This document shows, in pieces, positions 1-64,000 of a stretch of 64,000 nt of DNA. Numbering within the stretch: the stretch's first letter is position 1; each line of letters opens with the position of its first letter. Both the position numbers and the translations under genes were made by a program. The notes beneath the pieces were generated by a model, which was given only the letters and a program-made list of their open reading frames with translations, was not told where the DNA came from and did not search any database. The stretch is taken from NCBI RefSeq assembly GCF_006345805.1, contig NC_043013.1:29326001-29390000 (forward strand), in the 5' to 3' direction. The stretch comes from Octopus sinensis. Its lineage: Eukaryota.

Positions 1-23
1 ATAGATATATATATATATACACC

Positions 24-187
24 ACGGGATTCTTTCAGTTTCCCTCTGTCAAATCTACTCACAAGTCTATGGTCGGTCCGAGGCCATAGTAGAAAAAAAA
101 CTTGTCCAAGATGTCATGCAGTTGGACTGAACCCAGGACCATGTGGTTGGGAAGCAAGCTTCTTACCACACAGCTACCCCTGCGCCT
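24..187 (-). mobile_element. SINE family B (tRNA-like head + CORE-like 'ccttgggcaagtgtctt' box), head portion
   Basis: Reverse complement matches the repeated unit ggctgtgtggtaag...ggttcagtcc...ccttgggcaagtgtcttctactatagcc...ggaaactgaaagaa seen at 9212, 54940 and 59860. Confidence 0.8.
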
Positions 188-264
188 ATATTTTAGACAA
201 TGATAACAAATTCACATTTTGAATTTGAAGAACGTGTTGCATACTTTTAGTGTTCCGCTTACAG

Positions 265-560
265 ATTGTATTTGTAATGTGCATGTTACCTGGTTGATTT
301 CTTTCTTGGAAAACCTTACCCTATCCAGATTTTACTTAAGCATTTATTCGCAGAACCAATCGCACCAATTATTATTGGCATAAATGCGAATTTATAGGCT
401 GGATGTTTCGAAGCAGTTGTTCATAGTTATCCTCGTTCTCTTTACATCAGCAGGACAGCAGAAGTCAATAACATGCATATTTGTTTTGTCTGTCTCAAAC
501 TACAATATTCACCCTGTTATGTTTGTACTTGGTTGAAGCTTTTACGGGGATGCTCCACTT
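265..560 (-). mobile_element. R4/Dong-like non-LTR retrotransposon relic (RLE endonuclease region)
   Basis: Minus translation gives degenerate KHNRVNIVV*DR..CPADV..YEQLLRN..FMPIIIGAIG, the same motif set as the less decayed copy at 56492-56900. Confidence 0.55.
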
Positions 561-612
561 ATATTCCTTGCGTTGATGTTTATGTATGTATTCAGTAATC
601 TTTTCTGCTGTA

Positions 613-803
613 GGCACAAGACCGGCCTGAAAGCTTGAAGAAGGGGCTAAGTCAATTAAATTGACCCCTGTATTCAGGTACTTATTTTATCGTCCCTCGG
701 TAAAGTCGATCTCAGCGAAATTCAATCTTAGAACGTAAGGACGGATGAAATGCCGTTAAGCATTTTTCCCGCAGTGCTAACGATCCTGCTAGCTCGCCCA
801 CCT
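613..803 (-). mobile_element. SINE family A (tRNA-like; central gcctttcatcctttcggggtcgataaa domain), degenerate
   Basis: Reverse complement of the unit repeated at 15697, 31085, 35084, 40981 and 60693. Confidence 0.7.
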
Positions 804-1094
804 TTATGTGTCCAATAATACCGGGGGTTTCTTTATATTTATGACAGGACAGTATTTTTTCGGGTGGCATTGTGTATTGTTTTAGCGACAAATTTATGAA
901 TATTTGTAAGCATATATGCATGAGTGTATGTATGTGTTAATGTGTTAGGTGAGTAGACGTTTGTGTATTTATGCATGAAAATACGTGTTTGTGTATGTAT
1001 ATATCTATGCCTAAATGTGTGCATGTACATACATATATGTGTATATACATACATAAATATATACCTATTCATAAACCCAATCAATCTTTACAAT

Positions 1095-1265
1095 AAATCA
1101 ATGTCCTATCAAATCACCCTAAACTTACTCTTAATAGTATAATCACCGGTATATCTATCGGGATCTCCAACTTATCTGCAAACGAAGTAATTTTTAACAG
1201 TCATGCCCCGTATTATAATCAGGCCCTCCAACTAAGTGGCTTCCGGGAAAAGATCTATATCCCCA
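1095..1265 (+). mobile_element. Penelope-like element relic, RT C-terminal/thumb region
   Basis: Translates to INVLSNHPKLTLNSIITGISIGISNLSANEVIFNSHAPYYNQALQLSGFREKI, matching the PLE pattern SNHP..I..GIS.RIS.LS.N...F....Y..AL..SG. Confidence 0.7.
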
Positions 1266-1544
1266 ATACTAAGCTTAAGACTAAAATTGCATATCTTTTC
1301 CTAATGCTAACCCCAAATCAACAGACAGTTCTTCCACTCAATGTCAATCCAACAACTCTCAAAAAAAAAAAACCTACACATCGGACTCGACAGCCCAACT
1401 GGCTACCTCGAACCTATAACAGCTAGAAGCCTCGTTCTCCGGATCCATCCAGTACAATCACACACTCTAAACATTTTAAAGCCGGGAAGCGCAATTTCTA
1501 ATGGTTCACACTACCCTTCTCCCTTCAAGTTGACTCTATGTATA

Positions 1545-1594
1545 TATATATATATATGTACGTATGTATGTATGTACGTATGTATGTATGTATG

Positions 1595-1628
<34 letters not shown>

Positions 1629-1764
1629 TGTATGTATGTTTGTATGTATTTATGTATGTATGTATGTATGTAGACACTAAAAAACACAAACACACCCATA
1701 CACACACGTATGCACTCTACATACGACTCAGTAAGTATGTCGTGTAGGTACTTACATGTATATC

Positions 1765-1800
<36 letters not shown>

Positions 1801-1815
1801 TACATACTAGTGCAT
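1545..1815. repeat. Compound (TATG)n/(TA)n microsatellite
   Basis: Direct reading. Confidence 0.95.
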
Positions 1816-2240
1816 ACATATGTATATGTATGTGTGTGTGTGTGTGTATGCGTGTATTTTTAATAATTTAAATACAGATTTTATTTTTAATGTGCAAATC
1901 AGTTGGTTGTTTTCTTTCTCTGAAAATCCTCGCTTATCCAAGCTGATAGTCAGGCTTTTATTTACCAAACCAAACGTTCCAGTTCTTATTGGTATAAATG
2001 TAACTTTGTGATCTGGCGATAGAAGCTGGAGGTTTTGAAGCAGTTGTTCATTTTTATCTCCTTTCTCTTTGATTTTCAAAGAGATATTCACATCAGCTAA
2101 CCTCTAAGACGGTAGATACATTATCTTGTCTGTCTCAAACAATATCAAGCTTTCATTACACTTGACAGATGTTTTGACTGGAATGAGAGCGTGGTTTTGT
2201 GACACAGTACTTGTAGATTTCATTTTTACGTAGGCAGAAG
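1815..2240 (-). mobile_element. R4/Dong-like LINE 3' relic (RLE C-terminus)
   Basis: ORF 1807-2091: NISLKIKEKGDKNEQLLQNLQLLSPDHKVTFIPIRTGTFGLVNKSL. Confidence 0.7.
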
Positions 2241-2275
2241 CCTCCACGAGGTCATAGTTGAGAAAACCGACAATT

Positions 2276-2700
2276 TCAAGTTTTCCTGTCTGCTCTGCGT
2301 TTGAAGTTTACTGCTGGGTAGGTGAAACTCTGTTGGTCTATTATTAGCGAGGGAGAATCCGGAGTGCAATCTGTATCAGTATTGGATTGAGAGATGGTAT
2401 CGCTGCTAGTATATGTTGTTATGTGGGTAGAATTGTGCGAAGATGCTTTGAGTGTCGCATTATTCAGTCCAGAAGGGTTACTGAAGGTTGTATTATTGCT
2501 ACAAGGTGGTGCAGTGTCAGAGATTGGATGTTCCAATGCCTGGCGTTGAAGTTTGCGTCAGAGGAGACGATTATGGATCCCCAAATTAGGTGTGGTGGAG
2601 TAGGCGATTTTCACGGGTAGCATTTATACTGTGGTGGGGAGTTAGAGTTTAGGATTTTAAAGAAACGTTTTTCGTCAATCCAAATTCTAAATTGTTAACC
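2276..2700 (-). mobile_element. Penelope-like relic: thumb region followed by S/T/N-rich linker
   Basis: Minus frames give KRFFKILNSN..PHHS..KIAYSTTPNLGSII, then the low-complexity ORF 2276-2536. Confidence 0.55.
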
Positions 2701-3299
2701 TCCTTAGCAACTTATATACACAACTTTAAATCTCAAAATATTCCATATAACCTATCCTGGGGTCAATAGTAAGTGAAGCTTCCCCATATAATGCAAAACA
2801 TCAGTATGTGTAAATTGTGTTTAAGAGAATCGCTAACCATTCCTCGCCTCTACAACCCCGCGTTACTTAATAGATTCCCAGATGTAATGTTATCTTGTAA
2901 ACATAGGTACTACTCATCATTCGGGCATTTTATTAAATCTATGTAATCCCATGACTATAAGTATCCATACACAAAATTAACTTTGAACTAAGATATGTTC
3001 AACCTAGCAACCTACTAACTCAACAAAAATGTATACATATAAGCATTTTTTGTATTTCTTGTATTTAATATACTTTATATATTGATCTGTCTACCTTGTT
3101 TATCCCTACAGTTATTTCTATGCCAGCTGATGTTTAAATCTCTTGAGCACTCTACTAAGTTTATTCTATACGGAGAATATTTGGATCTCATCTTTGAACT
3201 ATATACATACTTACATACATACATTCATACATATACATATGTACATATACAAGGCCATTCGAAAAAAAGATTGTCCTGGATTTGATATAAAGAATCCTC

Positions 3300-3701
3300 C
3301 TGTTATTGAATACGTGCAGAAATATTAGCACAAGGAATACTGTTGGAACATCCCCATCAAATCATCTGTTAATTGTAATGATAGCTGGATATTGTTTGAG
3401 ACACACAAGAAAATGTATGTACCGTCTTAGCGGTCAGTTGTCCAGCTGAAGTGAATATCTCTTTGAAAATCAAAGGCAAAGGAGATAAAAATGGACAACT
3501 ACTCCAAAACTTCCAAATGTAAATTTTTGATAGCCAGATCACAATTTTACATTTATACCAATAAGAAATGGAGTGCTTGGTTTTGTAAATAAATGCCTGA
3601 CTGTCAGCTTGGATAAGCTAGGATTTTCAGAGAAAGAAATCGACCAACTGATTTGCACATTAAAAATAAAATCTGTATTTAAGTTATTAAAAATACACGT
3701 G
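3300..3701 (+). mobile_element. R4/Dong-like LINE 3' relic, inverted paralog of 1815-2240
   Basis: KEYCWNIPIKSSVNC..SCPAEVNISLKIKGKGDKNGQLLQN; near-identical reverse complement of 1815-2090. Confidence 0.7.
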
Positions 3702-3798
3702 CGCACGCACACACACACACACACATACACACACATATACACAAACACACATACACACACATATACACAAACACACATACACCACATACATTATATAT

Positions 3799-3841
<43 letters not shown>

Positions 3842-3877
3842 AATATATATATCTGTACATATACTTCTATCTATCTG

Positions 3878-3938
<61 letters not shown>

Positions 3939-3950
3939 ATATATGTATAT

Positions 3951-4023
<73 letters not shown>

Positions 4024-4171
4024 GGGTATGCACTAGTACGTATGGTATATACATATGAGATATGCATATAAGTACCTACATGGCATACACTCTGAGTCAT
4101 GTGTAGATTTCATATCTGTGCGAGTGTGTGTTGTTGAATATGCCTACATTCATACATACATGCATTTATAT

Positions 4172-4220
<49 letters not shown>

Positions 4221-4296
4221 AGCTTAGAGAAGAAGAAGAAACGAAACGAAACGAAACGAATCGAATCGAATCGACGCGAAGGCGCTCAGTCATACA

Positions 4297-4986
4297 ATAG
4301 TGTAATAAATAAAATATATGCATACATACAAACTATATGTACGTACCTACATCTACATGTATTATACATGCATATATAAATATAATACGTGTGTAGAGGA
4401 CACCACAAATAGACGTAGAACTCAACGAAAAACGAAAACGTAAAAGCAGCATGAAACGGACCATTCCTTTAACAACGAAAAAACAGAGTACAAGACAACT
4501 ACACAGGAAAATCCCTTCATCAGCCGTCCCTAGTTCAACTCCAGCGTGTTTCGAAGGTGAGGACAGAACACGTCTCGTTGAACTAATCTTTCCTGCGAAA
4601 GAATTAAATAAAATTCCTTTGCCGAGGGGTAAAAACAAGGAAAAAGATGTGACAAAAACAGGACGTAAAAACAATACAATTAAAAACAAATACAAAATAA
4701 AAATACAATTACAAGAAATACAGTACAAGAAGGAAGAGAAACAGGACTGTCCACACCTTCGAAACACGCTGGAGTTGAACTAGGGACGGCTGATGAAGGG
4801 AATTTTTCCTTGTGTTAAAGGAATGGTCCGTTTCATGCTGTTTTTACGTTTTCGTTTCTCGTTGAGTTCTACGTCTATTTGTGGTGTCCTCTACACACGT
4901 ATATATATTTATATATGCATGTATATATACATGTAGATGTACGTACATATATGTTTGTATGTATGCATATATTTTATTTATTACAC

Positions 4987-4989
<3 letters not shown>
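4297..4989. repeat. Long imperfect inverted repeat (arms ~4297-4566 and ~4747-4989)
   Basis: Arms are reverse complements by direct reading; the right arm lacks ~30 bp. Confidence 0.85.
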
Positions 4990-5017
<28 letters not shown>

Positions 5018-5198
5018 TGTGTGTGTGTGTATGTTTGGATGTATGTATGTATGTATGTATGTATGTATGTATGTATGTATGTATGTATGCATGTATGTAT
5101 GTATGCATGTATGTATGTCTTAGACACAAATGTAGAGTACATGTCAATTATATAATATATATATATTATATATATACATATATACATACATACATACT

Positions 5199-5229
<31 letters not shown>

Positions 5230-5320
5230 ATATATATTTGCAATATAATTATTTACAATTAAATTCCTCTATTTACATAATATCAGGCCTCTTTCATTCT
5301 TTTGTGTTGTCTTACCATTA

Positions 5321-5358
<38 letters not shown>

Positions 5359-6509
5359 ATAGACACACAAATGTAGAGTGCATGTCAATTATATATATAT
5401 ATATAATACATATATATACATATATGCATATATATATAATATATATATTATATAATATATATATATATATCTTTTCTTCCATTTTCCTGAGCGCCTAATA
5501 ATAATAATACTTAATTGTTCCACTGTTTTGTTTTTCTGTTTTTCCCGTTTGGATTAACCTATATATATATATATATATAATTGACATGCACTCTACATTT
5601 GTGTGTCTATGGCATTAGTGTATTTGAGTTTTGCAATGAGTGAATCCACTCTTGTCTGTTTGACGACATGCATATGAATGTCAGAATGTGTGCTTGTGTC
5701 TGTTTAAGTGCACTCATGTGTATATGTGTGAATGCATTAATGTATGCATGGTTTGTGCGTATGTTTGTGATTAAATGAAAGAGATAGAGAAAAATGCGGG
5801 AGTGTGTACGAGAGAGAACGAGAGAGAGGGATATGAATGAATGAAGCATTAATCAAGTGGAATATGCATGAGAAGTATATTATCTATCAGTCACAAGTAC
5901 TAATGGTGGCTGTTTATCGTCTGTACTTTGTAGTCAAGTAGATTGAATACATTATTGTTAAAGTTGACAACTTTTCCACGACTTGAAGTTTTGCACCAGA
6001 GAGTTCAGAAGCCAGCATATTGGAAAAGAATTTTTGAAATGCTAATGAGATTATCATTGGCATTCAGTGCCACAAGTCGAAGCGAAGTGAACTTCTGGTT
6101 TGTCTCATTTGTCCTTTAGTTTGTTTTTTTCATTATTATTCTTTTAGTGGTTTCAAAAATCAGATTGCGGCCATGATGGTCTACCATGACCGTAATAGGT
6201 TTAAACAATCATATTAATCCCTAGTAATTTTTTCTTCTTGGTCAGATAGTTATTCTATCAATCTTTAACATGCCATCGCTCTAAATCGAACCACTAAATA
6301 ACAGGACAGAGATGTTACCGATATAAATAACATGAGTTTTTATACTTGTTGTAAGGCTTAATGCAGACCTAAAGATGCAGTAACACACACACACACACGC
6401 ACGCTCGTACACAAGGTAAACAGTCTAAAAGACACACACACACACAACACACACACGCACACACAGATACACAAACTTATACGTACATATTACTCTACAC
6501 CTGGTAGAT

Positions 6510-7350
6510 CAATTGCTGTCTTGGAATTTTGTAATATTATTGAGACATTATCACAGTCTTTTTCTTTGAAGTATCAGTTTATGTAGTATGCTATTACTCC
6601 GCGGCACCAGATTGTTTATTATCTCAGATACGTTGGGTGTGATGAGTTCAACGGTTGATGACTAGTTATTCAAATGGTCACCACACTCACCTTTTATATC
6701 TTCATAAGTTCGTGGTGTTTCACTTTTCTTCGATGCTGCGGGCCTGTTTATTATTGGAGAAACAGCTTACACAGTTGATTTCCCATCACATCACAATAAC
6801 ATATTTTATTACTGTGTAACCTGCGTGATTCGTTGCCTCGTAAATAACTTTATTTGTCAAACATTTAACTTTATAGTGTGAGGCTTGTATTGTGCAGCAA
6901 TTACATTCGGTTTCTTGAGTTTTCTTTTGATTGGGACGTTGAAGTACTCTCATTGTTATGCTGGCCGCATTTTTTGTACATCTGTGACTTCGAAATTGTT
7001 TGCTAAACCATTAGTGGTTCGTGTTTTAAATGTACTTCAAGTTAGTATTAATACATGTACACTTATATCTAATACGAAATTAGTTTTTACTGAAGAGCAG
7101 GTTAAACCAGTCAATGTTTTCTACGTTAGTATCAATGCTGCTTTTCTTTTGTAAGAGTTTGAACTTTTATTCAAACCAACTTTATAACAATGAATTTTTC
7201 TAATAACCGGAAGTTTGGTTTAAAGTACTTTGTCTGTCGGTTAACATTTTTATTTATGTACACGAAATTTTAGTTTGTTTTCTACATGGTTTATAACCGG
7301 TTTCTGTGTTGTCTAATATCATGTTTAGAAGATTGATTATGCGTATATTG
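6510..7350 (-). mobile_element. Penelope-like relic: thumb, CNC linker and start of GIY-YIG
   Basis: Minus frames give DWFNLLFSKN, SHRCTKNAASI, ETECNCCTIQASHYKVKCLTNKVIYEA, matching the PLE motifs WFNPPFS..SYSC..CNC..CL...IY.A. Confidence 0.7.
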
Positions 7351-7507
7351 GTGATGATTTTAATATTAAAGCCTATCTAAAAGCATTATTTATTCTTTCC
7401 TATATTTATCTATGTATGGCAACGTCCTGTTCAAGACTAAATAATTTATTTCTGTACAGATATAGAGAATCCAGGGTTGGGAACTTTTGTTTTTAGAGTA
7501 TCTAGGG

Positions 7508-7979
7508 CAGGGCGCACTGTACTTTTTGTGTAAATACCTGCAATGAGAGTTCATTTGCCTCTGGCATGGCATCAGTGTTTGGAACCACTTATGTCTGTGA
7601 GCAAACATTTTCAATAATGAAGTATGTGAAGTCAGCACCTTCAATGAGGTTGACTGATGAACATTTGAAAGCAATTCTCTTGGTTGGATGCAGCAATTCC
7701 AAAGCAAATATTGATATCTTAAAAATTAAACACCAGTTTCATAAATCTCCCTAACTTTTTTTTTGCTGCTTAATTTGTGAGAACTGGGTATGTGCGTACT
7801 GGGTGTAATATAACTATCTTATTGCTAACGTCGCCTTCTTTGATAACTTTTGGTAAATAAATATGTTGGTTGTCTTTATTTTTGTGTATTCACTGTGTTG
7901 TACTGAATAAAATGGTTATGCGGCCCGCGCTCGTCATTCACTTATCTGGCCCGCTGTGAAAGAAGTTTAGTGACCCCTG
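7508..7979 (+). mobile_element. hAT (Charlie-type) internally deleted transposon, 472 bp
   Basis: Termini CAGGGCGCACTGTACT and AGTTTAGTGACCCCTG; flanks ATCTAGGG/ATCTAGAG (8-bp TSD, 7/8 match); ORF 7566-7754 SVFGTTYVCEQTFSIMKYVKS..RLTDEHL is the hAT dimerization domain. Confidence 0.8.
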
Positions 7980-9211
7980 ATCTAGAGTATTTAACCCAGC
8001 CAGATCACATATCTAATCTCCGTCCCAAATAAAGCCTAATTGACGATGACATTAATTGGGAGATCGATGTTTTTCATCCAGATGTTGTTAAAACGTTTTC
8101 CAAAATGATCTTGAGATCGTTACTACTTCTACTTATATGATGTGCTTCTTTCCAAATTCCAACGCCATTAGAAGAAGTGGTTTAGAAAGTGCTGAGTGAA
8201 AAAAAAAACCTACGTTGTCAAATTGAATAACTTCCAGTTGCTTTTGTACTTAATGCTACTGAACCAGTCGACAACTTAATGTCATAAGGTTGTTGCATTT
8301 TTAATTTTGTCGTTGAAGAAGTAAACAATGGGTTTACTAACAACATCAATTGCCTTGCAGAATTAACAAGCCAGTATTTCTAAATTTTCAGAAATGATTT
8401 CTGTGGTCTTTCAGTGTGATGTATGGTCCACTTTTGATTAAACATTCTTACCATCAGTCACCTGGTATGTGACTAATCATAATATTTCGTATCTTTTTAT
8501 TTGTCTTGCTCGCTTACGTTCTGACGTTTGCTGAATTTTCTTGAGAACAATCTGTTCTTAGTGGTCAGACCATATGGGGACTACATTTAGCATATTGAAT
8601 GTTCACTTAGTGGTAAACCCTCTTATATGTATGTAATATAATTTTTCTGAATCTTCAGATTTTTTCAATATGCTAGGCCACTGGTTTAAATTGATATTAA
8701 TCAAATTAATATTCATTTTTTACCCTAATTATTTAAAGTTATATATATATATAATTCGTTATGTGAATCTATGTGTGTCAAACCACGCGTGTACGTATGC
8801 TTACATCTTTGTGGATGCTTGTATAAGCAAGTGTACATGCGCCATACAACCTAAGCGAGGGCGTTTATACACCTGTATCCGTTAACGCTTATTCCTGATA
8901 CTTTCTCGTTGCATTGCATGCTCCTGAACCAGTTGTTAAGTATCTCAACAACCAGAGATCGATGCTAGATGGGTCGAAGCAACAGTAGTGATTAATAAAA
9001 ATTCTCGTACCTCCCATCTTCTCTCTCTCATATGCACACACACACACACACATATATATATAAATATATGCATCTACAACCACACACACACACACAACAA
9101 ACAAGAATTTGGAAATTTTTTGTATTATTTATTCACCAGTACACATGTTTCATTACAGAAAGTTGTACATGCTGAATAAACATGTAAGAAATTTCCTATT
9201 AGAAATTCTTC

Positions 9212-9690
<479 letters not shown>

Positions 9691-10411
9691 GATAGAGAAT
9701 CAAATAATATATAATTACAGAGAATCAAATAATACATTCGGACGATGCGTCCCTGCACAAATTACGTGTGTGTTTGAGTGTGTGCGTGCGTGTGTGTGTG
9801 TGACATTAAATGGCAGAAAGGTATAAAATTTATCCAAGAGCTGAGTATATTCTGCATGGCGCCAATCTAACTAAACTAACAAATCTGGGAGCGTGGTTTT
9901 TAAAAAATATTGCGTGAATTACAAATATTTCTGCAATGTTTCCCTGAAAATTAAAATTGGATGATCAAGTGAAAATGATGATGAAAATGATGAAAATTAA
10001 AATTGGATGATCAGGTGTTTTTCAAATAGTCTGTCTGTTAAGCAGTTAAAAGAAATATAAAAAGAGAAACGAGCATGCGCATTTGAAACTCTTGCTCTTG
10101 ATTCACTTGTTTTTAACTTTCTGTGAATTAAAGATTACACACACACGTCTGTACATGTGCATGTATACCAAAATTTCCCTCTCTTTCTCTCTCTCTCTGT
10201 ATATTCTTTCGGGTTCAGTCCCACTGCGTGGCACCTTGGGCAAGTGTCTTCTTGTGAGTGGATTTAGTAGACGGAAACCGAAAGAAGTCCGTCGTGTGTG
10301 TGTATATATATATATATATATAAATATATGTATATATATATATTCGCCACGCTGTACAGCTGAAATCTACAAGTTTTTTTCGTTCTCTCTCTGTTTATTT
10401 TCTCTTATTCG

Positions 10412-10447
10412 TTTCTGTTGAAAAGAGTAGGCTCGAAACGTAAAAGA
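10412..10447 (+). ncRNA. Variant minimal hammerhead motif (CUGUUGA core), short repeat family D
   Basis: TTT-CTGTTGA-AAAGAGTAGGCTC-GAAA-CG-TA-AAAGA; decayed relative of 53915-53952. Confidence 0.4.
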
Positions 10448-11889
10448 CCTTTTCATTTTCCCGAGCGTCAAAGTAATACCCATACTTGCTGTTTATACAC
10501 CTGTCCTCGCCTTTTGTTTTTCTATAAATTTCCAGCTCCATGGAAAAACTAAGCTAATACCATTAGATTCCTTAGAAGAAAGCAGCGAATGTATACGAAA
10601 ACAAGGACGGATAAAACGGAGAATGTTACACAAATACAAATAACAGGACTTAACAATAGGTGTCTTTCGTCTAAGGACGAATTAAATTAAGCTGGCGTGT
10701 GGGGAAATAAAGCCTTACGGCAGGGATACAAGATCTCACAGGCACAGGGAGGAATACAGATGTTGCACGGACGACGGCCTAATCAAGAAAGAAAGATCAG
10801 GTTTGGCCGAACACCGGTCACGTGGGGAGAGAAGAGAGAGAGGAAGAGGCAGAGGGACAGAAGAATTAAGGCGGGGCGAGAAAAAAATGACAGGGACACA
10901 GTGAAGTGAAAAGAGGAGGGAAAGTGAGCAAGAAGAGAAAGCAGGGAAATGTGAGAGAGGGGGAACGAAGGTACGAAGAGTGGAATGAACGAATAAGCGT
11001 GAAAGCGCTGGCCAGATTGGAGCACTATCGAGTAAAACCAGCCGAAATTGTAAAGATAATCTGGAACTCGACTGAGGAGAGAAAACTCCGAATGACCCGT
11101 CCTTGTTTTCTTTGTATCGTCTATCTGGATGTTTTGTTGCCCCTTTTTTGTATCAGCTAACTGTCTGGATGTTTTGCGTTCTTCTCCCATTTTGTATTTT
11201 ATATATATAAAAACATCTTTTGTTTTTCTATATATGTATATATATGCATAACTTCCCCCCCCCGTGCCCTTAATGTTTTCCTAGATCTCATTATAGCGTC
11301 CTATGTTTCATAGTGTAGGTCCCTTCAACTGAAAAGAGTTTATGTCACCCCTACCCTACCTCTTTTTATGGGCATTTATTACTATTTAATTGACACCTAA
11401 AGTTTGTTTCTTTATGTGGTAAGGGGGAATTAGGGCCATAAGAAATTAAGATTAAGGAGAACATCCAGTGATATTTATTTATGACCAGTATCCAGTTCTG
11501 AACTGTCAACTCATAATGTTCTTAATTCTCAATAAACGCAGTCTACTAGTCTTAGATCTTTTGATGTTAATAAGAAGGTACATAAAAAAATTAGAAATGA
11601 ATTACAATCCCATGACTCTCACTGTGATCCATTCCTGTCACTCCAAAATTGTAATTGTCATTCTCTTAGCTTATTCTTGCCACAATAGTGACAACATGAA
11701 ATTCTTTCATCCTTTAGTTCTGATAAAATATTTGAGAAAAAATATCAATATATCTTGTCTGTTGAAAATATAATTTTTGCAACTGAAGATGTAATTAAAT
11801 TGATGTAATGCTTGCATTATTCAATTCAATTGAGTCACTTGCAACGGTCGTATTGCATTAATATCTGACATCCTGTAACATATTTGACT

Positions 11890-12415
11890 ATTCTTTTACT
11901 TGTTTCAGTCACTTGACTGCAGCCATGCAGGGGCACCACCTTTAGTCGAACAAATCGACCCTAGGACTTATTCTTTGTAAGCCTACTACTTATTTTAACC
12001 GCTAAGTTACGGGGAAGTAAATATACCAGCATCCGTTGCCAAGCGATGTTGGGGGACAAACACAGACACACAAACATACACACACGACGACCGCTCGGTT
12101 CAAAGTCTCCCTTGACCACAAATGGCCTGAACTCTTTACATTAACACCACCCTGTACATAACTCCATGTCCCCTACATGGCATTGCTTTTTGCTTTTTGA
12201 GCCCCAAAATTAACTAACTGACACCCCATATATATATACATATATATATATTATACGACTGGCTTCTTTCAGTTTCCGTCTACCAAATCCACTCACAAGA
12301 CATTGGTCGGCCCAAGGCTATAGTAGAAGACACTTGACCAAGGTGCCACGCAATGGGACTGAACCCGGAACCATGTGGTTGGTAAGTAAGCTACTTACCA
12401 CACAGCCACTCCTAT
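11890..12415 (-). mobile_element. SINE family B (tail 11890-12100, head 12258-12415)
   Basis: Reverse complement of the 9212-9690 unit. Confidence 0.8.
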
Positions 12416-12416
12416 A

Positions 12417-12464
<48 letters not shown>

Positions 12465-12486
12465 TATATATCTATATATATAATAT

Positions 12487-12521
<35 letters not shown>

Positions 12522-12608
12522 CTATATATATATATATATATAGGTAAAACGGTAAGATAACAAAAGAAAGAAAGAACCTCAATATTATGTAAATAGAGGA
12601 AATTTATC

Positions 12609-13114
12609 TATACAATAATATGTTACATTACTCAATAGTCAAGATAAAACTCTGAGATTCAGATGCCGAAGTGGGAATCCATGACATCTCTTCGGTTATC
12701 TGGCTATTTGAAAACGCTATGAAAATATACCGTTATACATGTCTAAACACAAGGACAGAACTTTTCGGATCATGCCCATATGTGACTAAATTTCTGTTAC
12801 GTTTTTGGTCCCCTAAAAAAACAGATAGAACATACTTTCTATGTTATGTCCCAAGAAGATTTTATATATTTTTATATATTTTGTATTTATTTTTTATGTA
12901 TTTTTATATAATTTTTATGGCGAAAAATGCGAGCGATGTATAAGTACGCAGGCAAGCAGAGTTATAACACAGTAATTTCCCTTTGTATAACGGTATTTTT
13001 TCATAGCGTTTTTAAATAGCCAGATAACCGAAGAGATGTCGTGGATTCCCACTTCGGCATCTGAATCTCAGAGTTTTATCTTGACTATTGAGTAATGTAA
13101 CATATTATTGTATA
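12609..13114. repeat. Inverted duplication (12609-12739 vs 12984-13114) containing a hammerhead relic
   Basis: Arms nearly perfect reverse complements; 13023-13080 reads GATAA-CCGAAGA-GATGTCG...CGGCATC-TGAAT-CTCAGAG-TT-TTATC. Confidence 0.8.
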
Positions 13115-13179
13115 TATATATATATGAATAACATATAATAAAGTAGTTAGATGTATACATTTATATGCATATATATTTA

Positions 13180-13511
<332 letters not shown>

Positions 13512-14529
13512 GTCTGTCTTTCTTTCTTCAACTGAATACGCGTCGTTGATTGGTTAAAATTACCCAGCTACAACTTTAACAAAATACGAAATTTTGTCAA
13601 AACTTTTCGAAGTAAACCGTGTTCTGCGTGAGAAATTACACCAGTATACGAAATTTAAAACTGTTTAGTTAAAAAAAAAAAATAATTAAAAAATCTGTGA
13701 GCCGAACTGAACAGATTCAAGGACATTCATTTTTGCCATAAATTAATAAATAAAATGTTAATAGCTTTAAAAGTTTGCAAAGTTTGGTTAATTTTAGCCA
13801 TTGAAAAGTTACAGACACATTGGTGCCTATTTCCATAGTTACAAGCCAAACTATTGTGTAGTATGCTTACCCGTTGTGTCTTCCTGCTTTTAGCTGTCTG
13901 TTGCTGTCGCTGCGGGACCCTTTGTTCTATGGTTGACTCGTATCTCTTCGAGTTCATATGGCACAGGAGAGACGAAAATTGTAATTTGTTTGACGAACTC
14001 CTAAAGTACATCACAAACTTTCGTTTCTTTGTAATTTAACTTTCAGTTTCTTTTTCTTTGCTTTTTTTCTTGTAATTTTTCGCATTATATGCCTGTTCCA
14101 TCATCTCACATGACTTTGTTCATTAAAACTTATTAAAACTTATGTCGTTGAACATTTTGCCGCCATAACCTTGTCATCAGTCATCACTGAGAAAGTTTCC
14201 AAATCCTGCTTTCTGATTGGGTTAAAATGATCGAACTTTAAACCTCTGTAATATTTTTCTAAAATTATTCAGGAACCAGTGAATAACATCAGATTCGGTA
14301 TGAAAAAAATACAAGAATATACCAAAGTTGAGAATTTTCACTTAATTTTAAGATAAGATACTAATGTTTAAGATTAGATTCTAATGTTTAAAAATGAACT
14401 TCATTTGGTCACATTCCATGAGAATATCAGCCGTCCCTCATAATAATAAAAAAATATTATTATTATACCTGTGTTTGTTTTGATACTAGGATTAGTAAAA
14501 TCCACCTTGGTAAAAAATTTTGGATCTTG

Positions 14530-14740
14530 GTTTGCATCCACTAAACAAAAGTCTTTCCCAGGCCACTGCTGATACCCGTTTGATGCATATTTGATTCAGT
14601 TCAGCTCATCTGATCTCTAATAACATCTATCACATCGTTTATTTCCACGTTGGTCTCTCCCACCTCAACAGCTCTTCTCACATTGGTTCCAGATTATTGA
14701 AGAAGAGCGGAGAATAATACGGATAACAGGGCACACCGAA
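14530..14740 (-). mobile_element. RTE-like LINE 3' relic
   Basis: Minus frames resemble the RTE C-terminal R.VGRP..W...DV..D...L....NR..W; heavily decayed. Confidence 0.4.
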
Positions 14741-14887
14741 TACCATGCCATCATAACGAAGCCAGGATTTGCAACCTTGAACGCAACTATAAACGATATT
14801 AAAGGCATCTGAAATCTTTTCTAGTACTTTATATCGGGTTAATTTAATACTTTCATTTTTATCGTGCTTTTTGGACTAACAACTATG

Positions 14888-14942
<55 letters not shown>

Positions 14943-15046
14943 AGAGTAAGCCCATAAATACGAAATATGGTGAGAAAATTAGTACTCGAATACCGGAGGT
15001 AGAGTAATATGATTTATTATTAAAGCTGTAAAAATATCACAAAATT

Positions 15047-15084
15047 CTGCTACTCAGAGTTTCAGGTTCCCGTTCGTCGGACAG
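15047..15084 (-). ncRNA. Variant minimal type I hammerhead (CCGACGA core)
   Basis: CTGT-CCGACGA-ACG-GGAA-CCT-GAAA-CTCTGAG-T-A-GCAG; stems I and III pair, stem II has one mismatch. Confidence 0.55.
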
Positions 15085-15696
15085 TTTTGATTTTATATAT
15101 ATATACTTCAATATGCCATACAACTCAACATGGGCATCCCAAACTATAGAATAAATTACAACCAAAAATCCTACTATACATATTCACACACAACTCCCTA
15201 AACAATGAGTCCTTCGACACCATCCTCCAGAACATTCTTTTGCTAAAAAGGGACCATAGAATGAATAACCGTTACAAAATATATTTAATGACAGAATTAT
15301 TTTAGCATTTTCTACCTTGTCTTATTTTCCTATTACATATCAACTCGTGTGTTCCTTTTTAACCTTCTACATATCATACCCACACACGAGATACAGAATA
15401 TGCCGGCAAAAAAAAGTTCAAAAACAAAATCTAGAATTACTACCATAAATGAAGAAATACTGAAAGAACTGGAGAAAATCAACGCAAACGTGTTAAACTT
15501 TTTTTTAACAAATTCGACTCCACACGTGAACCGAATCGAAAGAACAATGAAGAAATCGATACGAAAAATACAACCTGCAAAATCGGTGAAAGACTTGGAA
15601 AGCTATGCGAAATAATTAAAACACTCTTTTCAACCAACACGAACCAAGGACGACCGAACGAGGAAACATACAAGATTAATAAACTAACAACATAAA

Positions 15697-16070
15697 GCGG
15701 CGAGCTAGCAGAAACGTTAGCACGCCGGGCGAAATGTGTAGCCGTATTTCGTTCTGAGTTCAAATTCCGCCGAGGTCGACTTTGCCTTTCATCCTTTCGG
15801 GGTCGATGAAATAAGTACCAGTTACGTACTGGGGTCGATATAATCGAGTTAATCTGTTTGTCTGTCCTTGTTTGTCCTCTCTGTGTTTAGCCCCTTGTGG
15901 GTAGTAAAAAAAATAGGTATTTCGTCTGTCGCTACGTTCTGAGTTCAAATTTCGCCGAGGTCGACCTTGCTTTTCATCCTTTTGGAGGGCGATAACTTAA
16001 GTACCTGTTGCGTATTGGGGTCGATCCGATCGACTGGTCCCCTCCCTAACATTTCAGGCCTTGTGCCTAG
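15697..16070 (+). mobile_element. SINE family A, head-to-tail dimer
   Basis: Full unit 15697-15920, then a 5'-truncated second unit joined at aaatag|gtatttcgtc. Confidence 0.9.
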
Positions 16071-16454
16071 AGCAGAAAAGAATACACTTACAGCATACCA
16101 AAGGAAAAACCACGTAGTACCACAATGGAACAAATCACTCAGAGGTAGAAAAGTAAATATTTAAAAATCTTTGAAAGACGTGAATGTAATATAAAAGGGC
16201 AAAAAATTTTATTATTAAAATATTTCAGTAAAAAATGTCAAATGAAGACCCTATTATATGTCCGAAGTCAAATTATTCATGCATCCGAAGTATAAAAGTA
16301 ATTGGTGAAGCCGTTTTCGCGTTAAAAGTGAATACGCACACATCTCTATTTTATATAATACACACACACACACACATACACACACACACACACAACCACG
16401 CACACACACGTATACGTATGTACACGTATCTATCGACATTCTTATATTCTTTTT

Positions 16455-16655
16455 TGTTTGCTTCAGTCATTTGACTGCGGCCATGATGTAGCACCGCCCT
16501 GAAGGGTTTTAGTCGAACAAATTAACGCCAGAACTTATTTTTGTAAAGTTTAGTACTTATTCTATCGGTCTCTTTTGCCGAACCTCTAGATTACGGGGCC
16601 ACCAGCACCGGTTGTCAAGCGGTGATGGTTAGGGGACAAATACTGACACACATAA

Positions 16656-16696
<41 letters not shown>

Positions 16697-16920
16697 CACA
16701 TACACACACACGCAACACACACACACACACACACATACACACACACACACGCACACACACATATATATGATGGGTTTCTTTCAGTTTCTATCTTCCAAAT
16801 CTACTCACAAGGCTTTGGTCAGTCCGAGTCTATAGTAGAAAACACTTACTCAAGATACCAGGCAGTGGAACAGAATCCCAAACCATTCAGTTGGGAAGAA
16901 AGCTTCTTACCACACACCCT
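16455..16920 (-). mobile_element. SINE family B with internal (CA)n
   Basis: Reverse complement of the 9212-9690 unit. Confidence 0.8.
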
Positions 16921-16929
16921 GAGCTTATA

Positions 16930-18097
16930 CAGGTTGTCCCCAAAATTAAGGCAACCAACTTTTTTTCAATTTTACCAAAGCAGAATATTGTTGTATTTCG
17001 AATCCGAGTGTTGCAATGCAATGATAAAGAAACTCAATTTTTACACTACCATATTTATTCTGTTTCGAATCACAACTTTAAGTCTAGGTGCGAATGTTTC
17101 ACTTCCGGTAACGCTGCTGTTCTTGTGGAATCGAAGCCCTTTTCTGGTGCAGTTTTGCCTTCAGAAAAATCCAACGGGGTGAGATCGGGCCTTCTTGAAG
17201 GCTGTACATTCATGACTATGAACTATAATATGTTTTTCTGAATCCAGTGTTGTGTCTGTTTGGAGTAGTGGGATGGTGCCGTGTCCTGTTGGAGTCCTCA
17301 AGGTGCGCCTTGAAAGTACTCATTCACCCATGGAAGCAGTTCAGCTTCTAGAACGTCGCTAATGTGTCGCTGGGTGTTTATTTTAATACCTCAGGGCACA
17401 GAAACAAGGTGAGACCCTTCAGTAGCTATCACAGCCGCTCAAACCATACCTGACTGTAGATTTTGACGTCGATTTACGAGTCTACCCTCACCGGAGCCAG
17501 ATACACTCCAAAGTCAGTCATTCTGGTGGTTTACTGCCTATTCAATGTCAAATTTCTTTTCATCAGTGAACACCAGTTTGGGTAACTTGCTCTCAGTCTC
17601 ATGGTCTTATACACTTGCGTGAGCTCATGACGTCGGATCATCTTGTAGGGGTGGATGCTGAGAGCCTCCTCCAGTACTCGATACATCAACGTTCGGCTTA
17701 ATTTTGCTGTGACAGACTGTTTTCTGACGGAACGACGAGAATTTCACCGTATCTCTTCTCTGGCACGTTTGATAAGCTCAGAGGTTTGAACACTTCTTTT
17801 TCCGCCACGTCCAGGTCGATCAGCGGTGGAACCAGTTTCTTGAAATTTCTTGACAATTTTCCAGGCTGTTCGGTTAATTTTAAGCTTTTTTGTTAGAGCT
17901 TTATTATTTTCATCTCCTTTGCTGAGAGTTATGATTGTATTTCGTTCGATAGCCATTATCTAATTTATGAATCTGAATTTATTTAGTCTGAAACAATTGT
18001 AAGCTTTTATAATGATGTATAATGTTCATATCATATCACATTTATTGATAGTTATTAAAATACGAAACTTCGGTTGCCTTAATTTCAGGATATCCTG
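16930..18097 (-). mobile_element. Tc1/mariner-superfamily (maT/DD37D-like) transposon, degenerate, both TIRs present
   Basis: TIRs CAGGTTGTCCCCAAAATTAAGGCAACC and (revcomp) CAGGATATCCTGAAATTAAGGCAACC; TA on left; N-terminal HTH ORF 17744-17956; decayed GIKIN..QQD.AP.H..PDLTPLDF motifs. Confidence 0.85.
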
Positions 18098-18111
18098 TGT
18101 TTATATATATA

Positions 18112-18606
18112 CTAGCAGTATCGCCCGGCGTTGCTCGGGTTTGTAAGGGAAATAACTATATAAGCATTTTTAGAGAGTTATAGCCAAAAAATAGCAAAAA
18201 AATGCATTAAAAATGGGAAAAAAATGATGGCAATTTTTTTTTAAATCGTTGACTCATCGTAGACATTTTTAGAGAGTTACTTCCCTTATATGATAGCGAA
18301 AAAAATGCATTAAAATGGAAAAAAATGATGGTAAATTTTTTTTTTAAATCGTGACTCATCGTAGACATTTTTAGAGAGTTACTCCCTTATATGATAGCGA
18401 AAAAAATGCATTAAAATGGAAAAAAATGATGGTAAATTTTTTTTTTAAATCGTAGACTCATCGTAGACGTGCGCTAATACCCAAACGGGCTCGATATGAA
18501 TCACGACTATAAGATACCCGGTTTTTGTTAAACTGCACCGAAAAATGTGGGAGTAGTTAGGAATCTAAATCGTAGGAGACAGACACACAACTTCACTTTT
18601 ATATAA

Positions 18607-18609
<3 letters not shown>
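18112..18609 (-). mobile_element. Non-autonomous Helitron with internal ~102-bp tandem repeat
   Basis: Minus strand starts A|TCTTTATATATAAAAG and ends with hairpin CCCGAGCAACGCCGGG then CTAG|T; gactcatcgtagac recurs at 18251, 18353 and 18455. Confidence 0.8.
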
Positions 18610-18658
<49 letters not shown>

Positions 18659-18800
18659 CCGAGTAGTTTCCGATTCTCAGCGCACCAAAGTAAAGGCATT
18701 TGAAAAATACACTTAAATAAAATGTAGAACTTTATACACACTGGATTTCGGTTGAGCGTTCTGTATCTAGTTCTGGAAATTGTGTTTTGTAAACGACAGT

Positions 18801-18875
18801 CTTTGCTGATGATCTTGCAGATGGTTGCGTGTCCATATACGCAAATATTAACAAGTGAAACCAATTGGTACATAG
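18801..18875 (+). ncRNA. Near-canonical type I hammerhead ribozyme
   Basis: CTTTG-CTGATGA-TCTTG...CAAGT-GAAA-CCAATTGG-T-A-CATAG; stem III is the perfect palindrome ACCAATTGGT; internal hairpin TTGCGT/ACGCAA; single mismatches in stems I and II. Confidence 0.65.
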
Positions 18876-19035
18876 GTAATCGTTTTTAATTTCATATATT
18901 TTCATGTGTCTTACTTATTTTTACACTTTAGTTTTTTGCTGAGATTTTTCTTGAGAACACATTCTTCGTGGTAAATGGCGATTTGATGTCCATGTTTAGC
19001 ATATAGGCTGTCCCATTTTAGTGGTCAGTCCTCTA

Positions 19036-19078
<43 letters not shown>

Positions 19079-19087
19079 TATATATAC

Positions 19088-19159
<72 letters not shown>

Positions 19160-19160
19160 A

Positions 19161-19195
<35 letters not shown>

Positions 19196-19235
19196 ACTAT
19201 ATATATATATAATCTATATATATATATATATATAT

Positions 19236-19279
<44 letters not shown>

Positions 19280-19280
<1 letters not shown>

Positions 19281-19951
19281 ATACCAGGACGGTTTACCTC
19301 AACCCCCCAACCACCGTTACCATCTCTATTACTTCCAGCAGCAACACCACCACCACCACCAGTTTTATCGCTGCTGCCGCCTCATCATCACTATGACTGC
19401 GAACCTCCCTTCAGTTTCACCTCATTCTTCATCTTCTTCACCATCATCTCTGTAAACATCAAGCACCACCACTACCACCACCAAGGCAACAACCAGCATC
19501 TCAATAATAATAATGATAATAATAATAATCGTCATTTTTTCCCCATTATGACGATCGACGTTGTCATTCTCACCAACAACATCCACAAGCAGCGTAATCA
19601 TCAGCCAAAAATTGTGCTAATTACTACCGGCGCAGCCTCCACCACCACCACCACCACCACTTCCACCACAACCCCACCGCAACCACCACCACAACCACCA
19701 CCACCATCACAACCAACGCCGCCGTCATCGTCGCTGCCGCATCCACCACCTCCATCGCAGCCACCTCCACCTCCAACACAACCACCACCACCACCACCAT
19801 TGACGCCGCCAGCGCCGCCCCCACTACCATCACCACCAACACCAACACCAACACCACTGACAGCAACGTCAACAACAACGCCACTACTACTACCACCACC
19901 ACCACGATCACCACCACCACCACCACCACCACCACCACCACCACCACCACC

Positions 19952-19985
<34 letters not shown>

Positions 19986-20002
19986 ACTACTACTACTACT
20001 AC
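19280..20002. repeat. Cryptic trinucleotide low-complexity tract (CAC/CCA/AAT/TAC)n
   Basis: Direct reading; explains ORFs 19237-20078. Confidence 0.85.
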
Positions 20003-20337
20003 TTATGCTTCTGAGTTTGCGTTGGTTGTTGTGAAGGGGGATGTGTTTTTGTGCGGCGAGATGCTAATGTCAGTGTGACATTAACCTGACACTGAGACAC
20101 ACAGGTCGTAAAATACACATGTCAACGTTCACAGACCGATACTCGCACGTACGCATACATGCACACACAGACACACGCACACAGACGCACAGACACACAT
20201 GTACAATAATATATAAGTACATATATATATATGTATATATGTATATATACATACATAACATATATATATACATATATATATATATGGTGTGTGTGTGTGT
20301 GTGTATATTTAAATACAACATATATATTGTACATATA

Positions 20338-20379
<42 letters not shown>

Positions 20380-20403
20380 TATGTACGCATGTATATATGT
20401 ATG

Positions 20404-20436
<33 letters not shown>

Positions 20437-20602
20437 TAATATTATATATATATGTATATATATATGTGGTGTGGTGTGTGTGTGGTGTCTGTGTGTGTGC
20501 GTGTACCCACACGATCACATACACTGACACAAACACTAGTACATACGCAAGCACATTGCAGATAGAGATGCATAGACACAGTTGTGTTTATACACGTACA
20601 CA

Positions 20603-20637
<35 letters not shown>

Positions 20638-21212
20638 ATATATATAGGCTTACACACACACACACACACACATATATATAAGCATGTCCCAGCTGACAGC
20701 CGCACACACATAGGCACAAACGCACACATGCACACACACAAACGTAGAGACGCACGCACACGAAAGCACTTATACGCATAAGCATACTAAGACTAAGACA
20801 TGTGTATGTGAACATATGTATATATATATATACAGAGAGAGAGAGAGAGAGGGGGAGGGACGGAAGAAGAGAGAGATTTGAGCGGTGTACTTTTCCTGAT
20901 TACTTCTCTTTATATATTGAAATGTATATGCTCAGTGTGTGTATGCGTGTATGTGTGTGAGTATATGCACATACATACATGCATATATATGTATGTATAT
21001 ACATGTATATATGTATATATATATATATGTATATTTATATATATATATATATCATATGTATGTAATATATATATATATCTATATATATCTATATATAATG
21101 TATGTATATATATGTATATATGTTGTTCAATTTACAGAAAAACAAAAGACGAAGACAGGTGTAGGAATAAGAAGCAGGTGCATTTGTTTAACACTGAGGA
21201 GAAATGAAAAAG

Positions 21213-21249
21213 TCTTTTACGTTTCAAGCCTACGCTCTCTGACAGAAAG
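21213..21249 (-). ncRNA. Decayed family D hammerhead-like motif
   Basis: CTTT-CTGTCAGA-GAGCGTAGGCTT-GAAA-CG-TA-AAAG. Confidence 0.35.
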
Positions 21250-21834
21250 GGGAAAAAAGAAGGAAAAAAAGGAGAGAATGAAAAAACGGATATATATGTA
21301 TGTATATATATATTTGTATATATATATATACATACACACACACACACATACACATATATATGTATATGTTGAGGCCCAAAGAAACTAGGAACTTCGAGAG
21401 GATGTGAAACACTGTTTTGAACGGTGAATCTCGAAGCAATTTAAGCTACAATTAATATTGACTTAAAACTGCTTTTGGATAGAAGGTCTGCCCGGTTCAC
21501 ACGGAACCACATCGTCTGTAAACATGATACGTTCTGCTATTGGACGAAATCAATCCTTTGAGTTTCTGCTTCCACTTTAGAAACTTTGTCCTTACTATCG
21601 CGAAATTCGTAAGATTGCTTTGGTCTAAGATTGTTTTGGTAAAATTGCTTTGGTAGAACAGACGTTATGTTTACAGATGATGTGGGTTCAAGTCCAAAGA
21701 GCATCCTTCGACTTTTTCTATGTAAAGGGATTTAAACGAATATTTTCACGTTATGCTTTATTACTTTATCCACTTCAAGTTTCACGTTTCCCCAAAAGTG
21801 TTACATGTATACATGCGTGTGTATGTGTGTCATT

Positions 21835-22050
21835 CTGTCACTTGTTTCAGTCATTAGAGTTCGGCCATGCTGGAGCACCGCCTTAAAGGATTTTAGTCGA
21901 ACAAATCGACCCCAAGATACACTTCTTAAGCCTAGTACTTATTCTCTCGGTTTCTTTTACCGAACCGCTAAATTACGAGAAAGTAAATACACCAATATTG
22001 GTTATCAAGCGATAGTAGGGGCTAAACATAGACACAAACAAACACATAGA
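21835..22050 (-). mobile_element. SINE family B tail
   Basis: Sequence match. Confidence 0.75.
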
Positions 22051-22072
22051 TATATACACATACACACACACG

Positions 22073-22137
<65 letters not shown>

Positions 22138-22579
22138 TATGTACTACATAAATATTTTTATAAACAAACCCGAAAGTCTTTGCAAGTTACGGAGAGAAAG
22201 CTACTATGGAAAGCTCATAGTATAATAACTGTATATAATATATATCATAATGATATTTATTCTCCGATTTCAAGCGACAATTTTTTTAGATATGAACAAA
22301 TGACTGAAAAATGATGAGCTAACCTCATACTGAGTCGAACTCACAAATCGACGCTTACATGGCTCCGTGCGAATCTGATTAGCCAAATGCTCGCATATCA
22401 ATTTCAGTCAAATTTAATTAATATATACTTAAACTGTTTTAATACTTTATAAATAATATTTTTATAAACAAACCCGAAAGGGTTCTTTATAGCAGATTCG
22501 AACGACAGTGACAAGTATATTTGCGTTCGAATCTGCCTGATCCATTGAGAATAGATATGCAGATCATCGCTTCCAAAGC

Positions 22580-22685
<106 letters not shown>

Positions 22686-22924
22686 GTCTGTCTATCTATC
22701 TATCTATCTGTCTGTCTGTCTGTCTGTCTGTCTGTATATGTATCTATCTATATATCTATCCATTTTCTGGTATTTTTATATTCCTGGGTTTGGACCTCTA
22801 CTTCAGTAAATTTATGGACGAAAGGTGTTGATAACTGATTTCGTTGATCTTTATATTTGTGTAAATGCATGTATAAACACCATAGTAGGTAGGTCCTTGA
22901 TTTGTTGAAATTATCTCCGCTTCC

Positions 22925-23210
22925 AGAGATGGTGGAACGATCATGTGGCGGCCATTTGGATCAACTCCTAACGAGGGGAGAAAAACTCAAGAATGAAGAC
23001 TTCTCCAAAGTTGATGTGCCATTAAGGAGAAGACAGTCTGATTATCAAGAGACAAAAAGACAGTTGTGGACAGGTGTTTCTGTCTCAATAGATTTCATCA
23101 ACGCTGCAGTTGCCTTGCCCTTATCTCCAGTACAGACAGAGCGTTTAGAAATATGCAGGTAATTATTGCCCAGGTAATTCGCATAAACAGAACGAAAATG
23201 AGTGAAGAAA
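22925..23210 (+). mobile_element. Tc1-like transposase relic
   Basis: With frameshifts: GGTIM(V)WAAIW..RQSDYQ..NAAV..; resembles the Tc1 catalytic region. Confidence 0.35.
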
Positions 23211-23334
23211 AATAATTCGGAGAGGGCAGTAGCAAGTATTTGTACAATACACACACACACACACACGCACACACACACGCGCACACACGCACACACATAC
23301 ACACACACACATACACACACATACGCACGCACAC

Positions 23335-23480
23335 ATTTACGAAGAGCTTCTACTACACAGTTTCCGTCTGTCAACTTCACTCATAAGGCAATAGTCGATC
23401 CGGGGTTATATTTAAACACACTTGCTCAAGGTGTTGTGCACCGGGATTGAACCCAAAACTACGTAGTTGCAAAATGATTT
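23335..23480 (-). mobile_element. SINE family B head, decayed
   Basis: Sequence match. Confidence 0.6.
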
Positions 23481-23669
23481 TCCTTAACATTCCACATTTT
23501 CTTTATACATATTATTAGAAGCCCATTCTTTCACTTCGTTTGTCTCACATAATTCACACACATGTTCACAAACCCACACATCTATTAATGAAAGACACTT
23601 CTGTGTTGATAATGAAGTTTTTCCTTAAGAATTTTTTATATTTTCCTATTAGTCCTGTATATAATTTGA

Positions 23670-24000
23670 CGCGTGTGTGTGCGTGTGTGTGTGACAGATT
23701 CTTATCTATTGATTAATAGAGGGTGTTTAAATATTTAGTTATGGTTTAAATTTGTTAAAGAATTTGGTGTGTGTGTGTGTGTTGTTTTGTCTGTGACAAA
23801 AACAACACATCCACACACACGCATACACCAGTGATAATATGCACATACACGTACACACACACAGACAAACAACACATATACTACAAAGAACAATCACATG
23901 CACACTCACCAAATTCTTTAAGAAATTTAAACCATAACTAAATATCTAAACACCCACTATTAATCAATAGATAAGGATCTGTCAAACACACACACACGCG
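23670..24000. repeat. Inverted repeat (23670-23770 vs 23907-24000)
   Basis: Arms ~95-100 bp, reverse complementary. Confidence 0.85.
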
Positions 24001-24614
24001 CACAAAATATTCCCCCCAATCGAAAAACATACATATATACAAAACATATTTCCAAAAACCAAAAACAACACACACACATAGACACACACGGACAAAACAA
24101 CACACACACACATACACACACGAAGTAAATTAATTCCTTCTAAATCCTTTGAATGACCATTCTTAACCATTAATCATATTTTCTCAATAGAAAAAGAAAA
24201 AAAGAAAAATGTTTTCACAAATACATTCCGAAAATACTCATACATACACACAAACTCACACACAACCACACAACTGGCCATTTCCTGAATAGAAACCACC
24301 TATTCAATTCAAAACATTTCTTTTCATTAGAATTCCTGAAACTTGAACCCTTGAACCCCAGCCCAAACGTCCATAGACAAAACTTATAGAAGGAGTGACT
24401 ATGAAGAAAAATTACACTATGCGCTAAGACATGGGTACAAACTGTTAACCCCACAAAAACTATTTTATAAGTTGGACACATCAAAACCGGTTATATTTTA
24501 GATCTATCACTGTTACAAAAATATCAAAAATCCTCTAAATAGATATTTTTGCACTTTTTCCAACTTTATTTTTAACTATAATTTTTAATTTAAATGGACT
24601 CTTAACCCCTTTTC

Positions 24615-24687
<73 letters not shown>

Positions 24688-24688
<1 letters not shown>

Positions 24689-24854
24689 TTTATTTAAAGC
24701 AGCAGAAAATTCAACAAAACCTGTTACTCTGATTTTCGCGTTGCCGTTAATCGGACAGTTTTTTTTTTTTTTGCTAGCAAAAACTGTCCGATGAACGGCA
24801 ACGCGAAACTCAAAGTAATAGGTTTTGTTGAATTTTCTGCTGCTTTAAATAAAG
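24688..24854. repeat. Fold-back palindrome carrying a variant hammerhead on each arm (24721-24758 minus; 24784-24821 plus)
   Basis: Arms reverse complementary around T14-GCTAGC-A5; plus arm CTGT-CCGATGA-ACG-GCAA-CGC-GAAA-CTCAAAG-T-A-ATAG. Confidence 0.85.
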
Positions 24855-24946
24855 CATATTACTCTTCCACTGGTATTTGAGTACTCTTTTTTCCACCTTG
24901 TTTCACATTTATGTGTTTACTCCGGTATTTATATATATATATATAT

Positions 24947-24978
<32 letters not shown>

Positions 24979-25099
24979 ATATATGTATGGATATTAGCCA
25001 ATTCAGTAATCGTTCTAGGGCAATCACCAAGAACTTCGTTAAGAATATTTCATTTAGATTGTCTAAGTTATCTGTTAATGTTGACATTTTCAACGACAA

Positions 25100-26000
25100 G
25101 GCTAAATTTTATAACTCTGTCTTAAACAGGCTATACAGATAAAGTTACCTACATTAATTCCATTCAATCTTATTCTACCTTTAGTAATGGACATGATATC
25201 TAAACGATATCAAATTTAATTTGTACGCCAACACCAAACAGTGGAAGGTGTTTTTACAACGTAAGGTAGATAACCGTTATTTAACCTCCTTTTTTTCATT
25301 CTGAAGGTAAATCGATGTCTTTTAAAGATAGTTACACTAAAAATAAGGCAACTAATAACAAAACTATTTGGTTGATTATTCCTTATGGGAGATAAATTAA
25401 ATCTATTCTTCCTTTCCAGCTTCGGGAAACTATTATTAGGAATTTTCCAAAGAATTCTAGGTATTACTCTATTATCAACTCGCACGCGATTAGAATTGGT
25501 TTTCTAACACAAAAAATCTCTCACAAATTATCTCCTCACATAATATTAGTCTGTTATATAAGAATCCAATTACTAATACTAACATTAATTTAGCTAATAC
25601 CAACCATCCCCTAGAAATATTAATAACAAGGTTTTTGTCTCTGAAGTCAATTCCAACAGAATTAAGTTTGCCTAGTAATTCTAAGATTAAAATCTCTATA
25701 TACCAGTGTAAAATTACTTCAGGTACCGATGTCTTTTTTTATATTGGTAGTTCTTCTTCTCAGTTATCTAAAATAATTTCTAATCATTACACTACATCTA
25801 GGGATAGTAATAAACGCAACAGTACAGGGCTTAGTAAATTAATTTGGTAACTAAAAGACCATAATAAACAATTTGATTTAGATTCGTTGATTCTCTCTAT
25901 TTCATTCCCATATGATAAAGGCAAAGAATTCTGCCAACTCCGTAATACTGAATTAATTTCTATTCTTTTTTCTAAGAATCCTCTTGTAAACACGGTTATA
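25100..26000 (+). mobile_element. Penelope-like element 3' relic: RT thumb through GIY-YIG endonuclease
   Basis: LRETIIRNFPKNSRYYSIINSHAIRIGF..NLSQIISSHN; IYQCKITSGTDVFFYIGSSSSQL..NHYT..NSTGLSKLIW*LKD..FCQL. Confidence 0.85.
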
Positions 26001-26345
26001 TAGTGTGCTTATCGATGTAAACATTGGCAGAAACATACCTTTATTTCATATAAGTGATATTTACCATTATATATAATTTGAACATTGATTTTCTTCTTAC
26101 GTTTCACTTCCACTAGATATATCTTTTTCCAAGCATTTAAGCTTTTATTTAACTCACAAATCGCTCTATATTTCTCATTTATTAGTTTTCTCCTTATTTC
26201 TTTCCTTTACCCCTCCTCTTTCTATAGGCTATCTTTGACGTTATATCCTCAAACTGCTTAAAAAAACTTAATGGCGTTCCGTTCATCATTATACACGCCC
26301 ATCCCATTCTGTTAAAATGTCTTATTGATAAGTTTGGTTTATTTA

Positions 26346-26436
26346 TTTCTTTCCCTGATGAGAAGATTACGTTGTTTTACACCATTTTATTCCTTTGGAA
26401 TAATACCAATGTTGTCTTCGAAACATGTGTCAGAAA
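26346..26436 (+). ncRNA. Hammerhead relic downstream of the PLE GIY-YIG
   Basis: CTGATGA-GAAGA..ACGTTG...CAATGT..TCTTC-GAAA-CATG-T; palindromic stem III ACATGT; position 17 is G and stem I is decayed. Confidence 0.55.
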
Positions 26437-26673
26437 TTAAAGAATTTGAATAACACCTGCGTTTAACTCCATTTATATACATATATACACGAAACTTGAG
26501 GAATGGATAAGTAGATAAGATCCGGACTACATATGTTTCATAGCGAGCGGACCTCTGAAGTGGTGAACATCCAAGTAAGGTGTATACCACACACTACTCT
26601 TCAGACCAAGGATATCTTCATTATTTATATTATTTACATTTGACGGATATCTGTTCTCATCTTGGTTGTTGCT

Positions 26674-26719
26674 AACACAACATTTCGGCTGATATAGCCT
26701 CCAGCCTTCATCAGGTGTC
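26674..26719 (-). ncRNA. Minimal type I hammerhead, one mutation in stem III
   Basis: GACAC-CTGATGA-A-GGCTG-GAGGCTATAT-CAGCC-GAAA-TG-TT-GTGTT. Confidence 0.55.
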
Positions 26720-26766
26720 TTGGGGAAATTTCTAATCTGGGTTCTCATTCCTAAGGTATTTTTCAG

Positions 26767-26881
<115 letters not shown>

Positions 26882-26899
26882 TCACTGCCTGGAATCGAA

Positions 26900-26946
26900 A
26901 GCTTTGTGAGTGAATTTGGTCGACGGAAACTGAAAGAAGCCCGCCG

Positions 26947-26994
<48 letters not shown>

Positions 26995-27205
26995 AATTTG
27001 TTATTTGAGGCTGTGTTTGTCCCTCCTCCATCGCTTGACAACCGATGTTGGTGTGTCTACGTCCCCGTAACTTAGTGGTTCGGGAAAAGTGAACGATAGA
27101 ATAAGTAATAGGCTTACAAAGAATAAGTCCTGGGGTCGATTTGTTCGACTGAAGGCGGTGCTCCAGCATGGCCGCAGTCAAATGATTGAAACCAGTAAAA
27201 GAGTA
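26900..27205 (+). mobile_element. SINE family B, 5'-truncated, internal (TA)n
   Basis: Sequence match. Confidence 0.8.
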
Positions 27206-27244
27206 AAAGAATATATATATATATATATTGATATATATACATAC

Positions 27245-28005
27245 AGGGTGCGGTGAATAAAATGTCTAAATTACGCAAGAATGAAAATAGCACTCAAGTC
27301 TCATTTTAACGCATATATTTACCAAAATTAAAAAGAAATATCTTGAAATACTGAAGAGTATATTTATTCAATAAAATCGCTATTGGCTCCAGCCAAGGCC
27401 TCCAGACGACGTCGGAATCTCTTGAAAACTTCTGGACAGTCACCTTGTTTAAGTTGGTGACTGCTGCCATAATCCTTGCCTTCATTTCGTCTTTGGTGTT
27501 ACAAGGAATTTTGTCGGTCTCTCGCTCAACTGCGCCCCACATAATAATCATGGCAGTTGCACTCTGGGGAGTGATGTGGTGGCCGAAATTGTCTGACAGC
27601 CATGACTTGGTTTTCCTGTTCATGTGGCATGGTGCAGAGTCCTGTAGCCAGACACAGGGTCTTCTAGCAGCCACCCTACTGACACAGGGCGGCACTACCT
27701 CCTCCAGGCACTTGATGTAGACCTCCGTGTTGAGTGTGAGCCCGTGCGGGAAGATGAATGGAGGCATAACCTCACCACCACTAGTGATCACTCCAAACAC
27801 CATGATGTTGACTGGATGTTTGATTTTTATCAATCTCAGTACATGTCTTCAGATTGCTCTGTCCTCAGATTGATACCCAGACACTCTGAAATGTTCGCAT
27901 TGGAGATTCCGGCGCGAATGACAAGCAGTGCATATCGTTTCCCAATTTACTGGTAGAGTGAATTGCATCATGGTGCTGTTTTTTCTCACAGACGGTGCCC
28001 TGCTA
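27245..28005 (-). mobile_element. maT/DD37D-like mariner transposon relic
   Basis: ORF 27306-27833: HPVNIMVFGVITSGGEVMPPFIFPHGLTLNTEVYIKCL..WLQDSAPCH..WGAVERET; termini begin CAGGG. Confidence 0.85.
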
Positions 28006-28123
28006 TATTGAATAGTTGTCAAAATCAGAAAGAAACATGCGCATGCGCGAAATAAAAAATATTAAATGGCGACAATTTACCCATGGTATCTTGCTTATAT
28101 ATACAAATGTATGTATGTATAAA

Positions 28124-28265
<142 letters not shown>

Positions 28266-28472
28266 TTCCGTTCATTACCGTTCTGTGCCGTATTGCACAC
28301 CGATGAATCTCGTCTTTTGGCGGTTGTTTTGGCGGTTATTTTCCTATTTTTCTGTCTCTACTTCTTTCCTCCCCTGTACATATTTATACTTCCTTCTATA
28401 TAATAGTCTTATATATTTCGATTTGGGATTTGGTTTGCAAGATTCTTTATATAAGTTCCTGTGTTGAAGCAT

Positions 28473-28720
28473 ATTCTGCTGTGTCTGGGGAGAGCCATTC
28501 CCTTTTAGTGCCTTCTAATTTAATACACTCACCGGTAAAATTTTCTACTCATTTACTTATTTATTTTTATGAAATTTTCGTTGCGAATTCCAACCTTTTC
28601 AATAGTCAAAAAAGTTGCAAATAAATAAATAAAATAAGTAAATGAGTGGAAATTTTACCGGTGAGTGCGTTATACTATAAGGCACCAAAAGAGAATGACT
28701 CTCCCCAGACACAACAGAAT
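28473..28720. repeat. MITE-like hairpin (arms ~95 bp, spacer ~55 bp)
   Basis: attctgctgtgtctggggagagccattc...acttatttattt vs aaataaataaaataagt...gactctccccagacacaacagaat. Confidence 0.75.
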
Positions 28721-29369
28721 CTTATATATGTTTTGACGCTATCAACAATCGGTATCCATCTTTTAGTTTATTATACTTTCATTAGTTTAGACGGTATAGT
28801 GTTTATATCTAACTTGTAGTCACCTGAACTCCGTCTCTCTATTCGACGTAAGATTTTAGGTATCTGGTCTAGTTTGTGCACTAATACTCTATATCTATCA
28901 TATGCCTTTTAGTTTTGCGTATACCACCCATTTTATCTACTTAAGAATTATACACTGGGGAGATTTAATGTCTAACAGTCGGAACTTGATTAACAGGCAT
29001 CTCAATAGCTACATATTCAAACAAAGAATCTTTAAAACAATATTAGCATTTAATTGTTATTATTAAATGTTGCTAATAACAAAATGAAAATTTCTACATA
29101 AAATAGAATTCTTTGAAATGAACCGAAAATTATAACTCTAGTAACAATTAGGCAGAGTTTATCTACACACATCGTCTTGTAGTGCAATACTTAAGAAACC
29201 GAAGTGAATTATAATTTAACAGCAAAAAACTTGTTAATTTGATAGGAAAGCGTTAACGATATATATTAAGCAAAATAGGCGTTACACTGTTCTGAAAATG
29301 AAAAAAAAAAGAAAAATTAAGGTTACGGTCTGTTCCATATTATTTTCAATACATTCCGGCAGGTTCGAA

Positions 29370-29826
29370 CGGGAAAATGTTAATCGCTGTTTTGTACGTC
29401 ACAGGATGGAAATTTTCCCTTTTACGTCGACAATGTTTTTATAATAAACATGGATTATTGCTGTAAGGGATTGTGGGACATCGGTGTTTCGACATGTTTC
29501 ATCAGCTAGAAGTACCCGATCCTTTGAGCCTAAGCAATCCAACGGATCTTTATTATTTCAGCAAACGAACTCTTTTTTCCGATCAGTGTCTGGCATCTAT
29601 CTGCCAACTGATAAACAATCGTTATTTACATTGTGAACAGCGAGATATGAAAATTTGATTTGCATATTTATTCTTAATACGTTCCGGCAGATTACAATGA
29701 CGACACACAACATATCGAAACAATGGTATCCCAGAATCCCTTGTAACAATGAACCGAGTGTGTTGTGGATATATTATATCGAAAAGGGAAGAATTTGTCC
29801 TGTGATGTACACAACAGCGATTAGCA
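29370..29826. repeat. Old imperfect inverted repeat
   Basis: 29372-29510 is a decayed reverse complement of 29700-29826. Confidence 0.6.
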
Positions 29827-30419
29827 TATGTGCTAATGACAGCGACTAGCATATGTGCTAATGACTAACACAGTGCTAATGACAATTTTTATTTTAAAGT
29901 AAGTTAGCTTGAAAGAAAAAATATTTAAACTATAAAATTAAACAAGCTCAACAGGGTTAAAACAAAATATAAAATAACAACAAAACCCCGCTCGTTATTT
30001 AAGCTAAAAGTAATTCCAAAGAACAAACATATTAATATCAATAGCCCAAGGGGTTTTCTTAAATGTGGGAGATATTAATTTTGTTGATGTTTAGTTTTTA
30101 CCGTTATTTTCAAGATTCTCCGCTGGCTGTCACACAAGCTAAACTTCGATCATAATATTTTAAAGTCTATGGGGTATGGCTGGCCTCCTAGTGATATTTA
30201 TTTACTAATATCTATTTTTTAAATGGTGGTTCTAATATGTTGCAATGACTCTTTAAATTTTAACAAGTCTCAGATAAAGTTTACAAAGAGTGAAAACATT
30301 TATATTTATTAGGTGCGGTGTGCTGTGTGAATATAATGTCATTGCTTTTGTTTGTGTAAAAGTAACATTTGAGGAAGTTAAAATAATTTTAAAGATATTT
30401 CAAGAAGACTACGTATTGT

Positions 30420-30620
30420 CAAAACGTCTATCAGATGTACTGGGCTGTTTGATGGACGCCGGGAGAAGGAAAGAGACCGAGAGGAGGACCAAGTAAAGTG
30501 TGGCGCAGTACGCTACGAGATGACCTGATAGCTTGAGAGTTAACCCCAGTGGAGCCAAGAAGGTGAGCAATCTGGATGCCTGAAAAAAAGGCCCGTTGTC
30601 GATTGTGCTGACAGTACTAG
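30420..30620 (+). mobile_element. RTE-like LINE 3' relic
   Basis: WTPGEGKRPRGGPSKVWRSTLRDDL matches the RTE C-terminal G.R.RG.P...W...DL. Confidence 0.6.
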
Positions 30621-31084
30621 AGCATCTAAGACCTAAGAGATAAAGTTTGTAATAGAATGTTTCTTCGTACTGTGTCGGTGCAAAATGCATGTAAAAGGAG
30701 AAGAGGGATTTGATATGGTTTGTTTATATATGCATAACAAAGGATTTAGATGGGCTAAAAATTCTGCATTGCATACCTACACATTACAAGATTATGTGAA
30801 GGTATGCAATACAAATACTTATTTAGATTAGTATGTACCTTTTGTGTACCAGGATAGGCTTTATCGTAAAATGAGTATTATTCGATTGTAGGGGAAATTT
30901 TGCAGCGAACCAAATGTCTCTCTATATTGAAAATAAATCTTGCAATGCATTTGTCAGCATAGGGATATCTTTTGTCTTTAAAAAAATCTCATCTATTCTT
31001 AAGCATTTCTGTTGTGTTCTGTCCGGATCTTTCTTGAATTCCTTTCCCAACGCACCCCTTTATTCGATAATTTAATATAAGCTT

Positions 31085-31320
31085 TAAGGCAGCAAGCTGG
31101 TAGAGTCGTTGGCACGCCGGGCGAAATGCTTTGCGGTATTTCGTCTGCCGTTACGTTCTGAGTTCAAATTCCGCCGAGGTCGACTTTGCTTTTCATCCTT
31201 TTGAGGCCGATACAATAAGCACCAGTTACACACTGAGGTCGATGTAATCGACTTAAACCCTTTATCTGTCCTTGTTTGTCGTATCTAAGTTTAGCCCCCT
31301 GTGGGCAATAAAGAATAAAT
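31085..31320 (+). mobile_element. SINE family A
   Basis: Sequence match. Confidence 0.9.
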
Positions 31321-31419
31321 ATAAGCTTTACCAAAATTTTCCAGACAATAATACTTAATGATATGATGTGAAAGTTCCTGCCCAAATCATCATGTCTTTC
31401 CTCTTCCTCACAGCAGAGA

Positions 31420-31935
31420 AATATAAAAAAAGGGCTTGTCAGACTGCCTTATGATCCCAGCAGGCAAAATAGAAAAGGCGTTGTCCCAGAGAATGGCGAA
31501 GGAGATTCAAGTCTGACTCACGGGACTCGCACTTGCGGATAGCCATCCTCACCCCAATATGAGATCTCCACTCCCACGGGCTTGACCATAAACCTGTCAG
31601 AGAGTGGCCGATACTGTGACAGCTTAACATGCTCGGCCTGACGAGCAGAGGGGCCTGGGCTGGTTGCTGAACACATCAAACTGCCGCTGGAGAAAGTGTC
31701 ACAACATGCGGTGTCTCATATGAGGAGCCTATCATCACGGAACGGGAAAATGATCATGCAAACAGGCCTTTTGCTGGGTCGAACTGGGAGGGAAACCAGC
31801 AGTGTCTACGTCAAGCTTTATGATCTCGTTAAGAGCAGCATCACGTGGAAGGCAGCCATCACTAGAATGTCATGTCAATGGATGGAGGACAAAAAAATCC
31901 ACAGTGGATCTGCGTTAAGCTCTCTCAGTTTCTAA
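31420..31935. mobile_element. GC-richer coding-like relic, possibly an L1/Tx1-type LINE
   Basis: Composition shift and a weak GLG-like motif only. Confidence 0.2.
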
Positions 31936-32490
31936 ACATAGCAATCCGCCTGTCAGTGCGTGTTAAAGAACGTGTTGTGGCTATAAGATATTTGCTAAAT
32001 TTGTCTTCAGCTAGAGTCATGTATTATTTTTCTTAACTAGTGCGTGTGTATGGTTGGTAACTTATCATGAGCTGGAATCTGCACTTAACTCTAAATAGTG
32101 TATCAATTTGAATTCGATTATATTAAATATTCATTTCCGGTTGTATTTAACATCCGGTTTAACATCACTACACGGGCCTTGGGTACTTTTAGCTGGGTTA
32201 GCTGTATTTTGTTGTTCTTTTTTTATGGTTTCTCTCAAGGTCAGAACAGCAGCGCTGGTGACATTTTTTCTGGGTGTTCTACACTGGAGAAAGGAGAGAG
32301 TTACTTTCTGGCCAGAAGACTGGTCCAGGTTCTAGACAGTTTGTGTGTACCAAATTTCACTCGTAAGTCTTTGTTCAAACCAACAGTGGACGAGACTTAC
32401 CTAAAATACCACGCACTGAGATCGAATCTGGAACAACGCGTATGCATAGCGAACTTCTTAACTACATGCCTATGGCTGCATATAACATGC

Positions 32491-32523
<33 letters not shown>

Positions 32524-32582
32524 ATATATATCATTCTATATACATATATACACTCACGGCAGTATATATACATATGTGTGTA

Positions 32583-32619
<37 letters not shown>

Positions 32620-33289
32620 ATATATATATATATATAATTTAATGTACACAATATTTAAAATAAGACCTACAAATAGTTCCTTGTCATAGAGACACTGAGA
32701 TTAGGCAGATTTATATAACGCGCCTTGTGCCCCCAAGCAATCTCCGAGCTCAGAGCACATAGTTTTTACCGATTCTTTTACTCTTTTCCTTTTTTCCTTC
32801 ATTCGGTCCTGCCCAGATGGGAGTGGGTGGCCATACTAGATCACCGCATGTGTATTTGTTACTGTTTCTACAAATCTCCTTCTATTGTTAGCTTTTGGTG
32901 AACGAAAGAGTTTAATACCACTGCCCTCGTTTGCCTTTCGTGCACTCATGCTGGTTCGTCTTGAATGGCAGATAGTCTCCAAGTGCTTCTTCAATGCATT
33001 TTCACCCACCCTTTGTAGATTTCTCAATTTCTTTGGCAAATCATTGCAAACGTACAGGCGTTGAAATCTAAGCTTTGGTAATATATCGACCGCACATTCG
33101 AGTGTAAGTGGTTTCTCTAAGAGGTTGTTTGTTTTAGAAACACACAAAAGTGAGAAAACAGCAGGAAAAACCCGCTGCTCTTTCATTTACTAGTAGATTA
33201 TATTTTCTACTGCATTTGTTGTCCACCAAAGTCATCTGAAGAAAAAAATGTTAATTTATTAAAGGGTAATATCTATCACCACTTAAAAG

Positions 33290-33750
33290 TGGGTGTTGTG
33301 ATGGAACACCGAATATTCTTTTCTACTTGAGCACACAAGGGCCGAAATTTTTTGGTGGGGAGGCCAGGCGATTAGATCGACCCCACTACCCACCTGGTAC
33401 TTAATTTATCGACCTCGAAAGGATAAAAGACAAAGTCGACCTTTGCGGAACTTGAACTCAAAACGTAAAGATAGACGAAATACTGCTAAGCATTTCGGCC
33501 GGTGTGCTAATGTTTCTTATTTCTTTACTGACCACAAGGGGCTACACACAGAGGGCACAAACAAGGACAGACAAACGGATTAAGTCAATTATATCGACCC
33601 CAGTACTCAACTGGTATTTATTTAATCGACCCTGAAAGGATGAAAGGCAAAGTCGACCTCAGCGGAACTTGAACACAAAACGTAAAGACAGACGAAATAC
33701 TGCTAAGCATTTCGCCCGGTGTGCTAACGTTTCTGCTAGCTCGCCGCCTT
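33290..33750 (-). mobile_element. SINE family A dimer
   Basis: Two units joined at aaataa|gaaacattagcac. Confidence 0.9.
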
Positions 33751-35083
33751 TGGAACACCGAATATTGCGATCGTTGACACGAAAGAATCTCTCATACGGT
33801 TTTGTAGTGGAAATAAGCACTCTTGCTTGCAGTGCTTATATATTACTTTTTGGCATTAAGACTGTGTCTGTTGCTTTGATTATTAGCTATTTTATTATTT
33901 CATTATATAACGTAGATATCACTTTTGTTTGATGAAGCTCGTATTGTTCAAATATTATCTGCTGTAAGTTGTGTCTATATATTTTATCAAACAAAAGCTT
34001 TTGAAACAAAACTCGTTGGATGATATTTCGCGATAAAATTTAGCATGTCGTGAATGTTAATTAAAAGGAATAGAGGAAGAATGTTGACAAAAATATAAAA
34101 ATAAATAAGCTAAATCATTATTATTCCTGTTGTATGACCGACTTTTTGTATAAATGATATATTATGCTTTTTTTCTATTAGCGGAAGTCGGTAATCTGAT
34201 AATAAAGTACACATGATACAGTCAACGGAAGAACTTCTACATGGTTTTTGGATCTGCTAGAAATAACAAACAAATCTCCCTCGATTTCCCATTCTCCAAG
34301 GTAGAAAAAAAAAAGCACTTTGGGAAATGTCGTGCGTGAACTGGTCATCAAAAAAAAAAAGAATATAGGATTGTCATGTCTGGAGTGCCTGGATAATAAT
34401 AGGTCTGTTCTGTGTGTGTGCTGTGGAATGGGTGACACAGGGATGACTTGAGGGTGAATAAGAATGATTTCGTCAACAACCGCCTTCGCCAACGCCGTCA
34501 TGAAAATGGATGTATCTTTAAAGACGACAATATTCAAATATCCATCAAAAACGTGGAAAACGATAATATGCATTAAAATTCTTTTTTGTTAATATTGACG
34601 GAAATTGAAGGGCAGAGTTTATGACTCAGGATCTCCAGGACTGGAGGTGGGAAGTGGGAGGGAGGGAAGTTGTGTTCAGAGCAGAGACCCATGCCGAATA
34701 CTTGTCCAAAAGAATGGATTCCACTGAAATCTCTCAAGACCCAGGTTGTTATGTTTAGCTAGGTAACAGTTTAAGCTTATCACTCCAATATAGAAACAAT
34801 GAAGAATTCAACAAAGTTTTCGATAATCAAATAATGTCGCTCATATTTCTTCGGTCGAACGAGGATTAAGGTTGAAGATATTCAAGACTATGCACAGTAT
34901 CAACGAACCCGAAATCACGTAGTTATGAAACGAACTTGCTAACCGTGCAGCACTGCCTGCAATATGTGCGTCTATTTTAAGAATATACACTTTAATCAGG
35001 TAGGATTGGGCTTGAAGATCAATATGTCTGAGATATAATATAAGTGAAAGGGTCTTAATCTTTCGCATTATTAACATCATCCA

Positions 35084-35460
35084 AGGCGGCGAGTTGGCAG
35101 AAACGTTAGCACGCCGGGCGAAATGCTTAGCAGTTTTTCGTCTGCCGTTACCTTCTCAGTTCAAATTCCGCCGAGGTCGACTTTGACTTTCATCCTTTCG
35201 GGGTCGATTAAATAAGTACCAGTTACGCACTGGGGTCGATCTAATCGACTTAATCTTTTGTCTGTCCTTGTTTGTCTCCTCTGTGTTTAGCCCCTTGTGG
35301 GTAGTAAAGAAATATAAATAGGTATTTCGTCTGTCTTCACGTTCTGAGTTCAAATTCCGCCGAGGGAAACTTTGCCTTTCCTCCCTCTGGGGTCGATAAA
35401 ATAAGGACCAGTTAAGCACTGGGATCGGTGTAATCGACTTAGCTCCTCCTACAAAACTGC
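35084..35460 (+). mobile_element. SINE family A dimer
   Basis: Junction aaatag|gtatttcgtc at ~35320. Confidence 0.9.
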
Positions 35461-36739
35461 TGGCCAGCATTAAATGTCTTGCCATGGCATACCTTATTCT
35501 GGGACTAGATTCGCACTAAGATTTTGTTCTAAACAATGAATAGTAACACTCTCAGACATTATTCAACTGATACATGTATATTCATGGTTAAGGGTGTTAC
35601 TATCTTCTGTTCAGAAAACTACTGCACTTGTAATTATTGAAAAAAAGTGAATTAAGCCTAAAGATGATTCATAGTCTAAAAACTCAAAATTGACGTAGAT
35701 TTTACTGAATATTATAGAATTGGTATTTATCTGAGTCCAACATAAGGATGTTCATCTTAATGTTGTATGACTTTCATTTAAATTTATTACAATAAAAAAT
35801 ACAATTTCACTTTCTATAGCGGAAACGTTTATTTTTTTTTTCTATTTCTTTATCGATTAAAAACAATGAATCATAAAAGTATATTATTAAGCAATTTTAT
35901 TGAACAGAAAGAAAAAAAAAAGAAGCAAATGTTTGATGCATTCTTCATGTTACTTATTTCGGAAAAGCGAGACGTGGGACAAGTGAAGCAAAACAGTGGT
36001 AGTATAAAATATATACAGATTAAAAGCTTGAAACCCACATGATCCAGCTGTGAATGAAAGTATATAACATGATGCGGCAATGAATGAAATATGAAACAAA
36101 GACATAGTTACAAAAACAATGAATATAGATGGTCAAACAATGAACTAATTATTTGCCAAGCAGAAATACGCCTTGCCTTGCCTTGCTTAAGGCACGTAAC
36201 TCCTGATGGAGTCGTCACATTCAGCATATCCGTGACTCCATCCCTCACCGTTGCACCAGTGACCGGTAATAAAGTCACTGGAAAAAACAGTCGCAGTAAT
36301 AAAATCACAATTTTGGCTAAGAAAAAAAGTCACAATTAATTTATCTGATCCGGACAAAACCCCACTCAGACATTATCTCGCCGGACAAGACCCCCGTGAC
36401 TTTTACCTGGATTCCCCTCACCACCAGGTTTGAATACAACCTGTATCTTCCAGAAAGAGAGAAGAATTGGTTCCAGTAATACTAATTTATTTATCGACAC
36501 GAATGGATGACAAGCTAATTACTTAACACATAAAGCGCGATAGGCCACGATCGTGGCCGTCAGACACATGTCGACAGGCCACGATCGTGGTCCAGATAGA
36601 TGCATTTAATTTATGGGAGTTTGTTGGGGTCTAATGTCACTCAAATGTTCTGATACCCCCCCCCCATAATACAAGAGGACTAATAGTTCAACTAATGACT
36701 CTTCAGATGATGTAAAACTTGCTACCATTATATAGAGAA

Positions 36740-37065
36740 GGAGACAAACAAGGACAGACAAAGAGGTTAAGTCGATTACATCGACCCCAGTGCGAAACTG
36801 GTACTTTATTTATCGACCCCGAAAGGATGAAAGGCAAAGAAGTCAACCTCGGCAGAATTTGAACTCAGAACATAACAGCAGACGAAATACCTATTTCTTT
36901 ACCACTCACAAGGGGCTAAACACAGAGGGGACAAACAAGGACAGGCAAACGGAGTAAGTCGATTACATCCGAAAGGATGAAAGGCAAAGTCGACCTCGGC
37001 GGAATTTGAACTCAGAACGTAATGGCGGACGAAATACGGCTACGCATTTCGCCCGGCGTGCTAAC
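36740..37065 (-). mobile_element. SINE family A dimer (internally deleted)
   Basis: Junction aaatag|gtatttcgtc on minus at ~36890. Confidence 0.85.
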
Positions 37066-38379
37066 GTTTCTGTCAGCTTGCTGCCTTCCCAAGACATATG
37101 ATTAGGAAGCAAGCTTCTAACCCACACAGGCACGCTTGTAACTATGGGCCAGTTCCAGTCGCGTGTCATGCGTTTGACTGGCATATAAAATGAAATTTGT
37201 TTAATTAAACTGAAGACCAAATAATGTAACCGATCGGTTATTGTTTGCACTTATGTAAAGCTACAGTCTCAACAATATATTCTCTTATGACGTCTGTCTC
37301 ATAAAGTACAATCGATAAGTACAAGGAACTCACTTCTTCTACATAACTTAGCAATTATTTTATGTACTGTTGTTTCATGCGATGTTACTTTAAACATCGT
37401 TTTAATTATCAAAATCGTTGCTTCTATTTTGAAATTTCACTACTATTGAAATTTCAAAACAACTGCTGGAGGTCCAAGTGAAGCATGTTTGTTATTCATA
37501 TGCTTTCGATAATCTTTGACTCGTGTCGTATTTGGTCAAAGCTGAAACCACGGTGTTACAGATCAAAACTATGGGAAGAAAAAACGAAACACTACGTAAT
37601 TCCATTCTCCATTAAAATATTTCATTCTCTTTATGCAGTGTTTCTCTTTTTTCACTCTCTCCAACAAAATTACTCTCTCTCTCTCATAAGAAAAGAACTA
37701 CAAAAATAAAACAGCTTGATTTGTCGCTACACATACATGATGTATGTCGGTGGCTTCCAACATTTTTACAATGGTTTCCAACCCTTTTATTTAAATGATT
37801 TTTCCTACGGACCTCTTTATATATATATATATATATATTTATTTTATAGAAGGAGCTTCTACAGGACTAGAACTGTTTCATTCAAAAGAAATCATCAGGA
37901 ATATATATATATTGCAGCGTGGAAGGTGTTTATAAGCCATTTAAGAAACACACAAAAACCGTTAGATTCACTTCAATATATAAAATGAATTTGTCAAAAT
38001 ATTTCCGTCGCTTTGAAATCGCGACCTGTTCGCTGACAAAATTCCGATGCAGCACGGATTTTGTCACCGAACCCCTTCCCTTCAAGCTGCTGGCCTTTAG
38101 CTAAGGTTTGAAACCGATAATTACTTTAGCCGCAGTAAAGGTGGAAAACTGACAGAATCATTAGCCAAATCTGTAGCACGATTTCTTCCTGCCTTTTAAG
38201 TTTTGAGTTCAAATCTCTCTGAAGTCAACTACGCTTTTAATCCTTTCGGAGGTCGATCAAATAAAATACTTGTCAAGTACTGAGCTGTAAATAAAGCACA
38301 TAATTCCTCATTTCTTATATAAAGAACTGATAGAGTTATTAGTAATTAAAGTTTGAAAATTTTGGTAATTTTAGCCAAT

Positions 38380-38540
38380 CGTAAGTCAGTCACATTCATC
38401 TGTTTCGATAGTAGTAAGCGGAAACATGAAAAGTCTGCGAGGAAGCACGTGTTGACAGCAGTCAACCGAAGAAGGGTCCTACCTGGGCAGTGGGTTTTCG
38501 GAGGAGTGTGTCGCAAGACCAGACAGGTTTTTCGGTATGC
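38380..38540 (+). mobile_element. Merlin/IS1016-like (ISXO2) transposase fragment
   Basis: ORF 38353-38559: FDSSKRKH..GQWVFGGVCRKTRQVF resembles Merlin DES..KRKY..G.WVFGG..R. Confidence 0.6.
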
Positions 38541-38861
38541 ATATTTAAATTTTAATTAAACATATTTAAATTGTTTGTTTACTGTTTGTTTCTTTTTGTC
38601 GTTGAGCACTGAGGTGGTTGTGAGGTGTGCTAATAATAACAGCTAAATAAGATTTTTTTTTTTTTGGATAAATCTTTTAAATCAAAGTTTATTTGCTAAC
38701 ATCACACTCAGAGATTGAAAACTGTTTTTCACTTATAAATTAACATAAACATGTGCCAAACTTTAAAATATTCGATAAACTTTAAATTTTGGAGCCACTG
38801 GCAACCAAGTAGAAAAGATCCTGTATAACTGAAACACAAACGTTAATCGAAGCGATAATAC

Positions 38862-39298
38862 GGATCTTTTCGGTTTGAACGGCAATTTTTAACATAATTT
38901 CTAGGTAACTAAAAAATTTTAAATTTCGTATACTGGTAGAATGTGTTTATAAAACATCTTTTTCGCTTGGCTTTTTTGAGAAAATTCTATAGTTTGTGAG
39001 ATATTTGTTGTTTTTTTCTTCAATTTCTGCAATTTCAACCAATCAGTGACGTCTATTGAGTTAAAAAGCATTCTGTGCCATATGAATATTCCATCGTTTA
39101 AGAAACAGATTGGGTTTATTTACATTTGTGAAGAAAAAAAAGATACCCTTCCCCCACCCCTAACCCTAACCCTAACCCTAACTAACCCTAACCCTAAAAG
39201 CGATTGAAATGCAATAGATCGATTCTAGGGTCATAATTATGGGTGACAATTTCATATGACACCGCTAGAAAAAACTGCCGTTCAAACCGAAAAGATCC
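38862..39298. mobile_element. 437-bp MITE with perfect 22-bp TIR and perfect 8-bp TSD; contains (CCCTAA)n
   Basis: TIR GGATCTTTTCGGTTTGAACGGC; TSD GATAATAC at 38854-38861 and 39299-39306; telomere-like repeat 39158-39197. Confidence 0.9.
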
Positions 39299-39901
39299 GA
39301 TAATACATCTAAAACGTGAATACCAGAATGAATTGAGAAAATAGCCCAAAAGTTTCTGTAGTAAATATCTAAAAAATATACCGTAGTCAATTAAGTCTGT
39401 TACCATTCCCCCAACCCATTATTGGCCTTATGCAAATATAAGCTACTAAATCTGTCTTATTGGTTGGCCTTTTGCTATTACTAAGAGGTTAAGTCATTCC
39501 CCTCCACTAGTAACTAGATTTTTCTGAATCATTCACAGTTATGAGTTTTGTATTTGCTGCTGCTGTTGCTGTCACTACTACTGTTATTACTATTACTACT
39601 AATACCATTACTATTACTACTGTCACTAATAATAACAACCGTCTTTCTGCTAATAATTAGGCTTTCTAGGTCATTGACAGTTAAGCACTAAACCAACTCG
39701 GCGATTCTCCTTCCTTTTCTCTAATATCCAGAAGCACCGATCCTTCCCAGATTCTTTCCCTCGCCCCGCCCCCACCACGTACATTCATCGTGTGAACAAC
39801 ATATTGTTATTCTTCTCTGTGAAAGAAATATTTCATTGCTTTTTTATAGTCAATCTTCTCTTCAGGAAACACTCTCTCTCATATATACATTTACACATGC
39901 A

Positions 39902-39932
<31 letters not shown>

Positions 39933-39959
39933 TTCTTATATTCTCTCTCGCTCTCTATG

Positions 39960-39997
<38 letters not shown>

Positions 39998-40128
39998 CCT
40001 GCTCGTTTAGCCAGCGGGGTGGCGTCGTTCGAAGGCTAAAACAATGCGAACGCATTGTGACCAGCGATGTGTAGCAACATCTGATGGTCTGGTCGGTCAC
40101 GTGAGAGACGTGATCATGTGATATATAT

Positions 40129-40165
<37 letters not shown>

Positions 40166-40189
40166 TAAAAATGGAGAAGGCCGATATAT

Positions 40190-40250
40190 GCGATTACCTT
40201 AGGTTTCCCGTCCACAAACGGTTTAACTTTATGGCGTATCGTCATATCCC
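40190..40250 (-). ncRNA. Hammerhead relic downstream of the GIY-YIG relic
   Basis: GGGAT-ATGACGA-...-GAAA-CCTAAGG-T-A-ATCGC; C3 mutated and stem II decayed. Confidence 0.4.
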
Positions 40251-40339
40251 CAAAACTTGTTGGCCCATGGCCTCTTAAAAATATGGAAGGGAAAATGCCT
40301 CACTACTCAAAGGTAACAATTCGGGATCATCTCCTTTTG

Positions 40340-40980
40340 CTATCGACTTCCGGCTGTGCCACCATCTTGTGAGCTCCAAAAATCTAGCAGGAACCTCCTG
40401 AAATGTAAACAGGGACCGAAAATCTCCGTTCTGGAGTTAAGGATGTTCGCTGGTTTTGGTGAGACTTTTAGGATTCTCGCGCGTTCACTTATGCATAAAT
40501 TGCATAGTTGATGTAGGTGCCTGGGTACTCGAGGATTTCCCATGAGATCGAGTATGGAATCCGATCATCTCTTGGTTGCCAGACGTGATTGGCCAGTGAT
40601 GCTACATATCTCCTTTCCGGAACTCTGAAAGAGGTCCTGTGTCTGGAGAGACGTTGCTTGAAAGAGTTCCCGGAACATCCAATGTATCTCCGTGGGCGTG
40701 TGTTGTCGGTGCTGTACCTGCCGGTGTTGCTGTTGTTGTTACTGCTGCCGCCGACATTGTTGATGTTGGAGCTAGGATTGCTGGTGTTGGCGTCAGTAAT
40801 GGTATCATCACTGCCAGTTATGGTGAAGGCACTTTTATTGTTATTGTGGTCCTCGTCATTGGTGGAAGAGTTGCCAATGCTGCTAGAGGTGTCATTAGCT
40901 GTGGTTCCGCTGGTGTTTCTGCTAGGGCCACTGTCACTGCTACTGCTGTTGTTATTGCTGCCATTGTTGCCGTTATTGCT
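40340..40980 (-). mobile_element. Penelope-like GIY-YIG endonuclease relic preceded in frame by an Asn/Ser/Thr-rich tract
   Basis: RRYIGCSGNSFKQRLSRHRTSF..SLANHVWQPRDDRIPYSISWEIL; second frame CNLCISERARILK..LNSRTEIFGPCLH. Confidence 0.85.
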
Positions 40981-41195
40981 AAAAGGCGGCGAGCTGGCGG
41001 AATCGTTAGCACGTCGGGCGAAACGCTTAGCAGTATTTCGTCTGTCTCCACGCTTTGAGTGCAAACACCGCCGGGGTCAACTGTGCCTTTCATCCTTTCG
41101 GAGTCGATAAATTAAGTACCAGTTATGCACTGGGCTTGATGTAATCGACTAATTCCCTTTCCCCAAATTTCAGGCCATGTGCCTATAGTAGAAAG
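40981..41195 (+). mobile_element. SINE family A inserted into the PLE relic
   Basis: Sequence match; similar low-complexity sequence continues at 41196-41320. Confidence 0.9.
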
Positions 41196-41337
41196 GTTAT
41201 GGCTGGCGGTGGCACTGGGCCTGTTACTGCTGCTAATGGAGTTGTCAGGTCTGCTACTGTGGATGTTAGGGAAGCTGTTGGCAATGTTGGTGGTAATGCT
41301 GCTGTATATGCCCGTCGTATATATATATGCCTCCTTC

Positions 41338-41388
<51 letters not shown>

Positions 41389-41399
41389 TGTGTGTGTAT

Positions 41400-41604
41400 G
41401 TGTATATTTGAGTGTCTATGTTTGTCCCCTCCCCATCATCGCTTGACAACCGATGGTGGTGCGTTTGCATCCCCGTAACCTAGCGGTTCGGTAAAAGTGA
41501 CCGATAAGTACTATGCTTACAAGAAATAAGTCCTGGGGTAGCTTCACTCGACTAAAGGCGGTGCTCTAGCGTGCCCGCAGTCAAACTGACTGATACAAGT
41601 AAAC

Positions 41605-41605
<1 letters not shown>
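41400..41605 (+). mobile_element. SINE family B tail
   Basis: Sequence match. Confidence 0.75.
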
Positions 41606-41657
<52 letters not shown>

Positions 41658-41764
41658 TATATCATAATATTCCGACTTTTAACTGAAGTTGTGTTTTTCA
41701 GCAATATCACAAAGGGTATCAAAGAAAAAACAAAAACAAAAAGTCCATAAACACAAACAAAACA

Positions 41765-41885
41765 AAAGCCCATAACATTCAAAAGGTATTTGGACAAGTT
41801 CTTCCAATATACTCCAGATAGACCGCCGACATCCGGATAAAATTCCGTTAAGAAACTCTTCCAGCTTGTCCAGGAACATCACTTA
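41765..41885 (+). mobile_element. CR1/L2-like LINE 3' relic
   Basis: TFKRYLDKFFQYTPDRPPTSG*NS resembles the FK..LDKFL..PD.P..GY..NSL terminal motif. Confidence 0.45.
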
Positions 41886-42665
41886 AAAGATTACCCCAGG
41901 CGGTACGGTTAAATGAGACATGGTTTGGGCTAATAAACCTACCTGATTTAAGTTAACTAAGTTAAAGAATTTTCTGAAATAATCGTTCTCGAAGACTTCA
42001 GAATTACAACCAACAACTTCTTTTATCTCTCGTACTCATCTCATAATGATGACGCCAGCGAAGAAATCAAATTGTAAACAATTGTCAACTCTTCTCTGCT
42101 AAAACGATCTCCGTCCTCTTTACACGTCTCTTATCAGCGCACGCACGAATATTCTAACACAGTTGCATTCTTTCTCGCCCCCCGATTCCAGCCTCTAACA
42201 AAATCTTCAGATCTATATTCTAACCTAACCAAAAGCTTCAGTTTCATTCTTTCCTTCTGTTTATTTTTTCTTCTTCCTTTTCCCCCTCTCTTTCTTTCTC
42301 GAGTTAACTTTCTGCTATTACAAAGAAAACATCCTCGCACTTCATCCACCCTACACATAAACAACAACACAACCAGAACTCCCAAGGTCACTAAGTTGCT
42401 AAGATTGAGTTTAGTTGTCTGCATCGTAGACAATCTTTTTTTTTTTTTTTGTCTGATCTTAACTACTTACTTCTAATAATAACAATCAGAACGGTATGTC
42501 ATTCTCCTCTGCCAACAGCTGAATTATCTAGGTCATTGACAGCAAAGTGTGTGATCTTTACAACACACTAACAGAGAAACTATTAGGTCCTTCGTAGGTA
42601 AGTCAGTCCCCTCTTCTAAATAGCTAAGTTTTCTAAAGTGGCAGGGTCATTGGCATCTTCATGCT

Positions 42666-42706
<41 letters not shown>

Positions 42707-43074
42707 AGCGATATCAATAACAGTAAGTCGTTCCCCTCTACTAAAAGCTAGGTTTGTAGGACATATCCACATCGTAATGGAAACACCGGAAGTCATTCAA
42801 AATTTCAAGGAAGGCCTGTGGCCGGCAAGTTTCTGGTTTCATACAGATGAGAAGGTTATTTATTTATTTATTTATTTCATTCTGGAGTTTTAATAATATA
42901 TTATATGAGCTTATAAAGTTTAATGCAATATATGTGACCTTCCGTTTAACGAGTTTCCTTTTATATTTTTGTTTTAAATGATACACTCATACAATTTGTA
43001 AGTATAAAAGACAATAAGGAAATATGGCAAAGCCTTGCGACTGGATTTGGTTGACGAAAACTGAAAGAAGCCCG

Positions 43075-43115
<41 letters not shown>

Positions 43116-43349
43116 TTGAAATTTTCAGAAAAACAAAAGAACGATGACAGGTGTATAAACAAGAAGGAGGTGTATTAGTTTGATGCTCGGGAAGGTGAGG
43201 AAGTTTTTTAAGCTTCGAGCCTACACTTTTCAACAGAAAGGGACATGAGTGATTAGAAAAACAGCTGACAGCTGATGAAGGGTCCTTCTTTGTGTTGCTT
43301 GTCTTGTTTTCCAGTTGTTTCTTTCGTTGCTTGCAAAAAAAGTCCCTAC

Positions 43350-43910
43350 TCCGTAGGTGTGTGGTGAGAAGCTTCTTTACTAACCACATGATTCTGGGCT
43401 CAGTCCTGTTGTGTGACACATTGGACATGTGTCTTATATTAAATCCTCGGCCGATCAAACCCTTCTGAGTGGATTTGGTAGACGGAAACTGAAAGAAGTC
43501 CGTCGTGTATGTATGTGTGTGTCTTTGTGACTATGTTTGTTTTCCAGCACCGCCTGACACCCGGTGTTGGAAGGTTTACGTCCCAGTAAATTAGCGGTTC
43601 GGCAAAAGACACCGATCGAAAATCAGGTTTTAAAAAAATGTACTAGAGTAGATTCATTCAAGACGGTGCTCCAGCATGGCCGCAGACTAATGACTGAAAC
43701 GAGCAAAGGAATATAAGAATCTATCTATCTGTCTATATGATGGGTTTCTTTCAGTTTCCGTCTACCGAATCCACAATCCACTTACAAGGTACTGGGTGGC
43801 ACTCAGCTCTAGTAGAAGCCACTTGCTCAAAGTACCACAAAGCAGGGCTGAATCTGGATATCATGAGGCTGGATAGCAAACTCCCTACCACTCAGCCATG
43901 CCTGCGGCTA
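43350..43910. mobile_element. SINE family B copies (43350-43710 plus; 43740-43910 minus)
   Basis: Sequence match. Confidence 0.75.
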
Positions 43911-45512
43911 GATTCTAAAAAGCCATATTTTCAGTGACACTCTTTTAAAAGAAAAAAAATATGTTTCTAGTTATAGAAATATACTTTGTACGACAGAAAA
44001 CACACGCACACCCTATATGGAGTAGAAGAGATTTCCAAAGAGCTTCAATCGAACATCAAATTTATATCAAGCAGTCTACCCAAGATATAACATATCGATG
44101 AAAAAGTTTTTACGGAAACGCAAGAAAAATAGAACATAATAAAGTCCTTAATGCTGAAAGCCGAAGGTAACCTTTGTGGGATTTGAACTCAAAACATGCT
44201 AATCAGAAAAAAATACCGCAAAGCGTTTTGCCAGATGCTCTAACGATTCTGCCCTTTGTTCTTTACTAAATAATATCTCAGCCTTCGACAATGAACGGTG
44301 TTCGTTCGCACGTAAATAATATAAATACGGAAGTTTAACAGTCATTATAATAAGGGGGCGGGGCGTTTATTATTGCCTACGCAAAAAGATAAGTATGTTA
44401 ACCGCTCACAGCAGCACGTAGCCCTGATCAAATTTCACCGTTTAGTTTTCATACAATCTACCACTTCAAGGGAAAATATGATCAAAACACGAGGGAAGTT
44501 GAACTCGAAGTACTCTGTTAGTATCTCGAGGCCCTTAGTGATAAAAGCGTAAAAATAAAATTGATAAAGGTGTAAAAATAATAGGGATGATATAATGGTT
44601 GATGATAAAAGTATAAAAATATTTTGATGACAAACTTTGATTTTTTTTAGGTGTGAAAGCAACAAACAGAGATATAAAACACAATATGAGAAACGCACTT
44701 CACAAGAATCTTAAACTAATTCCTCAAGGTCTGAAAAATAACGATAAAATTGGAAGAGATAAGAGTAATCTATTTATTATGAACGAAAACAAATGCTTAA
44801 CAAAAATAAACAATATATTTTATGATAACAGGAAATTCGTCCAAATAAGAAAATAACAAAATGGTACAGTTAAAATTCAAACCCAAATTAATTACTGCTG
44901 CAAACTTTTAAATGGGATCTATATACTTCCTGTCCCCAAAAAGGAGAGTAGAGCCCTGATTATATTTATGGCATCGTAAATACATCTGACATCGTAAATA
45001 CATATATTTAAGTTTCTTATATACAGTACCTTCCCATAGAATTGATAAACGATTAAATACCCAAGCGAGATATAGTATACAATCGTCGGACGAATTTTTA
45101 GAAATGTTACAGGAAGTTAATGAAGCTAGTTACATTTCCCCAAGGGATGCGAAACGGTTTTTTATCAACGTTTCGGTAATAGAGAAACCATAAGTATAAT
45201 TTTGAACTATCAATATAAAGTTTCTGTTGGCCTACCTAATAAAGGTTCACATAGTTCATAAAGTAGCATATATACTCAAAGGGACGGAATGACGATAATT
45301 CTTTATTCAGTCCTTCAATCATTGAGCTTTATATGGTTAACGTTGAAAAATAGTTATTTCTAAACATAACCTGTGTTATATATGTATGGTATGTTGAAGG
45401 CGTATCTATTATAACGGATATAGAAGAGCTTAAATGCGAATGAGCTTAAAGGGGAAATTTTTCCCTTCTTAATTAATTATCCAACGTAGCTCTATCATAA
45501 AATTCAGACAAC

Positions 45513-45556
<44 letters not shown>

Positions 45557-45589
45557 TAAAATTCAGAAGGGATATCTTTATCCCTTCGA

Positions 45590-45845
45590 CGGTTATTCCA
45601 CACTCTAAGTCTAATAGCTTGGGACATAACAATATGGAGTACTGTGGTGCAGGAAGGAACTGCTTCGCTAGAGAGCAGCTTCAGAAACAAACAAGTTGAG
45701 AAGCGTCAGAGGCGAAAGGAAAACAGCAGAAATGCAGAGCGCCGAGCCACCCTCTTGATATGCAAATACTGTGACAGTAGGTGCGCTTCAATCATAGGAA
45801 GAAGCAGCCATAAAAGAAGCTACAAGGAGGGGAGCCCCTGATATG
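45590..45845 (+). mobile_element. RTE (BovB-like) LINE 3' relic
   Basis: ORF 45644-45841: VQEGTASLES..EKRQRRKE..ICKYCDSRCASIIGRSSHKR matches the RTE terminal KR..RK...C..C.R.C.S.IG..SH.R. Confidence 0.7.
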
Positions 45846-46687
45846 TTCGATTAAGTTACCTCTAAGCTAAACTGACCGTCTGCATAGACGAAAAGGGCTA
45901 ATTATATATATATATATATATAATTTAGGTTAGTTGAAATATGTTAGTAACATATTTCAAATGCTAAAAGCAAACAACCAAATACCTATAGAATCACATA
46001 CACAGACATCTTGTGTCTCAACAGACACAAAATGTCTAATAAAATCATTTTCTGAAATAAACTTTTAAATCCACATCCACTAAAGAAGCACTAAGGAACA
46101 TTACAAGTGAATAAAAAAGAATATTAATAACGAATACTGAATAGCTTAGCAGATTAAGCTATCGAAGTATACAAGTTCAACCTCATAAGTATAAGAATAA
46201 AAAGGCGGAAAATAAACATATAGAACCAAATGAAGTCTAGTTGTATAATGGATAAATACAGTTTTAAACATTCACATAACCGAGCATAACATGTGTTATA
46301 CCTGGCCATATATTCATAGTATATATTACAACACTGCGATTACAGAAGAAAACCCCCCAAAAACAAAACAAACAAAACATCCCATTGACACAAAATCACA
46401 AGAAATGTACGTCGGACAACTAATATGATATAAATATAAAGATTTAAATGCAAATATTTATAGGGGCATACATGCATGCTACTTTCTCGTCGGTTGACAA
46501 TGCATCTACAAGATGAGAAAATTTTTTATGGAAGTCTTATTGATAGCTAACAGAAACCCCATAAACCAAAATCCAGATAGAATATGCGTGATATATAATA
46601 AAGTACCAGTCAAATACAGAATCGATAGTATCTATTAAACCCCTCTCCTCATAATTACTGGTTTTGTGACTTAATTAGAAATAATTA

Positions 46688-48801
46688 CGTTGGTCAACAC
46701 ACTTTTTGCTGACCGGTTTTGTGATTGCTTTTAGTTAAATTTGAGACACTGATTTCAAATATGGCATCCATTTCCCCACTAACACATCAGGTTTTCATTC
46801 TTCAGCAACCCCTATTTTATGATGTACTGTATAAATAATTTATTTGGTCAGATAAGTTTACAAACCATAAGTTATAAATGTCATTAGAAAATGAAACGTA
46901 AGACAGCATCACCTTTTACCAAATACATACTATTAAGTTTCTAATATGATGGATAAAGCACAAAACCATCGTACATATATCTTCATATTCATGGAACAAA
47001 TTTTCGCTTGTGGAGTATTTCATGTCTACACAGTCTTTTTGAATACTCAAACAGTAGTCTGCCATCAAGAGTGTGTTCCATCGGCCTTGATATCTCTCTG
47101 CCATAGTCTTGATTGCTTGATGAAAATGCTCACTATGCCCATCACTCACGTGTCCGAGATTAGCAGGAAATTCATCGAGATGGCTATTGAGGAAATGAAG
47201 CATTATGCCCATGTTACATAATACCCTAAATGATGAAAGTTATCAAATAATGTCTCCACCAAATCCTTATTCGCAGCCTTTTCACTCCCACCAAATCCTT
47301 TCACAACAGCCACAAATGAATATCATGTTCTTTTTTCTATGTCAGCCATTAAGCTCGGGAAATTCTGGCATTTCATTTACTTTCTGATTTATGACCCATC
47401 AAAAACACCAGCCGCTATTTTATCATAACTTAGGCCAGGAAATGTCACGTATATGAATTTGAAACTGCTACCTTCTACATTAAGAGCTTTAACAAATTCC
47501 TTCATTAGTCCCAGTTTAATATGAAGGGGTGGAAAGATGATATTCTCTCGCTCAGCAAGTAGTTGGTGTATGATTTCTTCTCTCCAACAGTCAAACTTTA
47601 TTTAACTGGCCAGAGTTTCTGTTCCCAATGCTTGTCTCTCACTCGGCTATCCCATAAACACAGGAAGCACAGATATTTAGTATACCCTCCTTGTTGGCCA
47701 AATAAAATGTTGGCCATTTTTACATGCACAAATATGACCCATTTGTGTTCATTATACTTTAGTAAATCTAATACAACCTTTATGTAATCATAATTCTTTT
47801 AAGTGCACAGACTGACCAACAGGAAGCGCATCAAACAAGTTTCCATTATAGAGTAATACACATTTTAGACTCTTCCTTGATCTATCTATAAAGAGTCTCC
47901 ATTCACTAGGATCATACTGTTCAACACCCATCACGTTTAACAGTCCCGCCACACCACAACGGTAAACAAAATCTTTTCCAGTTGTAAAGAATGCCAAGAG
48001 ATATTTTTCCTTGTTCTGATAAAAAATCATGTTTGTTTCTTTTTGCAACAAATTCTTCTCTTTAATTCTAGAAGCTAACAGTTCTGATAATTCTTTTGAC
48101 AGTCCTAGATCATTAAGTTCTGCCTGATTGAAGTTTTCACGTTCTTTGGTTGATGTTTCTACAAAGTCTATATCACTGTCATGTTCATAATTTATATCTA
48201 CTTCACATCTATCACTTTCACTTTGCAGTGAAGGTAGTTCCTTGAAAACAGGTACTGGTATTCTATCTGAGTGAAGCACTGGATGGATTGCTGAATCCAG
48301 ATTTGGGTAACTTATTTTCTGTCACGCTCTGTTGCTATAACAAGGTCTTTGTGAGACAAAAGTAGCAGTCGTTTACATGACTCTTTGGCTCCCTCGATAT
48401 CATAGAAATGCCAAATGTTAGCTGTTTCCTTGTGTTCTTTGTCCATTAGCATACATTTTCGACATAGGGTTTACATATATTGTGCCGTCCCGTGATTTAT
48501 CCTGATCACCAACTTTAATCTTCACGTAAGACAAGTAGGATCTTTTCACAATGTCACCAACATTCATTCTTTGAATTGGTACTGTAAAACACCCACATAT
48601 ATAACAAAAAGAGTCAGGGGAATTCAAACATTTCAAACATGGAGCTACGGGAGGGGCCAATATGGGCCAGCCCATAGAAAAAGAAATACATGTGATAGGA
48701 CAAAAACTATTGCCATTTTAAAACTCAGTGACCCCCAACTTACTCTAGACAGGTCTCAAACTTAGGCCAGCTGAAAAAATGTTAGAATTAGTTGGCCAGT
48801 G
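46688..48801 (-). mobile_element. Chapaev3-like (CMC) DNA transposon, near full-length, degenerate
   Basis: CLNSPDSFCYICG..GDQDKS; EWRLFIDRSRKSLKCVLLYNGN; LHFLNSHLDEFPANLGHVSD..FHQ..RYQGRW..MADYC; imperfect TIRs, right end CACTGGCCAAC on minus. Confidence 0.8.
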
Positions 48802-49189
48802 TTATTTATTTAGTTTCATCCTTGTTGTGATTTACTAGACCTTTGCTTGAAGGCATTCCATCCGTCATCATCGATATTATTATACATAGTGTATCTAAGA
48901 TTACATTATCCTATGTATTTTGTAATTTTCTAAGATGGTAGAACGAACCTCAGATGTACTTTTGAATAGAATAAACGCAATATAGCAGGAGATAAGCTTC
49001 TCGCCAGCCGATATGACTGTGGTTTCAATACCTGACCGAGACCAATTCGTCTTGCGTGCATAACTAATATACTAAGAAAAATTAAGAATGGTTCACGTTC
49101 CACTTTTTCTGGTGTCCTTAATATTGAAATTGTAGGATCTTTTTGTCTAATGGACTCGATATAATAGTTACAAATTTTGGAACAGGGTT

Positions 49190-49300
49190 GGCGATTTCTG
49201 AGGGGGATTCGATTACAGCAACCTCAGTACGTGACTGGTGCTTATTTTATCGGTCTGGAAAGGGCAAAGAAGAAAGTCGTCCTCGGCGGAATTTGAACCT
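49190..49300 (-). mobile_element. SINE family A fragment, decayed
   Basis: Sequence match. Confidence 0.55.
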
Positions 49301-49572
49301 TTAGACTTGATACAATACAAATGATTGGATATCTGATACAACAAGGATAGTAACTCTATGTCGCTCATGAAAATGGGAGCACTTCAAAACAGAACAGTGA
49401 CAAACGTGACGTGATAACTTAAAGCAGTTTGATATATTGAATCTAAAAATTATAAAAAATAAATGTAACATTTAGTAAATGTTAGGAGGAAACCTGTAGA
49501 GAAATAACTAAACGTATCTCTCTTCCCATTAATCTATCTATATTAATGATATCAATTTGCGAATGCGATCAT

Positions 49573-50075
<503 letters not shown>

Positions 50076-50229
50076 TATAGGCGTTGGAGTGGGTGTGAAT
50101 TCACGTGTCTATATAAATGTGGATATGCTGATTAGCTTTTATATGTTCCGATGACGCTTGGTCGGAAATATAAGAGGTAAGTTTTTCTAGCATTTCTAGA
50201 TTTATTTACCAGAATATAATGTTGATAAA

Positions 50230-50455
50230 GGAAATGAATCTTATGATTCTAATCCAGAAACGTACGTCCGTAATTAACCGAGGACTGTTTGATTTCATTA
50301 TTTTTCTTCTTTTTTTTGCCATATGTGAGTTACAAATATTGTTGTCTGTGGAGACATATTCTTGTAGAAAAAGGAAATAGTAGTCCTTTGGCTGCTATTT
50401 CTAAAATTTTCGGTATGTGGTCATGCAACTTGTTACAAAGCCTTATTCTTATAGT
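50230..50455 (+). mobile_element. Diverged, inverted relative of the tandem-array monomer (3' half of HHR retained)
   Basis: GAAACGTACGTCCGTA at 50257-50272; 50374-50447 aligns to the reverse complement of the monomer. Confidence 0.7.
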
Positions 50456-50773
50456 TTTATATATATATATATATATATAATTATCCGTAATAATGAAGGG
50501 TGAAATTAATTAATTTGGAATAATTATCAATTACACCAAGTAGTCTTCGGCATGTAAAAGCCTCATTCGAGGAAAATTTAAGTAATACTAAGCAATAAAG
50601 GGTTTAGCAACGAATTGCCTTACCACATACCGAATTTAGAAATAGCAGTCAAAGGGTTATAGCTATTTCTTCTACTAAAAAGGGAGATCTCAGTAAAAAC
50701 AGCAATTGGAAGGCAGACACAAACAGGTAAGAGAGAATGAATTGACTGCAATCTATCATACATTTTTAAGTTA

Positions 50774-50878
50774 TCTACGGACGTACGTTTCGAAATCATT
50801 TTTTAGGAAAGCATAAGAATTAAATATTAAATATTAAATAATTCTATCTTACCGAAACTTTTTTCTCTTCAGCGTAGA
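50774..50878 (-). ncRNA. Type I hammerhead ribozyme, array unit 1 (predicted cleavage after 50780)
   Basis: TCTACG-CTGAAGA-GAAA...TTTC-GAAA-CGTACG-T-C-CGTAGA. Confidence 0.85.
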
Positions 50879-51369
50879 ATACTATAATCATAAATGATTA
50901 TATATTGAATTTTGAGATACTAGAAGGCACCAACTCAACTCAGTATCAGAGCGAGCTAGAATCCGCAACTAGTATCACCGAATTCAATTTGTGAATGAAA
51001 CGATTGTGTCACCAGCCCCTTCCCACCCGCGTGTAGCCAAAACAAGATGCTGTGGTCATCTACTGAGATAAAATATGGTTATCCGTAATAATGAAGGGTG
51101 AAATTAATTAATTTGGAATAATTATCAATTACACCAAGTAGTCTTCGGCATGTAAAAGCCTCATTCGAGAAAATTTAAGTAATACTAAGCAATAAAGGGT
51201 TTAGCAACGAATTGCCTTACCACATACCGAATTTAGAAATAGCAGTCAAAGGTTATAGCTATTTCTTCTACTAAAAAGGGAGATCTCAGTAAAAACAGCA
51301 ATTGGAAGGCAGACACAAACAGGTAAGAGAGAATGAATTGACTGCAATCTATCATACATTTTTAAGTTA

Positions 51370-51475
51370 TCTACGGACGTACGTTTCGAAATCAAGTTTT
51401 TAGGAAAGCATAAGAATTAAATATTAAATATTAATAATTCTATCTTACCGAAACTTCTTTTCTCTTCAGCGTAGA
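51370..51475 (-). ncRNA. Type I hammerhead ribozyme, unit 2 (cleavage after 51376)
   Basis: Canonical core, stems intact. Confidence 0.88.
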
Positions 51476-51967
51476 ATACTATAATCATATATGATTATAT
51501 ATGAATTTTGAGATACTAGAAGGCACCAACTCAACTCAGTATCAGAGCGAGCTAGAATCCGCAACTAGTATCACCGAATTCAATTTGTGAATGAAACGAT
51601 TGTGTCACCAGCCCCTTCCCACCCGCGTGTAGCCAAAACAAGATGCTGTGGTCATCTACTGAGATAAAATATGGTTATCCGTAATAATGAAGGGTGAAAT
51701 TAATTAATTTGGAATAATTATCAATTACACCAAGTAGTCTTCGGCATGTAAAAGCCTCATTCGAGGAAAATTTAAGTAATACTAAGCAATAAAGGGTTTA
51801 GCAACGAATTGCCTTACCACATACCGAATTTAGAAATAGCAGTCAAAGGGTTATAGCTATTTCTTCTACTAAAAAGGGAGATCTCAGTAAAAACAGCAAT
51901 TGGAAGGCAGACACAAACAGGTAAGAGAGAATGAATTGACTGCAATCTATCATACATTTTTAAGTTA

Positions 51968-52074
51968 TCTACGGACGTACGTTTCGAAATCAAGTTTTTA
52001 GGAAAGCATAAGAATTAAATATTAAATATTAAATAATTCTATCTTACCGAAACTTCTTTTCTCTTCAGCGTAGA
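51968..52074 (-). ncRNA. Type I hammerhead ribozyme, unit 3 (cleavage after 51974)
   Basis: Canonical core, stems intact. Confidence 0.88.
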
Positions 52075-52562
52075 ATACTATAATCATAAATGATTATATA
52101 TTGAATTTTGAGATACTAGAAGGCACCAACTCAACTCAGTATCAGAGCGAGCTAGAATCCGCAACTAGTATCACCGAATTCAATTTGTGAATGAAACGAT
52201 TGTGTCACCAGCCCCTTCCCACCCGCGTGTAGCCAAAGCAAGATGCTGTGGTCATCTACTGAGATAAAATATGGTTATCCGTAATAATGAAGGGTGAAAT
52301 TAATTAATTTGGAATAATTATCAATTACACCAAGTAGTCTTCGGCATGTAAAAGCCTCATTCGAGGAAAATTTTAATACTAAGCAATAAAGGGTTTAGCA
52401 ACGAATGCCTTACCACATACCGAATTTAGAAATAGCAGTCAAAGGGTTATAGCTATTTCTTCTACTAAAAAGGGGATCTCAGTAAAAACAGCAATTGGAA
52501 GGCAGACACAAACAGGTAAGAGAGAATGAATTGACTGCAATCTATCATACATTTTTAAGTTA

Positions 52563-52665
52563 TCTACGGACGTACGTTCGAAATCAAGTTTTTAGGAAAG
52601 CATAAGAATTAAATTTAAATATTAAATAATTCTATCTTACCGAAACTTCTTCTCTTCAGCGTAGA
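52563..52665 (-). ncRNA. Hammerhead, unit 4, one A missing from GAAA
   Basis: Reads GAA-CGTACGT; this unit has several homopolymer deletions, possibly sequencing error. Confidence 0.6.
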
Positions 52666-53160
52666 ATACTATAATCATATATGATTATATATTGAATTTT
52701 GAGATACTAGAAGGCACCAACTCAACTCAGTATCAGAGCGAGCTAGAATCCGCAACTAGTATCACCGAATTCAATTTGTGAATGAAACGATTGTGTCACC
52801 AGCCCCTTCCCACCCGCGCGTGTAGCCAAAACAAGATGCTGTGGTCATCTACTGAGATAAAATATGGTTATCCGTAATAATGAAGGGTGAAATTAATTAA
52901 TTTGGAATAATTATCAATTACACCAAGTAGTCTTCGGCATGTAAAAGCCTCATTCGAGGAAAATTTAAGTAATACTAAGCAATAAAGGGTTTAGCAACGA
53001 ATTGCCTTACCACATACCGAATTTAGAAATAGCAGTCAAAGGGTTATAGCTATTTCTTCTACTAAAAAGGGAGATCTCAGTAAAAACAGCAATTGGAAGG
53101 CAGACACAAACAGGTAAGAGAGAATGAATTGACTGCAATCTATCATACATTTTTAAGTTA

Positions 53161-53266
53161 TCTACGGACGTACGTTTCGAAATCAAGTTTTTAGGAAAGC
53201 ATAAGAATTAAATATTAAATATTAAATAATTCTATCTTCCGAAACTTCTTTTCTCTTCAGCGTAGA
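53161..53266 (-). ncRNA. Type I hammerhead ribozyme, unit 5 (cleavage after 53167)
   Basis: Canonical core, stems intact. Confidence 0.88.
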
Positions 53267-53783
53267 ATACTATAATCATAAATGATTATATATTGAATTT
53301 TGAGATACTAGAAGGCACCAACTCAACTCAGTATCAGAGCGAGCTAGAATCCGCAACTAGTATCACCGAATTCAATTTGTGAATGAAACGATTGTGTCAC
53401 CAGCCCCTTCCCACCCGCGTGTAGCCAAAGCAAGATGCTGTGGTCATCTACTGAGATAAAATATGGTTATCCGTAATAATGAAGGGTGAAATTAATTAAT
53501 TTGGAATAATTATCAATTACACAAGTAGTCTCGGCATGTAAAAGCCTCATTCGAGAAAATTTAAGTAATACTAAGCAATAAAGGGTTTAGCAACGAATTG
53601 CCTTACCACATACCGAATTTAGAAATAGCAGTCAAAGGGTTATAGCTATTTCTTCTACTAAAAAGGGAGATCTCAGTAAAAACAGCAATTGGAAGGCAGA
53701 CACAAACAGGTAAGAGAGAATGAATTGACTGCAATCTATCATACATTTTTAAGTTATCTACGGACGTACGTTTCGAAATCAAG

Positions 53784-53817
<34 letters not shown>

Positions 53818-53914
53818 CGGGAAGCTTTATGAAAATAAACAAAAGACGAAGGCAGGTGGAAAACAAACGAACAATTGTATTAGTATGGCGCTCAGGAAAT
53901 ATAAATAAAACAAG

Positions 53915-53952
53915 TCTTTAACGTTTCGAGCCTACGCTCTTCAACAGAAAGA
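53915..53952 (-). ncRNA. Variant minimal hammerhead (CUGUUGA), family D, best-preserved copy
   Basis: TCTTT-CTGTTGA-A-GAGC-GTAG-GCTC-GAAA-CG-T-T-AAAGA; stems I and II perfect, palindromic ACGT stem III. Confidence 0.6.
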
Positions 53953-54149
53953 TACACAGAGAGAGACATATATACATACATACTTAAATATATACATACA
54001 TGCATACATACATAAATATATACATACATGCATACATACATAAATATATACATACATACATACATACATACATACATACATACATACATACATACATACA
54101 TACATACATACATACATACGTACGTACATTTATACACATGCAGGAGGTA

Positions 54150-54490
54150 AATAGACACCTTTAATTTGCAAAATCTTTTATTTAATAAGCAAAGCGAACA
54201 ATTGAAATGTAATCGATAGGTAGGACTACAAACATTAGTACTTAATTGAGATTCCCTTCGCAGTTTTTAATTCAGAAGCCCTTTTTGGCATTGAACTGAT
54301 GAGCTTTGTGATTGTCTCTGGTGGAATTTCTGCCCACTTTTCACGCAACAATCGAAACAATTCATCTTTAAATTTAAGTTTCTGTCGAGTTTTTCGTATA
54401 GCTCTATCTAATACGCTCCAAAGATTTTCAATTCGGTTCATGTCAGGAAAGGAAGCTCGGCCATTTTCAGTCAGCCATTGTTGATTCCCT
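54150..54490 (-). mobile_element. Tc1-like transposase 3' fragment
   Basis: FPDMNRIENLWSVLDRAI..EIPPETITKLISSMPKR..AKG..KY. Confidence 0.8.
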
Positions 54491-54514
54491 TTCGTTGTGG
54501 CATACACACACACA

Positions 54515-54621
<107 letters not shown>

Positions 54622-54939
54622 CAGTATTCTGATTAAAAAACGAAGGTCACATACAATTAAATGTTTAATGTATCGTATGATGCAGAATTACATAATTTAA
54701 TCATACAGCTTATCTTTCTACGATTTTGGAGATCGTTAAAGCTGTATCAAAAATCGTTGGGAGAGAACTCTGTTTAATTTTGAAGAAGTAAAGTTTCCAT
54801 AGAGAAGAGTTCAAGCAAAAATTCTCGAAGAGAAAAGGAACGAAAATTAAAAAAGACAATAAAAAGAACGGGTAAAATGTTTGAGGATATCCCCAAAATT
54901 CAAGTGGTTGGAAAGAACTTCAACCAAGAATTATTTCAA

Positions 54940-55320
54940 TGTACGTGGGTGTGTGGTAAGAAGCTTGCTTACCAACCACATGGCTCCGGGTTCAGTCCTA
55001 CGGCGTGGCACCTTGGGCAAGTGCCTTCTACTATAGCCTCGGACTGACCAAAGCCTTGTGAGTGGATCTGGTCGACGGAAACTGAAAGAAGCCTGTCGTA
55101 TATATATATGTATATATATATAGGTATGTGTGCATATGTTTGTGTGTCTGTGTTTGTCCCCCCCGCCAACATCGCTTGACAGACGATGCTGGTGTATTTA
55201 CGTCCCCGTAAACCAGCGGTTCGGCAAAAGAAACCGATAGAATAAGTATTAGGCTTACAAAGAATAAGTACTGGGATCGATTTTCTCGACTAAAGGCGAT
55301 GCTCCAGCATGGCTGCAGTG
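54940..55320 (+). mobile_element. SINE family B, full composite
   Basis: Sequence match. Confidence 0.9.
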
Positions 55321-55549
55321 AAATATATATCCCAAATTAAGGAATTGAATTTTTATTCGTATACACAGCAACCCTAGCTGCTAACCGTTATCTCTAATAT
55401 AACTTTTTTCAGCTTATCGAACTTCGATACGGGAAAAAATTATAACGTTCTACGTCAATAAACCACTATTGTTCTTGATAGTTTTTTATACCTTCTAAGG
55501 ACTGCTTGAAGTTTACTAACTTCCTATTCCTTGATCCTTAGATCTTGCC

Positions 55550-55590
<41 letters not shown>

Positions 55591-55624
55591 ACACACATAA
55601 TACATATATATATATATATATATA

Positions 55625-55659
<35 letters not shown>

Positions 55660-55662
<3 letters not shown>

Positions 55663-55870
55663 TGTGTATGTGTGTGTGTTTTTTTGTCTCCGCCACCGCT
55701 TGACAACCATTGCTGTCATGTTTACGTCCCGGTAACATAGTGGTTCGTCAAAAGGGGAAAATAGAATAAGTAACGAGCTTAAAAATAAGTAAAGTACCAT
55801 GGTCGATCCATTCTACTAAAATTTCTCAGGCGGTGCTCCAGCATGGCCGCAGTCTAATGACTGAAACCAC
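55660..55870 (+). mobile_element. SINE family B tail
   Basis: Sequence match. Confidence 0.7.
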
Positions 55871-56123
55871 TATAGTCTACATGATAAAAAATACTTAGAG
55901 AACTTAGAAAGCATTGACTTCCTTTGGACTCGTAGGACTCACAATGTTACGAGTCGTTCTCAGAACTTCTCTTAATTCTTCCGCTACACGAAAAATCAAT
56001 CACACTGCTGATGCTGATGCTGAAGGAAGATGTGGAGTGTACAAACTTAGAAGAATAAAACTTATATTGATTGATAATGTAGAAAGCTTTTTTCTCTGCA
56101 CTCAGAAAATGTGCGAAGTGTGC

Positions 56124-56156
<33 letters not shown>

Positions 56157-56189
56157 TGTATGTATGTATGTATGTATGTATGTATGTGT

Positions 56190-56940
56190 GTCATTATTCA
56201 GTTTATTTCAAGATTTCTTGCCGATAGAAAAAGAACCGGTTTTTAACCTAGATCCAAGGCTCCTTTTACGGAATTTCAACATCAACAACAGGGTATTTTT
56301 GTTTGTATGTCATTATTCAGTTTATTTCAAGATTTCTTGCCGATAGAGAAAGAATCGGTTTCTCACCTAGATCCAAGGCTCCTTCAACAGAATTTCAATA
56401 TCAACAACAGGGTATCTTTTTTTGGTATATATACAAGTAGGTAAGTATGCGCAGATTTGTATGTTGTATATATGTATACTCCTGCATATAGTTATATATT
56501 TAGACATGCTCTATATATGTAAATCATAAACTTCTGAAAAGTTTTACAGATTTTTACATTTCCAGTGAAGGATTGGATCTGTAATTTTCGAATTAGCTTT
56601 CTCCTTTCTGGTTTTGAGAAGTCTAATTTCTCAAGATTGATATTTAAGCAGCGTGTTACATATCCCAGGGCCCCAATAATTACAGGTATAAACCAGAACT
56701 TGTAATCTGGATAGAGTAACTGTAGATTTCTCAATAGTTCAGCATAAATGTTCTCTTTTCACTGATCTTCAGCTTTATGTTAACATTCGTTGGGCAGCTA
56801 ATTTCCACATCAGTGCACAGTTTCTCTTCCCTGTCCCAAATCATTTTTTCCAGGTCTGTCGTGCTTACATTTTACTGAGGTCTTCACTGGTACATTCCAG
56901 CGGTATTCCTTTTTATTATGAGTGGCTATGGCTTCTACCA
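56190..56940 (-). mobile_element. R4/Dong-like LINE 3' end with duplicated 3' UTR
   Basis: KEYRWNVPVKTSVKCKHDRP..WDREEKLC..EISCP; ORF 56492-56734 RNLQLLYPDYKFWFIPVIIGALG; ~119-bp terminal unit duplicated at 56190 and 56309. Confidence 0.8.
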
Positions 56941-57149
56941 TATTGTGGGTTCTTATGTATTTATGTATGTATGTCTCTTTTATTTTTTAACTATTATAAA
57001 TCTTCCACTGAGAAGTGAGCCGGTTACCAACAAGGATACAAGGCTCCGTCTTTGAGATGTAGTTAACACAGACAAATTCACATTTGGAACTTAAGAAAAG
57101 TCTTGTATATTTTTACTGTTCCACTCACAGATTGGACTTGTAATGCACG

Positions 57150-57345
57150 AATTAGCCGGTCGATTTCTCTTTCTCAAAATCTCAGTTTATCCAGATTTTC
57201 CTTTAAGCATTTATCAACTCTAACTCTAACAAGACCTAGTGCCACAATTATTATTGGTATGAATATGAATTCATAGTCTGGATATAGAGGCTGGAGGTTT
57301 CGAAGCAGTTGTCCATAGATATCCTCTTTCTCTTTGATTTTCAAA
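57150..57345 (-). mobile_element. R4/Dong-like fragment beginning at a (CATA)n tract
   Basis: LKIKEKEDIYGQLLRNLQPLYPDYEFIFIPIIIVALG. Confidence 0.75.
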
Positions 57346-57547
57346 TGTATGTATGTATGTATGTATGTATGTATGTATGTATGTATGTATGTATGTATGT
57401 ACGTATGCATGTATGTTTATATCTTTATGTACCTCCCCCATCGTGGATATATATATATATATATATACATAATTCAATCCATCTACTGACAGCAACTCTA
57501 ATCGCCCGAAAGCACCGATTGGCGATTATAGTCCCTGTCAGTATCTA

Positions 57548-58625
57548 TTAGGTTGGCAACCAAGTTCCCGCCGTTTTGTTTTTTAAATTTTTTTAAGGGT
57601 TTAATAAAAAATAACAACTAATTAATGAATAATGTATTCACCCTTGTTGTTTACAACTTCTTCCCAACGTTCAACAAGATTTTCAATACCTCGTTGGTAG
57701 AAAACACCCAATTTTGACTCGAGAAATTGATCCAACCAAGCTCTCAATTCTGCATCAGTATTGAACGAAACTCCGCGCATAGCATTTGAAAGAGATCGAA
57801 AGAGGTGGAAATCCGTTGGTGCCAAATCAGGAGAGTACGATGGGTGTGACAGCACTTTCCAGTCATGCGTTCCAATGGCTTCCTTGGTCATATTGGTGAT
57901 ATGAGGGCGGGCGTTGTCGTGCAGCAGAAGAACTACATGCTGACGATTAGGTCTTTTCTCATGAATACCGTGTTGAGTCGTTCCATTTGTTGGTTCCGTT
58001 CAAGCAATTCGTAATGGATAATCCCTTCCTAGTCCCACCATACGCACAACATCGTTTTACGCGGATAAAGATCTTGTTTCACGCGCGGTGTCGCTTGTTT
58101 ACCGGGGCTAAGCCATTCCTTACGCTGCTTCATATTGATGTAGTCACCATTTTTCGTCGCCAGTAACGATTCGGTTAAGAAATCGCTGCTTGTGTCCATG
58201 AGATTAGCGGTAACGAGCAAGCAAACCAGCGGAGATTGTGGCTCGTTGATTTTTGTTTTTGTCACTTAAAGCATGCGGAACCCATGTCCCATACTTATGA
58301 ACCTTTCCCATCAAGTGAAGATGCTTCTCTATAGCAGTGTGGGAGCATTTAATTTTCTCTGCCAGTTCCCTTGTCGTTTGACGAGAATTATCGTGCAAAA
58401 GTTGGTTTAATCGCTCTTCATCGAACTCAACTGGACGGCCAGAACGAAGTGGTTATTTGAGGTCAAAATTTCCAGTTTTTTAACTTGGCATATCAATAAT
58501 GAGCGGTTCTTTCAGATATGGCACCCTCTCCATACAGAGCACAAATACCGCGAGCTTAGATCCGCCCTATGCTATATGCTCATAAAATCGTTTCTCCGGA
58601 TATTGTAGCGTATATATTTTCCACT
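57548..58625 (-). mobile_element. mariner (DD34D-type) transposon, degenerate, one TIR
   Basis: TA|TTAGGTTGGCAAC terminus; WVPHAL, KTMLCVWWD and HPSYSPDLAPTDFHLFRSL motifs. Confidence 0.9.
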
Positions 58626-58639
58626 ATATATACAACACC

Positions 58640-59210
58640 GGAACTTGGCACATACGTTCCTCACTGTGTCTCTAGGAGGTTTTTCGTGTACTTCCTTGAC
58701 CTTGGTCTCCAATTCGGCTTTGATGTTCCAAGCAATGTGGTTAGTGTCTTCCTCAACCGCGCTTCATACACTAGTTCATGGAAGAATCGGGTCTTGTGAA
58801 GTCGTTGAAATTCTTCGACAACCACTTTTGGCTCTTTTCAGAAGTATGGCAAGGAGCCGAATCCTGCTGATACATATATGACCTTCTAGTAGCAACCATC
58901 TCCATCCAGGGTTTAACCATAGTCTCCAGCAGCTTTTCATAGCTGTTTCAATCGAACCTTGAGACTCTGTTCAAAAAGTGGGGCGGTATGACGTCACTTT
59001 CACTGAAGACACGCTCAAAGACGATCACAGTTTGAGGAAACTTGGTTTTCATGATGTCCGTGACACGTCTTACAGCCTTTGCAGTATTTCCAGAGAATCG
59101 CGCAACAGTCATGATGTTAGCATTTTGATACCCGGTGGGAATGATCATGACGGAAGTAAACCTTTTCCAGTATTCAAATGGCTTACAATTCTCCATCTCA
59201 GCTAACACAA
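58640..59210 (-). mobile_element. maT/DD37D-like transposase relic
   Basis: KTKFPQTVIVF..DVIPPHF..VKPW..YQQDSAPCHTS..QKWL. Confidence 0.75.
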
Positions 59211-59859
59211 TTGTGTGACGCTCATTTTATTTGTATTATAATTAAATTATGAAATTTTATTTCATGCGCTTAATCTTCCTCGGAAAATAGCCATCCCCGT
59301 TGTTTTGACAGTTTGAATACGTTAATTTCAAAATATGAATAAATCAATGATATTTGCAAACATCTTAAACTGCTAATTATCGCAAAAACGTTTATAGAAT
59401 ATTCAGTTTGAAATGAATTATAATAAATTTCCAGATTATAAAATGTTAATAATTAATTTTTTTTAAGCAAAGAAAACCAGAGACATTATGGGGCTAAAAG
59501 CAATTGTGTTTTCAATAAACTATTTTGTTAAATGACAAACGACACATAATGCTCTTTATTGACCCACCCTGACTGGTCACAAGGTTGGTGTTGTTCTCGG
59601 TCAGCCTTGTACGTTGTTGCTTATATCCAGGCAGTGTCAGAGGATGGAAATTAGGCAAAAGAAGAGGACTGGATAAAGTGTTTACTAAGCTTGTATAATG
59701 CCAGAGAAGGGAGATACATTAGGTAGGCTTCAATGGAGGTGAGCTTAGCTTAGTGTTATAGAGTGTTACATGTCCAGCATTAGCTGGCAGTCCTACCATC
59801 ATACAAGCGCAGGCATTGTTATACGTGCACGGTTATATGTGGCATGGCTGGCATGGCTG

Positions 59860-60039
59860 TGTGGTTAAGACGCTCGCGTTTCAACCACGTATATTCGGGT
59901 TCAGTCTCACTCGCGGTTCCTCGCTTAACAACCACATGGTTCCGGCTTCAGTCTCACTGCGTGGCACCTTGGGCAAGTGTTTTCTACTATAGCATCGGAA
60001 ACGACCATTGCCTTGTGAGTGAATGCTGGGGAGCTCGTC

Positions 60040-60083
<44 letters not shown>

Positions 60084-60093
60084 TATATATATA

Positions 60094-60124
<31 letters not shown>

Positions 60125-60355
60125 TTGATTGTGTATGTGTGTGCGGTGTGCGTCTTTGTGTCTGTGTTTGACACCTCGACTTGGCAACCGGTGTCGGCTT
60201 CTTTACGTCCCCGCATATAGAGTTTTGGTAAAGTAGAATGACTGAATAAGTATCAGACTTAAAAGAAAAAAGTACTGGGGTCGATCTGTTCGATTAAGGC
60301 CCTTCAAGGCGGTGCCCCAGCATGACCACAGTCCAGTGACTGAAATAAGTAAAAG
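59860..60355 (+). mobile_element. SINE family B composite
   Basis: Sequence match. Confidence 0.85.
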
Positions 60356-60692
60356 ATAGAAGATATAAGCATTCCAAACGTGACAATACATTTCTTTTTT
60401 TAAATCTAGGATTAGAATCTTTAAAAGTATTCTTCTTTAAAAAGAAACCCGTGGGTAGTTTATAATTTATTGAGATTCTTGGATTTCTCCAAAGCTTTGT
60501 AGTTGAAGTAGGAGCAAAAGATGAGTGGAAACTGAGAGACGTGTGAGAAATACTGTCTCGTGAGAGAACCGTATAAAGGCATACACAAAAGGCCGTCATG
60601 TTAGATCAATGAAAAATAGCCGAAGAAATGTGTAATAGAAAATATTTTAAGAAGCCTGAATATTGATTTTGGGGATTATTATAAAGTAGGTA

Positions 60693-61140
60693 AAGGCGGT
60701 GAGCTGGTAGAATCGTTTGTACGCCGGGCAAAATGCTTAGCGGCCTTTCATCCGTCTTAACGTTCTGAGTTCAAATTCTGTTGAGGTCGACTTTGCCTTT
60801 CATCCATTCAGGGTCGATAAAATAAGTAGCAGTTGAGCACTGAGGTCGATGTAATCGATATATCTCCTCGTCCGAAATTGCTGACTCTGTGCCAAAATTT
60901 GATACCATTATTATCAGACGGACGAAGACGGCGAGCTGGCAGTATCGTTAGCACGCCGGGCAAAATGAATAGAAGCATTTCCTCCGTCTTTATGTTCTGA
61001 GTTCAAATTCCGTTGAGGTCCACTTTGCCTTTCATCCTTTCGGGGTCGATAAATTAAATACCAGTTGAGCACTGAAGCCGATGTAATCGACTTATCTCCT
61101 CTCCCGAAACTGTTGGCCCTGTGTCAAAATTTGAAACCAT
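60693..61140 (+). mobile_element. Two consecutive SINE family A copies
   Basis: Sequence match, units at ~60693 and ~60930. Confidence 0.85.
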
Positions 61141-61249
61141 TTATTTCAAAATAAGATGTTGTGACCTTCCTTATATTTTTCATTGCGTGACTGTGAAAAT
61201 AGGGTGTGTGAATATTCTGAACAAACAACTGTGAATATTCTTTTCTACT

Positions 61250-61850
61250 CTATGCACAAGGCTTTAAATTTGGGGAGAGGAGGCCAGTTGATTACATCGA
61301 CCATAGTACGCAACTAGTGCTTAATTTATCGACTCCGAAAGGATGAAAGGCAAAGTCTACCTCGGCGGAATTTGAACTGAGAACGTAGCGGCAGACGAAA
61401 TACGGCTAAGCATTTCGCCCCACGTGCTAACGTTTCTTATTTTTTTATTGTCCACAAGGGGCTAAACATAGAGAGGACAAGCAAGGACAGACAAACGGAT
61501 TAAGTCGATTATATCGACCCCAGTGCTTCACTGGTACTTAATCGACCCCGAATGGATGAAAAGCAAAGTCGACCTCGGCGGAATTTGAACTCAGAACGTA
61601 GCGGCAGATGAAATACCTATTTTTTTACTACCCACAAGGGGCTAAACACAGAGGGGACGAACAAGGATAGACAAACGGATTAAGTCGATTACATCGACCC
61701 CAGTGCGTAACTGGTACTTATTTAATCGACCCCGAAAGGATGAAAGGCAAAGTCGACCACGGCGGAATTTGAACTCAGAACGTAACGGCTGACGAAATAC
61801 GGCTACGCATTTCGCCCGGCGTGCTAACATTTCTGCCAGCTCGCCGCCTT
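61250..61850 (-). mobile_element. SINE family A trimer
   Basis: Junctions aaatag|gtatttc (~61615) and aaataa|gaaacgttagcac (~61435) on minus. Confidence 0.9.
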
Positions 61851-61854
61851 TGCA

Positions 61855-62110
61855 ACTGTGAATATTGTGATTACTTTCACTATGGCAAACTCGTGGTTTC
61901 GATCCCTGGACAGTGCAGTGCGCTGTGCTCTTGAGCAAAACACTTCATTTCACGTTGTTCCAATTCACTCAACTGCAAATGAGTAAAGCTGCGACAGACT
62001 GGTGCCCCGTTCAGTGAAAATGTTGTGATCTCTGTCACTTATACGCCATGGAAACCGAGTAACAATCTCTATGAGTTCAAGGGCTCGAGACAGTACTTAC
62101 TTATTAAACG
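61855..62110 (+). mobile_element. Third SINE family (CORE-like ttgagcaaaacactt...ttcactcaactg..aatgagt), decayed
   Basis: B-box-like ggtttcgatccc followed by a CORE-like segment. Confidence 0.45.
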
Positions 62111-62640
62111 ACAACAAAAATGAGCAAGAGAGGAGTATGGTCGAGAAGTTTGCTCTTCAAAAACACGATTCCGGGTTCGAATCTTACTTCACTATACCTT
62201 TGGCAAGTGGCTTCTCTCATAATCTCGTGTTGAACAGAGTCTCATGAGTAGAATTTGACAGACGAAAGATGTTGGCAAGGTGCGCGCGCACACATAGTGA
62301 CAGTATGCGATACTTACGTTAAAAAAATACCGCTCAGTATATGAACAGGAGGTTAATTGATTTTATATTCTAACTATCTGAACTTAACTGAACAGCATGC
62401 ATACCAGTTATTAGTAAAATCTGCGGACTTAGAGTCTTGAGATGCGTTCAGCCGATCCAACCGCATGAAACTGAAGATTGAATAATTTATCCAAAATTTT
62501 TCATGGGAAGCTTGCAGTAAAATCGTTATATATATATATATATATAATATATATATATATAATATATATATATATATTATATATATATATATATATATTT
62601 TATATATACCCCCTATATGGGCTATTTTCTATAGCCAATA

Positions 62641-62780
62641 ACGGTGAACGCTTATCTGCTTAAGCTTACATACATATACATATATATGATTGATTGATTG
62701 ATTGATTGATTGATTCAATCAATCAATCAATCAATCATATATATGTATATGTATGTAAGCTTAAGCAGAAAGCGTTCACC

Positions 62781-62782
<2 letters not shown>
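62641..62782. repeat. Near-perfect spacerless palindrome centred on (GATT)n|(CAAT)n
   Basis: acggtgaacgct..gcttaagcttacatacatatacatatatatgattg... mirrored exactly in reverse complement. Confidence 0.9.
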
Positions 62783-62856
<74 letters not shown>

Positions 62857-62955
62857 GCATGTATGTATATATGTATATATATATATTGTATACATATACT
62901 ATAACACACACGCCACACACACACACACATATATATAACATATATATATTATATG

Positions 62956-62999
<44 letters not shown>

Positions 63000-63074
63000 G
63001 ATTAAGCATATAAGCGTTCTCTGTATATTGGCCGTAGAAAATAGCCTCACATAGGGGTATATATATCCTTCTAC

Positions 63075-63118
<44 letters not shown>

Positions 63119-64000
63119 ATATATATATATATTATATATATATATACAGTCATAACACAGAGACATATATACACATGCATATATGCCCACACACACACAC
63201 ACACATCTATGTATATACGATGCAAATATGTATATTGTGTGCGTATGTGAGCGTAGCTGTCAGTGCGAATCTACGTATATATTTTTCGCCGAAAGATGCT
63301 AGTATCGGTGTGAAAGTCATAGAAAAATTAAAACAAAAAAAAAAAACGTGTTCTTCAAAGAAAATCTCTCTGACATTTGTTTTGCATCGTGTACGACACT
63401 TTGCTGTCACTTACATCGTCTCATATTCAAGAGTACCACTTACCGATCCATAAGAAATCTGCGACCAGCGATACTGCTGTTCAGCGATTGGCATTTCAAA
63501 GAAAATAAATGGACAAAACTTATGTAAAATTACAATAACATAATATACCATTTTTTTATTTACGCATTTTAGGTGATATTGTTACCAATAGAATGAGAAA
63601 AAAATTATATATCTGCGTAAAAATAAGCACTATAGATAAAAAGGAAAGAGGATAGGTAGAAAGCATGTTAGAAAAATAGGTGGCTAGATAGACAGACAGG
63701 TTGATAGATAGGTGGCTTTGACTGTGTATAAACATAATAAATACTAATTGAATACAGAACTAAATGTAGTGACTTGAAATATTTAAAAAGATTCTTACAG
63801 TGAATTCGAAGATAACAAAAGCTGAGAGTCAGTCAAATACACAAACACACACACACACACGCACACATATATCTACCCCCCCCCCCACACACACACACAT
63901 AAATATATATATATATATGGAAAAGAAAATTCAAGGTAAAAAATGCTAAAGTAATTTTATAAAAACATTTCAGTACCGGTTTCGGTCATTGAGACTTTTT

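What the first reader, a model, noticed from the sequence alone, without database searches (positions are those of the whole stretch)
50481..53785. Tandem array of ~597-nt hammerhead-ribozyme monomers: candidate cephalopod retrozyme/circRNA retroelement
Seen: 5.5 near-identical head-to-tail units between two (TA)n tracts, with no ORF-track entry over 50481-53602. On the minus strand units 1, 2, 3 and 5 contain TCTACG-CTGAAGA-[stem II]-GAAA-CGTACG-TC-CGTAGA; unit 4 lacks one A of GAAA and the partial sixth unit has only the 3' half. That gives a perfect 6-bp stem I, canonical core, GUC cleavage triplet and a self-complementary stem III (ACGTACGT). Stem II (GAAAAGAAGTTT/AAACTTGATTTC) carries a long insertion with its own AGAATTA/TAATTCT helix. 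Predicted cleavage sites 50780, 51376, 51974, 52569, 53167 and 53763 give monomers of 595-598 nt. Established: PLE pseudo-LTRs carry type I HHRs with palindromic stem III, and metazoan retrozymes are non-coding tandem HHR arrays that release monomers which circularise. Inference: read-through transcription would release ~597-nt RNAs able to circularise and be re-copied by a PLE reverse transcriptase. The monomer seems long relative to the few-hundred-nt metazoan retrozymes I recall. I do not recognise this family as described.
Basis: partly seen in the sequence, partly recalled or inferred. Interest (0 to 1): 0.95.

Follow-up and report, generated by a model that had tools for sequence, protein, structure and literature searches.

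The report
Hammerhead-ribozyme tandem repeat (animal retrozyme)
This is a 3.3-kb head-to-tail array of a ~600-base non-coding repeat, each unit carrying a textbook self-cleaving hammerhead ribozyme motif; it fits the already described class of animal "retrozymes" (here probably in an octopus-like genome), so it is a new example, not a new kind.

Summary
Window 50481-53785 holds 5 full units (595-598 nt), a 305-nt partial unit and a 23-nt partial unit of one repeat, between (TA)n tracts. On the minus strand, four units carry a complete type I hammerhead: a 6-bp helix I, CUGAAGA, a G10.1-C11.1-closed helix II with a ~60-nt extension, GAAA, a 2-bp helix III with palindromic GUAC loop, and GUC. 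A fifth unit has homopolymer deletions, and the 23-nt partial unit keeps only the 3' half.

A descriptor scan finds these motifs nowhere else in the window, against 0.005-0.055 expected by chance. The ribozyme-strand RNA is unusually structured (z = -6.1, 22 G·U pairs) compared with its complement (z = -3.3, 6 G·U pairs).

I also found a diverged, inverted, ribozyme-dead partial copy next to the array, and an A-B-A-B pattern of substitutions among units.

No reverse transcriptase or GIY-YIG endonuclease lies in the 64 kb. Rfam models do not score the motif, probably because of the helix II insertion. No relatives could be retrieved.

Best reading: a metazoan non-LTR retrozyme, that is, a hammerhead satellite. 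Cleavage, circularisation and mobilisation by Penelope-like elements are inferred by analogy. Published retrozyme consensus lengths reach 972 bp, so the size is not exceptional. It is a new member of a known kind, of modest interest.

The parts
50481..53785 (-). Tandem array: 23-nt partial unit, 5 full units (consensus 600 nt, GC 34%) and a 305-nt partial unit, read 5'->3' on the minus strand
53161..53266 (-). Complete type I hammerhead motif (cleavage after C at 53167)
52563..52665 (-). Hammerhead with GAA for GAAA and a 2-nt deletion in helix II. Either defective or an assembly error.
51968..52074 (-). Complete type I hammerhead motif (cleavage after C at 51974). This is the reference copy that was folded.
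51370..51475 (-). Complete type I hammerhead motif (cleavage after C at 51376)
50774..50878 (-). Hammerhead with intact core but weakened helix II (cleavage after C at 50780)
53763..53785 (-). 23-nt 'tail': the 3' strand of helix II, GAAA, helix III and GUC only. This is the 5' end of the array in RNA sense. It does not coincide with the cleavage site.
51833..51863 (-). Hairpin GAAAUAGC...GCUAUUUC at consensus positions 111-141, one per unit. It is the part best conserved in the diverged copy.
50080..50458 (+). Diverged, inverted partial copy of the same family. It keeps GAAACGTACGTCCGTA (50257-50272) and the hairpin (50374-50401). Its core is CTGATTA (G8->U) and it has no G10.1-C11.1 pair, so it is a dead ribozyme.
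50458..50480 (.). (TA)n tract between the 3' ends of the array and of the inverted copy
53785..53816 (.). (TA)16 tract at the 5' end (RNA sense) of the array
50048..50079 (.). (TA)n tract at the outer end of the diverged inverted copy

Best explanation
The array is a metazoan non-LTR retrozyme, that is, a hammerhead-bearing satellite-like retroelement, probably in a cephalopod genome.

Shown here:
- It is a head-to-tail array of ~600-nt non-coding, AT-rich units.
- A canonical type I hammerhead motif sits on the minus strand of each complete unit.
- Helix III (ACGUACGU) is self-complementary and is predicted to pair between two ribozymes.
- The ribozyme-strand RNA is predicted to be highly structured, and its global fold keeps helices I and II.

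Inferred by analogy with published retrozymes:
- The minus strand is transcribed as a multimer.
- Hammerheads, probably acting in pairs through an extended helix III, cut after each GUC and release ~600-nt monomers.
- A host tRNA ligase closes the monomers into stable circles.
- A Penelope-like element encoded elsewhere reverse-transcribes uncut multimers or circles and integrates them at AT-rich or (TA)n DNA, giving tandem copies whose ends do not coincide with the cleavage site.
- At least one later step duplicated a two-unit block.
For: - Every defining hammerhead nucleotide and helix is present in 4 units.
- A descriptor finds them only here, against 0.005-0.055 expected per random window.
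- Helix lengths of 6 bp (I), 4 bp (II) and 2 bp plus GUAC loop (III) equal the published canonical metazoan type I architecture (PMC4209133).
- The two-ribozyme cofold gains 12 kcal/mol through an 8-bp intermolecular helix III.
- The minus-sense monomer has MFE -159.7 kcal/mol, z = -6.1 and 22 G·U pairs. Its complement has -129.6, z = -3.3 and 6 G·U pairs. The circular MFE is 65% paired and retains helices I and II.
- There is no ORF of 70 aa or more, and GC is 34%.
- A second, about 70% identical copy in the opposite orientation shows the family is older than this array and has inserted or been copied more than once.
- Both copies abut (TA)n. PLE endonucleases prefer AT-rich or (TA)n targets, and PLE insertions form tandem and inverted complexes with short tails (PMC8557442, PMC11167929).
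- The array ends lie at consensus positions 305 and 578, not at the cleavage site. This is expected if the template was an uncut multimer or a circle.
Against: - No Rfam hammerhead model scores the motif, even at E <= 10. I attribute this to the ~75-nt helix II and minimal helix III but could not test it.
- The units are 98.5-100% identical, so there is no covariation. The one diverged copy has lost the catalytic core.
- No reverse transcriptase or GIY-YIG domain was found in the 56 non-microsatellite ORFs of >= 100 aa that were scanned (fifteen ORFs of mostly microsatellite translation were left out).
- No related sequence was found in any searchable collection.
- (TA)n tracts are very common here (89 tracts, 3.4% of the window), which weakens the target-site argument.
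- The A-B-A-B substitution pattern shows at least part of the array grew by block duplication, which needs no RNA step.
- There is no expression or cleavage data.
Confidence: 0.75

Rival explanations
1. It is an array of pseudo-LTR material from an autonomous Penelope-like element. In other words, the 600-nt unit is the terminal repeat of a coding PLE present elsewhere in the genome, not a separate non-autonomous family.
For: PLE pLTRs carry type I hammerheads with small palindromic helix III (PMC4209133). PLEs insert as partial tandems with inverted truncated copies, short tails and (TA)n bias (PMC8557442, PMC11167929). A 2026 preprint finds retrozymes phylogenetically close to pLTRs (10.64898/2026.07.22.740005). 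Here there is a 23-nt tail, an inverted copy and (TA)n flanks.
Against: No RVT or GIY-YIG domain was found in the 64 kb. There are five consecutive units with no ORF between them. The hammerhead is of the canonical type: G10.1 follows A9 directly, helix I is 6 bp and helix II 4 bp. It is not the PLE 'minimal' type, which has a bulged base before helix II and a short helix I (PMC4209133). The inverted copy is about 70% identical and lies tail-to-tail, unlike a co-inserted head-to-head PLE copy.
Confidence: 0.12
2. It is a plain satellite or tandem duplication that carries a relic hammerhead. The array grew only by DNA-level unequal exchange, and the RNA is not cleaved or circularised today.
For: The two-unit higher-order pattern of substitutions fits this. 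The locus is microsatellite-rich and recombination-prone. One or two of the five ribozymes are damaged. The neighbouring copy has a dead core.
Against: Four cores are perfect at all invariant positions, with GUC and intact helices. Strand-asymmetric structure with 22 against 6 G·U pairs suggests selection on the ribozyme-strand RNA. The published hammerhead satellites that were tested (newt, schistosome, cave cricket, coral, mussel, axolotl) proved to be transcribed and processed (PMC7229834, PMC6155905).
Confidence: 0.1
3. It is a chance motif or an assembly artefact, such as an over-expanded or collapsed repeat.
For: Most differences between units are single-base indels typical of long-read consensus error. 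Rfam gives no hit.
Against: The chance expectation for a motif of this quality is about 0.005 per window. Alternating substitutions distinguish the units, which argues for real, distinct copies. An independent diverged copy lies next door.
Confidence: 0.03

Closest known systems
Metazoan non-LTR retrozymes (coral Acropora, mussel Mytilus, axolotl; Cervera & de la Pena 2020, PMC7229834; vertebrate survey bioRxiv 10.64898/2026.07.22.740005)
   Same: Both are head-to-tail non-coding repeats of low GC, each with a type I hammerhead. Both have a weak palindromic helix III that implies dimeric action, a highly self-paired predicted monomer or circle, and no LTR, PBS or PPT.
   Different: The monomer is ~600 nt against 170-400 nt in the 2020 study, though inside the 51-972 bp range of the 2026 survey. 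Loop 2 is replaced by an internal loop plus a ~60-nt extension hairpin. The library searched here holds no report for cephalopods. Expression and circles are untested.
Hammerhead satellites: newt satellite 2, Schistosoma Sm-alpha, Dolichopoda cave-cricket pDo500 (cited in PMC6155905, PMC7761336)
   Same: Both are tandem genomic repeats whose transcripts carry a type I hammerhead. The newt motif works as a double hammerhead through helix III. From its name and my own recollection (the paper was not held), pDo500 is of similar unit size, ~500 bp.
   Different: There is no sequence similarity. The helix II extension here is much longer.
Hammerheads in the pseudo-LTRs of Penelope-like elements (PMC4209133, PMC8557442, PMC11167929)
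   Same: Both have a type I topology with a small palindromic helix III. Both show tandem and inverted insertion complexes, short 'tails', and AT-rich or (TA)n targets.
   Different: No RT/GIY-YIG ORF is present here. The motif is of the canonical type, not the 'minimal' PLE type. Units repeat without coding sequence between them.
Plant LTR retrozymes (PMC4918200)
   Same: Both have a ~600-1000-nt predicted structured circRNA and use a hammerhead to define the monomer.
   Different: The plant elements use type III hammerheads inside LTRs. They have a PBS, a PPT and 4-bp TSDs, GC above 55%, and depend on Gypsy-type elements.

Membership tests
Hammerhead ribozyme, type I | Invariant core C3 U4 G5 A6 N7 G8 A9 ... 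G12 A13 A14 | tested here: met
   CUGAAGA and GAAA are present in 4 of 5 complete units. The fifth has GAA.
Hammerhead ribozyme, type I | A15.1-U16.1 pair and a cleavable NUH triplet | tested here: met
   GAA-A CGUACG U C gives A15.1-U16.1, C15.2-G16.2 and the triplet GUC.
Hammerhead ribozyme, type I | Three helices around the core, with helix I open (5' and 3' ends in helix I) and a G10.1-C11.1 pair closing helix II | tested here: met
   Helix I is 6 bp (UCUACG/CGUAGA). Helix II has 4 bp starting with G-C, then a 2x2 loop, 6 bp and an extension. Helices I and II appear in the MFE of the motif, of the 598-nt monomer and of the circle.
Hammerhead ribozyme, type I | Scores against the curated covariance models (Rfam Hammerhead_1 and relatives) | tested here: not met
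   No hammerhead hit at gathering score or at E <= 10 on 4 kb. The likely cause is the ~75-nt helix II and the 2-bp helix III. A version with the insertion trimmed could not be scanned with these tools.
Hammerhead ribozyme, type I | Covariation that supports the helices across relatives | tested here: inconclusive
   The units are 98.5-100% identical. In the one diverged copy, helix I shows one compensatory change, one wobble change and one broken pair, and the core is lost.
Hammerhead ribozyme, type I | Self-cleavage after H17 | not testable with these tools
   This needs in vitro transcription of monomer and dimer constructs.
Metazoan non-LTR retrozyme | Head-to-tail tandem repeats, each unit with a type I hammerhead | tested here: met
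   5 full and 2 partial units with a period of 595-598 nt.
Metazoan non-LTR retrozyme | Non-coding, low GC (<45-50%), no LTR architecture | tested here: met
   No ORF of 70 aa or more. The longest ATG/TTG ORF is 59 aa and has no homologue. GC is 0.343.
Metazoan non-LTR retrozyme | Monomer size within the described range | tested here: met
   ~600 nt is outside the 150-450 bp of PMC7229834 but inside the 51-972 bp of bioRxiv 10.64898/2026.07.22.740005.
Metazoan non-LTR retrozyme | Highly self-paired predicted monomer or circular RNA | tested here: met
   z = -6.1 for the linear monomer. The circular MFE is -154.3 kcal/mol with 65% of bases paired.
Metazoan non-LTR retrozyme | Many dispersed genomic copies, and co-occurrence with PLEs in the genome | not testable with these tools
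   Only one extra diverged copy is visible in the window. There is no PLE ORF in the 64 kb. The source genome cannot be searched here.
Metazoan non-LTR retrozyme | Expressed as linear and circular monomer RNAs | not testable with these tools
   No transcript data are available.
Penelope-like element pseudo-LTR | The repeat flanks an RT plus GIY-YIG ORF | tested here: not met
   A Pfam scan of 56 of the 71 stop-to-stop ORFs of >= 100 aa in the window (the fifteen mostly-microsatellite translations were left out) finds only one sub-threshold DDE_3 transposase relic (E = 3.2e-05, 24.3 bits against a 28.6-bit cut-off).

The most novel reading that the evidence does not exclude
The array is the DNA footprint of an RNA replicon: a ~600-nt viroid-like circular RNA with a hammerhead in one polarity that was captured by a reverse transcriptase and endogenised. 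The analogue would be the carnation retroviroid-like element. In this reading it is not a PLE-dependent retrotransposon family. Nothing here excludes this. However, only one polarity has a ribozyme, no other ribozyme class scores in Rfam, and a decayed second genomic copy points to a resident genomic family.
Probability: 0.04. Interest if true: 0.8.

Novelty: new member of a known kind. Interest (0 to 1): 0.35.

Why it matters
If it is confirmed as active, it would extend retrozymes, which are ribozyme-made circular RNAs that spread as retroelements, to cephalopods, for which I found no report.

It would also give a natural hammerhead whose loop 2 is replaced by a long helical extension. That bears on how much the loop-loop tertiary contact is needed in vivo.

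The A-B-A-B unit pattern and the array ends that miss the cleavage site are small but testable clues. They bear on whether the template for reverse transcription is a multimer, a dimeric circle or a monomeric circle.

None of this changes the current picture of retrozymes. It adds one case.

Tried and rejected
- Rfam at gathering score over the whole window, and at E <= 10 on 50000-54000, gave no hammerhead or other ribozyme hit. It returned only spurious miRNA-like hits on the (TA)n tracts.
- TRF missed the array because its longest period is 500.
- Exact-pattern scans of public collections found no relative. I searched for the conserved hairpin block and for the hammerhead 3' half in the viral, metagenome and prokaryote-genome collections. 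The only result was four chance 18-mer hits in bacterial contexts with no CUGANGA upstream.
- The protein route to related contigs failed. The in-unit ORFs of 36, 36, 47 and 59 aa are not on record, and the 59-aa ORF has no homologue.
- A one-mismatch match, GAAATGTACGTC at 46402, has no upstream core and is consistent with chance.
I replaced them with concatenated ORFs of >= 100 aa.
- I tried to read a working hammerhead in the inverted copy and rejected it. CCGATGA and CTGATTA both break invariant positions, and there is no G10.1-C11.1 pair.
- I considered the (TA)n flanks as strong evidence of targeted insertion and downgraded them after counting 89 such tracts in the window.
- The cave-cricket pDo500 paper is not held, so that comparison rests on citations and on my own knowledge.
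Full report
**Observation**

The direct-repeat search finds six in-register copies with spacings of 593-601 nt across 50430-53821. TRF missed the array only because its longest period is 500. On the minus strand, CGTACGTC occurs six times. Its final C lies at plus-strand coordinates 50780, 51376, 51974, 52569, 53167 and 53763, which gives monomers of 596, 598, 595, 598 and 596 nt.

The array reads, in RNA sense on the minus strand:
- (TA)16;
- a 23-nt partial unit (53785..53763);
- five full units;
- a 305-nt partial unit ending at about 50481;
- (TA)11.

The consensus is 600 nt with GC 0.343. No stop-to-stop ORF of 70 aa or more lies between 50151 and 53606.

**The ribozyme motif**

Each unit junction reads UCUACG / CUGAAGA / G-AAA-[AG]-AAGUUU...AAACUU-[GA]-UUU-C / GAAA / C-GUAC-G-U-C / CGUAGA. 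This satisfies every invariant hammerhead position:
- the core C3-A9 with N7 = A;
- G12-A14;
- the pairs A15.1-U16.1 and C15.2-G16.2;
- the G10.1-C11.1 pair;
- the cleavage triplet GUC.

Helix I is a perfect 6 bp. Helix II has 4 bp, then a 2x2 internal loop, 6 more pairs and an extension that contains the AGAAUUA/UAAUUCU helix. Helix III has 2 bp capped by the palindromic loop GUAC. The published description of canonical metazoan type I hammerheads is helix I 6 bp, helix II 4 bp and helix III 1-2 bp with a small palindromic loop (PMC4209133). This motif matches it, except that loop 2 is replaced by an internal loop plus a ~60-nt hairpin.

My own descriptor required helix I >= 4 bp, helix II >= 3 bp, helix III >= 2 bp and up to 140 nt inside helix II. 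On both strands of the window it finds exactly four sites, all in the array. In 200 Markov-random windows it found a mean of 0.055 sites. At the observed quality (helix I >= 6 bp, helix II >= 4 bp) the mean was 0.005.

The fifth complete unit (52665..52563) has GAA for GAAA and lacks two A's in helix II. The unit at 50878..50774 has lost one G-C pair of helix II.

Rfam gives no hammerhead hit at gathering score or at E <= 10. I attribute this to the long helix II and the minimal helix III, but I could not test a trimmed version.

**Folding**

| RNA | MFE (kcal/mol) | z-score | G·U pairs |
|---|---|---|---|
| Minus-sense 598-nt monomer | -159.7 | -6.1 | 22 |
| Plus-sense complement | -129.6 | -3.3 | 6 |
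| Circular consensus | -154.3 | not computed | not counted |

- In the minus-sense monomer, helix I closes a ~480-nt branched domain and helix II forms as predicted.
- The strand difference in energy and in G·U pairs is what selection on the ribozyme-strand RNA would produce.
- The circularised consensus is 65% paired and retains helices I and II.
- Two hammerhead domains cofold at -49.6 kcal/mol, against 2 x -18.6 when folded separately. The gain comes from an 8-bp intermolecular ACGUACGU helix III (-11.2 kcal/mol), while helices I and II persist. This is the double-hammerhead arrangement described for newt, axolotl and PLE motifs (PMC4209133, PMC7229834, PMC6155905).

**Variation inside the array**

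Of 23 variable alignment columns, 18 are single-base indels in short runs. That pattern is typical of long-read consensus error, so the defective GAA may not be real.

The two informative substitution columns (consensus positions 336 and 485) alternate. Units 51376 and 52569 are identical in substitutions, and so are units 51974 and 53167. At least part of the array therefore arose by copying a two-unit (~1.2 kb) block. This could have happened at DNA level, or from a dimeric RNA template.

**A second copy**

BLAST and nhmmer find one more member of the family, on the plus strand at about 50080-50458. It is 70.6% identical over 136 nt (E = 7e-13 by BLAST, 8.5e-07 by nhmmer). It sits between the (TA)n tracts at 50048-50079 and 50458-50480, tail-to-tail with the array.

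It preserves GAAACGTACGTCCGTA exactly (50257-50272). It also preserves the hairpin GAAAUAG(C/U)...GCUAUUUC at 50374-50401, which corresponds to consensus positions 111-141. Its 5' core reads CTGATTA (G8 to U), and the G10.1-C11.1 pair is gone, so it is a dead ribozyme. In its helix I, one pair changed on both sides and still pairs (U-A to G·U), one changed on one side (C-G to U·G) and one is broken. This is too little to count as covariation.

The copy shows that the family is older than the array and is present at least twice. The conserved hairpin lies 111-141 nt downstream of the cleavage site. In the one PLE studied in vitro, the RNA needed for protein binding and the internal start of reverse transcription lie within about 150 nt downstream of the hammerhead cut (PMC11167929). 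A comparable role here is speculation.

**Surroundings**

I made a Pfam scan of 56 of the 71 stop-to-stop ORFs of >= 100 aa in the window. The fifteen that were mostly microsatellite translation were left out. The scan finds only one sub-threshold DDE_3 transposase relic at 57625-57999 (E = 3.2e-05, 24.3 bits against a 28.6-bit cut-off), and no RVT or GIY-YIG domain.

The ORF at 47791-48321 belongs to a TE-like protein family found across metazoans.

A Tc1-like relic at 27309-27848 has its best hit to an Octopus bimaculoides protein, at 60% identity. A 20-kb stretch of that genome shares several SINE-like repeats with the window at 70-88% identity. A cephalopod source is therefore plausible, though the species is not established.

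(TA)n tracts of six or more units occur 89 times and cover 3.4% of the window. The (TA)n flanks are compatible with the AT-rich or (TA)n target preference of PLE endonucleases (PMC8557442, PMC11167929) but are not strong evidence for it.

**Relatives elsewhere**

None could be retrieved. Pattern scans of the viral, metagenome and prokaryote-genome collections gave only four chance hits. The short in-unit ORFs are not on record and have no homologues. The collections available here do not allow a DNA search of animal genomes.

**Comparison with what is known**

Tandem type I hammerhead repeats in animals have been known since 1987. Since 2020 they have been interpreted as non-LTR retrozymes that are expressed as circular RNAs. 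Examples include a mollusc, with monomers of about 170-400 nt and PLEs as the proposed helpers (PMC7229834, PMC7761336). A 2026 preprint reports consensus lengths of 51-972 bp and a close relation between retrozymes and PLE pseudo-LTRs. I found no paper that reports hammerheads or retrozymes in cephalopods.

This locus meets every sequence-level criterion of the class. The functional criteria cannot be tested here: expression, circles, many dispersed copies, and PLEs in the same genome.

**Verdict**

It is best filed as a new member of a known kind, with a long helix II extension as its one unusual feature. The life-cycle steps are inferred by analogy. Interest is modest.

Noticed in passing
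window 50080-50458 (+): A diverged (~70% identical), inverted, ribozyme-dead partial copy of the same repeat family. It lies tail-to-tail with the array and is itself bracketed by (TA)n tracts.
   Followed up: yes
window 50780-53762, consensus positions 336 and 485: Substitutions alternate A-B-A-B between successive units, while the indels are scattered. This gives a two-unit higher-order repeat inside the array.
   Followed up: partly
window 60675-61138; also 15747, 31086, 33346-33771, 35063, 40982, 61229-61871: A tRNA-derived SINE-like family (GGCGGTGAGCTGGTAGAAT...GAGTTCAAATTC) in many copies. It includes a head-to-tail dimer with 232-nt spacing. No hammerhead core is in it. ARAGORN and Rfam do not call it.
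   Followed up: partly
window 46691-48805 (-): A relic of a transposon-like element whose ORFs (46919-47239, 47791-48321) belong to an unnamed protein family found in crustaceans, aphids, spiders, sponges and lizards. It is 78-79% identical at DNA level to copies in an ENA assembly (ERZ25072293).
   Followed up: partly
window 27309-27848 (-), 54238-54687 (-), 57625-57999 (-): Decayed Tc1/mariner-type transposase fragments. The first has its best hit in Octopus bimaculoides (60% aa identity).
   Followed up: partly
whole window: Extreme microsatellite load: 89 (TA)n tracts of six or more units, plus long (TCTG)n, (CT)n, (ACAT)n and (AC)n tracts and 8-nt-period arrays. At 19659-19992 a CCA/CCG-rich stretch translates into a proline-rich pseudo-ORF.
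   Followed up: no
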